DNA of 63,850 nucleotides, the filler included, from Rhabdomonas costata (taxonomy: Eukaryota), in NCBI GenBank assembly GCA_019059605.1. It is 51 parts of 51 records of this genome, joined end to end, with 100 filler letters (N's around TTAATTAATTAA, not from the genome) between each part and the next. Parts side by side here need not be neighbours in the genome. Positions count along the whole stretch, not along the records: positions 21,326 to 22,476 come from JAHMHO010025959.1; positions 22,577 to 23,730 come from JAHMHO010025960.1; 49 more parts are not named here. One strand, written 5' to 3'. The notes beneath the pieces were generated by a model that was given only the letters and a program-made list of their open reading frames with translations, did not search any database and was not told the DNA's origin. Below, piece after piece: positions 1 through 63,850 of the stretch (its first letter is position 1; the number at the start of each line of letters is the position of its first letter). Position numbers and translations under genes: made by a program.

Positions 1-1154
1 CCCATGGTCAAACAAAGAAACTCTAATTTTTCTCAAAAAGAAGAAGAAGAAGAAGAAAGAAAACGGGAGCAACCACGACGAGAGCAAAATGCATGGAAGT
101 GGTAAACTCTTTATTCTTCTTCTTCTTCTTTTTGAGAAAAATTAGAGTTTCTTTGTTTGACCATGGGCTTCCTTTCAAATAAATCTTCTTCCGCTTCATC
201 TGCCAAATATTCTGTTTGCTTCTCTTTCCCAATTTTCAGTTACCTCCGGTATTGTCCTACGTCATCTCCGGCATCTTCGGTTTCCTAAAAGGCTGATGAC
301 TCACCTCCACCCCACTCCGTTCTCCGGGATATTGGTTGTGGTGGTGTCTTCCTATCATTTCGACTCGCGTGACATACGCTTTCGTCTTACTTTGTAACTT
401 TGTAACTTTGTACGTACGTCTCAGTAGAACAGGAGGGAGGGTCATTCGTGGGACCGTTCATGTTGCTCTCATTCTTTGTGGTGTGGAAAAGACGGGTGCC
501 CCCTACTCACCCTCTTGGTCAGTGTATTTATATAATCGGACCGACACTTTGTCGTGTGACCAATGTGAGGGAATGCCAGACCCCAGTCTTTTGATTTCTT
601 TCGGAACCGCCGAAGTGAGAAGTGAGTGGGCCGAAATGGGCGGGACGTCGCCTTCAAATGTTGAACAGAAAAAACCAACAAACAAAAAGGGCACTAACGG
701 CGGGGTGAACGAAAGAGGGCGCACAACCCGACCAACTGCGTTGGCTGCGGCATCCCTGCTTTTGGCCCCACGACTTCCCTTCAACCCCCGCCCGTCCGAG
801 TGCGGGGGGTATTCCGTCCGTTTTTTGTCCACATGTTTGCTTCGAATTTGCCGCTTCTTTTTTCTCCCCCTGGTACCCCTCGTGTGTGGTGAGCTTTTTG
901 CCGTTTTATTCTTTCATCGGCTGTTTTGTCCGTTTTTCGCCGTTTTGTAGTCGATGCCGAATGCCCCACGCCAACACCCACAAATACCCCTAAGCGGAAG
1001 GACCGAAACGCGAACCCAAACTCCGAACCCCGAAAGCAAAACCCAGAAGGCAAACCCACACCAGCACCAGCAACTGCTACGCAAACACTAACCCCGAGAA
1101 CCCAACCGAAGGCCAATCCCATCTCCCGAACCCCCAGCAAACACCCCAACACCC

Positions 1155-1254
1155 NNNNNNNNNNNNNNNNNNNNNNNNNNNNNNNNNNNNNNNNNNNNTT
1201 AATTAATTAANNNNNNNNNNNNNNNNNNNNNNNNNNNNNNNNNNNNNNNNNNNN
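1155..1254. other. Artificial contig spacer (N44-TTAATTAATTAA-N44); the same spacer recurs about every 1.25 kb, 50 times in the window
   Basis: Identical N-flanked 12-mer with six-frame stops between all fragments; composition changes abruptly across it. ORFs ending in XXX-LIN are artefacts of it. Confidence 0.99.
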
Positions 1255-2892
1255 GCTCCCCAGCCCAGCCTCTGATCGGAATGTACCTCTAGAAGACTAC
1301 ACCGCGGTTTAGCTTTTGGAGAGAGTACACATAGACACCGTCGCGGAACTAAAACTCTTTGCAGTCTCGCTAGAAAAATACAAGAAAAGCTGGAGTTCAC
1401 GGTAAACACCTGTATATATCTGTAGCCTCGTTAAAGAGCACACAAAGCACACAGCACAGCTCTGGACGCAAGGTGAACAGGTGAACAGGTGCGGGCTTCG
1501 CTTGCGAGACCAATTTACAAATGGAGCAACGGGATTACAAGAATACGCTTCACTTCTCACCACGAAATCTACATTGACGTGACGTCGAAAACCAAACGTC
1601 CAAGTAAACGAAAACCAAGCAGTGCAACGAAGGAGGAGCAAGTACACGTAGAACAAAAAAAGGAACGGAATTCATCACAACGCTCACGCACACCAACGGT
1701 CGAATCGTTCGCCCTCCGCTCCTAACTGACTCCTAACTTAAAGGAGAAGGAGTGCGAAACTAAAACCACAAGTTGCAAGGATGCATATGGCATGCCTGAT
1801 CCCACAACATCCCCTCGCTCTGTAGCTCAGTAGCATAATAGATTGTGCGGTGCACGGCAACCGCTATCCGCAAGTGGCCCCCAAAAGCCTTAGGGAACTT
1901 TGTGGACCGGCAAAGTGTGCACTGCCACCTGTGGCATGGCTGAGATGCAAATGCACCTCCTGTCAAAACGTTGCGTAGTATGTCTCAAAGCTTCGAAAAC
2001 CACAGCCAGAGAAAGAAGGACTCGTGAAAAGAAAGCAGGACAAAAACCAGACCAAGTGTCAGAAGAGAAGTTCGGTTACGCCACACCGGATAGCGCGTGT
2101 GAAAGAAGAGCCTCCTCCCCTCTAATCATGGATTCCGCAATCAAAGGATTGATCGAAGTGCGCCTTAACTCCAACATCGAGCTGAGTATGCCGAAGCCGA
2201 AACCCACATTGTGGTGCAATGGTTCCCCCACGGGAGACTTCCCCAGGTCGACAAACTGTTCGGCAACGAACAAGATCGGGAAACATGATCGGCGTGAACA
2301 AAATAAAAGGCTCTCCAAAACCCAGTGCCTGAACGTGATGGCGGGTACACACAATCGAGCAACCGCATTTTCCACAGCAACCGCATTTTCCACAGCACGA
2401 AAGTCAACNNNNNNNNNNNNNNNNNNNNNNNNNNNNNNNNNNNNNNNNNNNNTTAATTAATTAANNNNNNNNNNNNNNNNNNNNNNNNNNNNNNNNNNNN
2501 NNNNNNNNGGTTGTTGTGGGAGAACAAGTCGGGTTTTTGCTGCGAATCTGGCTCAAACCGATTCTATCTGGCGTTTGCATATACAATCAATCGCACTGAG
2601 TTGGGTGTAAAGGGTAAAGATTGGTACGGATACTGTCAGGCACCGAAGTCGGCTCGAATCCAAATCATGGTCTCACACTCTGGTCTCGATTGGGCGTTAA
2701 GATAAAGGCAACTCTGGCCCCATCCCGACCAGAACTTCCCTTGTGGAACGTAGGGGCCAGTAGGTGCCTGGTTGGGGCAATAAGGTGCCTGAATATGACA
2801 GAGTCTCAACAGTCACGGACTTAAGACTTAAGACAATGACTGAGAAAGGTCTATCTCTCTCCCATAGCCACACGGGGCATTCTTCTGTCGCA

Positions 2893-2928
2893 ACACACAC
2901 ACACACACACACGCACACACACACACAC
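2893..2928 (+). repeat. (CA)n microsatellite at an intron 5' end
   Basis: Direct reading; similar tracts at 19024-19052 and 63762-63783. Confidence 0.9.
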
Positions 2929-3662
2929 CTGAGCCAATTGTTCGATCTCCAGCCGAAGCCACAGCATCGCGAAGACCGCAACGGTGATTGCCAAGCCCAA
3001 AATTACGCTGTACACCACCATCATCTGGAGAAACACAACGTACAAGGCAGCCCAACATCGCGGCACAGCCCCAATGTACAGTGTGTGACCTGAGTCATAT
3101 CTTCCCATGTCCAGGTCGTGCTCTGCCGCCGCACATTTTTACACACCTTTCGCTCCTCGCATTGGAAATTTAGCATGGGAACCAAAGCCACACATAACAG
3201 AGTAAGCAGAGTTTTTGGCGAAATGGGAAGAAATTGACTTCTTCCGGCCCATGTGCATACAATAATCGCGCTGACACGAATGGGCGTCACTGCGGAGATG
3301 GCCTCCTCAGCCAGGTACTCTTGGCTCTGAAACAGTGGAAAAGAAAGAGAAGAAAACAATGCAAGTGTTTAATAACAGACTCCCAGCATTAAAGTGCATT
3401 AAATGACATTGATGATGAAAGAAACCACACAGTCGCTGGCTGCAGCCTGAAAGCCTTGCAGACTTGGATGTGGCGTCACTTTGGGGACAACGCTGGACAG
3501 TATATTAGCAAAAGCACAACAACGGTAAAGGAGGCAAAGTGCCAGACCCGTGCATCTTCATCTTTGTCAGCACTGCAAAGCAAAGGTGGTTAAGCGGACA
3601 GCCCCACTGACCTGCACTAGCAGCTCCAGCTTGACGCTGTACATCGCTAAGTAGCTCCCCGT
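2929..3662 (-). CDS. Partial spliced single-pass membrane protein (exons 3662-3612, 3326-3276, 3024-2929), possibly a receptor
   Basis: Two GT-AG introns join in frame: TGSYLAMYSVKLELLVQ|SQEYLAEEAISAVTPIR|MMVVYSVILGLAITVAVFAMLWLRLEIEQLAQ, with a clear TM helix. Confidence 0.5.
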
Positions 3663-3762
3663 NNNNNNNNNNNNNNNNNNNNNNNNNNNNNNNNNNNNNN
3701 NNNNNNTTAATTAATTAANNNNNNNNNNNNNNNNNNNNNNNNNNNNNNNNNNNNNNNNNNNN

Positions 3763-3948
3763 GTTGTTGAAAAAGATATGACCAGAGAGGAACGTATTAA
3801 CCTAGAGTGGCTGCTAATTAATTGCCCCAAAGAGATTGATGGAGTAGCTTTAGGCGAAATTTTAAAATTGATGGAGCCAACAGATTATTGGGATTGTCGA
3901 GATCCTGAGATACTAAAATATTTTGCTAAAAAGATAAACCAAAAATAA
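3763..3948 (+). CDS. 3' end of a hypothetical bacterial/phage protein
   Basis: Open frame VVEKDMTREERINLEWLLINCPKEIDG...KYFAKKINQK* in an AT-rich intronless contig. Confidence 0.5.
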   Translation, partial: VVEKDMTREERINLEWLLINCPKEIDGVALGEILKLMEPTDYWDCRDPEILKYFAKKINQK

Positions 3949-4117
3949 GGGTACAAGAATGAAAGGAAATGGGTATATATGACGGTATTTATTGGGAATT
4001 AATTGACATGGAATAATTAAAAGCCTTTCTAGCAGAGGCGACAACTATCCTGACACGGGGGGGAAATAACAAGAAATTAGCTTTGGAATTTATAATTTTT
4101 AAGAGGTGTTTGTTGTA

Positions 4118-4916
4118 ATGATAAGTAACACAATATTAAGTCTGTACCACCAACAACCATTTGCACCAAGTGATCACCCTTATTTTATAAAGAAAAAAAT
4201 AAGTCCTAATGATTTTCTTGATGCAAAATGGCTAACGTTAGATGGTGTAAGAATGGTAAGTAATGCTTTGTCTATTGCAAATGAAGCGCCTGAAAAGGCT
4301 TTGATAGTTCCTTTGTATGATGAAAAGCTTGTTGTACAAGGGCTACAGTTTATTCCACAACCAGATGCTAATTGGGATACCAAACCTTTTTTAAAAGGAA
4401 GCCATTTAAAAGGATGTTTTTTTGTTCTTAATGGTACCAAGCCATTAGATAAATTTTATGTGTGTGAGGGGCTAGCTATAGCAGTAACTATATGTGGTAT
4501 TACAAAAAGAACTACTTACGTGACTTTTGGTGGAGGCAATCTAGCCGCCGCTATCGAAACCATTAAGAAATTCCACCCGTATTCGAAAATTATTATTGCA
4601 GCAGATAACGACAAGTATCTTGAACCTGAAAGTAATCCAGGGCTAGAAGCTGCTCAACATGCAACTAAGGCTCATAATTTAGCTTCAGATATTGCGTATA
4701 CTTACCCTATCTTTCCTAACAATAAAATAGGAAAATCATTTACTAACTTTAATGATTTGTATAGTGAATATGGAGTTGAAACAACCAACAGGCAATTATA
4801 TGAAAATTTACAATCTCTACCTTTAACTCAAGACAGACAAAGTAATCTGGCAGAATTATCAAAGCTTTTTCCTGGGAAAGAAAAAGACAAAGCAACCTTA
4901 AAGTTTACAAAAAACA
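4118..4916 (+). CDS. TOPRIM-domain DNA primase, phage P4 alpha/plasmid TraC-like (3' truncated)
   Basis: Motifs LIVPLYD..GLQFI, KPFLKG..KGCF, YVCEGLAIA, FGGGNL, IIIAADND, NFNDL; SD-like AGAGGTG at 4102-4108 before ATG 4118; no introns. Confidence 0.85.
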
Positions 4917-5392
4917 NNNNNNNNNNNNNNNNNNNNNNNNNNNNNNNNNNNNNNNNNNNNTTAATTAATTAANNNNNNNNNNNNNNNNNNNNNNNNNNNN
5001 NNNNNNNNNNNNNNNNTAGAAAATCACTTAAAATTGCCCCAAAACGGGCGAAATGGGCATAAATAGGGCAAAATGGGTCAGAAATGGGCCAGACCAGAAA
5101 TACCTTTGCCAGCATGTATTGCTGAAGTCGCCACCACTTCACCATAATCAATCTTTCAGAGGTCAGAGTAGGCCAAAAGTGGGCACGAACCGCCTCTGCC
5201 TTATCGCCTTGTACTTCACACAAAACCTGGCCCCAATGCAGAGTGTTTCCCTATCCTGAAGCAGGGTGTATCCCAAATTGTGTTGATCCACCACAAATGG
5301 GGTTTTCACGACCATCACCTCGCGCGGAATGGAAGTCGCCACAGCATTTACCCGTTAGGCCCGCTTCGCATACGGATGCTCGCCATTTTCAG

Positions 5393-6171
5393 GCACGGGG
5401 AAGACGATGATGGTCAAGCTGCAGTCCCTTTTGATGAACGCGGACTGCGAGGTCTTTCCCTTGCGCAGGCACCTTCTCTTTGACTGGCTGCGAGATACCC
5501 TTGTGGACGGCCAGAATGCACCGGCTCGGCCTCAGTTTGCCGAGCTCTGGCGCGTGTTGAGCAACAGGACGGCGGAAACACAGAACACCGAGAAGGCCAA
5601 TGCTCTGCTTCTGGACGTCGCTGCGACGCTACTGGAGTGCCCTGCAGATGCCACCGCGGAGGGGCCTGTGCCTGCGGAGGAGCAGCTCTTTGGTGTTCTT
5701 CGTGGTCCGCTGCTTGACTTGCTGCAGACCACGTTGAGAGAATTTCGTCTGGTGAAGCGCACCGAACGCTTGGAGCGCCTTGTTGAGCACCGCCGTTCCA
5801 GTCCCCCAGAAGGGGTGCCCGAGGGCTGGGAGCTTTTGGATGACTCGGAGCTTGCCCCTGACCTGGGGGCTCTGATGGTCCTTCTGAGTGAGTTTCTCGC
5901 CGCTGAGTATCATGAGCTGTGGATGTCCAAGCTGATGAGTCCCCGGGTTACGCTGAATGAGTTTCGGGAGTTCGTGAGGTCTGTCATCGATCGGGCGCAT
6001 CATATCGAAGAACTTGCCTCAGGCAGGCGGAAGGTCCCCTTGATCTTGGTTTTCATCGACGAGTTCAACACGACCATGAAGTTGATGGGCTTGATCAAGG
6101 AGATCTTCAATGACCACAGCTTCGATGGAGAGCCTCTGCCCAAGAACATCTTCTGGGTGGGAGCAATGAAT
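5393..6171 (+). CDS. RNF213/mysterin-like dynein-related AAA+ ATPase, internal exon
   Basis: After acceptor tttcag the exon reads (G)TGKTMMVKL (Walker A). It later gives LVFIDEFNTT (Walker B) and KEIFNDHSFDGEPLPKNIFWVGAMN, matching the RNF213 pattern FFDEANTT..KE..CD....G.......IAACNPY. Confidence 0.75.
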
Positions 6172-6312
6172 NNNNNNNNNNNNNNNNNNNNNNNNNNNNN
6201 NNNNNNNNNNNNNNNTTAATTAATTAANNNNNNNNNNNNNNNNNNNNNNNNNNNNNNNNNNNNNNNNNNNNGTGGGTGTGTGTGTGTGTGTGTGAGCGCG
6301 CGCGGGTTTCAG

Positions 6313-6505
6313 GTACTGGCACCTGTTAATATTGTACGTTGAACGTGCTTGGGCCTTTGCTGAGAACCTCAAGGATGACAGTGAATCGGATCTTAGGAAG
6401 CGGAGGCATCGCCTAAGCAAGTTGAGAAAGGCGACCAAATGGAGCCAATTGCTTGTACAGCTCTCCACGACCTCCTTAGACGCCTGCTCTCAGCGGCAAA
6501 TCGAG
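6313..6505 (+). CDS. SRP68: Signal recognition particle subunit SRP68, internal exon
   Basis: YWHLLILYVERAWAFAENLKDDSESDLRKRRHRLSKLRKATKW matches the SRP68 ERAW.YA..LK...RKR.H..SRLRKA signature; bounded by AG/GT. Confidence 0.85.
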
Positions 6506-7705
6506 GTTTCCTGACTTTTGCATTTGAGTGCATTGACAGCGTGCATTGATTACAAAATGGCACTGGAGTGCTCAGCATACCCAAGGGTAAAACCCGGGAG
6601 TTGTCCGCATCCCCCCAACACCCCTTTGCCCATGGAAAGGTTAAGTTTCTCCAAGGCAAAATTCGCCTGCAGGACCATAGAGCTGTTGCATTGTGCTCAA
6701 TTGGTGGTCGTCACATACTGTGACCCTGACCGAGCACAGGCCCGAGTCGGTCGCCCATTTGAAAATTCTGTGAAGAGCCACCACACCAATCAACCCGAGT
6801 TTTCGAAACTGAAAACTTGTTGCTTCTTTTCCACGAGTTTTTGCTGACCAACTGGGGCGTAAATACTTCATGGGGAATGGTTGAACTGGCAGTGTATTTT
6901 TGCGTCCACATCTTTGCGAACCAGCCTAGACTCTAATCCGACTCAGATAAATGCCTCTCTCTTTCGAGTTTTGTTGCGTGTAATGGATCTCTCCTGTTTT
7001 GTATATAGGCATACCACGCTGAGATGACCGGCATGCTTCTTTCTTCGCGGCAAAAGTGGAGTGAGGCTCTGTCAAGCTTCACTCGCGCTCGGTTTGCGAC
7101 ATTTCTTTATATGATGGTCCGTGGGCAGACACCCTGTGTCCCTGAATCTCGAAAATGTTCATAAGCATCCCATGGCAGCCTTGCAAAGAACACCCTTCAA
7201 CGTCAGGATTGTTTTGTGTTTTGCATGACGGGTTGACGATTTTTTGTAAAAACTTCTATTTGTCTTGTCCCCCTCTTCTGTTTAGTAAATTTTTGGTTTG
7301 CTTTGTGATGATTGAATCCTCACAAAAAATGACAGACCCTCGACTCGCTTGTTTTCCACCCCAGGACCCATTCTAGATTTCGACTTTCGATGCTTGCGGG
7401 TGTTTATATTTAATGCCACAAAACCNNNNNNNNNNNNNNNNNNNNNNNNNNNNNNNNNNNNNNNNNNNNTTAATTAATTAANNNNNNNNNNNNNNNNNNN
7501 NNNNNNNNNNNNNNNNNNNNNNNNNGGGGTGTGGGCGGCGGTTGCGCAAGTGGGACAGCTGTTTTCGGGGACGAGACCCTTCGCTTTTTGCGTCGAAGCT
7601 GTGGAATACGTTTAGAAGAATGGAATGCTTTTGTTGAGTTGCAGCTCTCCCAGTCCATTTCAGAAGCATTGCCTTTTCTCTTTCCCTCTCTCATTCTCAC
7701 TGCAG

Positions 7706-8292
7706 AACTCCGAGGGGGCCACCCCACTGCACGACGCGGGCTTTCATGGCCGGGCCCAGGCCTTCGCCGCGCTGCTGGCCGCGGGGGCGGACACCAATGC
7801 TCAGGTTGACCTATGGGTGCGGTTGCGGTGCGCAATGTGGCGCTGTCACAGCTCAACTCTGTGGCAGCTGTGCGGGTGGACGGGAAAGAGGCTTTGCGTG
7901 TGTATGTGTGTGTTTGCGTTTGCGCACTTTCCTTTGCTCTTTGTCTCTTTGACCTGAACACTGTTTTGCGGGCGCTGTGTTCTTTTTTTCGTGCCGCCGC
8001 TCGTTCTTCCGCCTGCGCCTCTGTCGTGCACATGTGCTTCTTTCTTGATTTCTTTGTGTTTTGCCTGCAGGACGGAAAGGGCCGCACGGTGGTGTACCGC
8101 GTGGTGGAGGGTTCGCACTGGGATGTCCTGCCCCTTGTGCTGGGCAAGGCCCCGGCGCTGCCGCTGGACCTCAGCGTGGCCAGCGACAGCTCCTGCGGTG
8201 GGCACACCGTGCTGCACCTCGCGGTGCAAAAGCGCGCCCCCACGGCCGTAGTGGAGAGGCTGGTGGCCTTGGGAGCCCCCGTGTCCGCAAAG
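7706..8292 (+). CDS. Ankyrin-repeat protein (exons 7706-7804, 8071-~8292)
   Basis: NSEGATPLHDAGFHG...LLAAGADTNAQ|DGKGRTVVY...GHTVLHLAVQK...LVALGAPVSAK; GT-AG intron. Confidence 0.85.
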
Positions 8293-8781
8293 GCATACGG
8301 CCTGCCCCCTGTTCCTGCCTTCCCACACTGCGTGCATGTCTGCCTGCCTGCCACAGACACGAAAAGGGAAAAAAGACGAAGCGCCAAAGAACGCGTGTGG
8401 AAGAGGCAGAGCGGGCCCTCCAATTGCCGTTTAAGCTCAACGACAGGCCACAGCAGTGCATGGAAGACCACAGCACCAATAATACCCGAAAGGCTTCCAA
8501 ACCCGTAGGTGCCTACCAATAATGGAGTGCTTTTTTTGGAGAATGTTTGGGATCCTCCGCCCAAAGTCTTTCAGCGACCCTCGAAGACTGAGCAGAAGAT
8601 CGAAGCCTGAAGAGCGAAAAGTGTTGCAGGAGATGCTAACACTTTGTGTCTTCGTTGCGGTCGAGAAGGGGTTTCTAGACCNNNNNNNNNNNNNNNNNNN
8701 NNNNNNNNNNNNNNNNNNNNNNNNNTTAATTAATTAANNNNNNNNNNNNNNNNNNNNNNNNNNNNNNNNNNNNNNNNNNNN

Positions 8782-9812
8782 GTTGTGTGGGTCTATCTCT
8801 TCCTCTATCTCATATAATCTTTTGTCATCATCCTCATATGCCTTTGTTTCATCCCTCGACTCTATCACCCTTCCTAAAACTGTTCGTGAGGCATTAGATC
8901 ATCCAGGTCGGCAAAAAGCAATGACAGAGGAAATGAATACCTTAGATGACAATGGTACTTGGGAGTTGGTTACTCTTCCTTCAGGGAAGCGGGCAATTGG
9001 ATGTAAATGGGTCTTCACGGTCAAAATGAATCCAGATGGCACGCTTGCTCGATTAAAGGCCCACTTAGTTGCTAAAGGCTTTGCCCAGACATACGGCGTT
9101 GACTATTCCGATACCTTCTCTCATGTTGCCAAGCTGACATCCGTCCGACTTTTCATCTCCTTGGCGGCAACTCATGAATGACACATTCACCAACTCGACA
9201 TTAAGAATGCATTTCTGTACGGGGATCTACACGGAAAAGTGTATATGGAGCAATCACCTGGTTTTGTTGCTAAGAGAATGGCCGTGTGTGTCGTCTTTGA
9301 AAAACGTTATATGGGCTGAAACAAAGCACTCGTGCTTGATTCGGAAGGTTTAGCCAAGCTCTTGAACAATTTGGGCATCGAAAGAGCAAATCTGACCACT
9401 CTTTATTTTTCTGGAATACGAAAGATGATGTCATTCTCTTAGCTGTTTGTGTTGATGACATAGTAATTACAGGAACTGACACTACTAGCTAGCATATCGT
9501 CCCTCAAACCTTCCTCCACATACAGCTCCAAACGAAGAACTTGGGCGCGCTAAAATACTTCTTGGGTGTTGAAGTATAGAGAAACAAGCAGAAAAAGTAT
9601 ATACTTATCGCAAAGTAATTATGTACTTGATTTGCTTTCTGAGACAGAAAAATTAGGAGCCAAACTGTGCAATGCCCCAATGACTACCAACATGCAACTG
9701 ATGAAGGAAGGAGAACTAATGGATGATCTTGAACGATGCAGAAGATTAGTCGGCAATTTATACTACCTCACCGTTACTCGCGCAGATATTGCATACTCCG
9801 TCATCAGTTGCA
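8782..9812 (+). mobile_element. Degenerate Ty1/copia reverse transcriptase, land-plant-like
   Basis: [58 protein letters not shown]; in-frame stops (e.g. 9179, 9271, 9298) and a frameshift. Confidence 0.95.
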
Positions 9813-11451
9813 TGTTAGGAGCCAAACTGTGCAATGCCCCAATGACTACCAACATGCAACTGATGAAGGAAGGAGAACTAATGGATGATCTTGAACGATG
9901 CAGAAGATTAGTCGGCAATTTATACCACCCCACCCNNNNNNNNNNNNNNNNNNNNNNNNNNNNNNNNNNNNNNNNNNNNTTAATTAATTAANNNNNNNNN
10001 NNNNNNNNNNNNNNNNNNNNNNNNNNNNNNNNNNNTGTGTTGGGTGTGATCTGGGAGAGAGCGACGATCATTTCGTCTCCCCATTTGATTTAAAAAATTG
10101 GCTCATGCAACGAAGACATGGGTGGAAGCTTTTGATCGGGAAGTCAAAGAAACTTGGGATAGGGGACAATCGTCAATGAAGTTTTTGCTGCCATCCCACC
10201 CCCGCCACCCTCTGATTTCATGGGGTTGGGAGGGAGCGAGCAGAGAGGATTGCATTTCCTTTAAGGCTGGGACCCGCGGGGTCATCCTGGCCTGGTCTTG
10301 TGGTCAGCCGGCACTCCGCGGCACCTGACAGTGCTATAAAACCCCCCGTGCGAGCACCCAGACTGCAGGCTGCGCGTCTTGACTCGGACACCTTTTCTTT
10401 TCTTCCCCTTTTATTTCCTCCGTCATTTTTTTCCGCGCACAAACATGTACAAACTTATACAAACTTGTCCACTGTCCCAGTCACCCAAACCAAAAGCATC
10501 TGCTGCGGCGGTCCGATAGCAAAAGCTATCGCATGTACTTTTTTTTTTTGCTGAGAATTCATCTACATACAACACTTCACAGACCGACCCTACCCACCCC
10601 AAGAGCGCAGCCTGCAATAATATCGTGGTCTGCTTGCAAGACTCCGGCTGGGCATTTTCCTTCATTGGACTGACGGAACGCATGCACAACTACAAGTACA
10701 AAATCCTGATCAGTATTTAATTTTTTGGGAGAAAGATCACGACACTGCGGCACCGGAGTTGTTGCAGCGGCTGCAGTTCAACAACAAAACAGACAAAGTA
10801 TAAGAAGGAACGTGAGATGTGAAGGGGGGCTGCATAAGACAAAACTGGGAAGAGAAATCGGAGGTTGCAGTGCAGAAAAATAAATTGCCCAAAAATGCAT
10901 CCCCAAAGTATGTGCGGAATTTTTTTTGATCACGTTTGATCACGTGGGCCCCTATCGCGGGGATGGAGGCAGGTGGGTTTTTGTACATAAGTTGCGGGTG
11001 CCGTCGATAAACCCTCCGCTGCGCTGGGGAAAGGAGCGGAACAAGATAAAAAGGAAGCTTGGCGCGTAAGAAAAATCAAGGAAAGAGCAGCCAAGGGGCA
11101 CGGGTGGGTACCGGCCACGGAGCCGGCCGCGGAGGGTGTAAGGACCGACCACCCAGCGTTTCGGGAGGCCCACCGTAAAAAACACCCCCNNNNNNNNNNN
11201 NNNNNNNNNNNNNNNNNNNNNNNNNNNNNNNNNTTAATTAATTAANNNNNNNNNNNNNNNNNNNNNNNNNNNNNNNNNNNNNNNNNNNNCGCCACCTTTG
11301 CAACCCCAAATGTAAATATGCTTGCTCTCACCCACTGTGTTTTCTCAAGGATTCTTTCGGCCTCAAGGCAGCATCAGCCCACAATGGGAATCAAGTCAAT
11401 GCCGCAACGGGGGTTTGTTGGGCACAGGGAAGGGTGGGTGGGGGGTATACA

Positions 11452-11533
11452 GCTGTCATTCTGGTACAGGATGGAGATCCTGGTGTACGGGGTGAAGGTC
11501 AGGACGTAGTTTACCAGGGCGTTGATCTCATCC
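11452..11533 (-). CDS. Small exon of a Venus-flytrap/periplasmic-binding-type ectodomain (receptor cyclase-like)
   Basis: DEINALVNYVLTFTPYTRISILYQND resembles the LivJ-type 'RIAVFYQND' segment; AG acceptor upstream; 3' boundary approximate. Confidence 0.45.
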
Positions 11534-12895
11534 CTGGGAGAAAAGCGAGGGCAACAGCGAGACACACACACAAACAATGAGAGAGTGTGTGTTTGTGTGT
11601 GTGCGTGTGGGGAGCTGGAGAGTCCGCGGCTACTCCGCGCACTCGTTGTACGAGTTTCAGGTTTTGCAGTCCTCCCCCTCTTCCTCTGCAATCTCGAATG
11701 GAAGGGATGCCTGGGGAGGCGCACGATGTCGGAGGTCCTTTTCTGGGAGCTCTGGGAGCGCCCCCTCCTTTCTCTCTCTCTCTCTCTTTAGTGGAAGGCT
11801 CTGCAGTCACTGTGGTTTCGCTGGTACGGCACACATTGCACCGCCCATTTTTCAAAGGACGAGAGGAAAGAAGACAGGAAAAAAGAGCATCCGAGAAAAC
11901 ATCTGGATACCCCTACTAGGGCTGCTTCCAGAATTCGGCAGCAGTCCAGTGGAAGGTACCTTCTTGTCCCAGCGAAGAGAGGTACAGGGTATATCGGCGG
12001 CATCTTGTCGATTGCAGCAGGAGAGCTATAACCAAGATAGCTCCCTCCCGAATTTTTCCAGTGGGGTGAAAGCGGCTCAAAATGGAGTATTAGTTGTTAC
12101 TAAGGTTATTACTCGCGCCCCGCCCCCCGACAGAAGTACAGGAGAGGAAAGCTCTTGGTACCCCTCGTAGGGCTGCTTCCAAAGGAAGGGAAGTAGCCCA
12201 GTGAAGGCACCGTTCTCGCAAGGCAAAGAAAAAATACAAATTGTCCAACCCCACAACCACCACAAGAAGATTTTCAAAGGAAGAGGAATTTGCAGCATGG
12301 GAAGACTGAAAGTGTAGCACATGTGAAAACTCCTTGCTTCCCATTGTTGAGGTTTAGACTAATGCAAATTGCCGCCCACCATTACGACCAAGTGACTCCA
12401 CCCCCTCCATCATCGAAAAAAAACACACCAAACACACCACACANNNNNNNNNNNNNNNNNNNNNNNNNNNNNNNNNNNNNNNNNNNNTTAATTAATTAAN
12501 NNNNNNNNNNNNNNNNNNNNNNNNNNNNNNNNNNNNNNNNNNNGTGTTTTTTCTTCTCCGTCTATGCTTTTTGTGATTCCGAGCTGAAACCGCACTTTGC
12601 ACTTCCAGTGCTGGTCGATTCTTTTTTTTTGCATCAGCCTGTTTTGGCCGGGGATTTGAGTTGCTTGGAGTTTCTTTGAACCCCAATCAGCCAAAGTTCC
12701 TTAGTGTCTGCGTGTGCCACCTGCAGAAGGCAGGTGGCACACTGCACACTGTTGCTGCTGCAGCCTTTTTGGAGAAGACATGAAGTGGTGCGTTTCACGA
12801 CTGCTACGATTGCGCGAAGTATGTTTTCTGACTCCTCTCGTGGCATTTCTGTGTGAGGTAGGTGAGTTGGTGCTTGGGGGGGGGCTCTTCTGCAG

Positions 12896-13690
12896 TGGAG
12901 GCCGCAAATGAAGTGAAGCTTTTTGTCGGCAACCTTCCCGAGAGCTGCACCCAAGAGCAACTGACACAGCTCATGGAGCCCTTCGGGCAGGTTTGTCCAA
13001 TTTTGCTAAAGACGCGTTTTGGGGCAGTCATTGTATGTTGGTATACTTCTGGTTTTGTCTCTATTCAATTATTATTTTGGATTTTAGACTCGCGTTGAAC
13101 TTCTCAGACCATTTGGTGAGCTGTGTGATGCGCAGTGCGTCTGCTTGCTTGTTCTTTCTTTGCCGTCTCAGAATGGCTCATGTATATGTGGTCTTTTTCG
13201 TCCGTGCCACTTTTCGTTTCGATGTGATGCGGGTTCAGTGTGCTAAGGATGGTCGCTTGCCGGTGCCAGCATTTTGATGGCTTTTCCGCTCAGATTACGC
13301 ACATGCACATGATGACGAACCCAACCTCCAGTGGGGCGATCTGCGCGTTTGTGGGTGTGCCGCCAAACCTCCAGCGCGTACCCGCACACACACATTCACC
13401 CGAACCCGAACCCACCCGCTGCCGTGCAGGAGGCCGCAGCGGAGACTAGCTGCCGCGAAAGCGAAGGAAGTCTATCAATGCAGCGTGAAACTCCCCTTCT
13501 CATCCCAAGGCAGAAAAATATAGAAGAGAGTTCTCCGTGCGAAAATGTTCAAGCGAATCTATTTTTCGAGAACACGTTTTTGTTTTGAGCGGGAAGACTT
13601 GGTGGTCTCCCTCATCGCAGAGTACGCTACCAACGGCCAAGCGCGGGCTGCGATTGAGGGGCTTCACCTGAAGCACACAGTGGAGCCAAC
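12896..13690 (+). CDS. RRM RNA-binding protein, CELF/BRUNO-like (exons 12896-12990, 13294-13354, 13621-end)
   Basis: RNP2 KLFVGNLP, RNP1 CAFVEY split by an intron, then ARAAIEGLH; two GT-AG introns in frame. Confidence 0.85.
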
Positions 13691-14335
13691 CAACCCCNNN
13701 NNNNNNNNNNNNNNNNNNNNNNNNNNNNNNNNNNNNNNNNNTTAATTAATTAANNNNNNNNNNNNNNNNNNNNNNNNNNNNNNNNNNNNNNNNNNNNGTG
13801 TTGGTGTCAAGGTGTTGCATTTCCGGCTTAAACTAGAGTCCCGCACGTTTGAGGTGAGGGCCAGAAGGAGAAGCACACCATTATACCATACCCCATCCTC
13901 GTATCATGAGCAAGCTAGGTTCCTCATTCCCCGGTTATGCAAGGGTTAGTTGGAATTGTTCCGCTGGGAAAAGCCATTCAAGCCCAGCGAAAGGCCTTGA
14001 ATGGTTCAACGTGCTGCTGCGCTGCTGAAGTCAAGGTTTTCCCCTCATTGGTTGGGCGCCACTCCTGTTGCGAAGACAGTTGAATGGGGGGTCTCATGAA
14101 GTGCAAAGTGCAGTCCCGCAGGTGACAGAAGGCATCCTCGACAAAACCAGGGTTCAGGGGGGTCCATGGGGACACCACTTTCTGGAGGGCACTTACATCG
14201 TTTTCGCAAGGAAAAACCAAAGACTACAATTTCAGTTTGTGGTGCTTCTCTGCGGCCGTGAGTTTATGGTGTGTGGCTTCAAAGAGAAGGGCAAGTAAAC
14301 GCAACATGACATGTGCTGTCAACCATCCCGTGCAG

Positions 14336-14519
14336 GACATCACCTCCTCGGACCCCTACGTCACGATTGCCGGAGAAGGGGCCAAGCCTTTGGTGCGTAC
14401 GAGGCACCGCAACTCCACACTGTCCCCGGTGTGGAACGAGACGTTCCAGCTGGAAGTCCCGGCTGGGCTGAGATACCTCACGTTCAAGCTGTGGGACCGC
14501 GACGGGGGCCTTCTTACAG
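14336..14519 (+). CDS. C2-domain exon
   Basis: DITSSDPYV...RTRHRNSTLSPVWNETF...LTFKLWDRD; AG/GT bounded. Confidence 0.9.
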
Positions 14520-15413
14520 GTCTGAGTGTGAGTGCACTTTCCAAGAGGGTTCGATTGTACTTGTATGTGATACGGTGATTGTCTTACCAGAATCAGACGC
14601 ACACTGGACTGAAGCGAGAACTCGACCGCCAAGGAGGACCCGCTCCCATCAAGGGAGTCGGCGCCAAACCCGTGCGGGTCATCACCCCCCACACCCAGAT
14701 GAGGATGTCTGAACTCGCCGAAGAAGTACACGACGCAACGAGCTGGTAAGCAGATATTTAGACGTTCCAGTGGGCAAAGGACGTTACAGAGGCGGCGACC
14801 GGAACGGCACTCTGTCCCCCTGACGCCCGCGTGACAGTGATCTAGGGAGGGGACACACCTCTCTGGCCATCCCCCTGCTCACAGCACGAAGGCAGGAAAT
14901 GCTCGCCAGAGAGGCATCTTCGCCTCCACTAACGCGATGTGTTTCCCCCACNNNNNNNNNNNNNNNNNNNNNNNNNNNNNNNNNNNNNNNNNNNNTTAAT
15001 TAATTAANNNNNNNNNNNNNNNNNNNNNNNNNNNNNNNNNNNNNNNNNNNNTGTGTTTGTTGTTATTTTTACCGTGCTTGCGGCGGCCTGTGGCTCTATT
15101 GCGCTTGATTCGCGGCAAGTTATGACAATCCATAATCCCGCGGGTGGGCTGTGCTTGGGTAACATATGTTGCGTGTGCCCAGTCATCGGAGGGCCGGTAC
15201 CCCATGAACCAGCCCAGTTCCTTTCACCAAGGTGTTCCTCATTTCAGAGGCAAACAGCCAGGACATCAAGGTGTTTCCGGGGACTAGTTTCCAGAGGTTT
15301 CATAGAGATTCCAGAGAGCCGACAAGGTGTGCGGAGACGAATCTCAGCCTCTCGTGAGCCAGCTCCTGGCCAAACGCTAGGTCAGGCTACCTATCCACAG
15401 CCGTGCGAGAGAG

Positions 15414-15416
<3 letters not shown>

Positions 15417-15452
<36 letters not shown>
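15417..15452 (+). repeat. (GA)n microsatellite
   Basis: Direct reading. Confidence 0.95.
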
Positions 15453-15454
<2 letters not shown>

Positions 15455-16339
15455 AGAGCAGAGTATGGCCAGGTGAGAGACGGATGACCGATAGAGTGAC
15501 AGTGGGGTGGAAGACCCCGGGTGAGACAGAGAGCCAGGCCATGGGAGGGAGGCCGCATGGAAGGGAATGCGTGCACACGACCCGACTGCAGCGATTCAGG
15601 TTATGTTTTCGGAGTTTTCGGAGTTTTTCAGAGGAAGAAGGATGCATCCACAGCGTTTTCCAGAGTTATCACAGGTGAAAGAGACGAGGAGTCGGAGATT
15701 TAAGAGGATTTTCACAGACAAGGCCTCAGGGGATGCAGGCGGAGAAGACGGACAGTCTGGTGTGTTACACAGCGGCAGTTTGAAAGGTGATGGTCCCTTC
15801 TTTTGTCTAGGATTTCAAAATTTACGTTAGGTATTGAAGAAATTCAAAAATCTTCAGGTCGCTTTGTTTTCCAGAGTGTTTTTCTCGTTGCTTTTCGCCT
15901 TTTGTTGTTACAGAGGTGCCCTAAAAGAATCACAGCAGAGCCGCAGGCCAGAGCCGAGCGGAGACCAGGAGGGCCCTGCAGAGGGTAAAGAGGCGGTGGG
16001 TTTGCAGAGCGTGTGGGGGTGGGAACGCTGCAGAGCTACACAGGACAGGGCGTGTGAGTCGTGTGCCACTTCCACATCCTTCGCTTTGGTTGAGAGATCG
16101 TGGAAAGGCATAAGCGGCGAGACCCTCCCAGCGGAACCCCTCCAAAAACCCAGAAGGTGTGAGCCCTAAGGCCCGACAATTCGACCCCACCTGTGTCCAG
16201 AGCAGCCNNNNNNNNNNNNNNNNNNNNNNNNNNNNNNNNNNNNNNNNNNNNTTAATTAATTAANNNNNNNNNNNNNNNNNNNNNNNNNNNNNNNNNNNNN
16301 NNNNNNNGTGTTTTGTTTTCCTGTCCTATTTCACCCCAG

Positions 16340-17461
16340 ATACATTCGGCTGCCTGGAAGTTGAGAGCTATGCACTGGACGCATTGAACGATGTCGACGA
16401 TATGCTGCCTGACCTGGAGTGCGAAAAGCTTCGACTTCCTCCTAATCCAAGCGGAATTCCAAAAATCGACTTCAAGAAAGGTTTAAAAGCTGCAAAGATT
16501 GATCCCGATATGGAACCGCTGAGTATATGTTTATGTCTTTCCGTATTTCCGTAGGAACCACGACCTTGGGATTTGTATTCCAAGGTGGAATCGTGCTTGC
16601 TGTTGACTCTCGAGCGTCAACTGGGCAGTTCATCGGTTTGTCTTGATTCGGTTGAGTTTTGCTGGGAGCCATTCGATTTGGACTGATTCTTTTTTCATTT
16701 CCTTTTCCAGCTTCGTCAACTGTCCTTAAGATCATCGAGATCAATGATTATTTGCTGGGCACTATGGCAGGTGTGTCAGTGAAGAAACCAGTACTGTTTT
16801 CCTGGCTGGAGAATGATAAAACGGGGAAGAACGGTGGTTTCCCTTGCCAGCGATGTAACTGCACCTCTGAAGGTATGTGAGCGGGATTGTCTTTGGTGCC
16901 GCAACAAATTGCGCGCAGGTGGTGCTGCCGACTGCCAGTTCTGGGAGCGTGTGCTGGGCCAGGAGTGCCGGTTGTGGGAGCTGAGGAACAAAGAACGAAT
17001 CACTGTGGCGGCCGCGAGCAAAATCTTGGCGAACATCACGTACTCCTATCGCGGCAAGGGGCTTTCGATGGCATGTTAGCGAGATGAACGGTTGTGTGCA
17101 GTAATTTTCCTTTGTTGTTGCTCAGCAAGCAACTTCAGGACTCACGTGCAGCACCTAACGTGTGGCTAACGTCCGGGTCCCAGTGCTTTTGTGTGCTTTT
17201 GTGTTTGTGAGTGAAATTGTCTACGGTTGTTTGCCCTGGATTCGGGACTGGGGTCTTGCTGTCTTTTATCATTTGCCGCGATCGCGATGCAAAGATTAGG
17301 TCGTGATTGCATTGGTGATCAACTCCACACCAAGGGACTCTACGCCCAGGCGATGAAGCTTGGCAAAGGGGGATAAGGGAATCAGAAATTTTTTTGTCTG
17401 ATGCATCCCGGTTTAGGGGACGATGGTTGCCGGCTCCGACAAGCAGGGCGTCTCACTGTAC
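16340..17461 (+). CDS. PSMB5: 20S proteasome subunit beta5 (exons 16340-16480, 16555-16635, 16711-16770, 16919-17070, 17417-17461)
   Basis: Spliced product [119 protein letters not shown] and KILANITY are the trypanosomatid-type variants as I recall them. Confidence 0.97.
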
Positions 17462-19022
17462 NNNNNNNNNNNNNNNNNNNNNNNNNNNNNNNNNNNNNNN
17501 NNNNNTTAATTAATTAANNNNNNNNNNNNNNNNNNNNNNNNNNNNNNNNNNNNNNNNNNNNGGGTTTGGGGAAGAGCACACTAGTCATCTGACTCTCATT
17601 GACCACACCTGGCTTCCCAGCCATATAACTAACCTACCAGAGTGGGTGAGCGCAGAGGTTTGCTTCAGTTCAGTTGAGTGCACTTGGAGGTTTCACAAGA
17701 ACCTCCCAAAAACCAGATGAGTGATTCCCCCACCGAGAAGCCCCGGGAGCCGCCACCAAATAGGATATGAGATTACAAACTTCGTTGCCAATTGTGAGGG
17801 CTGACCTTCTCATGCTCCCTCGCTTTCTCGCTCAGGGCTGTCAGACAACGTGATGGATGCCAGAGGTCCAGGCTCTGCTTTGCTGGATGGCTTGAGTGGA
17901 GTCTTCTCTCACTGATCGGGGCAAATTTCGATCTCCAAGGATGCACTTCTGTCCAAACCCAACGTCTTGGGTGGATTTCTGTATTGTATTGTGCAGACCT
18001 TTTGCACGGTTGTAAGGTTCACCGTTGCGGAATGAATTCGTGGCAAGTGCTGTGGTTAGGAAAAGCAAGCAAGGCAAATGCTGATTTCGCTCAGGGAAGT
18101 GCTTTTGCCATTTGCGGCTTGCCTGGCGGTGTTTCAACCATCCTCTAGGACGAGAGGTTTTGAACCCTCCGCCAAGCCTGAGTTCGTGTGCGTACTTTTC
18201 TTTTGCTGTCTCATCCCGACTTTGAAGGTTTAATGGGATTTATTTTGACGGGGCTAGAACATTCTCAGAACACTTTCATTGCTGAATACTGAACGCAAGG
18301 CATAAAAAGGGGGAAGGACCGTGGGAAGTGTAGTGAAAGGGAAGTTACCACCCCATTTGGTGAGCACTGACATACTCTGCTCTGCAAAGAGGAAGCGCGA
18401 TTGCTTACCGTTATGCGAGGAGCACCTCGGTGTACCATCTGCTGAGCGCCTTTCTTTTTTCTGAACCTGGCGACATTTTACTCTATCAAATGCTGGGCCA
18501 CACACACCTGGTGCACCTTTGTTGTGTCTTGGACAGCGCTAAATACAAATCCTCGGCATTGGTGCCTTCTTTGTTTCTCGAATCGTTTGCGACACAGAGG
18601 ATTTGTATTTGTCTTTCTCTGACTTTTTCGATTTTGTTTCCTTCATAGAATGGCTACCGCGGCTCCACCTTCCCGTGAGGTACACTGACTGCTCCTCATC
18701 TCTCCACCCCCACACNNNNNNNNNNNNNNNNNNNNNNNNNNNNNNNNNNNNNNNNNNNNTTAATTAATTAANNNNNNNNNNNNNNNNNNNNNNNNNNNNN
18801 NNNNNNNNNNNNNNNTTGGGGGGTATGACCCAAGCCCGGTTTGCGTGCGGCAGTCTGCTCCTGTTGCGGACATTTATAGGGCTGAATTGGAAGGGGGCAG
18901 TGCGGGGAGCTAGAGAGGTGTTTTTTCTGCAGTGGGATTGGAGAACGTGGCTTTCATTGGTTGGCTTCAGATAGATATTCGTGGGCAAGACGGCCCAACC
19001 CAACCCAACAGTGCCGTTGACC

Positions 19023-19054
<32 letters not shown>

Positions 19055-19786
19055 CCGGGGGTGCCATTGTCAATGATAACAATTACTGCTCGGAGACAAA
19101 ACGAAGTTTGCAGACAACCTCAAAGGTCCCGAGTCCACGTTCCCGGTTTAGCCAAAGCTCCGCGCTTCGAACCTGGAGCTCTGCCCACTCCTCAAAGCTC
19201 AGCCGATAGCACGCCCTCAGGGCATATTAGGAAGCTATATTAAAGTGGACTTTCACTTCAAGGAGGTCGAATTACGAAGCAAGGACCGCGACCTTTCTCT
19301 TTCTGCGTGCAAAAGCGTCTCCGCATTAATGTGCCCTTGGTCCCTTGGTCCGCCGGGTGGCTCCTACTTTCTTGAACGTTGACCATGGCCCCTAATGCAG
19401 CGGAGCGCCAAGCTTGTAACTCCCGATTCCCGGGGGATTTGTCGGAACGAGGGAAGAGGGGTGGGAGGTGGGGTTCAAAGAAGTTAGGCAGAAAGCAAAC
19501 ATACGCAAGCGCAAACAAACAGACCCAACTGTCCCTAAGTCAAAATTGAAACCCTGTGAGCTGCGGGGGAATCGGCTCTCCACACAACAGGACAGGAACC
19601 TCCGCCTGCCCCCGCGGGTCCAGACGTATGCAACGCTTTCATGCCAAAATTAGAGAAAACAAAAAACCGCCCCGAAAGCATATCCAGGCACTGGCAAATG
19701 CCAAGAGACATACCTGTACCCACGAAAGAAGACCTGGCAGCCACCAGCGGTGCCCCCACACCCTCGCTCTGGTTCTTCCATGGCAG

Positions 19787-19968
19787 CTCACCGCGGTGCT
19801 GTTCACAAAATCCCTGGTTGCCATTGGGGTGCTGGACCCCAAGGAAGATCTTCCGTGGATGACCAAGATGCAGATTGCGGTCTCCGATGTCGCCACCCTG
19901 GTGTTCGTCAACCGCAGCCTGCTGTTCAACACCGTGGGGACGTACCAGGTGCTGAAGTTCCTGAACAA
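19787..19968 (+). CDS. Nucleotide-sugar/triose-phosphate transporter family (SLC35E-like) exon
   Basis: LVFVNRSLLFNTVGTYQVLKFLN matches the N.SL..NSVG.YQ..K motif. Confidence 0.75.
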
Positions 19969-21345
19969 CCCNNNNNNNNNNNNNNNNNNNNNNNNNNNNN
20001 NNNNNNNNNNNNNNNTTAATTAATTAANNNNNNNNNNNNNNNNNNNNNNNNNNNNNNNNNNNNNNNNNNNNTGTTTGTTTGTGTTTCTCCCGCCTAGATA
20101 CCTCTTTTCACCAGCTAATGGGCCGGGTCTTGGGCGAAGTAGTCTCCTGAGTACCCTCATCCCCCTCGTCACCTTCCCTCCTTTGAAAAATGAGTCCCAT
20201 CACTTAGTGGATTCGTGGCAGACCATGTTGCAGGGTTGGTATGATTTTGGCCAAGTTGGTGTGCAGAATGCCTCTACCAATGGATTTCCCTGTCTCAGTG
20301 CTTTTGCGTGTTTCTGTTTTCCGAATAGGACATGTGCTTGTGTTCGTTCCCTCAGGGAAAGAATCAGTTCCTCTGCTACTACTGTGGTGCCCGATGGAAG
20401 GGCTCGCAGTTTTACCTCCAGTTCATCCCTCAGAAGAGCGGAAGGACCCGATAAAGTTCCCTGTCAAATGCCGGTTTGCCAATAATCCGAGGGATACAAC
20501 GTTTGCCCCGGTTAATATTCCATTATTTCTGGAATCTGGAGCTTCGAGCCGATGAGTATCGGGGTAGTGGTGCATGTACGATTAAAGTTTTGCTGTTGCT
20601 TTTGTTGTTTTTCTTCTGTATGCGCGTTACTTGCTCGCCACCGCGTTTTTTATTTCGTTGCCCCCATACGGTGGGTGAGCCTTGCTGGTTGCTCTCTCAA
20701 CGTCTTTGGCTTCTCACCAACACCTTTTCTTCTTTGCTCAACTTTGCTTGACCTCGCATTCCTTTTTTCCTTCAACGATGCTTCCTGTTTTTAAAAGGGC
20801 GCGAGTGTTTACGTCCTTTTAGATTGCTCTCCTCTTCACCCCGCTGTCCTTTTCTCGTATCACTCACTCACTTCTCCCGCACAGGGCCTGTACAGTACTA
20901 CTTTTCGAATTGCCCGTAAATCGTGGGTCTTGCCCTCCCACCCCCCTCCCTTCCTTTCTTCGATTCACCTTTCGAGTGCACTTCCTGACTTCTCGTCCAA
21001 TCCCTCTCCATCCTTGACTGGAGTTGGAGATCAATCTGTGAGGTCGATTCTTGCCCTTCGTGGGAAATCTCCTACCCGACGATTTGCTGTGCTAAAATTT
21101 CTGGGTCAACAAAACGGATTTGATTTCCTCCAAGTGGCGTTTTTGAATAAGTGGCAGGAATCGCCTAACGCTCTGGTCCCAGCATTCCAACATCTTTTAA
21201 TGTAAAATGTAATTTTCTCACAAACNNNNNNNNNNNNNNNNNNNNNNNNNNNNNNNNNNNNNNNNNNNNTTAATTAATTAANNNNNNNNNNNNNNNNNNN
21301 NNNNNNNNNNNNNNNNNNNNNNNNNGTTGTTTGTGGCCAGGCAGG

Positions 21346-22247
21346 ATGCCCGAAAAGCCAACCGCAGAAGAGGCGCAGCGCCGCATCGACTCCGGGGCCG
21401 TGGTCGCCATCCACTTTACGGCGCAGTGGTGCGAACCTTGCAAGGACCTGGATGCCGCGCTGGACCAATTGCAGGGCTCGTTCCCTGCAGTTCATTTCTT
21501 GTCGGTGTGAAACACCACTGCTTTTTTTCTTGCCTCTCTGCTTTTGCTTTCTTCAGCTTTGCCTTTTCCTGGTCCTGTCTAGGACCGTTTCGTAGTTGGT
21601 AACTCTACGCAACTCTCTCAAGCACTTGCCGCACTCCTTCCCCTTTCTGAGCAGCACGGCCTCACACTCAATTAAGCTAAGTCGCGGGTTTGGGGGGATG
21701 CTCCGCTGTTCCCTGGGGGTTCATTTTGCATCGCCTCTCTACCGTTCCGCTCTCTCAGGGTCTTACGGTTCTTGGCTCCTATGTCGAGCCTCCTACTCAT
21801 TTCAAGGAATACAGCTCAAAAAAGTTGGCGGGGTTTGAGGGGTTTTTGGACCGTCTAGTTGCGCTGCAGTGCCCCCAGACTGCTTTGATTTTACTGCGCT
21901 CCTGTGGTGCTTGCAAATTGTCTTACGCTGCACGCAACTTCTCTTCATCCCCTTTTTGAACCCTTTTCGATTGTTTTCCATCCTTCTTCCGTGTGAATAT
22001 GCCTCTTTGTGAGTCGTCGCGTTCGGTTCTTTGTTGATCTTTGGACAAGTGGGGTCTTCTTCGGTGTTTTTGTTTTGATCGTAATTATTTATTGGAGTAA
22101 CTTTCAAGAAAATTTTCAGCCTAGTTCTGAGGATTGCATTTCTTTATTTTGTCGATAGCGCTTTTAATTCAGGTGGATTGTGAGGTTCACCCAGCTCTTA
22201 CTGAGAAGTACAAAGTGGAATCTGTGCCTCATCTGCTGGTGTTCAGG
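21346..22247 (+). CDS. Thioredoxin domain, glutaredoxin-3/PICOT-like N-terminus (exons 21346-21504, 22173-22247)
   Basis: IHFTAQWCEPCKDL...VHFLS|VDCEVHPALTEKYKVESVPHLLVFR; GT-AG intron. Confidence 0.85.
21755..21945 (+). mobile_element. Fragment of a CRE/SLACS-like non-LTR retrotransposon RT C-terminus within an intron
   Basis: GLTVLGSYV...LVALQCPQTALILLRSCGACKLSYAAR resembles the G..VLG.P.....Q.A..LLR.C...KL.Y..R thumb region. Confidence 0.6.
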
Positions 22248-22617
22248 GTATGTTTCAGTGCATTTCCCCGTTTCCCAAGAACAGGATTCTCTGAATCGCC
22301 TTGCGCACTTGGGAGACCCTTTCTGCTGTGCAGGTAGGGTCCAAGGTAACCGAAATCGGGGAAGTCGGCTCATTGTTTGCGGGTGAAATACACCTCAACA
22401 TACACCCTCTCCTCAATACCGCAGACCGTCGCAGCCAACAAAGATCACAACACAAAAACAAAAGCTCCCAACCACANNNNNNNNNNNNNNNNNNNNNNNN
22501 NNNNNNNNNNNNNNNNNNNNTTAATTAATTAANNNNNNNNNNNNNNNNNNNNNNNNNNNNNNNNNNNNNNNNNNNNGGGGTTGGTGCAAGTGTACATACA
22601 GTTCAAATAAGTTCAAA

Positions 22618-23730
22618 AATTTATTACATTCACTCATCATTTCTTTGAAATATCTTTTAAATAATTCTTCAATTACAATTCCTGCTGTATCTACACGTTT
22701 ATTTATAAAACTATCTCGATCATCTGGTTGTTCTCTTTCTAATACACAATTCATTAATTTATTAATCATGTAGCATAAATAAAAAGCTTTATGAATTTTC
22801 GATTCTGTTATATGTGGTAAAAATTTCTTTTCTAAAATATCTAATAAATGCATTTTCTTTTGCTGTTGTTTAATATTCTTATCTGTTTCATTATATACCT
22901 TCATAACTCTTAATTTATTTGTTAAAAAATTAATTGCATCTTCTTGTGATGATATTTTAATTTTACTTTTTGATGTTTCGATTAATAATTTAACTAAATT
23001 AATCATATCAATATCATTAGGATCATATACAATTGCATTTATAATATCTCTATCATTTTCTATTCCTAATGCTTTTATCATAATAAAAACAGATACTTCT
23101 GATAATATCGGTACTAATAATGATAATACATTGTTCTTTTTTAATTTAAGAGCTATTATTTGTTTTATTCCTTGAGGATCATATGATTTTGAACTTATTT
23201 GAACTGTATGTACACTTGCACCAGCTTCTTTTTTTATAAATACCATTGGTTTATTCTCACATATTCTTTCAATTGAAATAACTACCTTTTCTGATCCGTT
23301 TACAATAAAATATCCACCGGCATCAAATATACATTCATCATCTATTCGTTTTGTTATTGTCAAATTACAGAATTTAGATTTTACCATAATTGGAACAATT
23401 GCAATAATTGTTTTTTCTGGATTTCCTACTGTTTTCACTTCTGTTACATTTGTATCAATGTCTATAATTTCTTGAACTTGTTTTACATTTACCATTATTT
23501 TTGATGCATAAACTAAATTTCTATTTCGTGCATCCATTGGAAACATTAATTCTGAATCTGATCCTATTACTGGTTGTCTTATTTCTGTATTTGTAAAAAG
23601 AAATTTGTATCTTATAATTTTATTTGTATCTGTTATTTTTTCATAAATAACGTGATTGTTTGACTCTAAATATTTGGGTATATCTTCATCCAAACATTTA
23701 TTGAAAGAATTAAGCAAATGTGCGTATAAA
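22618..23730 (-). CDS. rpb2: DNA-directed RNA polymerase second-largest subunit (Rpb2), Nucleocytoviricota/Mimiviridae-like, partial
   Basis: FPMDARNRNLVYAS, VPIMVKSKFCNL, ECIFDAGGYFIVNGSEKVVISIER, FLPHI, DDRDSFINKRVDTAG; intronless, very AT-rich and divergent from cellular Rpb2, unlike the host contigs. Confidence 0.9.
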
Positions 23731-24193
23731 NNNNNNNNNNNNNNNNNNNNNNNNNNNNNNNNNNNNNNNNNNNNTTAATTAATTAANNNNNNNNNNNNNN
23801 NNNNNNNNNNNNNNNNNNNNNNNNNNNNNNTTGTGTTGGCGATGCATATGGCACTCAAGTCATTTGGAAGGATCACCGTCCTGGACGCACGGTGAAAGTG
23901 CTGCTTCCTTTGCCTTGGGGTGCAAGACGTCACACCATACACCTTGACCAGGGTTGCCTGAATCATCTTCGAGAGGTTGGTAGAGATCTGAAAAGTTGCT
24001 GTTTTGTACAGTGTGCATGTTTTGTTGCAACTGGTTTTTGATAAGGCATTAAGATACTGGAAATTCTGTCACTCCGTGGGTTTAAATTGTCATTGGGTTT
24101 GTTTGGGGGCTGTCATCTCCGGAGCTCGATTTTGGGAATCCCGAAAGCTTGCCCTTTTGACTGGATGAAAGAATCCCGGAATTTTTATCGCAG

Positions 24194-24969
24194 GTACGTG
24201 GCCCGGAGGTACCACGCTGTCAAGTTCACCTTTATCGGGATCACAGACAACGGCTCGAAGCGGGTCTGGATTTCGCTTCCGCTAAAGTTTTGCTGGGTCC
24301 CATCCTTCTGCAATTTTGCACAGCCCATTGCGATCAAGGTCCGTTGAGATTGTTGTTGAATGGCCGGACTCGAGGCAATCCTTTTTTTTCGTCTCTGCCG
24401 TGGAACGACTGAGAGTGTTTTATGCCTTCGTGCCTTTTGTGTGAAATGAGACATTTTAGTTATCTCAGGCCTTAATGCGTCCTGACAGATCTGCTTCAAC
24501 GGCATGTTTTTGCCATCCAGGTTGCCCGAGATGTCTTCTGCAAGGACAAGGTCGCCGAGGCGGACGGTGCTTTTGACAATTACATCATGAAATGTGACTT
24601 TGAGGTATCCTAAACTGCTCCGAAAGAAAGGAGAAGAGAATGGAAACACACACTTCCCATCCGATGGACTACTAGATGCAGCAGCTTGGAGCTCCACCAT
24701 TTGGATGCCACAATTTCTTCAAGCCCGCACTGCACCTGGCCCTGAATCATTCGCCTAACCCAGAGATCTGCCTGACTTTTCATTGCGCGCTTGCGCACAT
24801 TACACGCCCTCCCCCCTCCCGCTTTTTGTTGCTCGTCCTATCTACGCCGGTGTTGGATGCGCAGGTAGTTGATGAGAACCACATGTACGTGATCTATCCC
24901 GAAGACGAGAACGTGGCCACGGAAATCGCAGCCATGGGCATTCAGCGGCGCAAAGAGGAGGAGGAGGCC
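24194..24969 (+). CDS. Unidentified spliced protein (exons 24194-24338, 24865-end)
   Basis: GT-AG intron joins YVARRYHAVKFTFIGITDNGSKRVWISLPLKFCWVPSFCNFAQPIAIK|VVDENHMYVIYPEDENVATEIAAMG in frame; coding-like codon bias. Confidence 0.6.
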
Positions 24970-27900
24970 CACCACACCCCNNNNNNNNNNNNNNNNNNNN
25001 NNNNNNNNNNNNNNNNNNNNNNNNTTAATTAATTAANNNNNNNNNNNNNNNNNNNNNNNNNNNNNNNNNNNNNNNNNNNNTTGGTGTGAGTGCACGCGTT
25101 CCCCCGTTCCGGCAGAGATGAGGGCAGGGCGCTAAGAGATACATTTACGGAGACAGTCTGGCTGTGTGGTCCCAATATGGCCCCTATCCCAGCACAAGAG
25201 TTGTGCATGCGCCGGTTTCTTGGGCCACAGAATTGCCATTCCTTCTCGGCGGTAGTACCATTTGCGGATTCTGAGTTCATGCCAGTCACAGGGGTTGTCT
25301 GTCTCACAATGTCTCACAACATCTCGAATATGTCGAACGACTGCGCATTCTGGGCCAGGTTTTTTCAACCTCACGGAGCTCCACTGAGGGTACCTTGGGA
25401 GGACTCGGGTCTGCCTTCGCTCCCACTCCGGCGGCGACCGGGGGCCCATCTAGGACTCGGGCTGTTTCACCACCTCTGTGCGACAGCAAAGCTGACTAGC
25501 CAGCCACGTGTCTGTGAGAGGTGCGTTGGTGGAAAATGGGGTGGAGTGGCGTGTGGTGTTCCGCAATTGGTTTGCCACTGTCGTTCTATTTATTTGTGTG
25601 CGGGGAGCAAGGACGCAGTGGCTGCGCTTCGGCCACTGCCCGAGTGTATTTAGATGCTTGTTTTTGCGAAGAAGAGGAAGTGCTGTCAAACCAGCAACAA
25701 TGGTAGTCCTGTTGTTCCCGGATTCCTTCCATATGTGTAGACGTTTTGTATTGACGTGCCTGCTTTCGTGATATGAGTCTTTTGACTGATCACAGCTGTT
25801 GCAATGAGGCGCTTACATTCAGGAGCAAAAAGCTCTCGCAATTCAGGCCTCTTGTATTGGGGGGGGGGCATTAAACGTTTAATACTGCTAAACGGTCGTA
25901 AATTTCCCAACGCCTTTAAATTAAATCATGTCTGTTTAGGGGGCAGAAAACAGTATATTTAACTCCATTGTGCTAAAATAAATGCAGTTAGAAGTCTTTA
26001 CTTCAATTTACCTAACCCCCCGTGCCCTATAAATTACATTCCGTATAAACTCCGCTAAACGTTGTAATGCTAAACCGAGCATCGCCCACCACATGGAACG
26101 TCCCAATCGCCCACTCGCTTCGGCCGGGCCGCGGACTGGCCTCCGGGGCACTGGCCTTCACATCTAAAACAATATTGTCCCAATTGATTTTAAATCCCAG
26201 CAAAGGCAATTCAACGACAATTTCCAAAAACAAANNNNNNNNNNNNNNNNNNNNNNNNNNNNNNNNNNNNNNNNNNNNTTAATTAATTAANNNNNNNNNN
26301 NNNNNNNNNNNNNNNNNNNNNNNNNNNNNNNNNNTGTGGGGGTTGCAATTGGTGGTGGTGGTGGGGGTGAGTGGAACGAAACTATCGTACACGGAGAAGC
26401 GAACAGCGCAGGACTGCCAGGAAACTGGGGAGAGGTGATAGACTGTACGTGTCGAGTCTCAGGACAATTCACGGCGAAGGCCCAGGCTTTGGGCACACGC
26501 GTTTCAGCACCGCACATATCTCGCTCATCCCGTTGTTCGGTGTTTGACAATGACAGTCAGGTTCGCTTTATGCAGAGCAAAGGGCTCCGAGCACCAGAAA
26601 ATTTGGAGTCCACGGATGAGAAAAGCAGGGCCAGTCCTCTGTACCGTTCGTGTTTGTCTTTACGGACAGAGAGCTGAATCAATGAAGAGCTGAGCAAATG
26701 CCTTTACACACAACTACAAACGTAGCGGGTGCGACGATGGAAACCAAAGGAGGCAGGGCTTCAGACGGAAACCTCCCGTTTCCTTGTTCCGAGTTCCGTG
26801 CTCGGGAAAAGTGGGAGGAAGAAAGGGAGGGGGGTTCTGGGGCCTTAGTCTTGGAAGCTGCTTTTCCGCCGCTTTTGGGCCATGTGTTGTGCCGTGGGCG
26901 GATTGTACTCCGTCTGGTTCCGCGTGTCACGCATATTCTCAGGAAGGAAGCTGCCACACCCCACACCCCACCGCAAAAAAATTCCGCTGCAAAATGCAAA
27001 CTCAAAGCAAACCAAAAGTTTTTTTTACAGACATGCAGGCAATCGATTCGGCATAAGCTATGCAGCACGGCGAATGATCCGCGCACTGATGACGGATGAA
27101 TACATGTTCGTGTTCGTGCCCCCTCTCCGAACCTAAGGCAAAATATATTCCGCGACTGGCAAACAATGCTGCATGTGAGTGCACAACTTGTTCGCGGGAC
27201 ATTACATGCAAGTACCTAAGTACATCTGGAACCATTGCTAACATTAGTCAAAACGTTCTAGAGAGCATCCGTTGCGATTCAAGAAAGTGTATTTCCATTA
27301 CGTCTTTCCAAACACAAGTCAAAGAAGAAAACTTTCGCCACAGCAGCGAGGAAGGAGCGGATCCGTGAATCTGGAGACAACCCAGTTGGAGTAGCTAAAA
27401 AGCCCTGATTCCTAGCACTGCATCCAAACGTGACTGCGCTTCATTCAGATATCCACTTCACTTCACTTCAATTACGACCCCCACCACCNNNNNNNNNNNN
27501 NNNNNNNNNNNNNNNNNNNNNNNNNNNNNNNNTTAATTAATTAANNNNNNNNNNNNNNNNNNNNNNNNNNNNNNNNNNNNNNNNNNNNTCCAGGCTTTCA
27601 GTCAAACTGGACGGTTAAGAAATTCTACCCCTTTATATTATTCGCTGTGCTGAGGGGAGCAAGCTCACAGCGGTTTCGTGGGCAAAGTTTAATAAAAGCA
27701 CGCAAAAAGGCTGCAGAAACCACAGGAAATTTTCACGAACCACTCATTCACCTGAAACTCAGCGTTGTGATGCAACATGGGGCTGTTAGAGGCATCTTGA
27801 CAACTCAGCTAAGAACACTTTTGTTTAGCTGCCCAAAATTCCCGGGTCAGGGGTTCAAGTCAGAGTAGGGCACTGCATCTCAGAGGCTCACAGCCTCTCT

Positions 27901-28225
27901 GAGGTAAACATTCTGTCAGTAACCCTGGTTTAGTCTCATTCAGGTTTGATAAGCCACCGAATAAGAAAACAGGTAAAGGCAAGAAACTCAAGAAAGACAA
28001 CCACCAGCAAGTCCTGGGCACCAAAAAAAGGCCAAAAGGTTCCACATCAATAATAAGTGCAGAGCCCGAGGTGATGAACTCCTTCCACAGAGAAAACAAT
28101 CACAGACCAGAAAGATTACAGCTCAATAGCTGATGGTTGCTACCAACAATGCGAAATCTGAGCAACGCTCAGTCTCTAACCTTGATTCAATGAACGCAGT
28201 TGCGCGCACATCGCCCCGTGCATGC

Positions 28226-28735
28226 TCACACGTCCTGCAACACCTGCTCGTGCCCAACAAACTCTTCCCAGAGCAAAGGGTACTGCGTGCGAAACCGCAC
28301 CACTGTCTCCTTCTCGCTCTTGATGAGCAACTCGTGCATAAATTTCACGAAGGACTGTGCGAGACTAATCGCCATGGCCACCTTATTGCCATAAACCTCA
28401 GGCATTTCGTTTTTCACAAACTCAAACTTGTTCGGCCAACGGCGCTGAATCTCCAAAACAATGTCGTCTGCGAAAGGCTGCCACGATGAACGAGGCGAGG
28501 CCCCATTTCGAGGATTCTCCAACTGGGCAAGCTCATCCTTGAACCCGTGAAGCTTCTTTTGGAAGCCTGCGTCATTGCTCTTGCCCTTGGCTTTGGACAT
28601 TTGCTCGATACGCTGCTTCAAACTGGCAATCTTCATAGCCGCATCGACCTTGTGTGGATCATTCTCGTCCCTTTTAGAAAAGCGCGCGAGCATCTTGGCC
28701 ACAACCTCGCGGATGGATCTGCGGTAAATATACCA
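28226..28735 (-). CDS. Hypothetical protein, probable terminal exon
   Basis: About 170 aa open frame with protein-like composition and a coiled segment; no family recognised. Confidence 0.55.
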   Translation of the reverse strand, partial: WYIYRRSIREVVAKMLARFSKRDENDPHKVDAAMKIASLKQRIEQMSKAKGKSNDAGFQKKLHGFKDELAQLENPRNGASPRSSWQPFADDIVLEIQRRWPNKFEFVKNEMPEVYGNKVAMAISLAQSFVKFMHELLIKSEKETVVRFRTQYPLLWEEFVGHEQVLQDV

Positions 28736-28857
28736 CCACACNNNNNNNNNNNNNNNNNNNNNNNNNNNNNNNNNNNNNNNNNNNNTTAATTAATTAANNN
28801 NNNNNNNNNNNNNNNNNNNNNNNNNNNNNNNNNNNNNNNNNTTTGTTTGTGGTGCAG

Positions 28858-29668
28858 GACCTCCCTAGTGATGATAGTCCTGCTGCGGCTGATTACGGCC
28901 CCCTTGGGCCGCCTGGTGCGAGAGGTCGAAGCGCTATGCACGCTGGACGTGGGCCAGGTGCAGCCCTTCCCCCGGTCTGTGCTGTCTGAAGTAGACACAC
29001 TGACCCAGGCCTTCAACGCGCTGACCCGGAGTCTTGCAGAGTACCGGAAGTTCATGCCAGAGTCCCTGTTCGTGCGGGATGCACGGGATCGCCACTCCTC
29101 CGATGGGCAGTCGGAGCCTGAACCGTTCGAGCGTGCTGCATCGGTACCCTCACCGATTCTTGCGGAACCTGCAAGCCCGGTGCGCGTGTTGATTATGGAG
29201 TTGTTGTGGTGTCACTTGCTGTTGGACGCATCGAGGCATCGAGGAACGGGAGCAGAGGAGAAAGCTGATATAGCTTGGTTAGTGCAATGTGTGGATCCCA
29301 GATTACGATGATCTATTCTGTTGTGAAGATTCACGTCTACGGAAATTATTTCTGGAGTATGTGTCGAATTACTCACCGGCGCCTTTATGAAATCCAGCGT
29401 GTGGTACATCCGGAAAATTCTTTTGATGGACATGGGTGGTTTTCACGTGTTAATGTATGTGTGTGTGTGTGTGCAGAATGCAGCAGGACTGCCGCTGCAA
29501 CCCCCAGAGATAAACCCTGGCAGTGGGTCATTTCCCTCGACTCAGGCAAGGACACCTCGGTCCTGTCTCCCCGAGGCAGGGGTTTCTCAGGCCCCTCGAC
29601 TGTGCACTGTGGCGTGCTTCGACCTGGCGGGGTTCGAGTCCCTAGTTGCGGCCAAAGGCGTTCAAAGG
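28858..29668 (+). CDS. Membrane adenylate/guanylate cyclase-like protein with HAMP domain (exons 28858-29179, 29477-~29668)
   Basis: TM end-ITAPLGRLVREV...SEVDTLTQAFNALTRSLAEYRKFMPESL (HAMP plus cyclase linker), then CTVACFDLAGF (first cyclase strand). Confidence 0.75.
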
Positions 29669-30365
29669 GTATTTCGCCGTCGTCCCCACCCCCCCTACCA
29701 GCCTAAGTTTCGGTTGTTTCTCTTCCAGAGAGGGAAAGGACCCATACAACAAATGCAATAAGTGCCTCTGCGTGCGTGTGTAGAATGCGAATTTCGGCCC
29801 GCGTACAGCGGCTTTAAATCATGGGACTGTTCCGCGCTCAGCGCAGACATGCACTTGCGAGCAAACAGACGCATTTGTCCCCAAGTCAAAGACTACTGCC
29901 TTTGAAAGGGTGTATACCCCTCTCCCCCTCTCCAGCCCAAGCGGCTTCAGAGTAAAAGCGCCCCTAAAACAACGAAGCGAAAACATAGTCACGGGNNNNN
30001 NNNNNNNNNNNNNNNNNNNNNNNNNNNNNNNNNNNNNNNTTAATTAATTAANNNNNNNNNNNNNNNNNNNNNNNNNNNNNNNNNNNNNNNNNNNNGTGGT
30101 GGGTGTGTTTGGGTGTTGTGGGAAGGGCGAGCCATCACATCTGCTCATTGTCGGCATTCGCTCTGGCGTGGCGAGGCTGAACAGCATGGGTTCCCCTACT
30201 ACCTAACTGACTTTGCTAACTTTTAACGTGCGGTTGGACGTTAGGTGTCCCCTGCTTTCAGGGCGGTGGGCAAGTATTTTTTTTGCATGGAGAGTGTAAT
30301 TAGGGGAGTTGTGTGTTTTTGTGATGGATATTTCTCTGGGTTTATCGAATGGTTTGCCTGCACAG

Positions 30366-30471
30366 CGCTGCGCTTGTGGTGGAGGAGGAGGCCGTGGCTC
30401 GGGTTAGAGCCTCTGCGCTGGAGGCCGAGGAGCGCATCCGCCTGGTCCGAGGGGTGGCCGCCTTCCTGGAG
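30366..30471 (+). CDS. Small coiled-coil exon
   Basis: AG/GT-bounded AALVVEEEAVARVRASALEAEERIRLVRGVAAFLE. Confidence 0.5.
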
Positions 30472-32640
30472 GTGCTCACTTTCCACCTCACCACCACCAC
30501 TCACCGCTATCACCTATGGGTTTTGTCTTGGCCTTACGTCGCGAGCAGCTGTACACACACTGTCAAGCTGCTTTCCTGAAGCGCAGAAATCGCGCCCACC
30601 ATCCCGATCTCAGTTTTTTGCCCTTTCTTAGGGGGTGTACCCGTGCTCGCTAGAATTCCAGTCGAAAATTTGGAGGGATTTAGAGGGCAATTCTTTTGGG
30701 CTTGGGTGAGAGAGAGGCAGATGAGAGGGAGAGGGTAGATGGAACCAGGCGTGAATGAAAACATGGAAACAGAACGGAAACTGCCTTGTCCCCCTTTGTT
30801 TTTCTGGAAATCGCACCATTCTTTGTGTTGTGAATGTGTCCAGAGCGCAAATCGGAATTTGGATCTACTCTCCATCCAAGGCATGGTTTGATCAGGTTGA
30901 CCGTATTGTAGGCATCGTCGACTGTCGCTGTTCTTTGGCAGACTTCATAGTTGTAGTCATGGAAAAGAACACCCCACTGGACCGTTCCACGCCGTTGTCG
31001 CGTCCTCTGAGTTTGCCATGCGGTAAGCCGAATTTACTATTGCAACGAAGGGGAACGTGCACTGGAGCTTGGGTGTTGTGGGGAGTGGTAACTATTTTTT
31101 TCTATGAGAGCATATTTTTAAGATTCGTTGAAGTCCCCCCAACTCGCGCCCTCTCCCCAGCAGTTCACTGTTGCTGGTCGAGACGAGAGCCCAGTGGAGT
31201 GCAGTCAGGCTGTGTGTGTTAGCTGCATGGATTTTGACCTGAAATACACAGCGNNNNNNNNNNNNNNNNNNNNNNNNNNNNNNNNNNNNNNNNNNNNTTA
31301 ATTAATTAANNNNNNNNNNNNNNNNNNNNNNNNNNNNNNNNNNNNNNNNNNNNGGGGGGTTGGCCTCGAAGGCAGCGCTGTCTGGGTCCACCACCACGGC
31401 GTCCACCACCACGGCTACGATGGCGCCGAAAAGCCACAGCAGGAGCAGTGGCGGAGGAGCTGCCGTGGTGAGGAGGCGAACAGGGAACTCCCTCATCGAA
31501 GGGAGGTGACATCAACAGTCCAAGGGAGCTGGCATTGGAAAGAAAGGTGCTAAAGTAGAGCGCAGGAGTCAAGATTATTTGACCATTATCCCTCCCGTCA
31601 TTATTATTTGTAGGCAACTCGTGGCGTGTTCTGAATCATCAACAGGTGGAAGGAGGGACAGGGCATACGACGTGTAACGGAGTTAGGTGCATCACCCTCT
31701 ATCCCCAAAAGAAATCCACTGGAATCTCAAAATGCCAGCCCTTGCCGCAAGTGCAGTGTGTGTGTGTGTTAGTAATGGTATGTGCTTCCCAGCTTTCGCT
31801 TTGATGACGCTGGCTCCGGACTTCATCCAAGTGTTTGACCCAAATCCGATACAATCCAAACCACACGGCCTCAGCATACTAGCAAGAAGAGTCTACCAAT
31901 GCCCGTCGCTAAGGCTTTGAAATCCCGATCATGTGAAATTGGGTGCAGAAAAATGGGTACGTGAAGATGAATTAGTGCAGCAATGTTAAGCTATAGCCTT
32001 CCTTTGAAGCCTTTGGAGTCAGTTTGGGCGAATTTGTCTCAAACAGTGCAGCGACGTCCTCCAGCTGCCCCAGCGATGCATACCTGAAGACCAAAGGAAG
32101 TACGGCGACGAGCGAAGAACCATGTGGACAAGTACCCAGTGCATTCCCACGACACAGAGCGTGGCTCCAGCAAGGTACCTCATTACTGTGCGTGTATGTA
32201 TGTGTACGCATGCGCGGTGGCCGCGGCGTCATTGGGTCCCCACCACCACAAATCAAGTCATCTGCTCCATCGCCTCAGTTAATGCGGCCGCCCTTTGGGG
32301 CGCCTCCCCGACACTTCCTGCACTTTGGCCCCCGCCGGTACTCACCACAGGGGCAGGCTGCGCGGACAGTGCTTCTGGAGGCGCTGCGGGAGGGGTGGCG
32401 GCTACCCCTTCACTTCCCGAGGCATAGGGAGCGCCCGTCAACGGAACGCCACCTTCCGAGGCGGCGGCTGCACTTCCTGCTGCATCACCAGCTGCAACCC
32501 CCACCCNNNNNNNNNNNNNNNNNNNNNNNNNNNNNNNNNNNNNNNNNNNNTTAATTAATTAANNNNNNNNNNNNNNNNNNNNNNNNNNNNNNNNNNNNNN
32601 NNNNNNGGGTTGGGGGGGGTTGCACCAACCAACCTCAAAG

Positions 32641-32792
32641 GTCAATGTTCAATTCAATTCGATTCAATTCAATGTCAACAGTTCACAGTTCAGTGTGACC
32701 AGTTCAAAGTTCAATGTAGGGCAGTTCAAAGTTCAATTCTAATCCTTTCTCTCTCCTTTTTCATTTCATTTCAATTCAATTCAAAGTTCAAT
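32641..32792 (+). repeat. Degenerate (TTCAA)n-type simple repeat
   Basis: Many ttcaa/gttca units. Confidence 0.75.
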
Positions 32793-35114
32793 GCTACCCT
32801 GGTGCAACAAACGTCGCATTTCGGCACAAAGCCATGCCGAGCGCAAAAAAACAAAAGTAGCAGTTTCAGTTATACAAGTACAAGTAGTACAAGTACACTG
32901 ACACCTGGACAAAGGCCGCAGTCAGGCACCGACAGTGAGAAATTGTCACATGAAAAGAATGAGGCGAGAAAAAAGAACAAGCGCTGTAAATGAGAGAGAG
33001 AGAGCGTCACCCGCATTAACTTTTGAGCTTCTCCCGCAAAGGTGCTAAAAGCTGCGTCAAGGGGTGTATGAAGGAAAACATGACGGAGGGGGGGTGGGGC
33101 GTGCTCCTTGGCGAACATGAAAAACAAAAGAAATGATTTCCGAGACCAAAGACCGGAGTGAGCCCGACATTAAAAGGCGAAAAAAGGAGACAAAAGGAAG
33201 ATGCGCAAAAATTCTCCGTATCTTCACTCCGTATCTTTTTCATGCGTTCTGCGTCGCAACCCAGAAATGCAAAGCTTGACGGCACAAACGGAAAATCGGG
33301 CAAAATGCCCGGCCCCTACACTATCCCGAGGAAAATCCTTGCTATTACCCACCATAAACCAGCATGAGACAGAGCAGAAAACGCGAAACCCAAACTGGCT
33401 CCAGCACAAAAAGTCCGGGTTCCTTCGGTACCACGCCAAGGTCTTCCGAAGTGGAAGTTCACAGGCTGTCCGCAGACTGCACGCAACGGCCAACGGCCAA
33501 CGGCGACGAGACCCATCACCGCTTCTTTTTGTTTTCCTTTTCCTCCTTGGCCTTTTTCTTTTCTGGGCCTGGGCCGCTGGCTCCAGACTTCTCAGACTTC
33601 TCAAACTTTGACCAATCCCTAAGTAACAACCAACAAACCGGGAAGGGGACGTCCAGAATGAGCGCACAGGGCATAGGGGCAGTGTTTCGGGCAGGAGACG
33701 CCGAGATGTTCATGGCGTAAATAAGAAAGTATGTAAATAAATAAATAAATACAAAAAAAANNNNNNNNNNNNNNNNNNNNNNNNNNNNNNNNNNNNNNNN
33801 NNNNTTAATTAATTAANNNNNNNNNNNNNNNNNNNNNNNNNNNNNNNNNNNNNNNNNNNNTGTGGTGGGTGTGGTTGGGGTGGGTTTTGACTGTGATGGA
33901 ACACTGTGTGGTAATGGCTTACATTATATCTGGTGCAAGCCTCCTCTCTTCCTCTCTCGTTTTTGAGGGCACAGACGAGATTCTTGTTGACAGATGACGC
34001 TGTCTCCTGGTCCCCTATACCATAACGTATCTCGTAACCATACCTTCTGCGAGGATTATGACGGCCATGGGGCTCAATCGAAAAATTCCTCCTTCCAACC
34101 TTTGATCAGCGTCTAAAGCTATGTGACTGGGGCAATGTTAGGGCCCGTCTGCTCTTTCATAAGCACTGGTCACATCGCTGGCTTCTTTTTTGAATTGACA
34201 TTGTAAAATCGGGGAGCGAACACAAAGACTGTGGACGAAAAAATCTCGCTGAGCAAGCAGAATGGTCACAGCTTGTTGTCGCACGTTAAAGGTTATTCCC
34301 CCACTATCCTCCCAGTTGCTCTCTGTATCATACCTGTCAGGCACTGCCACCGTGACGAGCACCCCGTTCTTAACGGAGCTTATGTTTGAGATTGAGCTGC
34401 CGGGCTTCCCACTGAGCTGGTTCTTCCCCGCGCATTTCGTGCTCGCGCTGGCCGGTGCTCTGAATCTGACCGCCGAGGTCTGGCTTCACCCCCCCCTCCC
34501 ACATTTTTTTTTGCTGAGCGCCAGTTTTTTATCTGCGCGCTCGTGTTCCGCGATGACGAGCTGACCCCTTCTTGGAAATTGGGTGCCTTCAGGGGTTGCG
34601 GTGGGGTTCGGAATCCCGTGTGCAGTGCTTTGTGAACTTGACAACGTGGCTTTGCAGCCCCGGATATCTTATGTGCCGGAGTTTAGCCTTCTCTCACCGT
34701 GTCAGACAAGCGAATCGGGAAGTTTTCCACTTTTATTCCGACCCCTTTTGGTATCTCCACACCAAAACTTTGTGTGTGTGACTCCGCGAAAGGATGTCAA
34801 TCCATCCACCACAAATCAGTTTGTGTGTGTTCTCCCGCGCGCACGCGCCTAGTTGTCATTCACTCCTTGTTTATGGCTCTTTCCTGGAAAATGCGACTGC
34901 GAAAGAAGCATCATCCCAGGGGGGGGGGCAGCAGGAAAATTGCCATGTGTGTCTCAAGATCGCACACACACATGCACTGGGACCCACTTTCCAGGAATGA
35001 GCATACACACACACNNNNNNNNNNNNNNNNNNNNNNNNNNNNNNNNNNNNNNNNNNNNTTAATTAATTAANNNNNNNNNNNNNNNNNNNNNNNNNNNNNN
35101 NNNNNNNNNNNNNN

Positions 35115-36263
35115 GTGGTCGGCACATTTACAGGACTCAAGCCGGGCACGGAGTACTACGTCGCTGTGCAGGTGCGGTTTGTTCGGGGGGATGTAGGAAT
35201 GGCTTTTGGATTGCACTCAGCCTTTTATAGGGTTTTGCGTGGTGCATTATGCTCATTCCGTCTGAATATTTTACTCTTTCTGCGTGAGTTCAACCTTGGT
35301 GCTGAGCGGCACAAGAGGGAGAAAGTTCAGAGGGTGGCCTGTCACCCTTTTGCCGTATTTGAATGACCCCGAATGGAATTCAGTGCATGAATTTTCCTGT
35401 ATACTGAGAAGTTAGGCAGGGTTTGGTATCGTTGTTCCCTCCTTGATAACGCTTGGCTTTATTTGAAAGTTGTGGCCGAAATAAAGCTCAACTGTCAAGT
35501 TTGGCCATGTGGTTGCGCCATGAAAAAGCCGCTACTTGGCTTCGTGGACTTCGTGGACTTCCAAGATTTTCAAGCGCTCCCAAACTGCTTCCCCGACCAC
35601 ACCCACTCTTGTTTTTCGGCATAGGCGTGCACGGGGGTGCGGTGGGGGCCGTGGAGCACCCCTCGGGTGCTGAGCACCGCCGCGCCGCCTGCAGTGCGCC
35701 TCAGCCACCGCGGCGAGGACTACATTCACGTCAAGTGGAGCTCCGAGTACATCACCGCCAATGCCATTGACCCCAACACCGCGAAGTTCCATCTGCGGGT
35801 CCGCCCGTGCCTACGCATTTCCGCTCGCCACCAGAAAGAGCTGCCATTTGAAGAACAGCGTTTGCTGGTGCCACCTCCTTTGGAATTCAGCACTTGGGCG
35901 AGGAGGTAGGAAGCGGTGCCACGTCACCTGGATTCCAGCGGTGTATTTTGGTGGGTTAGGTGATGAAAGTGCCCTGCTCTGGCCGGTCGAAATCTTTTTA
36001 TCGCCAGGCCCCCGCATCTTTTGTTTTACGTGCACAAAAGCAGGAAAGAGTACTGATAGCGCTGGCAGTCAGATGCAAAATGCTGAGCGGCGGGGAGCCA
36101 GGATGTGAGTTTTTTCCTCTGGCAAGAGGTGGAATGGTGCTCTGGTGTGCTGGGGTGAGGTTTCTTGCCTGAATATGTCACCCCCGCGTTTCCCTTTTCC
36201 TCCCTTAAGATTGTTCGCTGCCGCACGTTTGACACCAACGACCCCCTGGAGCCCACGGACCAC
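35115..36263 (+). CDS. Fibronectin type III repeat protein (exons 35115-35171, 35625-35798, 36210-end)
   Basis: FTGLKPGTEYYVAVQ|ACTGVRWGPWS...YIHVKWS; two GT-AG introns. Confidence 0.85.
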
Positions 36264-38100
36264 AACCCNNNNNNNNNNNNNNNNNNNNNNNNNNNNNNNN
36301 NNNNNNNNNNNNTTAATTAATTAANNNNNNNNNNNNNNNNNNNNNNNNNNNNNNNNNNNNNNNNNNNNTGTGTGTGGGTGATCTCTCAATCTGGTTAAAA
36401 ATTCTGCCAAACCTGTATGATCAACTGCATACTATCCGATTCTCCACAAGTTTTGCAGAATTTTTAACCAGATTGAGAGATCACTCACATCATCGAAACA
36501 TTGACTAGAGTAGTCTGTGCCTCCAGAAGGTTTGACTTGAACAAAACTTCCAGAGGCATTGGACTCAATCGGCGCCCGGCGTCCTACTTGATCCGTTAGC
36601 CTCTAAGTTTGCCACAGTCATGTCTTAACGAATGAAGAAAACACGCTTTACCAGTGGCTCAATCAACCTCATCTACACAAATTCTGGTGCAAACCTGGTT
36701 TCATTCAGTACCGAGTTCAGCTGAATTTGCTTTCTAGTTGACAAGCGGTGAACTGCGTTCCGCACACACTGCCTGCGCTGATACTGTATAATCAAATTTT
36801 TGCATGCTCTGTGCATACGTTAGGGCGTTTTTCTTGCAGTCTGAGCGTGTCATTGACACACCCAGTGTTGGTTGACTCTCTACACAAAACGTCTGCACTG
36901 AACTGTTATTTGCGCTTCTCAGATCTTCTTCCATGTAGCCTTCTTCATTGCACAGATTTTTTAGGTAGAAGACTTGCTCGCAACACAACACTACAAATTT
37001 TATCTCTGGTTTGCCGCTTTATCCACAAAACACGGAAATTAAATATTGCCACAACACTCTTCTTCTTGATCGAATGAAAATAAAGTTCAACATTTGAGGA
37101 AACAACCTTTAGGCCAATAATCTTGGGCGTAATGTAGCGGGTTGGATCCAACATTCCAACCATTTTATTTTTGATAGAAACAGTTCACACGTCACGAAAA
37201 CTGTGTGCTTCCTTACTATGTCTTCGGTTCCTACTTCGTAGCTCTCGACATAATTTACAGGTTATCCTTAATGAAATATCCTGGCAAAGCGCATTAAAAA
37301 CACCTCAGCGCAGCAAGCGGCACAGCGTTGCACAACGGTGATTGTCAAAACGTGGTTCTCCATTCCAACGAGATGATGGTTGTTGTAGGCGATGATCTAA
37401 GCTAGTTGTACCTGTGTTAAACCATATCCACTACTCTTGGTATTTCTCTAACCGACACCACATCAGCCAAATTGAACTTGCACTGACCACCACTGGACTC
37501 TCTGAACCGTGTGATACACCCCACNNNNNNNNNNNNNNNNNNNNNNNNNNNNNNNNNNNNNNNNNNNNTTAATTAATTAANNNNNNNNNNNNNNNNNNNN
37601 NNNNNNNNNNNNNNNNNNNNNNNNGGTTTGTGTTCACTTTACTGCAGCCTTAACGGAACACCGTTCGACACTTGGTAGGTCCACTTGCAAGCAGCAAACA
37701 GCACGCACGGAACAAGAAAGAGATGAGAAGCCGGAAGCGGTACTCCAACCCGGAGGGTGTAAGGGTGAGGAGTAACGGGAGGGGGAGGCTCAGTTCGGCT
37801 GGATGCCCGCGCGGACCTTGCCTAGTTCTTTCAGCGCTTGACGAGGCCGACAGGGCAAAAAAAACAACCCTCTGCAAGGGTACTTGCAAACATGGGGAAA
37901 TGCAGAGTTTGTCTCTGGCATTATTGGGAAATGCTTTCGAATTCTTCTTCCAGTTCTCCTTACCCAACTCAGTTCTTTTGATATTGACGAATGGATGGCA
38001 CGACTTCCGAAGAGGGGGTTGTGGCAACGCGCAGCAGCGCACCTTCTTCCCCTTGTCCACTCACCGGGATTTTCCTGGTGGGAGATCTGCACAACCCGCA

Positions 38101-38768
38101 GGCCAGCATTAAGTTGTTCGTTCCCATCTCCTCACCGGACATGTCCGTGCAGGAGGTGAGCGGACATACATTTTTCCGCTTCAAATTTGCCTTTGATTTT
38201 CGTTGCTGAGCGGAGCAGTGGGTTTTTGCTGGCGATTTTTTTATGGTAGCTTTTTTATTACTTGGTTTTAGACGTTGCCTGCGGGATCTAGCGAGTTACG
38301 GTTCATAACTTCATTGCTTAGTTGGACGGCCTCGAGTGCGGAAACTTTCTCAATGTCAATCGCAAGCGTTTCTAGGAACCGCTTCTGTTTTGAAGGGGTG
38401 TTCCTGTGGTTTTGATGCGTTGAGAGGTCCTTGAGCTTTTGGCTCTTTTGACTTTTTCTTCTTTTTTGTCACGCCCTTTGCTGAAGAAAAGTGGTAAAAG
38501 AGGCAGTGAAATAGTAACAGCGATTTTTGAGTTGAGGCGGGAGATTTCCTTCTTTCCATACAGGTGTACAACTTCGCCAGCAGCTCAGCATCTGCCCAAG
38601 GCTTCGACCATACTCTCATGACCGCGGCGCTCTATGGCCGCTCATCTTTCAGCCCGGTACTGCTTGAGCGGGGCAGCCCAATTCGCGTGGCTGACGAGGC
38701 CCTGGGCTTCCCGGGTAACCCAGCTTTTGGCATGCTGCAGCTGATCGCCGGGCAACAAGACGGACAGC
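38101..38768 (+). CDS. Unidentified spliced protein (exons ~38102-38155, 38564-end)
   Basis: ASIKLFVPISSPDMSVQE|VYNFASSSASAQGFDHTLMTAALYGRSS... joined by a GT-AG intron. Confidence 0.45.
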
Positions 38769-38884
38769 CCACCACCCNNNNNNNNNNNNNNNNNNNNNNN
38801 NNNNNNNNNNNNNNNNNNNNNTTAATTAATTAANNNNNNNNNNNNNNNNNNNNNNNNNNNNNNNNNNNNNNNNNNNNGGGGTTT

Positions 38885-39154
38885 GGGATCTCCCCAATCG
38901 TCGACTTGGATAATCTTTGCGCCTTGCAAGAGCTGCATCACTAGTCCAGCGGTGACGATTGGGGAGATCCCAAGTTCCATCAGCGTACCCTTATTCGACG
39001 CCAGAATCACTCGCATCCAGTAAAATGGATCAGAGGATTTGGAGGCGCGGATCCCGAAGACAGGAATCTGGCAGCAGACCAAGAAGATGAACAATGCAAG
39101 CGCTGTCCATAGGATGCGATCTTGGAATTTTACCTTCTTCTCCGGTGCAGTAAC
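38885..39154 (-). CDS. SEC61A: Protein transport protein Sec61 alpha, exon
   Basis: [65 protein letters not shown]. Confidence 0.97.
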
Positions 39155-41409
39155 CTGTGCAAAGGAAAAAACTAACAAAAAACACCAAAGGCGGAGCTCA
39201 GTCCGTTCGTCTTTCAAAAAGACAACAGCGAACGAATTCAACATTTTTCCGTCGGATTTATTTTTTGTGGCTGGTGTCACAATTGAAAAGGTGAGGAGTG
39301 CAATAGAGTGAGAGATAAAAGCTCGGCTGTATAGGGGTTCGCAGGTTGCGACAGTTTGTGCAAGTTTCGAATCCAAATTTTTAAGAAGTATTTAATTAGG
39401 CATATAACACCTCCATCATGTACCTTATATGATAATATGCTTTTGATGTTTATTCAATGTTTCTCATAAAAATACGAAATATCGGGGAGAGGGCTCCACA
39501 TCACCCAATACTTGACCCAGGCTCGCTTCCGAGGAAAAATTGAGTTCACACTTTTGCTATATTAATTAAAATAATTTATTAATATTAACCTGGAATCCTG
39601 TTGTGCGGGACTAAATTCTCCTCACCAAATTAATATTGGATTTTCAAAAGCAATAATTTCTTCAGGAGTTTGAAACAACATCCAAAGTGAGCTCAATCAG
39701 AAAAAACCACCTCCGGGAGAAAACTCACAAACGGCTTGATCAGATGGAGGAACCTCATCTCTTTTAAAAAGAGACAGGTCTGTGTAAGATACCCAGGCAC
39801 TCGTCAGATGAGCAGGGCACATATGTTCCCCCGGGGCTCAGTGGAGCCTCCGGGGCAAAAAATTTTTCCATGTGGAGCTGAAAATATTTCTGCTAAGACA
39901 ACGAGGGTTGGAGCGGGTTGGTCGCACAACAAACAAAGGACTCTGACAACAGACGTGATCTATCATCACTCCTGCAAACCAGATTGCGTCGCCTTTGGAA
40001 GAGTCCTTTGTTTGTTGTGCGACCACCCCCCNNNNNNNNNNNNNNNNNNNNNNNNNNNNNNNNNNNNNNNNNNNNTTAATTAATTAANNNNNNNNNNNNN
40101 NNNNNNNNNNNNNNNNNNNNNNNNNNNNNNNGTCCTCCGCTTCCGCCACTGCCGGTGCCATTACCCCCGCTGCTCCCGGACGAAGCTGGCACAGATAGAA
40201 GCAGAGGACAATTTGGGCAGTGCCACATTTTCACAGGTCTTCACAGAAAGTAAGCTCACGACAGCCTCTCTACAACACCGCCCATGAGGGTGGGAAATTG
40301 TGGACCAGTTGTGGTTGTGCCTTTGTGTGATTTTCGGTGATTTTTCGCCATCCTTGCAAGCAACCACAGAAGAGTCCTGTTGTTCAAGAGGGTGAGTTGG
40401 ACGAGCTCGGATCAGCGATGGGTGGAAACCTGCACGTCAAAAGGATAGTAATTCTGGAAAGAAGTGTCCTGTCGAAAACAAATCAAGCGCAAAAAAAAAA
40501 ACCTGCAATATCACCGGTAATCTGGGTCTGCATATCATACTGGGATCCTATTGCATGTTGCCTGGTTAGCGGGCATCCCACGTCTGACAGCAGAGCTATA
40601 GGATCCTCCGTGCGAGCACCCAGGCTGCGCGCGTATTAGGTTAGGAGCAGCTTTTCATTCCATCATCGCTCTCCTCCATGTGTGTGCGTGTTTCTTTTCC
40701 GTATTTTCTTCGCCCAAATATACACAAGCGCGGACAAACAGACACAGCTGTCCCTAAGGCAAAGAAGAATATCCTCCTCGCAGAGTAAACCGGTTACGAT
40801 TCTGGCGTTGCCAAATTCCAAGCGCCTATCCCACTACCCCAAGGGTGGTCGAATTCCGCGCAAGCGGTCCTCACAGACCCTTCCTCGCATCGTTCACGCC
40901 CGAGGGTGCACAGAGTTGAGCATTTCAAGCTCCTTCCTGTTACGAGTTCTGGACACTCTGCCCACGCACACGCACACCCGAGCAGCAGTCGCTTTGGCTG
41001 CACACGGAGGTGGAGCAAACTGTGCCGACGCTGTTTACGACGTAGCCGGTAGGGCAGGCCGAGTAGTAGGTCGCACACGTCGGGTTGGCTGAATCAAAAA
41101 AATCAACGCCAAGAGTGCTCCAATGCAGAACCTATCACAGGGAAACACTCCCTTCCCTCACTTCGATCCTCTAAATCATTCCCTTCACTCACCATTAAGA
41201 ATAAAGTTGATACCCTTCATTCAAACAAAGCACAGAGACGCAAAATGATGCCCTTGCAGCGCACAGCATCGGGAAAAACACCACCNNNNNNNNNNNNNNN
41301 NNNNNNNNNNNNNNNNNNNNNNNNNNNNNTTAATTAATTAANNNNNNNNNNNNNNNNNNNNNNNNNNNNNNNNNNNNNNNNNNNNGTTGTTGGGTGTGGT
41401 TGGTTGGTT

Positions 41410-41535
41410 GGTGTCTCCGAATGGATTTGACTCATTGCTGTAGCCCAGCAGTGCCTCCTCCTTTGCCTTCTTTTCCTGCTTCAGCTGCTTCTTGAGCAAC
41501 CGTCGCTTATACTTCTCCTCGGGTGTTTCCAAAGC
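41410..41535 (-). CDS. CACTIN: Cactin, exon
   Basis: ETPEEKYKRRLLKK...GYSNESNPFGD, the cactin N-terminal conserved block. Confidence 0.88.
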
Positions 41536-42235
41536 CTTTTGAAGGTCCTTGTCAGCCACTGTTCTTGAGGAACACGACATAATTGAGGGAAAAGAGCTGA
41601 AGCGTGGTGAATTTGAGTTCATTCGCACACGAGCAGAGCCAATTTCAGCAGGCTCCAAAGTTCACACGCCCTCACGCCTCTCCTCCTGTAACTTAGGGGC
41701 CTCTTGAGTTCTTTTGTTGCTTAAAAACATTGCACTGCTTTTTCGCACACCTTGAACACTACGTGAGCTGATAGCGGGTTGGATATCTGAGAGTTGAAAA
41801 AAATTCATCGCAATCAGTTGGATCCAGAAAGCGAAATCCCCTAGAGTTCGGATTGCCCTCATCTTACGGGTGAAAACATTGAAGGAAAAGAAGGAAGCCA
41901 CGACAAATGCCAGACAAGTCTGCTTTCATAAATTTCAGTTTTCGTTTCCCGTCTCTCCACCTAGTGCCACCTAGTCTCTCCACCTAGTGCCACCAAGCAG
42001 TTTCCAAGGACGTCTGCTAAAATGCCATCTGAAACCAGCTGTCGCCAGCTGTCGCCAATGCAATTGTTTTGGTCGGCGTTTCGGCAGACCCATGCTCCGG
42101 CCAAAACTGGCTTAACAAGAAAAAACAACATGCTTGACCGTGCAAACTTCAGAAACCAGACTGAGAGGCGGTTCCGTCCGGCGGAAAGGTGACTCATCCT
42201 TGTGCTGCTGGGGCTTCGCGGCTTTCGTCCGGAAT

Positions 42236-42523
42236 TCAACAATGAAATCAACAATGAAATCAGCAGATTAACAAAACACAAGACACAGGCAATGCTATTG
42301 TAATCAACAGCTGGCAACACAAATTAAAGTACAGAATAAAAAATGGCAGCAACTGGATCTGTACAGCCTTTTCGCCCGCAAAGTAATGGCGCGACGGTGG
42401 TCTCAGTTTCTGCCATTTTTTATTCTGTACTTTAATTTGTGTTGCCAGCTGTTGATTACAATAGCATTGCCTGTGTCTTGTGTTTTATTAATCTGCTGAT
42501 TTAATTGTTGATTTCATTGTTGA
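42236..42523. repeat. Long imperfect inverted repeat (arms 42236-42355 and 42404-42523), fold-back/MITE-like
   Basis: About 120-bp arms with about 3 mismatches and an about 48-bp spacer. Confidence 0.8.
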
Positions 42524-42930
42524 TTTCCCACACAACCNNNNNNNNNNNNNNNNNNNNNNNNNNNNNNNNNNNNNNNNNNNNTTAATTAATTAANNNNNNN
42601 NNNNNNNNNNNNNNNNNNNNNNNNNNNNNNNNNNNNNGGGTTTTTTTTTATTGCAGACCTTTGCCCAGGCCGTACCACGCCCGGTAGTCCCGAGGGCAAA
42701 GGTCTGCAATAAAAAGAAAGACGCAAAATCCATTTGAAAAACAGAAGCACACACAAAGTTCTTAGCCAGAAGGCGGACTCGCCTTTCACTGATTCATGGA
42801 CAACCAAGACGTCGGCATGCGTTTTTTTCCCAATCTCCTTTCGATTACGCCCTTTTGCAAATGATGGGAGTCGGACTTGCACATCTTCCAAACCAGCATC
42901 ACAGATCAAGAAGGATGGCAAGCAAAGAAC

Positions 42931-43409
42931 CTACAGCGTGACGGTAGGCGTCGATCGCAGAGGGGGTGTTCTTAAGCTCGACGTACTCATGGCCCATGAG
43001 GGTCCATGCGCTGAGGCACTTGGGGTCCACCCGCAGCGCTCGCTGGAAGTACACTACCGCCTTCTCGTGCTGCTCCTTCAGCGAGTAGTAGTTCCCTTCC
43101 AACAAAAGCAGCAACAAAACGATGGCGATTCCTCACGAACCCAATCCTGACCTGATCCTGAACCGAAGTCTACAAAGCACATGGGGCGGCAGGATGAACA
43201 TCACCAATGAATTCGCATTCCCGAAGGTGTCGTGCGGTGAGCTGGTCATGTCCTGGTCCCGTTGCCATAAGCTCGCCGAAAAAGCGTAAAGCAAATAAGG
43301 ATACCCCCCTACACGCTCGGATGAATACCAACGATGCAGTTTGTCTCGGGGCGAAACTTGTCGATCAGAAACGCGCGGTGAGCTAAGGAGCTCAGCGCAA
43401 TCTTCTCGC
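42931..43409 (-). CDS. CDC23: Anaphase-promoting complex subunit 8 (exons 43409-43329, 43095-42931)
   Basis: [77 protein letters not shown]. Confidence 0.96.
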
Positions 43410-46400
43410 CTGTGCAGACCACGAAAAAGCGTTTCCGTCAGGGTGAGTACAATTCGTGCTTCCAGAAGAAGTACACGATAAGGAGTAACAGCCCTCACGG
43501 CAAAAGAGAGCAAAGTATATCCATTGCTGGCAGGGAACTGTGTCGCCCTCATAGAATAGTTTGCTGCACTCTTGAATCCGAACCAAACAGTGTTCTGGCA
43601 GGTCGACCTGTGGTGGTTGTGCCTTTTTTGTCATTGGCGATTGTTCGGCATCCCTGCAACCGACGAGGGGCGGAGGAGTGGAAAAGAGCAAGTTCGCAGC
43701 TCTCAGTCTCAGCCTCGCTCGGCAGCCTCCGCCCACTCTCCGACACCCTCTCTTCGGCTTCTCTGGAGCTCCTGCTGGGCCACACCCAACCNNNNNNNNN
43801 NNNNNNNNNNNNNNNNNNNNNNNNNNNNNNNNNNNTTAATTAATTAANNNNNNNNNNNNNNNNNNNNNNNNNNNNNNNNNNNNNNNNNNNNGTGGGGGGG
43901 TGGAATCCAGAGTCCGCACAAGTTCAGAAACACCGCCTGCATTCCACTACGCACTGAATCGTATTACTGCAGAAAAATGCTCAAAATTTTACACCCTCCG
44001 AATCGCTATTACGTGGAAAAATGTTCGCATTGTGGCACTGCCAAGCCAAACTACATAGCTCGTGAAATTAAAATGTCCACGGCGATATAATATTCGGAAA
44101 TTCGGAAATCCCGAAACTCAGAATTTAGTATGTTACGAGATTCCAATTCAAGTCGTGGGAACGCTATAAAATGCCGGGATGCATACGATATGTTTTAAAC
44201 GTTTTCATGCTACTAAGGCTAAAAAGCACGTTTTCTGAGTTTACGGTGTAACGTGCTATAGAACTTTCCGCTTGCCTGAGCTGGCCGAAAATCCGACCGC
44301 CAGACCGATCGCAGAGAGGGGGGACAGCCATTTACACAGGGACATGGGCACTGCATGCCTCTGCGTAGGCCGAGCTTCGACCGGGAGGTGAAGTGGACGC
44401 GAATCGAGGTCGAACTCGGAAAGAAAACCGGAAAACACCTCTGAGAATCATCCTTTGTTCCAGTCACGGAAGACGGCACAACAAAAACGTTACTGAAATG
44501 CAAAATAAAATCCACAGGAGCGGGCGGGCAGCCGCAGTGTAAAACTTGGCTTGCGAAAAGTCAACAAAAATTACGAAAGCTTTTTTAATCACTGGGATTT
44601 CAAGTTGAATTTCCAACTCTCCTCAATTTAACCAATTCAACCGTCAATCACATCACAACCAACAAGGACAGGTTTGCCAAGATGTTAAACTTCGATTGCA
44701 ACAAAACTCTTCAGCCAGGCCTTTTCTCTCTGAGCTTCCCAGCTTCCCTGTCTCCTCGCAAAAGCGCAAAGGCAAGCCCCAGAGCAACCAGAACAGCTAA
44801 ACAACCAACGGATACATCTGCGGCAGTGTGGACAGCTCAATTGGCAAAGAAAGGGGTAGCACATCGGAACGATGACGAAAGACAAAAGGGAGAATATCTT
44901 ATTTAATATGAGAGAAAGGAGAACCAGTGGAGAGGGGCAGCATAACATTCCAAGCCAATGCTGCACAACTGTCCACCAGAACATGTGGGCACTCAAAAGG
45001 AAGAGACAGCGCACCAACTCCCCGAAGCAGAAGTGCCATGTTACTNNNNNNNNNNNNNNNNNNNNNNNNNNNNNNNNNNNNNNNNNNNNTTAATTAATTA
45101 ANNNNNNNNNNNNNNNNNNNNNNNNNNNNNNNNNNNNNNNNNNNNATGGTAGTGTGTTTGTTTGTGTGTGTGTGTGTTTGCGTTTGTTTCCGTTTGAATT
45201 CGGCATGACTGATATCGGTAAGACCAATTCACCTGCACACCTACACAAAGCATATTCACAAGCAGGGAGGGGAAAAACCATCACCGCCCTCTGCTCTCGC
45301 GGTTCTGCGGTTTCTAATGACAGGCCGCGGGTTTTAGCCCAGCACTACCAGCGCTTGCGGGCAGTGAAAAAACGATCCAAAAAATGAATGTGAGCACCTC
45401 CCCCCCTCCGGAAGAGTCAAATCTCCACCATTAGAGGTTCCCTGCACATTGCAACTCTATCCCCCAGCGATTCCAACCTTTGAGCAGAAGCAGGGGTGCA
45501 GACCTCGGAAGGCTGGCCTAGACATTCCTGCGCCTCTGTAAGCAGCCGCTGGGCAGACTGCCGCTTGGCGTCTTCCATCTGACCCCAGGACTCGCTCTGT
45601 GGCACCACCCAATTTGCACTCCCTTTTATTCGAAACGAATGCACAGACGCATATCCACACACAACCACACGAGACACGGGTGTAGCACAGAAGGCACAAG
45701 GCGGGGCGAGGAGTTACCATCCACATCGTGTGTTTATGCATAGAGAAAACCCGAGGTACGTGAAGAACCGCGAGAAAAAAAAGACGCGGCGTGGGTTCGG
45801 CTCTCCACAGATTTCACGCTGATGCTGACAATGGAACACTATGACCCCCCTGGCGCAAAAAAAACCCTGCCCGAGCCGCATACAGATCACACAGCTACTC
45901 AGGGGGGAGCGAGTATCACTACATTGGATGGGACACCCCTCACATCCGCGACATGGCGGGGGCTGGGCACGCTGGGACGAGGATGTTGGTGGAGTAGCTA
46001 CGGGATTTAATACCCCTTCAGCACAAAATATCGTACCCCGAAGTCAGATCCTTAGCTAATGAAAAAAGTTACATTAAATTAACACAAAGAAAAACGCCCC
46101 CAAACAGAAGCAAGGATTCTCTACACCTACAACAGACCTGCAGGAGCTGTGTCACCACGGCCTGGGTCGGGCCGAGACTGGCAAGGGGATCGACAACCAC
46201 GGCCCCCGCGGGCGGGAGCTGGCAGAGCTCCTGCAGCAGGGCAGAGAGCTGCCGGTTGGAGGCCATCAGTGCCTCTTCCATCACAACACAACCAAAAAAN
46301 NNNNNNNNNNNNNNNNNNNNNNNNNNNNNNNNNNNNNNNNNNNTTAATTAATTAANNNNNNNNNNNNNNNNNNNNNNNNNNNNNNNNNNNNNNNNNNNNG

Positions 46401-47189
46401 GTGTTTGGTGGCTCCTTGGAGTTGACGAAGCCAGCCTTCTCCAAAGTCGTTGCCGGGTTTGGGTCGGTCCTCAGGATGACCCCCGACCCAAACCCGGCAA
46501 CGACTTTGGAGAAGGCTGGCTTCGTCAACTCCAAGGAGCCATCAAAGATCCCCGGAGCAAACTTCCGGTACACCTCTGAAAGGGCGCACAGTTCGTCCCT
46601 GTGCCAGTCTACAGGGGCTTTCTTTTCGTTTGCGGACCTTCTACACGTTCGACGACAACCGCTTCGAACGCGCAACGAAAACAAGACGAACGAAAGATAC
46701 ATGGGAGCCAGTGGACCTAGACAAGGCCGAATTAAAATACAGAGAAGGAGAGAAGGGGTAATGGGGGCAGGTTTGTCGTTGTCTTTTTCCTTTCAGCAGA
46801 AGGACAGTCATTGGGTCAAGTGTCAAGTCTCAAGTGCATCTATCTTGGGGGAGGGGTTGCATTAGCTCAAATCTTGGCGAAGCTGTGAGCTCGCCTTCGG
46901 TAATGAGTCTCATCAAAACCAGCGACAAGCCATAAATGTTCACAGCTCCCAGAGCGAGAAGCATCGGCCACAGTTCGGAGTTTACGGTGTACAACGCACC
47001 TCAAACTATTATCCTTCTCAACATGGGCACGAAAAAAGTTTGGAGCCAGGTTCACACAATGGGCCAAAATAAAAAACCGAAAAAAGGTAAACGCTGGCTG
47101 ATTGGTCGTTGCTTTTTTTCCTTCATTAGCAGCAGTCATCAGCTCACCTCAGGGCTCCAAGTCCTTCGGTGCAAAACAGAAGCTATCGA

Positions 47190-47517
47190 TCACAGCAGCC
47201 GGAGCACGCACAAGAGAAAACCAATGAGCACACCCACGGTGGCCACCGCAGGTGCCACCTTCGAGACAACGTCGGCGTAGGACTCGATTGCCCGCACAGG
47301 GCCATCTTCCGCAAGAGGTGCCAAGGCCACACCGCCATGTGAGGTTACCCCACCCTCAATACGATCCGAACCGCAGGCAAGGGCATGATGTTCCCGCATT
47401 GTCTCGAATTCGGGCAGGGCTTGACGCAGCCTAACTTTGTTCACCTGGGACTGGATGTATACTCCCATCAACACGGCAGGCCCAAACATGCGCGCCAGTG
47501 CTAGGAACCTGGAGCGG
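47190..47517 (-). CDS. Unidentified probable exon; a second candidate exon lies at ~46625-46468
   Basis: Open frame FLALARMFGPAVLMGVYIQSQVNKVRLRQALPEF...; boundaries uncertain. Confidence 0.35.
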
Positions 47518-47809
47518 CTCATTAGGAGCAACGAGTGGGATTAACCCAAAACANNNNNNNNNNNNNNNNNNNNNNNNNNNNNNNNNNNNNNNNNNNNTTA
47601 ATTAATTAANNNNNNNNNNNNNNNNNNNNNNNNNNNNNNNNNNNNNNNNNNNNGGGTGTTTTGTGCCTGCTCCATCCCTTCCTCTCTTTCTCTTCTTGAT
47701 TGACCATCTGTATACAAAAAGTTTCGTCCCCCTCATGGAATACAGCAACTGAAGTTGCTGCCGTGAACAAATGAGATGCGCGGATGCCATGAGGAGGAGG
47801 GGGTTATAC

Positions 47810-48696
47810 GATTAGGAGGGCATCCAGCACCGCCGTGCGGATGTCGTAGTTGGGCAGCCCGGCAAGGCGCTGCCCCGGGGCCTTGGAGGGGGGCGCCAGC
47901 CAATCCGAGAGCACGACCAGAAGCTTGTCCCGGATCAGGAACTCGTGCAGGTAAGCCCTGCGCCGGGCCCAAGCGAGTGTGCAAGCCCGTTCCAGTTGCC
48001 ATTCGCCCTATCCGTCATTACTCAAACCTCACATCAGCCCCGAGCCCCAATACCGGCGCAACTTTGTTTTCACCGTGAAGCACAGGCTCGCCCTTAAGAC
48101 ATATCCAAAGCCGAATTCGTGCATCTGCGCCATTGAGGGCAGCTCCCAAAGAAAGTAAGACAGCGCCGCACTTTGCCAGCGCAGATTTCACTTCGGCCAG
48201 CAGCCGCAACTTTGCCACCCCCGGACGGTTCTCGCGGAGCGCCGTCTTGTCGTCCGCATCCGCGTCGATCATTTTCACCACAAGTGCCTGCGGCAACCCA
48301 GCCCTGGTACCCCCTTATTACAATCTTAGTAGAGACTGAGTGGGCTCCCTGGATTCGAATCCCACCCCAGCGATTGTGGGACGAGGCGATATGGGGAGTC
48401 TCGGAGGTGAACCCGCGACTCTTGGCACGGGTGCCACATGCTTGCCCCCACTGGAGATATTTTCGACTCACCCGCGTTACCAAGGGCCTGGGAAGGGCCC
48501 TTCTTGACGTTGTCGGCAGACCATGTCCCTTGTCCTGGATAAAATAAAAGGTGGGAGGACACCGCGCGCACACCACGGCCACGGGGTAAGCCTTGTGGTC
48601 GAAGTTGACGTCCACCCGGGCGTCGAAAAGCTTGCGCAGCACGGCAAGCTTCCCCTCTGCTGCAGTGCGGTGCACAGCCACCACCACATCAAAGGC
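47810..48696 (-). CDS. IWS1: Transcription elongation factor IWS1/Spn1 (exons 48696-48574, 48287-48172, 47957-47810)
   Basis: ALVVKMIDADADDKTALRENRPGVAKLRLLAEVKSALAK|AYLHEFL...LSDWLAP...LPNYDIRTAVLDAL matches the IWS1 core; GT-AG introns in frame. Confidence 0.85.
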
Positions 48697-48906
48697 CTTG
48701 CAAAGGGAGAAGGGCAGGAACAGTGCAATATCTAACACAGCGCCCCAAGTGTGCCAACAGATCATGTTTCGATGGTGCTGAGGACTTTACTCCCCCACCC
48801 CCACCCNNNNNNNNNNNNNNNNNNNNNNNNNNNNNNNNNNNNNNNNNNNNTTAATTAATTAANNNNNNNNNNNNNNNNNNNNNNNNNNNNNNNNNNNNNN
48901 NNNNNN

Positions 48907-50062
48907 TGCTGGATTTTGAAGCGAATTGTGAAGCTCTGTGGAAGGATATTTGAGGATTGGGGTGTATAGAGTTCGGGTTTGAATCTGGGGGCAGCTTTTG
49001 GTGGAGTTCTGAGTTTACGGTGTAACGTACTTTGCGATGGTATGTGACGGATTTGGCCATGTAGCGAAAGTTTAGCTCCAGAAGCCCAAAAGTGTCTGCT
49101 TACAGGCGTTACTGGTAAAAAAGCCACATACCAGCGGCCGAAAAATTTCGGGCACCACACCAGCGATGGAGCATTGCTATGCGCTGCATTTGCACCGTTA
49201 TTGGTGCGCATTCGTTTTTAACCAAAACCATCACCCATAATGCGAAACGCCTCCGTTTGAAAACATTTCTGAAACTCTCACTTTTGAGGTGGCGCGGGCA
49301 AACACCTGCTGCCTGGCGCACACCACAACGTGTTTTGCACCTTGGCCCGGGTCACGTCAAAAGTGAGAGTTCGAGCAGAAGCATAATCTAGCCTGTAAAA
49401 GTTGAAGACTGGACCTCAAAACCGGGTATTTGAGTGCCTCCAGTAAGGGCGCAAGGGGCGCATGCTTTGTAAAGCTCCCTGGGAACACCTGCCTGTGAGG
49501 CGTACTTTGGGCTGCTGCCGCACAGCGTTTCATGCAAGGTAAGTAACACCCGGAAACTCAGAAAATGGTATGTGACGGTTTTCCATTCGAAGTCTTTTTA
49601 GCCTGTATACATGCCGCTGTCCGGGGACGTGACATGTGGTTAACCCGAAATGTTTTCTGGGGCGCAAGCTGAAAAATCGGTGATATATGGAGAACTGCTT
49701 AGTGAATGATGCGCCGAAGGCGCGGCTTTTTTGGGGTGATTCCGCGTTTGTGCTGGATTTTGAAGCGAATTGTGAAGCTCTGTGGAAGGATATTTGAGGA
49801 TTGGGGTGTATAGAGTTCGGGTTTGAATCTGGGGGCAGCTTTTGGTGGAGTTCTGAGTTTACGGTGTAACGTACTTTGCGATGGTACGTGTGACAGATTC
49901 TGTGCAGTTATTTTCCTTCATAATGGCTAAAAAGCGCTTCCTTTTTGAGTGTGGAAGCCAGGATACCAGCGGCCGCAATGTTCGAAAAACGCGGCGGCGG
50001 TGGGGCACTGGTGCCTCGGGGGCAGAGAGAACACGACGGTGGCGTGCGAAAAAATCTGCCCA
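48907..50062 (+). repeat. Repeat-family contig with an ~844-bp period direct repeat (48907-49041 = 49751-49885)
   Basis: About 135 identical bp, then diverged similarity (ataccagcggccg at ~49128 and ~49963); related motifs at 44112-44260. Confidence 0.85.
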
Positions 50063-50173
50063 NNNNNNNNNNNNNNNNNNNNNNNNNNNNNNNNNNNNNN
50101 NNNNNNTTAATTAATTAANNNNNNNNNNNNNNNNNNNNNNNNNNNNNNNNNNNNNNNNNNNNGGGGTGTTGGA

Positions 50174-50487
50174 GTGAAACTCGCTGTCAGCAACTTCCGC
50201 TTCACAGCGAGTTTCACTCCAACAGTCACCTTCTCCCGGTCCAGTGGCACGTTCTCAACGTTTTACATGTACAGCTGCTCCTTTCCCTCGGGTGTGGTGC
50301 TCAACTTTTTGAGCTCGGTTTCCAGCTTGTACTTCCACACAAATACCATCTGTGGCAGCGTGTCCTTATCTGGAACCATTACCAGTGGCAGCGTGTACAG
50401 CAACAGAGTCTCCTTCAGCTCCTCCACTCTGCAGTCCTTGTTCCCGTCGCTGTCCAGTGGCAGCTTCTACGGCAATACCTTCAGTGG
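50174..50487 (+). CDS. Ser-rich extracellular beta-solenoid/LRR-like exon
   Basis: Periodic LYFHTNTICG, GSVYSNRVSF, GSFYGNTFSG units. Confidence 0.45.
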
Positions 50488-51841
50488 TTTGCTGCGTTTT
50501 GTTGGTCTTTTTTTTTTTTGGTTTTACAGGTTTTGCCACTGAGGTTGACGTGCACTGGTTATGATTAGGGTTTCGGTTGCACGTGGGCCTGTGATTTACG
50601 CGCTGCGACATGGTGACGTTCGTTTCGGTTGGTTTTCTGTGGAGGGGACCCCTTGCAGGCAGGTACCGTGACGGGCTCTCTGACCATCAAAGATGGCGTC
50701 AACCCAGCTGCAGACTGGGGTGTAGCTCGCAAGTTTAGAAGCCGATGGATCGAAGTGGACCGGACCTGGGCTCTTGCTTAGGTTGACTGTGGTCGTCCCG
50801 GTCCAGAACTGCTCAACAACATGACTCCGTGGGTGGTGCTCTCTCCTCTCAGCCCAGCTGTGCTGCAACTTCAATTCTGTGACATGTACCAGCAATGGAG
50901 TAGTGTGGTTGCCGTACTCGACGGCTTGTACCAGCACTTCGTGCTCTTCGACGGACTGCTGTTCTGGTTGTGGCTGTCCACCCACGCACCCGCCCACACA
51001 AACTTTCTCTTCAGCTGCTGTTGCAGGAACAGGATGGCGTGGATCTTTAATGCGGGGGGAAAATACTCTAACATTCCCGATTATGGGAGATAGACAGTTG
51101 CCAGATTCTGATTGCTTCAGTCCCGTTGAATGTAAAGTGAATGAAATGAAGGTAGACTAGGTTTTGAAGAAACGCATCATCCATCATCCAGCATGCGCAT
51201 CGTCCCTCATGCGAGCATCTCCAACCGAAGTTGAGGTAAGATCTGGGTGTGCACATCAACTTTTTATCATCATCGCTACCAGCTAAACAGAACAAAAACA
51301 AAAGAAAACAAAAACNNNNNNNNNNNNNNNNNNNNNNNNNNNNNNNNNNNNNNNNNNNNTTAATTAATTAANNNNNNNNNNNNNNNNNNNNNNNNNNNNN
51401 NNNNNNNNNNNNNNNTTGGTGTGAAGGCCTGCACAGGTACTTGCCAGTGCGTTTGGGTCGAAAGAGTCAAAAAGAGGCAAAAAGGACCTCCAAGATATCA
51501 TAACTGGACGCAGCAATGTAGGAGAGGCTGTAAAGCAGCCAGGGAAAACTCAACAAAATAACCACCAAGCATCGGCCCAAAACGGCCAGCTCCAGCCACG
51601 CAGTCCATATCGTGTCAAGTCCTCCGGTTGGTTCCGGACCGAAAGAGGAGAGCGGATGGGTGCTGATGGAGGACCTCACGACGATCAGAGGACTCATGTA
51701 ATTGAGGTGAACTGCAAAAAACTGGTGGAAGAAGGACCAGATTTGTGTGTTTGTGAGCATGAGAGTTGAACCCGAAATTCTCGTGCCCGGACCCGCAGTC
51801 TCATTCTCGCCCCCGGGTTCCCACACCCTTTGTGCACAAAC

Positions 51842-52394
51842 CGTTCCCAGCTCAAATCGCTTCAGCAGCTTGGCCACTCGAACGACTCTCAGCATGCCAA
51901 AGGAGTACAGGACCTCACAGTACTCAGGGAACACCACGGCAAGCAGCGGCATCAATGAAAGCAGCGCAGCCTACGAGAGAGTGTGTGTACCGTACGTAAA
52001 CACCGCACACGTAAACGCGGACAATTAAACAGATGTCATCGACGCCTTGACGTGCCAGTGTGGTGTTCTAGCAACTGTAGTTTACTCGAAATTGTGCAAA
52101 AAAAACATCAAAGTGAGCTGTGGGGATGAAGTTGCAATGGAATTATTAATGGGTGCATGATCACAGAACCAGAACTCGAGAGTGCGAGCACACCCAGGTC
52201 TGGTACTTCCGCAGGTAGGACACCAGGTTGGGGCTAATCAGCATCTGCAGCACCTGGTCCATCACGAAGAACACAGAGATCACGGCCCAGGCAATCCAGT
52301 CCGCGGTCACAGGGCTCTGCCCCGGGCTCACGCACACCCCGCCCGTCTCAAAGCGGTACGTCTCGCTGACGTACAACACCACCGAGGCAATGGC
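51842..52394 (-). CDS. Voltage-sensor ion channel, BK/Slo-like S1-S4 (exons 52394-52194, 51970-51842)
   Basis: SVVLYVSETY...ISVFFVMD...|...FGMLRVVRVAKLLKRF (S4). Confidence 0.8.
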
Positions 52395-55206
52395 CTGCAA
52401 GAGCGCGCAGGTACACCTTTGTGCACTTGTCGAGGGTGACTTTTTTCTCGGTCAGGCAGGGAAGAGTTCATCGCAGCAGCACAATTCAAAACCAAACCGA
52501 TGATTTCTTCATCTCGTTCTCGACAAGTTAAGCTTTCGCAATTTTTGATTATTCGTCACCCACCACCCNNNNNNNNNNNNNNNNNNNNNNNNNNNNNNNN
52601 NNNNNNNNNNNNTTAATTAATTAANNNNNNNNNNNNNNNNNNNNNNNNNNNNNNNNNNNNNNNNNNNNGTGGTGGAGGATCGGCACAGGTTGCTCAACTT
52701 CACATACTGAGGTGTTATCGCGTTGTGGTGGAGCGAGCAGTGTCATCAGGCCACATGTTGGCCAAGTTGGTGTGATCCCATTCATCCAGAGACACCGAAC
52801 ACCTATCACATACAGGCAATTCCAGGCCCAAGATCACACGGCACGCGTAGCTTTGATTCTGAAAGCTCACCTGCTCAATTGCTTGAGTCTTTGCATCATT
52901 CGACTCCACTTATTGACTACGAGATGGTAATCTCGGCCAAGGTTGCATGAGTAATGACACGATACATGCTTCATGCTGCTGTCGTCAGACGTGGCTTTCA
53001 GGAGATAAACACCTGCTTCAACGTTCCACCTATCAATTGGGTTACCCACGTGATCAACATGCCCGACTCATTTGAGCGCAATAGTCCCAGATAGACTTTA
53101 TTCTGGTCAACAGAGTTGTGGCAAACGATTTGCTGAGGCGCATTCCATTACAGCCAACTCCGACCACACACCGCTGGAAGTCTCCACGTCACCATAGACG
53201 CTATCCCGAAGATCGACTGGCAGCACATCCGTTAACCTCAGCTGCCACAAGCTATGCTCTAAAGCACAACTTCGTGAGACGCCTAGATGTTGTCATCTCT
53301 AACATCACAAACAACACACTGGACTCACAAGAGGCAGTGTAAAGTCACTACTTCGAATCAAAAAAGCCTATACGTCATAGCAGAGACGTCGCGTAGCTTC
53401 TGCACATCAAACACATGACGCACGAGCTTCTGCAAGTCAATAAAAGTTGATGCAGATAGGCGGCGTTAAGGGTATCACTGTTCAGCAGGATAGCAACAAA
53501 GTCCAAATGTATGCGTCATCCAAAATAGATCATACTACGCGAGAGAGTGCAAGAGCGTCTCCAGCACGAAGTTGAGATGATATCAGCAGCTTCTACCAAA
53601 TACTCCGCGGCTGACGTAATTCTGTAAAGCCATGCATCCTTCAAACGGCATGTGTACTTCCGCACCATCTTCGCCGGCACGCGCCCACACACTGAACACA
53701 AAAACAGAAGCACAGAAGCACAAAAGGCCCGAATCTAAGAGAGGGAGGCTCCTAGGGGACAAACAAAGGAAACAGGCGGCCGGAGGCGCAGGGAAGGGCA
53801 GAAAATGGGGCGCTTTGCCCCCNNNNNNNNNNNNNNNNNNNNNNNNNNNNNNNNNNNNNNNNNNNNTTAATTAATTAANNNNNNNNNNNNNNNNNNNNNN
53901 NNNNNNNNNNNNNNNNNNNNNNTTTGTGGTTTGTTTTCTTTTTTGGTGCAGATTTTTGCTATACAGTGCTGTTCGAGCGACTGCGGGCCCCCACGCACTG
54001 AGTGAGTGCATGAGCAGCTTTCGAAGCACAAGGATTGTTTTTTGATTATGGTATCACCCTTTTTCTTTTGGACGTTGGCATGCGAGGTCGTCATGTGTCG
54101 CTGACGGTGCGTGGCGTACTGGAACTTGGGAATACATGGTTACCCGCGACCGCCAGTGGGACGCCGTGTTGTACATTACGGAGAGACGGAAGGACGGATA
54201 GCATGGTGCCTTGCGTTCGATCTTGTTGGCTTTTGGCCTTAGTCATAGTGGTGCAGCGGAAGGTTACCATTAGACCTGACTTTCTGCCCACTGCCACCAC
54301 CACAAGCATTAATCGCAATTACGCATGCTTTTTAATTGACCTTTAACCCTTGACCCATCTGAGTATGTTTTCGAATCAGGTGGAGAATCTGTCTATGCAA
54401 TTGCTCGCCCTTTACAGCCACATGGTGCTAATGCGGCTCTTAATCTACTTCTGGGGGCGTTTTGGTCCCGTTTTGATGATTTGGTTTGACTGCATCCGCT
54501 TTGTGGAAAATTCATTCACGTTCTGCCCCGTTCGTCCTGCGAAAACATGTACCTATCTGCCGCCCTAGTAGTGGCTATATGTTTTTGCGTCGAAATGCAC
54601 TGCTGGTGTTGCTTGTTCCTCCTATCGTGGACCACCCGTTCAATGGATACCCAGTTGTTCACTAAAAGAATTGGAAGAGTTGCTTTGGTGCGATCTTCCC
54701 GCCAATGGGGTAGTGGGGCCCCATTGCCGCAAGCCGGGTCGCACAATGCACGTTGGCACATGAGAAAGCCCGCAAAAACAATGAGTTCCTGCGGGTGTTG
54801 CTCATCCGCTCATTTCCACACACAGCCGGACGTGCGGATGCAAGGCAATCGTCGGAACTGCTTCTTGATTAACGTACGCAACGACCCCGTCGTTCCATAC
54901 CGTGCCCCACAACCGACGCCCCCTTATCGTCGACCGCGGCATGGCCCGCAGCGCAAAACATGGAGGCCTGCGGTGAATAGCGTTTTTTTTACTTGTCCGC
55001 CTTGCCCGTCGACCCCGGTGAAGACGCCCCCGTAGACGGCTGGCCCGTAATAATCCATCATCGCACCCCAAAACCCNNNNNNNNNNNNNNNNNNNNNNNN
55101 NNNNNNNNNNNNNNNNNNNNTTAATTAATTAANNNNNNNNNNNNNNNNNNNNNNNNNNNNNNNNNNNNNNNNNNNNTTTTTTGGTTTAAGATTAAGGTAA
55201 GTTTTT

Positions 55207-55420
55207 CCGCCACTCCCTCCCCCAGGAGTAACGATACTGCACCCCACACCCACCCTACCCCCTTCGAGACGAGGAGTGGCGACACTGCAGGCGCACGTGC
55301 ATTGCCACCTAACCTGAGGCAAGTTGCAGGGGGGGGGGCTCTGCCCTCGACCCCCGAACGTGCTTCGCCTTCTAACCCTGGAGGGGGGGGGGTGCAGTAT
55401 CGTTACTCCGAGGGAGGCGG
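55207..55420. mobile_element. MITE-like element with a 21-bp perfect inverted repeat
   Basis: ggagtaacgatactgcacccc (55225-55245) and ggggtgcagtatcgttactcc (55389-55409), with imperfect outward extension. Confidence 0.6.
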
Positions 55421-56781
55421 AGCAGTATCGTGACACGTACCGATTTTCCATCACATCCACACATCAACATAAGTGGAGAGTCGCGAATGGAAGATCACTC
55501 TGAACACCGATGGGTCGGCATTTTGCCATTTGCAGCCCTTGGCATTCAGACAATCAAGCATAGCAAACTACCATCCCGCTGCACTGAAACAAAAACGGAG
55601 CAAAGCTGTCACTAGCAAAGCTGCGCTGACGCGTATTTTTTCACTGCCGCAGCGAACTCCAAAGACGGGTCATAAGGCGCCGCTGCAAACAGAAACTAAA
55701 AGCCCCGGTGCCTCACTTCCAGCCGGTGGGGCAAATTCAAGGATAAAGAGAGGCAGCGAGGGTGTGTCTTGGTCAAGGCCAAGGGGTGGGATTGGCCCAC
55801 GCTTCCGTGGGGTGGCCACCCCAGGACGATTCCCTTGCGGCAACCTGTCAACACCAAAAATAGGCAGAGCAGACGGTGATACACAATAAAGAGGGCATTT
55901 TTTCCTGGCGTCTTATCACTTGAAATGCACAGACATTGGGTTGTTCTGCCAGTTGTGATCTCCCCCCGCCGGCACACCAGTAGGAGGGGGGAAGGGAAAA
56001 AATTCACATGGACCCCAAACAGCAGCACGGAGTAGAAACAAAAAAAAACGAAAAATCTCCAAAGAGTATCGCACACAACGCTCGACATCAAACACGAGCT
56101 GTACGACAAGAACATGACAAGGACCTCATAGGGTGATGCTAAGCAAGCCACTTCAAAACCCAAGCCACACACTGCAGACCTGGAACGTCCCTGGAGAGAA
56201 TTCAAAACCCTGCGGATAATCCTGCAGAAAGAGGGAGAGGCCCCGGCCTGGGTCCCCAGGCCCGAGCACCGCACCGAAAACGTCCGCATGTCCGTTTACG
56301 AGGAAGGCCCGCACACGTGACAACCCCCCCNNNNNNNNNNNNNNNNNNNNNNNNNNNNNNNNNNNNNNNNNNNNTTAATTAATTAANNNNNNNNNNNNNN
56401 NNNNNNNNNNNNNNNNNNNNNNNNNNNNNNGTTTTTGTGGAAACCAAGGATCTGGGTGCTTTCTGAGTTTTAACTCCTGCGTTCACTGCAAAGAAGCGAC
56501 ACAGCACATATGATAGAACATGGGACACCGGAGGAGATTGAACGCAGGAGTTAAAACTCAGAAAGCACCCAGATCCTTGGTTTCCGGAAAATCCACACTG
56601 AGGACGTTTCTCTGCAATTTCTCTCGCTTACCATTCAAGCACATGTTTCTTCCAAACCTTCCGACTCAGAGGGGAGGCAGGACGCACACCGTCTACAATT
56701 GCATGCATGCACTTCTTGCGAAGGGAGAGAGTTGTGGAAAATTACCAAAGCCTCTCCTGCTGCGGGGAGGGGGGTACACAC

Positions 56782-57542
56782 GGAGCTGGGGAACGCTGTC
56801 GGCCATGCGGTCCTCGATCTCGCGGACCCCTCTTTCGTCGTTGTACTGGTACGCAAACTCCAGGTACTTGTTCCACAGCTCTGGGGCCACCTTGTGCGCC
56901 GTAATGGCCTTCTCATACAGCAGCCTAAGGTCTGCGGGGAAGGCACCACATCGACTGAAATCTGCCATCCCCCCCCCTCCAGAAGACCATACCATTACGC
57001 GAACGCATTTTTAAGAAAGCAGTTCTTTCAGAAATGGTTTGTTGTTTTCAGGTTACCACACATGCAAGCGCACGCGAAGAAAAGCAGTATCTGAGAAACG
57101 AGAAATGAGAAACGTCACACAATGAGGCTTGGCAGCAGGGTGGGGCATTTCGCAGCCCGGAAATGGGAAGAAGGCACATGTGCACCACAGGTTGCGATTC
57201 TCACCAGTTACACCCACGCACCCAGGGGTGAAGGGAATGGGCTAGGGTCAGGTGAAGGTGAGGAGGCATGTGATTAGGTGCGCATGCGCGTGACTGCCGC
57301 TGGGGAGGTGGTGGAGCAACGTGGCGCGCACTGTTCTCATCGTTGAGGGCTTCCAGAAGCTCGCTGTACGTCAGCACAAACGGCAGCTTGTTCAGGTGTG
57401 TCTGGATCCCCAGCTCGAAGATGTTCCGCGCAATTGCCGGGGCCTTGTTCATCCTCCACTCCAGCTGCGCCATCGCCGTGAACAGCTGCCACCCCGCTCC
57501 GGTCTTCACCCGCATGAACAGCTTCCGGGCTTCATCCACGCC
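56782..57542 (-). CDS. CSTF3: Cleavage stimulation factor 77 kDa / Rna14 (HAT repeats; exons 57542-57332, 56931-56782)
   Basis: GVDEARKLF...AQLEW...IARNIFELG...LNDEN|NLRLLYEKAI...ELWNKYLEF. Confidence 0.9.
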
Positions 57543-57683
57543 CTGTTGCCGCAGACAGCAGGTATAGGAACTCTTCCACAAACNNNNNNNNNNNNNNNNN
57601 NNNNNNNNNNNNNNNNNNNNNNNNNNNTTAATTAATTAANNNNNNNNNNNNNNNNNNNNNNNNNNNNNNNNNNNNNNNNNNNN

Positions 57684-58837
57684 TTTTTTGACAATGAGTG
57701 CAAAATATCTCAATAATAATAATCAAAATATTAATTGGTCAATAAATAAAGATCATTTAATTGGATTTGATATTGATGAAAATGTTAAGAATATGGCATT
57801 ACTTAATGTCTTTTTAGAAATCGGCGAATTATGTACAAATACATTAATCCGTCAAGATACATTGTATAATGATTTAAAATTACAAGATGGAACATTAGTT
57901 CAAGACATCGACATTATATTAGCGAATGAACCAATGGGAATAAAAAATATTAAATATGAATCATGCTGTAACAGAATAAAAGAATTACAAATAAAAGGAA
58001 CAAGAGCGGAACCTCTTTTTTTACAATTATTTATGAATATTTTAAAAGAGAATGGACGATGTAGTAATAGTACCGGATGGTGTATTATTTAATGAAAATA
58101 TTTTATACAAAAATACACGAAAATATTTAATTAATAATTTTAATGTAAAAAAGATCATATCATTAAATGATAATAATTTTTTTGTAAATACCGGAATAAA
58201 AACAAGTATAATTTTTTTTCTTAAAAAAGATAAAACACAAGAAATTGAATTTTGTGAAATATCCATGTTAAACAATAAGCTTATTGAAAAAAAAAAAAAT
58301 GTTGTGTATGAAGAACTTGTACTTCATGAATATTCATTGTTTATAAATAAATACAATACAACAAAAATACAAAAGATAGATGGTCTTAAATATGAAAAAA
58401 TAAGTAACATATGTAATTTCTTAATAAAAAGTAAACGATCAGCAACGTCATCATTTGTAAATGACAACGGCAAATATCCATTTTACACATCAAGTATGAT
58501 AATAAGACGATGTAATGAAGCAGATTATAAGGAAGAATGTCTTATAATTGGAGATGGAGGATGTGCAAATGTATATTCAGATACATATTTTAGTTGTTCG
58601 AATCACAATTACATATTAAATTCAAAATCAGATGAGATTCAATTCAATATATAAAATATTATTTAAAAATGAATATAGAGATACTGAAAGATGGATTTAA
58701 AGGCTCGACATTGAAAAATTTATCAAAAACATATATTCAGAATATTGAAGTACCAATACCAACAAAAAATATTCAAGATAGTATCATAGAACAATTGAAT
58801 ACAATAAGTGAAAATAATGATACATTAACAAAAAACA
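57684..58837 (+). pseudogene. Type I-like restriction-modification N6-methyltransferase fused to a specificity (TRD) domain, giant-virus-like; two frameshifts
   Basis: LIGFDID, DIILANEPMG (motif IV position), LFLQ..LKENGRC/VIVPDGVLF, F.NTGIKTSIIFF, GKYPFYTSS, IIGDGG, FKGSTLKNLSK..IEVPIP...Q; frame changes at ~58062 and ~58637. Confidence 0.85.
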
Positions 58838-59295
58838 NNNNNNNNNNNNNNNNNNNNNNNNNNNNNNNNNNNNNNNNNNNNTTAATTAATTAANNNNNNN
58901 NNNNNNNNNNNNNNNNNNNNNNNNNNNNNNNNNNNNNGTGGTGGTGGTGAGCAGGAATCGTATCATGGTGTGTGTGTTGGGCGCATTGCGCGCTGTTGAC
59001 TGGTTGGTGGTGACCACTGTGGACTGACTGGCACACGCGCTGTTGGCCACGGGTGCGTGTGTATGTGTGTCTCTTCCGTCTTTTCGCACAAACATACATA
59101 TACTAAAATATACATGTACAAACGCGAACAAGCAGCACAACTAACTCAAAGAAGAAAGACAGGTTTGGAGTAGATCCTAGAAATCCTATCCTTCTTTTCA
59201 TTTTGCCATAAGCGTCAAAGGTCCTCAATCTGGAACCGCCGCACAATAGAATGACAAGGCACACAGAGATAAAAAGGAGGGGAATTGTGGCATAC

Positions 59296-59954
59296 CGCGC
59301 CCCGAGAGCTCCTCGAGGACCCAGCAGCTGGCAATCTGCACCCCGCGGTCTGCGATGTGCGTGACCATCACCTTCACCAGCAGCTGCAGCACCTCCGCAG
59401 TGATGGCACCCACAGTCACATCTGTTGTTTGGCAGCAAAGCAGCAATGCACAAAGTCCAAGCTTGGGAGATTTCAAGAGCCGAATGGAAGGTCAGTGCTC
59501 ATTTCATCCACGGCAATCTCACCTGCATCACAGCATAAAGAAATGACATCAGCCTGTCGATCGAAGAAACGCAGAGTTGCACATATAAAAGCATAGAGAG
59601 AAGCACCCTGGACTTTTTTCGCAAGAGCTTCCCTTTACATTTCTCCTTTGATACAGTGACTGTGAGTAGGAGTAGGTCTCTAAGCGGTTGGGCAAGGAAG
59701 GGGTGGCCTCTGTGTCTCTGCGTCCCTAAGGCGTCTTCTGTTCTTCTTCTGTTCTTTGTTTCGTGTCGCGAGAGCAGCCACCTCAGAAAAAGGGAGTGGT
59801 GGTGGGAGTGCATGTGCGCTAGCACCGTTGCCCACAATGTTGCCCAGAAGCCTCACACAGCACCGCTGCAGGTCAGGCAGATCGATGTGAGCGCGCATCG
59901 CCTCCACAACCATCTCCAGGCCTCCATCCTCAATCAGCCGTGAGTGCGTCTTGT
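59296..59954 (-). CDS. Armadillo-repeat protein (exons 59954-59826, 59421-59296)
   Basis: GGLEMVVEAMRAH...LQRCCVRLLGNI and LLVKVMVTH..DRGVQIASCWVLEEL. Confidence 0.8.
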
Positions 59955-60190
59955 CTGAAACCCCCCAAGCAAACGAAACACTTAATTGCCCAACAAATAT
60001 GCAAAAAAATATCTTTCCTCGAAGAGCCCAACTGCAACTCTGCAATGAAATCCGACTTTCCCCACACACAAAACCACACACACCCACCACNNNNNNNNNN
60101 NNNNNNNNNNNNNNNNNNNNNNNNNNNNNNNNNNTTAATTAATTAANNNNNNNNNNNNNNNNNNNNNNNNNNNNNNNNNNNNNNNNNNNN

Positions 60191-61268
60191 GGTGTTGGGT
60201 GTATTGTTTACATTAAGTACATATACAATAAAATATAATGGATCAGCTGTTGAATATACAACAGATGGTACTACTTGGACTTTATTAACAGTTCCATCCG
60301 GAACAATGTCCGGATATATGACATATATGCCTGTAATTAAATGGACGAATGGAACATTGAGTTCTGCGATAAGTTCATTATCAGATTGTTCGATATCTAG
60401 TATTTCAAATGATCAATTGTTAGTATATACAACTGCTAGTTCCTTAAATAAATGGACACCTTATTCATTATCAGGAGCGACATTTGATGATACAAATAAA
60501 ACAATAACTGTCAGTGGAACGACATCTATATCTGGATTAACAACAGATGTATTAATTTCGTCACCATCAAATGGTCAAATATTGACATATAATTCAAGTT
60601 CAAGTAAATGGATAAATAACACATTAGCTGTATCATTATATTTATCTGGCTTACTTGATTGTACAATAAGTAATGTATCTGATGGTCAATTATTAAAATA
60701 TAGTTCATCAACATCAAAATGGATAAATTACACACCAACTACACTTTCTAATACAAATGAAGTCGGAACATTAACACAAATGTATGGAACATTTGGCGGA
60801 GGTGTCTATGGCTCTGGGATTACACAAAATTCATATTTTGTTATTCCTTCATATATAGATAATACAGGTAATTCGACTATGTTTACAAATTATGCAACAG
60901 CTCTTACTGTATTAAATGTTGGTCCTTTTACAGGTTCAGTATCTGGATCTTATATTAAAGATTCAATTTATTTAGAAAATGATAATAACAATTATGATGC
61001 ATCATATAGATTAAATATTGATTATACTACGACATATAAATTAATTTATTTAACAGCTACATATGGATTAGATGCGAAATCATATACAATATATTTTTAT
61101 GCATCAAATAGTTCTACATCATTTAATGATACAAGTACAACAACACGTACAACAGATACCAATTTAGTTTTATTAGGATCAAGTTCATTTACATTAAGTT
61201 CATATCAATATTATACATCAACAATAACATCATCAGATCAAACGACATTATATCGATATGTTCATGTA
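60191..61268 (+). CDS. Viral fibre/adhesin-like repeat protein, partial
   Basis: Three copies of L(S/L/T)D(C/V).IS..S.(G/D)Q.L.Y...SSKW.N in a Ser/Thr/Tyr-rich intronless AT-rich ORF; its apparent C-terminus is a fold-back artefact. Confidence 0.65.
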
Positions 61269-61596
61269 TTTGATCTGATGATGTTATTGTTGATGTATAA
61301 TATTGATATGAACTTAATGTAAATGAACTTGATCCCAAAAAACNNNNNNNNNNNNNNNNNNNNNNNNNNNNNNNNNNNNNNNNNNNNTTAATTAATTAAN
61401 NNNNNNNNNNNNNNNNNNNNNNNNNNNNNNNNNNNNNNNNNNNTGTGGTGTGTTTGGGGGGGGGTGGTATGACTACGCCTCGGGGGAGCTGGTGACCATG
61501 GCCAGTGGTGTGCATATACCTGTGTGTGCATGTTTGTGTGTTGCCTACTCTCCCACTCATTGCATGCTTGCATTGCGTGCATTCTCCTTGCTACAG

Positions 61597-62158
61597 GTGG
61601 GGTCGTGATCCAACTTCAGTTCAGCAGCGGGCGGGCTCTGCGCAAGGCCAAGTTGACCCGCAAGAACTTCACCCCGCGCTCGCTTGTTCTGGTGCGCACC
61701 GAGAGCTGCAGCCTGGGTTCGACATTCTACGTCATGCCCGCGAGGTTTAGCCGGCTGCAGTACATCTCCCGCTCTCTCCTGGAGAAGACCCAACAGGTGC
61801 CTATGAAGCTTGTTGGGTGCCACATATGAGTCAGGGGCGATCGAATGGCGAAACATTGTGTTTTGGGTCTGGGTAAAACCAGGTCGAACTCAGCTTCGCT
61901 TTGAATTTGGAAGAAAAGGGAACCTTGATGATGATGCAAAGCAGCTTGCAGAGGGCATTTTCTTGTGGGGGCAGGATGTGTGGGTGGGTGGGTAAATTTA
62001 TGATATGTGGCGGAATACAGGAACTGACTGAGTTTAGTTCGACGAAGAAGGGAGTGGAGATCAAGATCTACTCGGTCGCCACCCACCCCACGCAACCCTG
62101 CATGGTCTTCTGCTGCACCAACGCGGGGTGCTTCAGCTTCGTGGTTTCCCCTGAATGG
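61597..62158 (+). CDS. WD40 coat scaffold, TSET/TPLATE complex TTRAY (TWD40)-like (exons 61597-61796, 62021-62158)
   Basis: KKGVEIKIYSVATHPTQPCMVFCCTNAG resembles plant TWD40 KK..VY.MVAHPLQPHLVATGTN.G as I recall it. Confidence 0.55.
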
Positions 62159-63850
62159 GTGCCAGCCTGCTTTTCCTTTTCTCATTCTCTCTTTTTCTCT
62201 TGAATTCCTCATTTCTTATCTGTTCTTGTGTGTGTGTGGCCCGTGGAAAGCCCAATAAAGCGGTTGGGGTATTATGTGTGACCCAGAAATACTTTGTCCT
62301 CGCCAAACTGATAGCTTGCTTATGAGATTTTCTGTGAGGGTAGGTTGGGGCAGTAAATGTACAAACTGCCCCAGAACGAGATTTACCTAAATTTCAGCAA
62401 TCCGCGGCCGGAAAACAACCCGTTTTGGAACTGTACGCACCACAGTCATGCCAAAAAAGTTTTGAAAGATAGGTTCCTTTTTATAAAAAGGCTTTCACCC
62501 AAGAACTCACCCAAGAAAAAGCTGAACAATAACCAAGCTTCAGTAAGGTACCAAACCATAAGTCACGGTGCCGAACCTGCAGGTTGAAAACAAACCNNNN
62601 NNNNNNNNNNNNNNNNNNNNNNNNNNNNNNNNNNNNNNNNTTAATTAATTAANNNNNNNNNNNNNNNNNNNNNNNNNNNNNNNNNNNNNNNNNNNNGTGT
62701 TGGGTGTGTGGATGGGTACGGCGCACACCCTCCCACGAACACCGCGCCAAGGCACCTTATATGGCGCGGGACACCCAGGGGTATTTGAGCTGGGGTTCGC
62801 CCAGAGAGAAAGAGAGTCTGAACACGCCACTGGAGTGGAACTTTTGGAGAGGATGTGTGGGATGCAATGGGACAGGTTATGCCAGATGTAGGGTGAAGTG
62901 CAGTGAATTTTGGTCCATGTGTGGGGTGGAGTGTGCTGCGCGTTTTGACTGGGTATCACCTGCATGTTTCCGTGCCACCTTTTTCATTATATGCATATGC
63001 AAAACGGCGCAGCCTCCGGTAACCCATTTCCACTTTGCTTTCAGCAGCTGTGGCCTTGCCCGGCGGTGCTGGCGTCCCTGGGATTGACAAGTGGAGCACT
63101 GCCAGCACCATCGCTTCAGAGGAGGTATGCTTTGTTTCCTGTCTGGCCGGCTCTTCGGGGGGCAGGCGGTGGATGTACCTCTGGCGCGGTGTAGTGGTAC
63201 TCGGCGATTCGAGACTATCGATGAATGGTGGCTGGTGGTGCGAAGTCCCTCGTCACCCTCTCTCTCTGTCCCTGTCGCCTTTGTACGCACTCACATTTAA
63301 ATCGGTTATAGGCCGTTTCAAGGGCTGTACACACCACAAACATGCCCATTCCGCCTTGTGAAATCAGCGATTTGTCATAGGAGATGCTTGCGTCAATCTG
63401 TAATCCGCAACAGGAGACACGCTCCCCTCTCCTCCCTTTCAAAGATGAGGATCGTAGCCCCCGTAGCAGCTGGGATGCTCCGCTCCTGCCTCCCCAAAAG
63501 GGGGACGGATCTTCAGAGGTCTGAGCAGCATTGGAGCAGTGCACGTAGCCGGTGGAAATGGGTAGTTGCGCAGCAAAAGCCCGGAACCCGTGGGGGCAGG
63601 AGGGAGGTTACCGCATGCGGTGAGCCAGTACCCACGGCACCGTTCGCTCCGTAGGTGCCTCTCGTCAGCACCCCGTGGCCAACAGCGCGTGCTCCACAGC
63701 GGTCAACAACAATCAGTCAAGCAGCAGCCAGTCAGGTCCAGTCAGCGAGCTGTGCGCCCAACACACACACACACACACACACAGACCCTCGCACGCACGC
63801 ACGCACGCACTCGCTCACTCGCTCGCACACTCACTCACTCACCCACCACC

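What the first reader, a model, noticed from the sequence alone, without database searches (positions are those of the whole stretch)
22577..23730. Giant-virus RNA polymerase in an apparent euglenid single-cell assembly: candidate new virus-host pair
Seen: an uninterrupted, intronless, very AT-rich Rpb2 fragment among GC-richer intron-laden host contigs; two further contigs (57684-58837, 60191-61343) share that composition. Known: Mimiviridae encode their own Rpb2, and Bodo saltans virus infects a kinetoplastid. I know of no characterised giant virus of euglenids. Inference: the cell was infected by, had ingested, or had endogenised an Imitervirales virus. The contigs are unlinked, so this is co-occurrence only.
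Basis: partly seen in the sequence, partly recalled or inferred. Interest (0 to 1): 0.8.

Follow-up and report, generated by a model that had tools for sequence, protein, structure and literature searches.

The report
Giant-virus polymerase fragment beside euglenid DNA
A 1.1-kb piece of a giant virus's own RNA polymerase gene lies among DNA of the euglenid Rhabdomonas, which is a lead to a possible new virus-host pair that this window alone cannot prove.

Summary
Contig 22577-23730 has 24.5% GC, against 43-58% for 47 of the 51 contigs. It is one open frame on the minus strand encoding the N-terminal third (Pfam Rpb2 domains 1 and 2) of an RNA polymerase second-largest subunit.

Its relatives are giant-virus sequences. 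It is 59-60% identical to unnamed intein-bearing metagenome proteins and 54% identical to an Edafosvirus MAG. 567 IMG/VR stretches are relatives; 38 of the 80 loci kept carry GVMAG names. The best cellular Pol II match scores 164-167 bits, against 480 bits for the best viral-type hit. Conserved positions are kept, so the gene shows no decay. The last 42 nt of the contig are a fold-back artefact.

The GC-normal contigs are euglenid. A Sec61-alpha exon is 85 of 85 identical to Rhabdomonas costata.

The virus-host link remains co-occurrence only. The two other AT-rich contigs are not shown to be viral: one is a twice-frameshifted bacterial-type adenine methylase, the other a repeat protein with only unnamed relatives. 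A fourth low-GC contig carries a phage or plasmid primase, so foreign DNA is present in the assembly. I could not reach reads, the whole assembly or a cellular Rpb2 for a tree.

Euglena gracilis giant endogenous viral elements (GEVEs, order Asfuvirales) and giant-virus-like methylases in R. costata transcriptomes are already in print.

The parts
22577..23730 (.). One 1154-bp contig of 24.5% GC, foreign in composition to the 47 GC-normal contigs
   Evidence: Contig bounds and GC. GC at third codon positions is 11.6% here against 62.4% in the host Sec61 exon.
22620..23729 (-). 370 codons of the N-terminal part of a giant-virus-type RNA polymerase second-largest subunit (Rpb2), cut at both ends by the contig
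   Evidence: Pfam RNA_pol_Rpb2_1 covers residues 5-370. 59-60% identity to P0002/P0003 and 54% to the Edafosvirus MAG P0005. Gap-poor alignment A3. 36 of 37 columns conserved at 90% or more are kept.
22689..23246 (-). Rpb2 domain 2 (lobe) inside the same frame
   Evidence: Pfam RNA_pol_Rpb2_2, residues 162-347 of P0001, profile 6-190 of 190, E 4.4e-27. Coordinates converted by me.
22582..22618 (.). Fold-back end: a perfect inverted copy of 23187-23223, not part of the gene
   Evidence: 37 nt, 100% complementary. The same kind of end is seen in 11 of 51 contigs.
57684..58837 (+). AT-rich contig (23.1% GC) with an N6-adenine DNA methylase fused to a specificity (S-subunit-like) part, read in three frames. 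Membership in the virus is not shown.
   Evidence: N6_Mtase profile positions 61-179 lie in one frame and 181-275 in the next. The tail gives a weak match to S-subunit model NF047740 (E 4.5e-4) and to phrog_2668. Relatives are bacterial-type at about 30% identity. No close relative was found in three collection scans.
60191..61343 (+). AT-rich contig (28.5% GC) with one open frame rich in Ser/Thr/Asn that carries a repeated motif of the tail-fibre kind. Origin unresolved. The end, 61269-61335, is a fold-back copy of 61176-61242.
   Evidence: No Pfam or NCBIfam family. Weak PHROG and phage tail-fibre matches. 16 unnamed metagenome relatives at 30-73% identity over part of the length. Fold-back.
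38900..39154 (-). Host marker: exon of Sec61-alpha that identifies the GC-normal DNA as Rhabdomonas costata or a very close relative
   Evidence: 85 of 85 residues identical to EukProt R. costata P0248, and 70-78 of 85 to eight other sequences, five of them named euglenids. The exon is preceded by a pyrimidine tract and CAG.

Best explanation
The contig is a real piece of the genome of an uncharacterised giant virus of the order Imitervirales, in a lineage that branches with Edafosvirus-like (Klosneuvirinae-type) sequences. It encodes the protrusion and lobe part of the virus's own RNA polymerase second-largest subunit. In these viruses that enzyme transcribes viral genes independently of the host's Pol II (established knowledge of the family, not tested here). 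The DNA was co-assembled with nuclear DNA of the euglenid Rhabdomonas costata or a very close relative. Shown: the viral type of the gene, its intact and conserved state, the euglenid identity of the surrounding contigs, and co-occurrence. Inferred only: how the viral DNA came to be there. My ranking is: carry-over or contamination not tied to the euglenid, about 0.4; a virus replicating in the euglenid, about 0.3; a recently integrated copy, about 0.25.
For: Pfam Rpb2 domains 1 and 2. The best hits are intein-bearing metagenome proteins at 480 bits and 59-60% identity, and an NCBI-named Edafosvirus MAG at 453 bits and 54%. All 150 best of 3599 cluster representatives score 165 bits or more, and the one organism name recovered among ten looked up is 'Megaviridae environmental sample'. 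The best solved cellular polymerases are Pol II Rpb2 at 164-167 bits; archaeal scores 122, Pol III 79, African swine fever virus (ASFV) 48 and Pol I 42. In IMG/VR, 567 of 594 candidate stretches are relatives, and 38 of the 80 loci kept carry GVMAG names. Those 80 loci have a median GC of 25.5%. Flanks of six of them carry TFIIB, Rpb5, UDG, Hsp70, Lon and a poxvirus-type poly(A) polymerase regulatory subunit. In both trees the query sits in a six-row clade (support 99) inside a larger clade (97 and 99) that holds Edafosvirus. Edafosvirus is placed in Klosneuvirinae together with Bodo saltans virus in PMC13037468 (passage). The frame is open for 384 codons against at most 151 in 1000 shuffles. 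It keeps 36 of 37 columns conserved at 90% or more, where the other 144 rows lose a median of 1. Host identity.
Against: No cellular eukaryotic Rpb2, and in particular no euglenid one, could be fetched, so the tree holds viral-type sequences only; the contrast with cellular enzymes rests on scores. Of the 20 relatives looked up by cluster, only one carried a giant-virus name. One cluster (that of P0108) holds a member that NCBI labels 'Magnetococcales bacterium' MAG, which I take for a mis-binned contig without having tested it. None of the hallmark families (major capsid protein, PolB, A32, VLTF3) appears in the window's ORFs or in the 56 flanking ORFs scanned. Only 1.1 kb is demonstrably viral. 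The other two AT-rich contigs gave no hit in 1.37 Mb of related giant-virus loci.
Confidence: 0.88

Rival explanations
1. The virus replicates in the euglenid (acute or persistent infection), which would make a true new virus-host pair.
For: The host DNA is R. costata-like. That species is described as a primary osmotroph kept in monoeukaryotic culture with bacteria (PMC8219788, passages), which makes uptake of infected prey an unlikely route. I did not establish that this window comes from such a culture. A 2026 preprint lists giant-virus-like adenine methylases in R. costata and Peranema transcriptomes. The gene is intact and conserved. The subfamily that holds Edafosvirus also holds Bodo saltans virus, which infects another euglenozoan.
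Against: There is no physical or expression link in the window, and reads were not available. Only one contig of 51 is demonstrably viral. The contig is short, which does not suggest the high copy number of an acute infection, although all contigs of this window are short.
Confidence: 0.3
2. The fragment is part of a giant endogenous viral element integrated in the euglenid genome.
For: Such elements exist in Euglena gracilis (PMC12455990, abstract). The preprint reads its euglenozoan hits as consistent with integration. If the methylase contig belongs to the same element, its two frame breaks would fit erosion. A contig that assembles no better and no worse than its host neighbours would fit about one copy per genome (inference).
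Against: No host-like sequence or junction lies in the contig. GC is 24.5% against about 50%, and third-position GC is 11.6% against 62.4%. The frame is intact and conserved positions are kept. The known Euglena elements are Asfuvirales, whereas ASFV Rpb2 scores only 48 bits here.
Confidence: 0.25
3. The viral DNA is carry-over unrelated to the euglenid: free particles, DNA from another organism of the sample, or cross-contamination of libraries.
For: Other foreign DNA is in the same window. Contig 3763-4916 (34% GC) carries a phage or plasmid Toprim primase (phrog_2249, E 9e-31). The methylase contig has bacterial-type relatives. Fold-back ends in 11 of 51 contigs point to amplified low-input DNA, which raises trace DNA to assembly level (the reading is mine). 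Only 1.1 kb is viral.
Against: Trace contaminants seldom reach contig length in a low-coverage assembly (inference). An independent report exists of giant-virus-like genes in R. costata RNA data.
Confidence: 0.4
4. It is a cellular Rpb2 of some AT-rich eukaryote, or of the euglenid itself.
For: Among solved structures Pol II is the best-scoring class, and JGI labels many relatives 'RNA polymerase II subunit RPB2'.
Against: 164-167 bits to Pol II against 480 bits to intein-bearing proteins on contigs of up to 1.15 Mb. The gene has no introns in an assembly whose host gene has them. Eukaryote-affiliated R. costata transcripts do not fall below 45% GC (PMC8219788, passage). The relatives' flanks are dense and of giant-virus type.
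Confidence: 0.02

Closest known systems
Rpb2 of Edafosvirus sp. (soil metagenome MAG, Klosneuvirinae, Mimiviridae, Imitervirales)
   Same: 54% identity over 97% of the fragment at 453 bits. Same larger clade in both trees. Same AT-rich make-up as the related loci.
   Different: The query's own six-row clade consists of unnamed metagenome proteins (P0002, P0003, P0004, P0006, P0104) at 51-60% identity, so it is a separate, unnamed lineage. Those relatives carry inteins further downstream, in a part the contig does not reach.
Bodo saltans virus, the only isolated giant virus of a euglenozoan (a kinetoplastid)
   Same: Same order. By PMC13037468 (passage) it is in the same subfamily as Edafosvirus. 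Its host is in the same phylum as the euglenid.
   Different: Its host is a phagotrophic kinetoplastid, whereas R. costata is an osmotrophic euglenid (PMC8219788, passages).
Giant endogenous viral elements of Euglena gracilis (Asfuvirales)
   Same: Giant-virus DNA found with a euglenid genome.
   Different: A different order: ASFV Rpb2 scores 48 bits here against 453-480 for Imitervirales-type proteins. Those elements are integrated and eroded (PMC12455990, abstract). Here no junction is seen and the frame is intact.
Cellular RNA polymerase II subunit Rpb2
   Same: Same domain order (protrusion, lobe). It is the best-scoring cellular class.
   Different: A third of the score of the viral-type hits. 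The composition and absence of introns are unlike the host's.

Membership tests
Multisubunit RNA polymerase second-largest subunit (Rpb2/beta family) | N-terminal protrusion and lobe domains in the family's order | tested here: met
   Pfam RNA_pol_Rpb2_1 at 100.2 bits (cut-off 28.2) and RNA_pol_Rpb2_2 at 95.4 bits (cut-off 21.7), nested as in the family.
Multisubunit RNA polymerase second-largest subunit (Rpb2/beta family) | Catalytic and clamp-side domains 3-7 | not testable with these tools
   The contig ends after about residue 410 of full-length relatives. The rest of the gene is not in the window.
Imitervirales (Mimiviridae-like) Rpb2 | Branches with named members and away from cellular Pol I, II and III | tested here: inconclusive
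   It branches with the Edafosvirus MAG inside well-supported clades, and all 150 best representatives outscore or equal cellular Pol II. No cellular sequence could be put into the tree.
Imitervirales (Mimiviridae-like) Rpb2 | Relatives lie on large, AT-rich, densely coding viral contigs | tested here: met
   38 of the 80 best IMG/VR loci are named GVMAG, on contigs of up to 720 kb. Median GC is 25.5%. The flanks carry TFIIB, Rpb5, UDG, Hsp70 and Lon.
Giant-virus genome present in the assembly | Other hallmark genes (major capsid protein, PolB, A32 ATPase, VLTF3) with the same composition | tested here: not met
   None among the ORFs of the window's four low-GC contigs, nor among 141 ORFs of the other 47 contigs. 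The window is a small sample, and the whole assembly is not held.
Giant endogenous viral element | Viral sequence joined to host sequence on one molecule | tested here: not met
   The contig is viral-type from end to end apart from a fold-back of its own sequence. A 1.1-kb contig cannot exclude a junction further out.
Virus-host pair (infection of the euglenid) | Physical, expression or replication link between virus and cell | not testable with these tools

The most novel reading that the evidence does not exclude
An uncharacterised klosneuvirus-like giant virus replicates, perhaps persistently, in Rhabdomonas costata. This euglenid feeds by osmotrophy and is not known to engulf particles. 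It would be the first giant virus tied to a living euglenid and the first Imitervirales partner in that class. It would also raise the question of how such a large particle enters a cell that does not phagocytose.
Probability: 0.3. Interest if true: 0.75.

Novelty: new member of a known kind. Interest (0 to 1): 0.42.

Why it matters
Discoba has one isolated giant virus (Bodo saltans virus), and euglenids have only eroded Asfuvirales insertions in Euglena gracilis (PMC12455990, passages). A live or recently integrated Imitervirales virus in a heterotrophic, osmotrophic euglenid would widen the known host range. If the organism is in culture, it would also give a tractable system. As it stands the finding is a cheap, specific lead: one intact viral polymerase fragment at about 60% identity to anything on record, next to identifiable host DNA. 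It is also a caution for users of such assemblies, which hold viral, phage and bacterial-type DNA together with fold-back artefacts.

Tried and rejected
1. Whole-genome search: no genome is held, so low-GC contigs could not be binned and no hallmark-gene or 18S search was possible.
3. Earlier notes of the scan: none.
4. Rfam on the whole window: no family, so no rRNA or spliced-leader marker for the host.
5. Names for relatives: of 20 Rpb2 relatives looked up, one carries a giant-virus name, one cluster carries a bacterial MAG label, and the rest carry function labels or nothing.
6. Cellular Rpb2 for the tree: none was retrievable. The 14 control genomes of the genome search are prokaryotes and gave no loci. 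The phage collection gave only a 26% match to 'Mollyvirus'.
7. Single-protein scan of IMG/VR with Rpb2: nothing. The alignment query worked.
8. Methylase contig: no close relative in IMG/VR, in 185,579 species genomes or in JGI metagenomes by pattern scans. These scans need exact 8-residue patterns, so this is weak evidence.
9. Repeat ORF: the Atlas gave scores under 0.8 only. IMG/VR matches cover the repeat motif only.
10. Whole IMG/VR records behind the best loci: not held.
11. The idea that the AT-rich contigs are host mitochondrial DNA: rejected, because their genes (Rpb2, type I-like methylase, tail-fibre-like repeats) are not mitochondrial ones.
12. Supplementary files of the papers were not opened. 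Those of PMC8219788 (GC and codon-index histograms, lists of removed transcripts) and of the 2026 preprint (which R. costata transcripts are giant-virus-like) may bear on the claim.

Full report
WHAT THE WINDOW IS

The 63,850 bases are 51 contigs of 1150-1158 bp joined by N/TTAATTAATTAA/N spacers. The finding's coordinates, 22577-23730, are exactly one contig. Forty-seven contigs have 43.0-58.4% GC. Four are lower: 22577-23730 (24.5%), 57684-58837 (23.1%), 60191-61343 (28.5%) and 3763-4916 (34.4%).

THE OBSERVATION

One frame on the minus strand is open across the whole contig, 384 codons. In 1000 shuffles of the contig the longest open frame had a mean of 68 codons and a maximum of 151. Pfam finds RNA_pol_Rpb2_1 (E 1.5e-28) and RNA_pol_Rpb2_2 (E 4.4e-27). 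These are the protrusion and lobe of the second-largest subunit of a multisubunit RNA polymerase.

The frame aligns with seven relatives with no gap above seven residues, so it has no intron. One correction is needed. Bases 22582-22618 are a perfect inverted copy of 23187-23223. The last 14 or so residues of the frame are therefore a fold-back artefact, and the true coding part is about 22620-23729.

WHOSE POLYMERASE

- Among 5.8 billion proteins, searched for the 673-2000 aa length class, 951 of 3556 candidates passed E 0.001. The 120 listed are 47-60% identical over 95-97% of the query.
- The best, P0002 and P0003 (59-60%, 480 bits), are 1874-aa proteins with intein and LAGLIDADG domains. 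One hit carries an organism name, 'MAG: ... [Edafosvirus sp.]' (54%, 453 bits).
- Against 1.84 billion cluster representatives there are 3599 hits at E 0.001 or better and 315 at 1e-30 or better. All 150 listed score 165 bits or more.
- Of 20 relatives looked up by cluster, one more organism name came back, 'Megaviridae environmental sample' (34% identity). One cluster holds a member labelled 'Magnetococcales bacterium' MAG, which I take for a mis-binned contig but did not test. The rest bear only function labels or nothing.
- The best solved cellular enzymes are Pol II Rpb2 of fission and budding yeast at 164-167 bits. Archaeal Rpo2 scores 122, Pol IV/V 89, Pol III 79, African swine fever virus (ASFV) 48 and Pol I 42.
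Of the 80 loci kept (31-49% identity), 38 carry 'GVMAG' in their names, which I read from recall as giant-virus metagenome-assembled genomes. The contigs reach 720 kb.
- These 80 loci have 18.1-45.6% GC with a median of 25.5%, which matches the contig.
- I scanned 56 flanking ORFs of 200 aa or more from six of the best loci. From the 63 ORFs found I dropped the six Rpb2 ORFs and one ORF nested in one of them. The scan gave 17 families, including TFIIB (4 ORFs), UDG (4), Rpb5 (2), Lon (2), Hsp70, DUF5847 and a poxvirus-type poly(A) polymerase regulatory subunit. No capsid, PolB, A32 or VLTF3 lies in those flanks.

TREES

A FastTree of 145 rows was built after dropping ten fragments with under 300 aligned residues. 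It puts the query with P0002, P0003, P0004, P0006 and P0104 (support 99), inside a 66-row clade (support 97) that holds Edafosvirus.

An IQ-TREE quick search on 54 rows used every fourth leaf, the named rows and eight IMG/VR loci. It gives the same six-row clade (99) inside a 33-row clade (99) with Edafosvirus. A 617,453-bp IMG/VR record falls in another clade. PMC13037468 (passage) places Edafosvirus in Klosneuvirinae together with Bodo saltans virus.

The contrast with cellular enzymes rests on scores.

STATE OF THE GENE

The query keeps 36 of the 37 columns that are at least 90% conserved in the other 144 rows. Those rows lose a median of 1 and at most 7. Against seven close relatives it loses 6 of 85 invariant columns, inside the range of 3-14 found when each relative is left out in turn. 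Third-position GC is 11.6%, against 62.4% in the host exon below. Nothing suggests decay or adaptation to the host's composition.

THE HOST

I scanned 141 ORFs, the three longest of at least 70 aa from each of the 47 GC-normal contigs. Six Pfam families were hit, one ORF each: RVT_2, Plug_translocon, SecY, Suf, C2 and Proteasome. This is a eukaryote with retroelements.

The Sec61-alpha exon at 38900-39154 (minus strand) is 85 of 85 identical to the EukProt protein of Rhabdomonas costata. It is 70-78 of 85 identical to eight other sequences: Jenningsia, Euglena mutabilis, Anisonema, Chasmostoma and Ploeotia, plus three unnamed metatranscriptome or MMETSP proteins. Animal sequences are about 72% identical. 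The exon follows a pyrimidine tract and CAG, and the frame departs from the transcript after its last residue.

The GC-normal DNA is therefore R. costata or a very close relative, on the evidence of one exon. I did not try to tie the window to any record or study.

For context only, a published draft genome of that species was made by whole-genome amplification of sorted and microdissected cells from a monoeukaryotic culture with bacteria. Its N50 is 1194 bp and its GC is 51.6%. Its eukaryote-affiliated transcripts do not fall below 45% GC. The main text does not contain the words 'virus' or 'viral' (PMC8219788, passages).

THE OTHER LOW-GC CONTIGS

- 57684-58837 encodes an N6-adenine methylase. 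Pfam profile positions 61-179 lie in one frame and 181-275 in the next. A specificity-subunit-like tail lies in a third frame. That makes two frame breaks in 1.15 kb. Its relatives are bacterial type I methylases at about 30% identity, and bacterial clusters in the Atlas. Three pattern scans found no close relative.
- 60191-61343 is one Ser/Thr/Asn-rich frame with a repeated motif. It has weak matches to PHROGs of unknown function and to a phage tail fibre. It has 16 unnamed metagenome relatives on contigs of 0.8-23 kb. Its end is again a fold-back.
- Neither contig, nor the primase, has a match in 1.37 Mb of related giant-virus loci.
- 3763-4916 carries a Toprim primase of phage or plasmid type (phrog_2249, E 9e-31).

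The shared composition is therefore real, but it does not show that these contigs belong to the same virus. The assembly demonstrably holds other foreign DNA.

ARTEFACTS

Eleven of 51 contigs hold inverted 20-mers. In ten of these, by my reading of the coordinates, one arm lies within 15 nt of a contig end. From general knowledge I read this as the mark of amplified DNA or of the assembler. It fits 'amplified low-input sample' but does not show 'single cell'.

HOW THE VIRAL DNA GOT THERE

Nothing in the window links it to the cell. Three points favour a real association:
- The host species is described as an osmotroph, which makes ingestion of infected prey unlikely (PMC8219788, passages).
- A 2026 preprint reports giant-virus-like adenine methylases in R. 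costata and Peranema transcriptomes and in the Euglena gracilis genome, 'consistent with viral integration' (10.64898/2026.05.21.726589, passage).
- Trace DNA seldom assembles (inference).

Three points weigh against it:
- Only one viral contig is present.
- Phage and bacterial-type DNA lie in the same window.
- The DNA was probably amplified.

My odds are carry-over 0.4, replication in the euglenid 0.3, recent integration 0.25 and anything else 0.05.

WHAT IS KNOWN

- Bodo saltans virus is the only isolated giant virus in Discoba (PMC12455990 introduction; PMC8061765 section 5, passages).
- Infection of euglenids 'has not been verified experimentally' (PMC8061765, passage).
- Eight eroded Asfuvirales elements are described in E. 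gracilis (PMC12455990, abstract).
- My searches for 'giant virus' with 'euglenid' found 17 papers, for 'Euglenida' with 'Nucleocytoviricota' 2, and for 'Rhabdomonas' with 'virus' 6. In their listings, and in the passages I read, there was no Imitervirales-euglenid pair and no isolated euglenid giant virus. Subscription journals and supplements were not searched.

VERDICT

This is a genuine, intact fragment of a new Imitervirales lineage, co-assembled with Rhabdomonas DNA. It is a new member of a known kind and a reasonable lead, not yet a virus-host pair.

Noticed in passing
window, 11 of 51 contigs (e.g. 1-54/114-167, 46409-46467/46483-46541, 61176-61242/61269-61335): Perfect inverted duplications with one arm at or near a contig end. 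These are fold-back chimeras that add false codons to open frames at contig ends and probably reflect DNA amplification or the assembler.
   Followed up: partly
This suggests bacterial mobile-element or phage DNA in the assembly.
   Followed up: partly
window 57684-58837: The N6-adenine methylase fused to a specificity-subunit-like part is read in three frames, with breaks near 58046-58092 and 58636-58654. It is either a decaying gene or carries amplification or assembly errors. The first break is not at a homopolymer.
   Followed up: partly
window 8782-9935: Ty1/copia-type reverse transcriptase (RVT_2, E 6.4e-20) in a GC-normal contig. The same contig repeats a stretch of about 36 residues twice in tandem in the frame 9554-9934.
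   Followed up: no
window 38878-39200, minus strand: The Sec61-alpha exon is preceded by a pyrimidine tract and CAG, but the sequence after its last codon does not begin with GT. This may be one of the non-conventional introns known from euglenids (recalled knowledge).
   Followed up: no
protein P0125, in the cluster of P0108: A giant-virus-type Rpb2 relative on contigs of up to 407 kb is labelled 'Magnetococcales bacterium' MAG in NCBI. This is probably a giant-virus contig binned with a bacterium.
   Followed up: no
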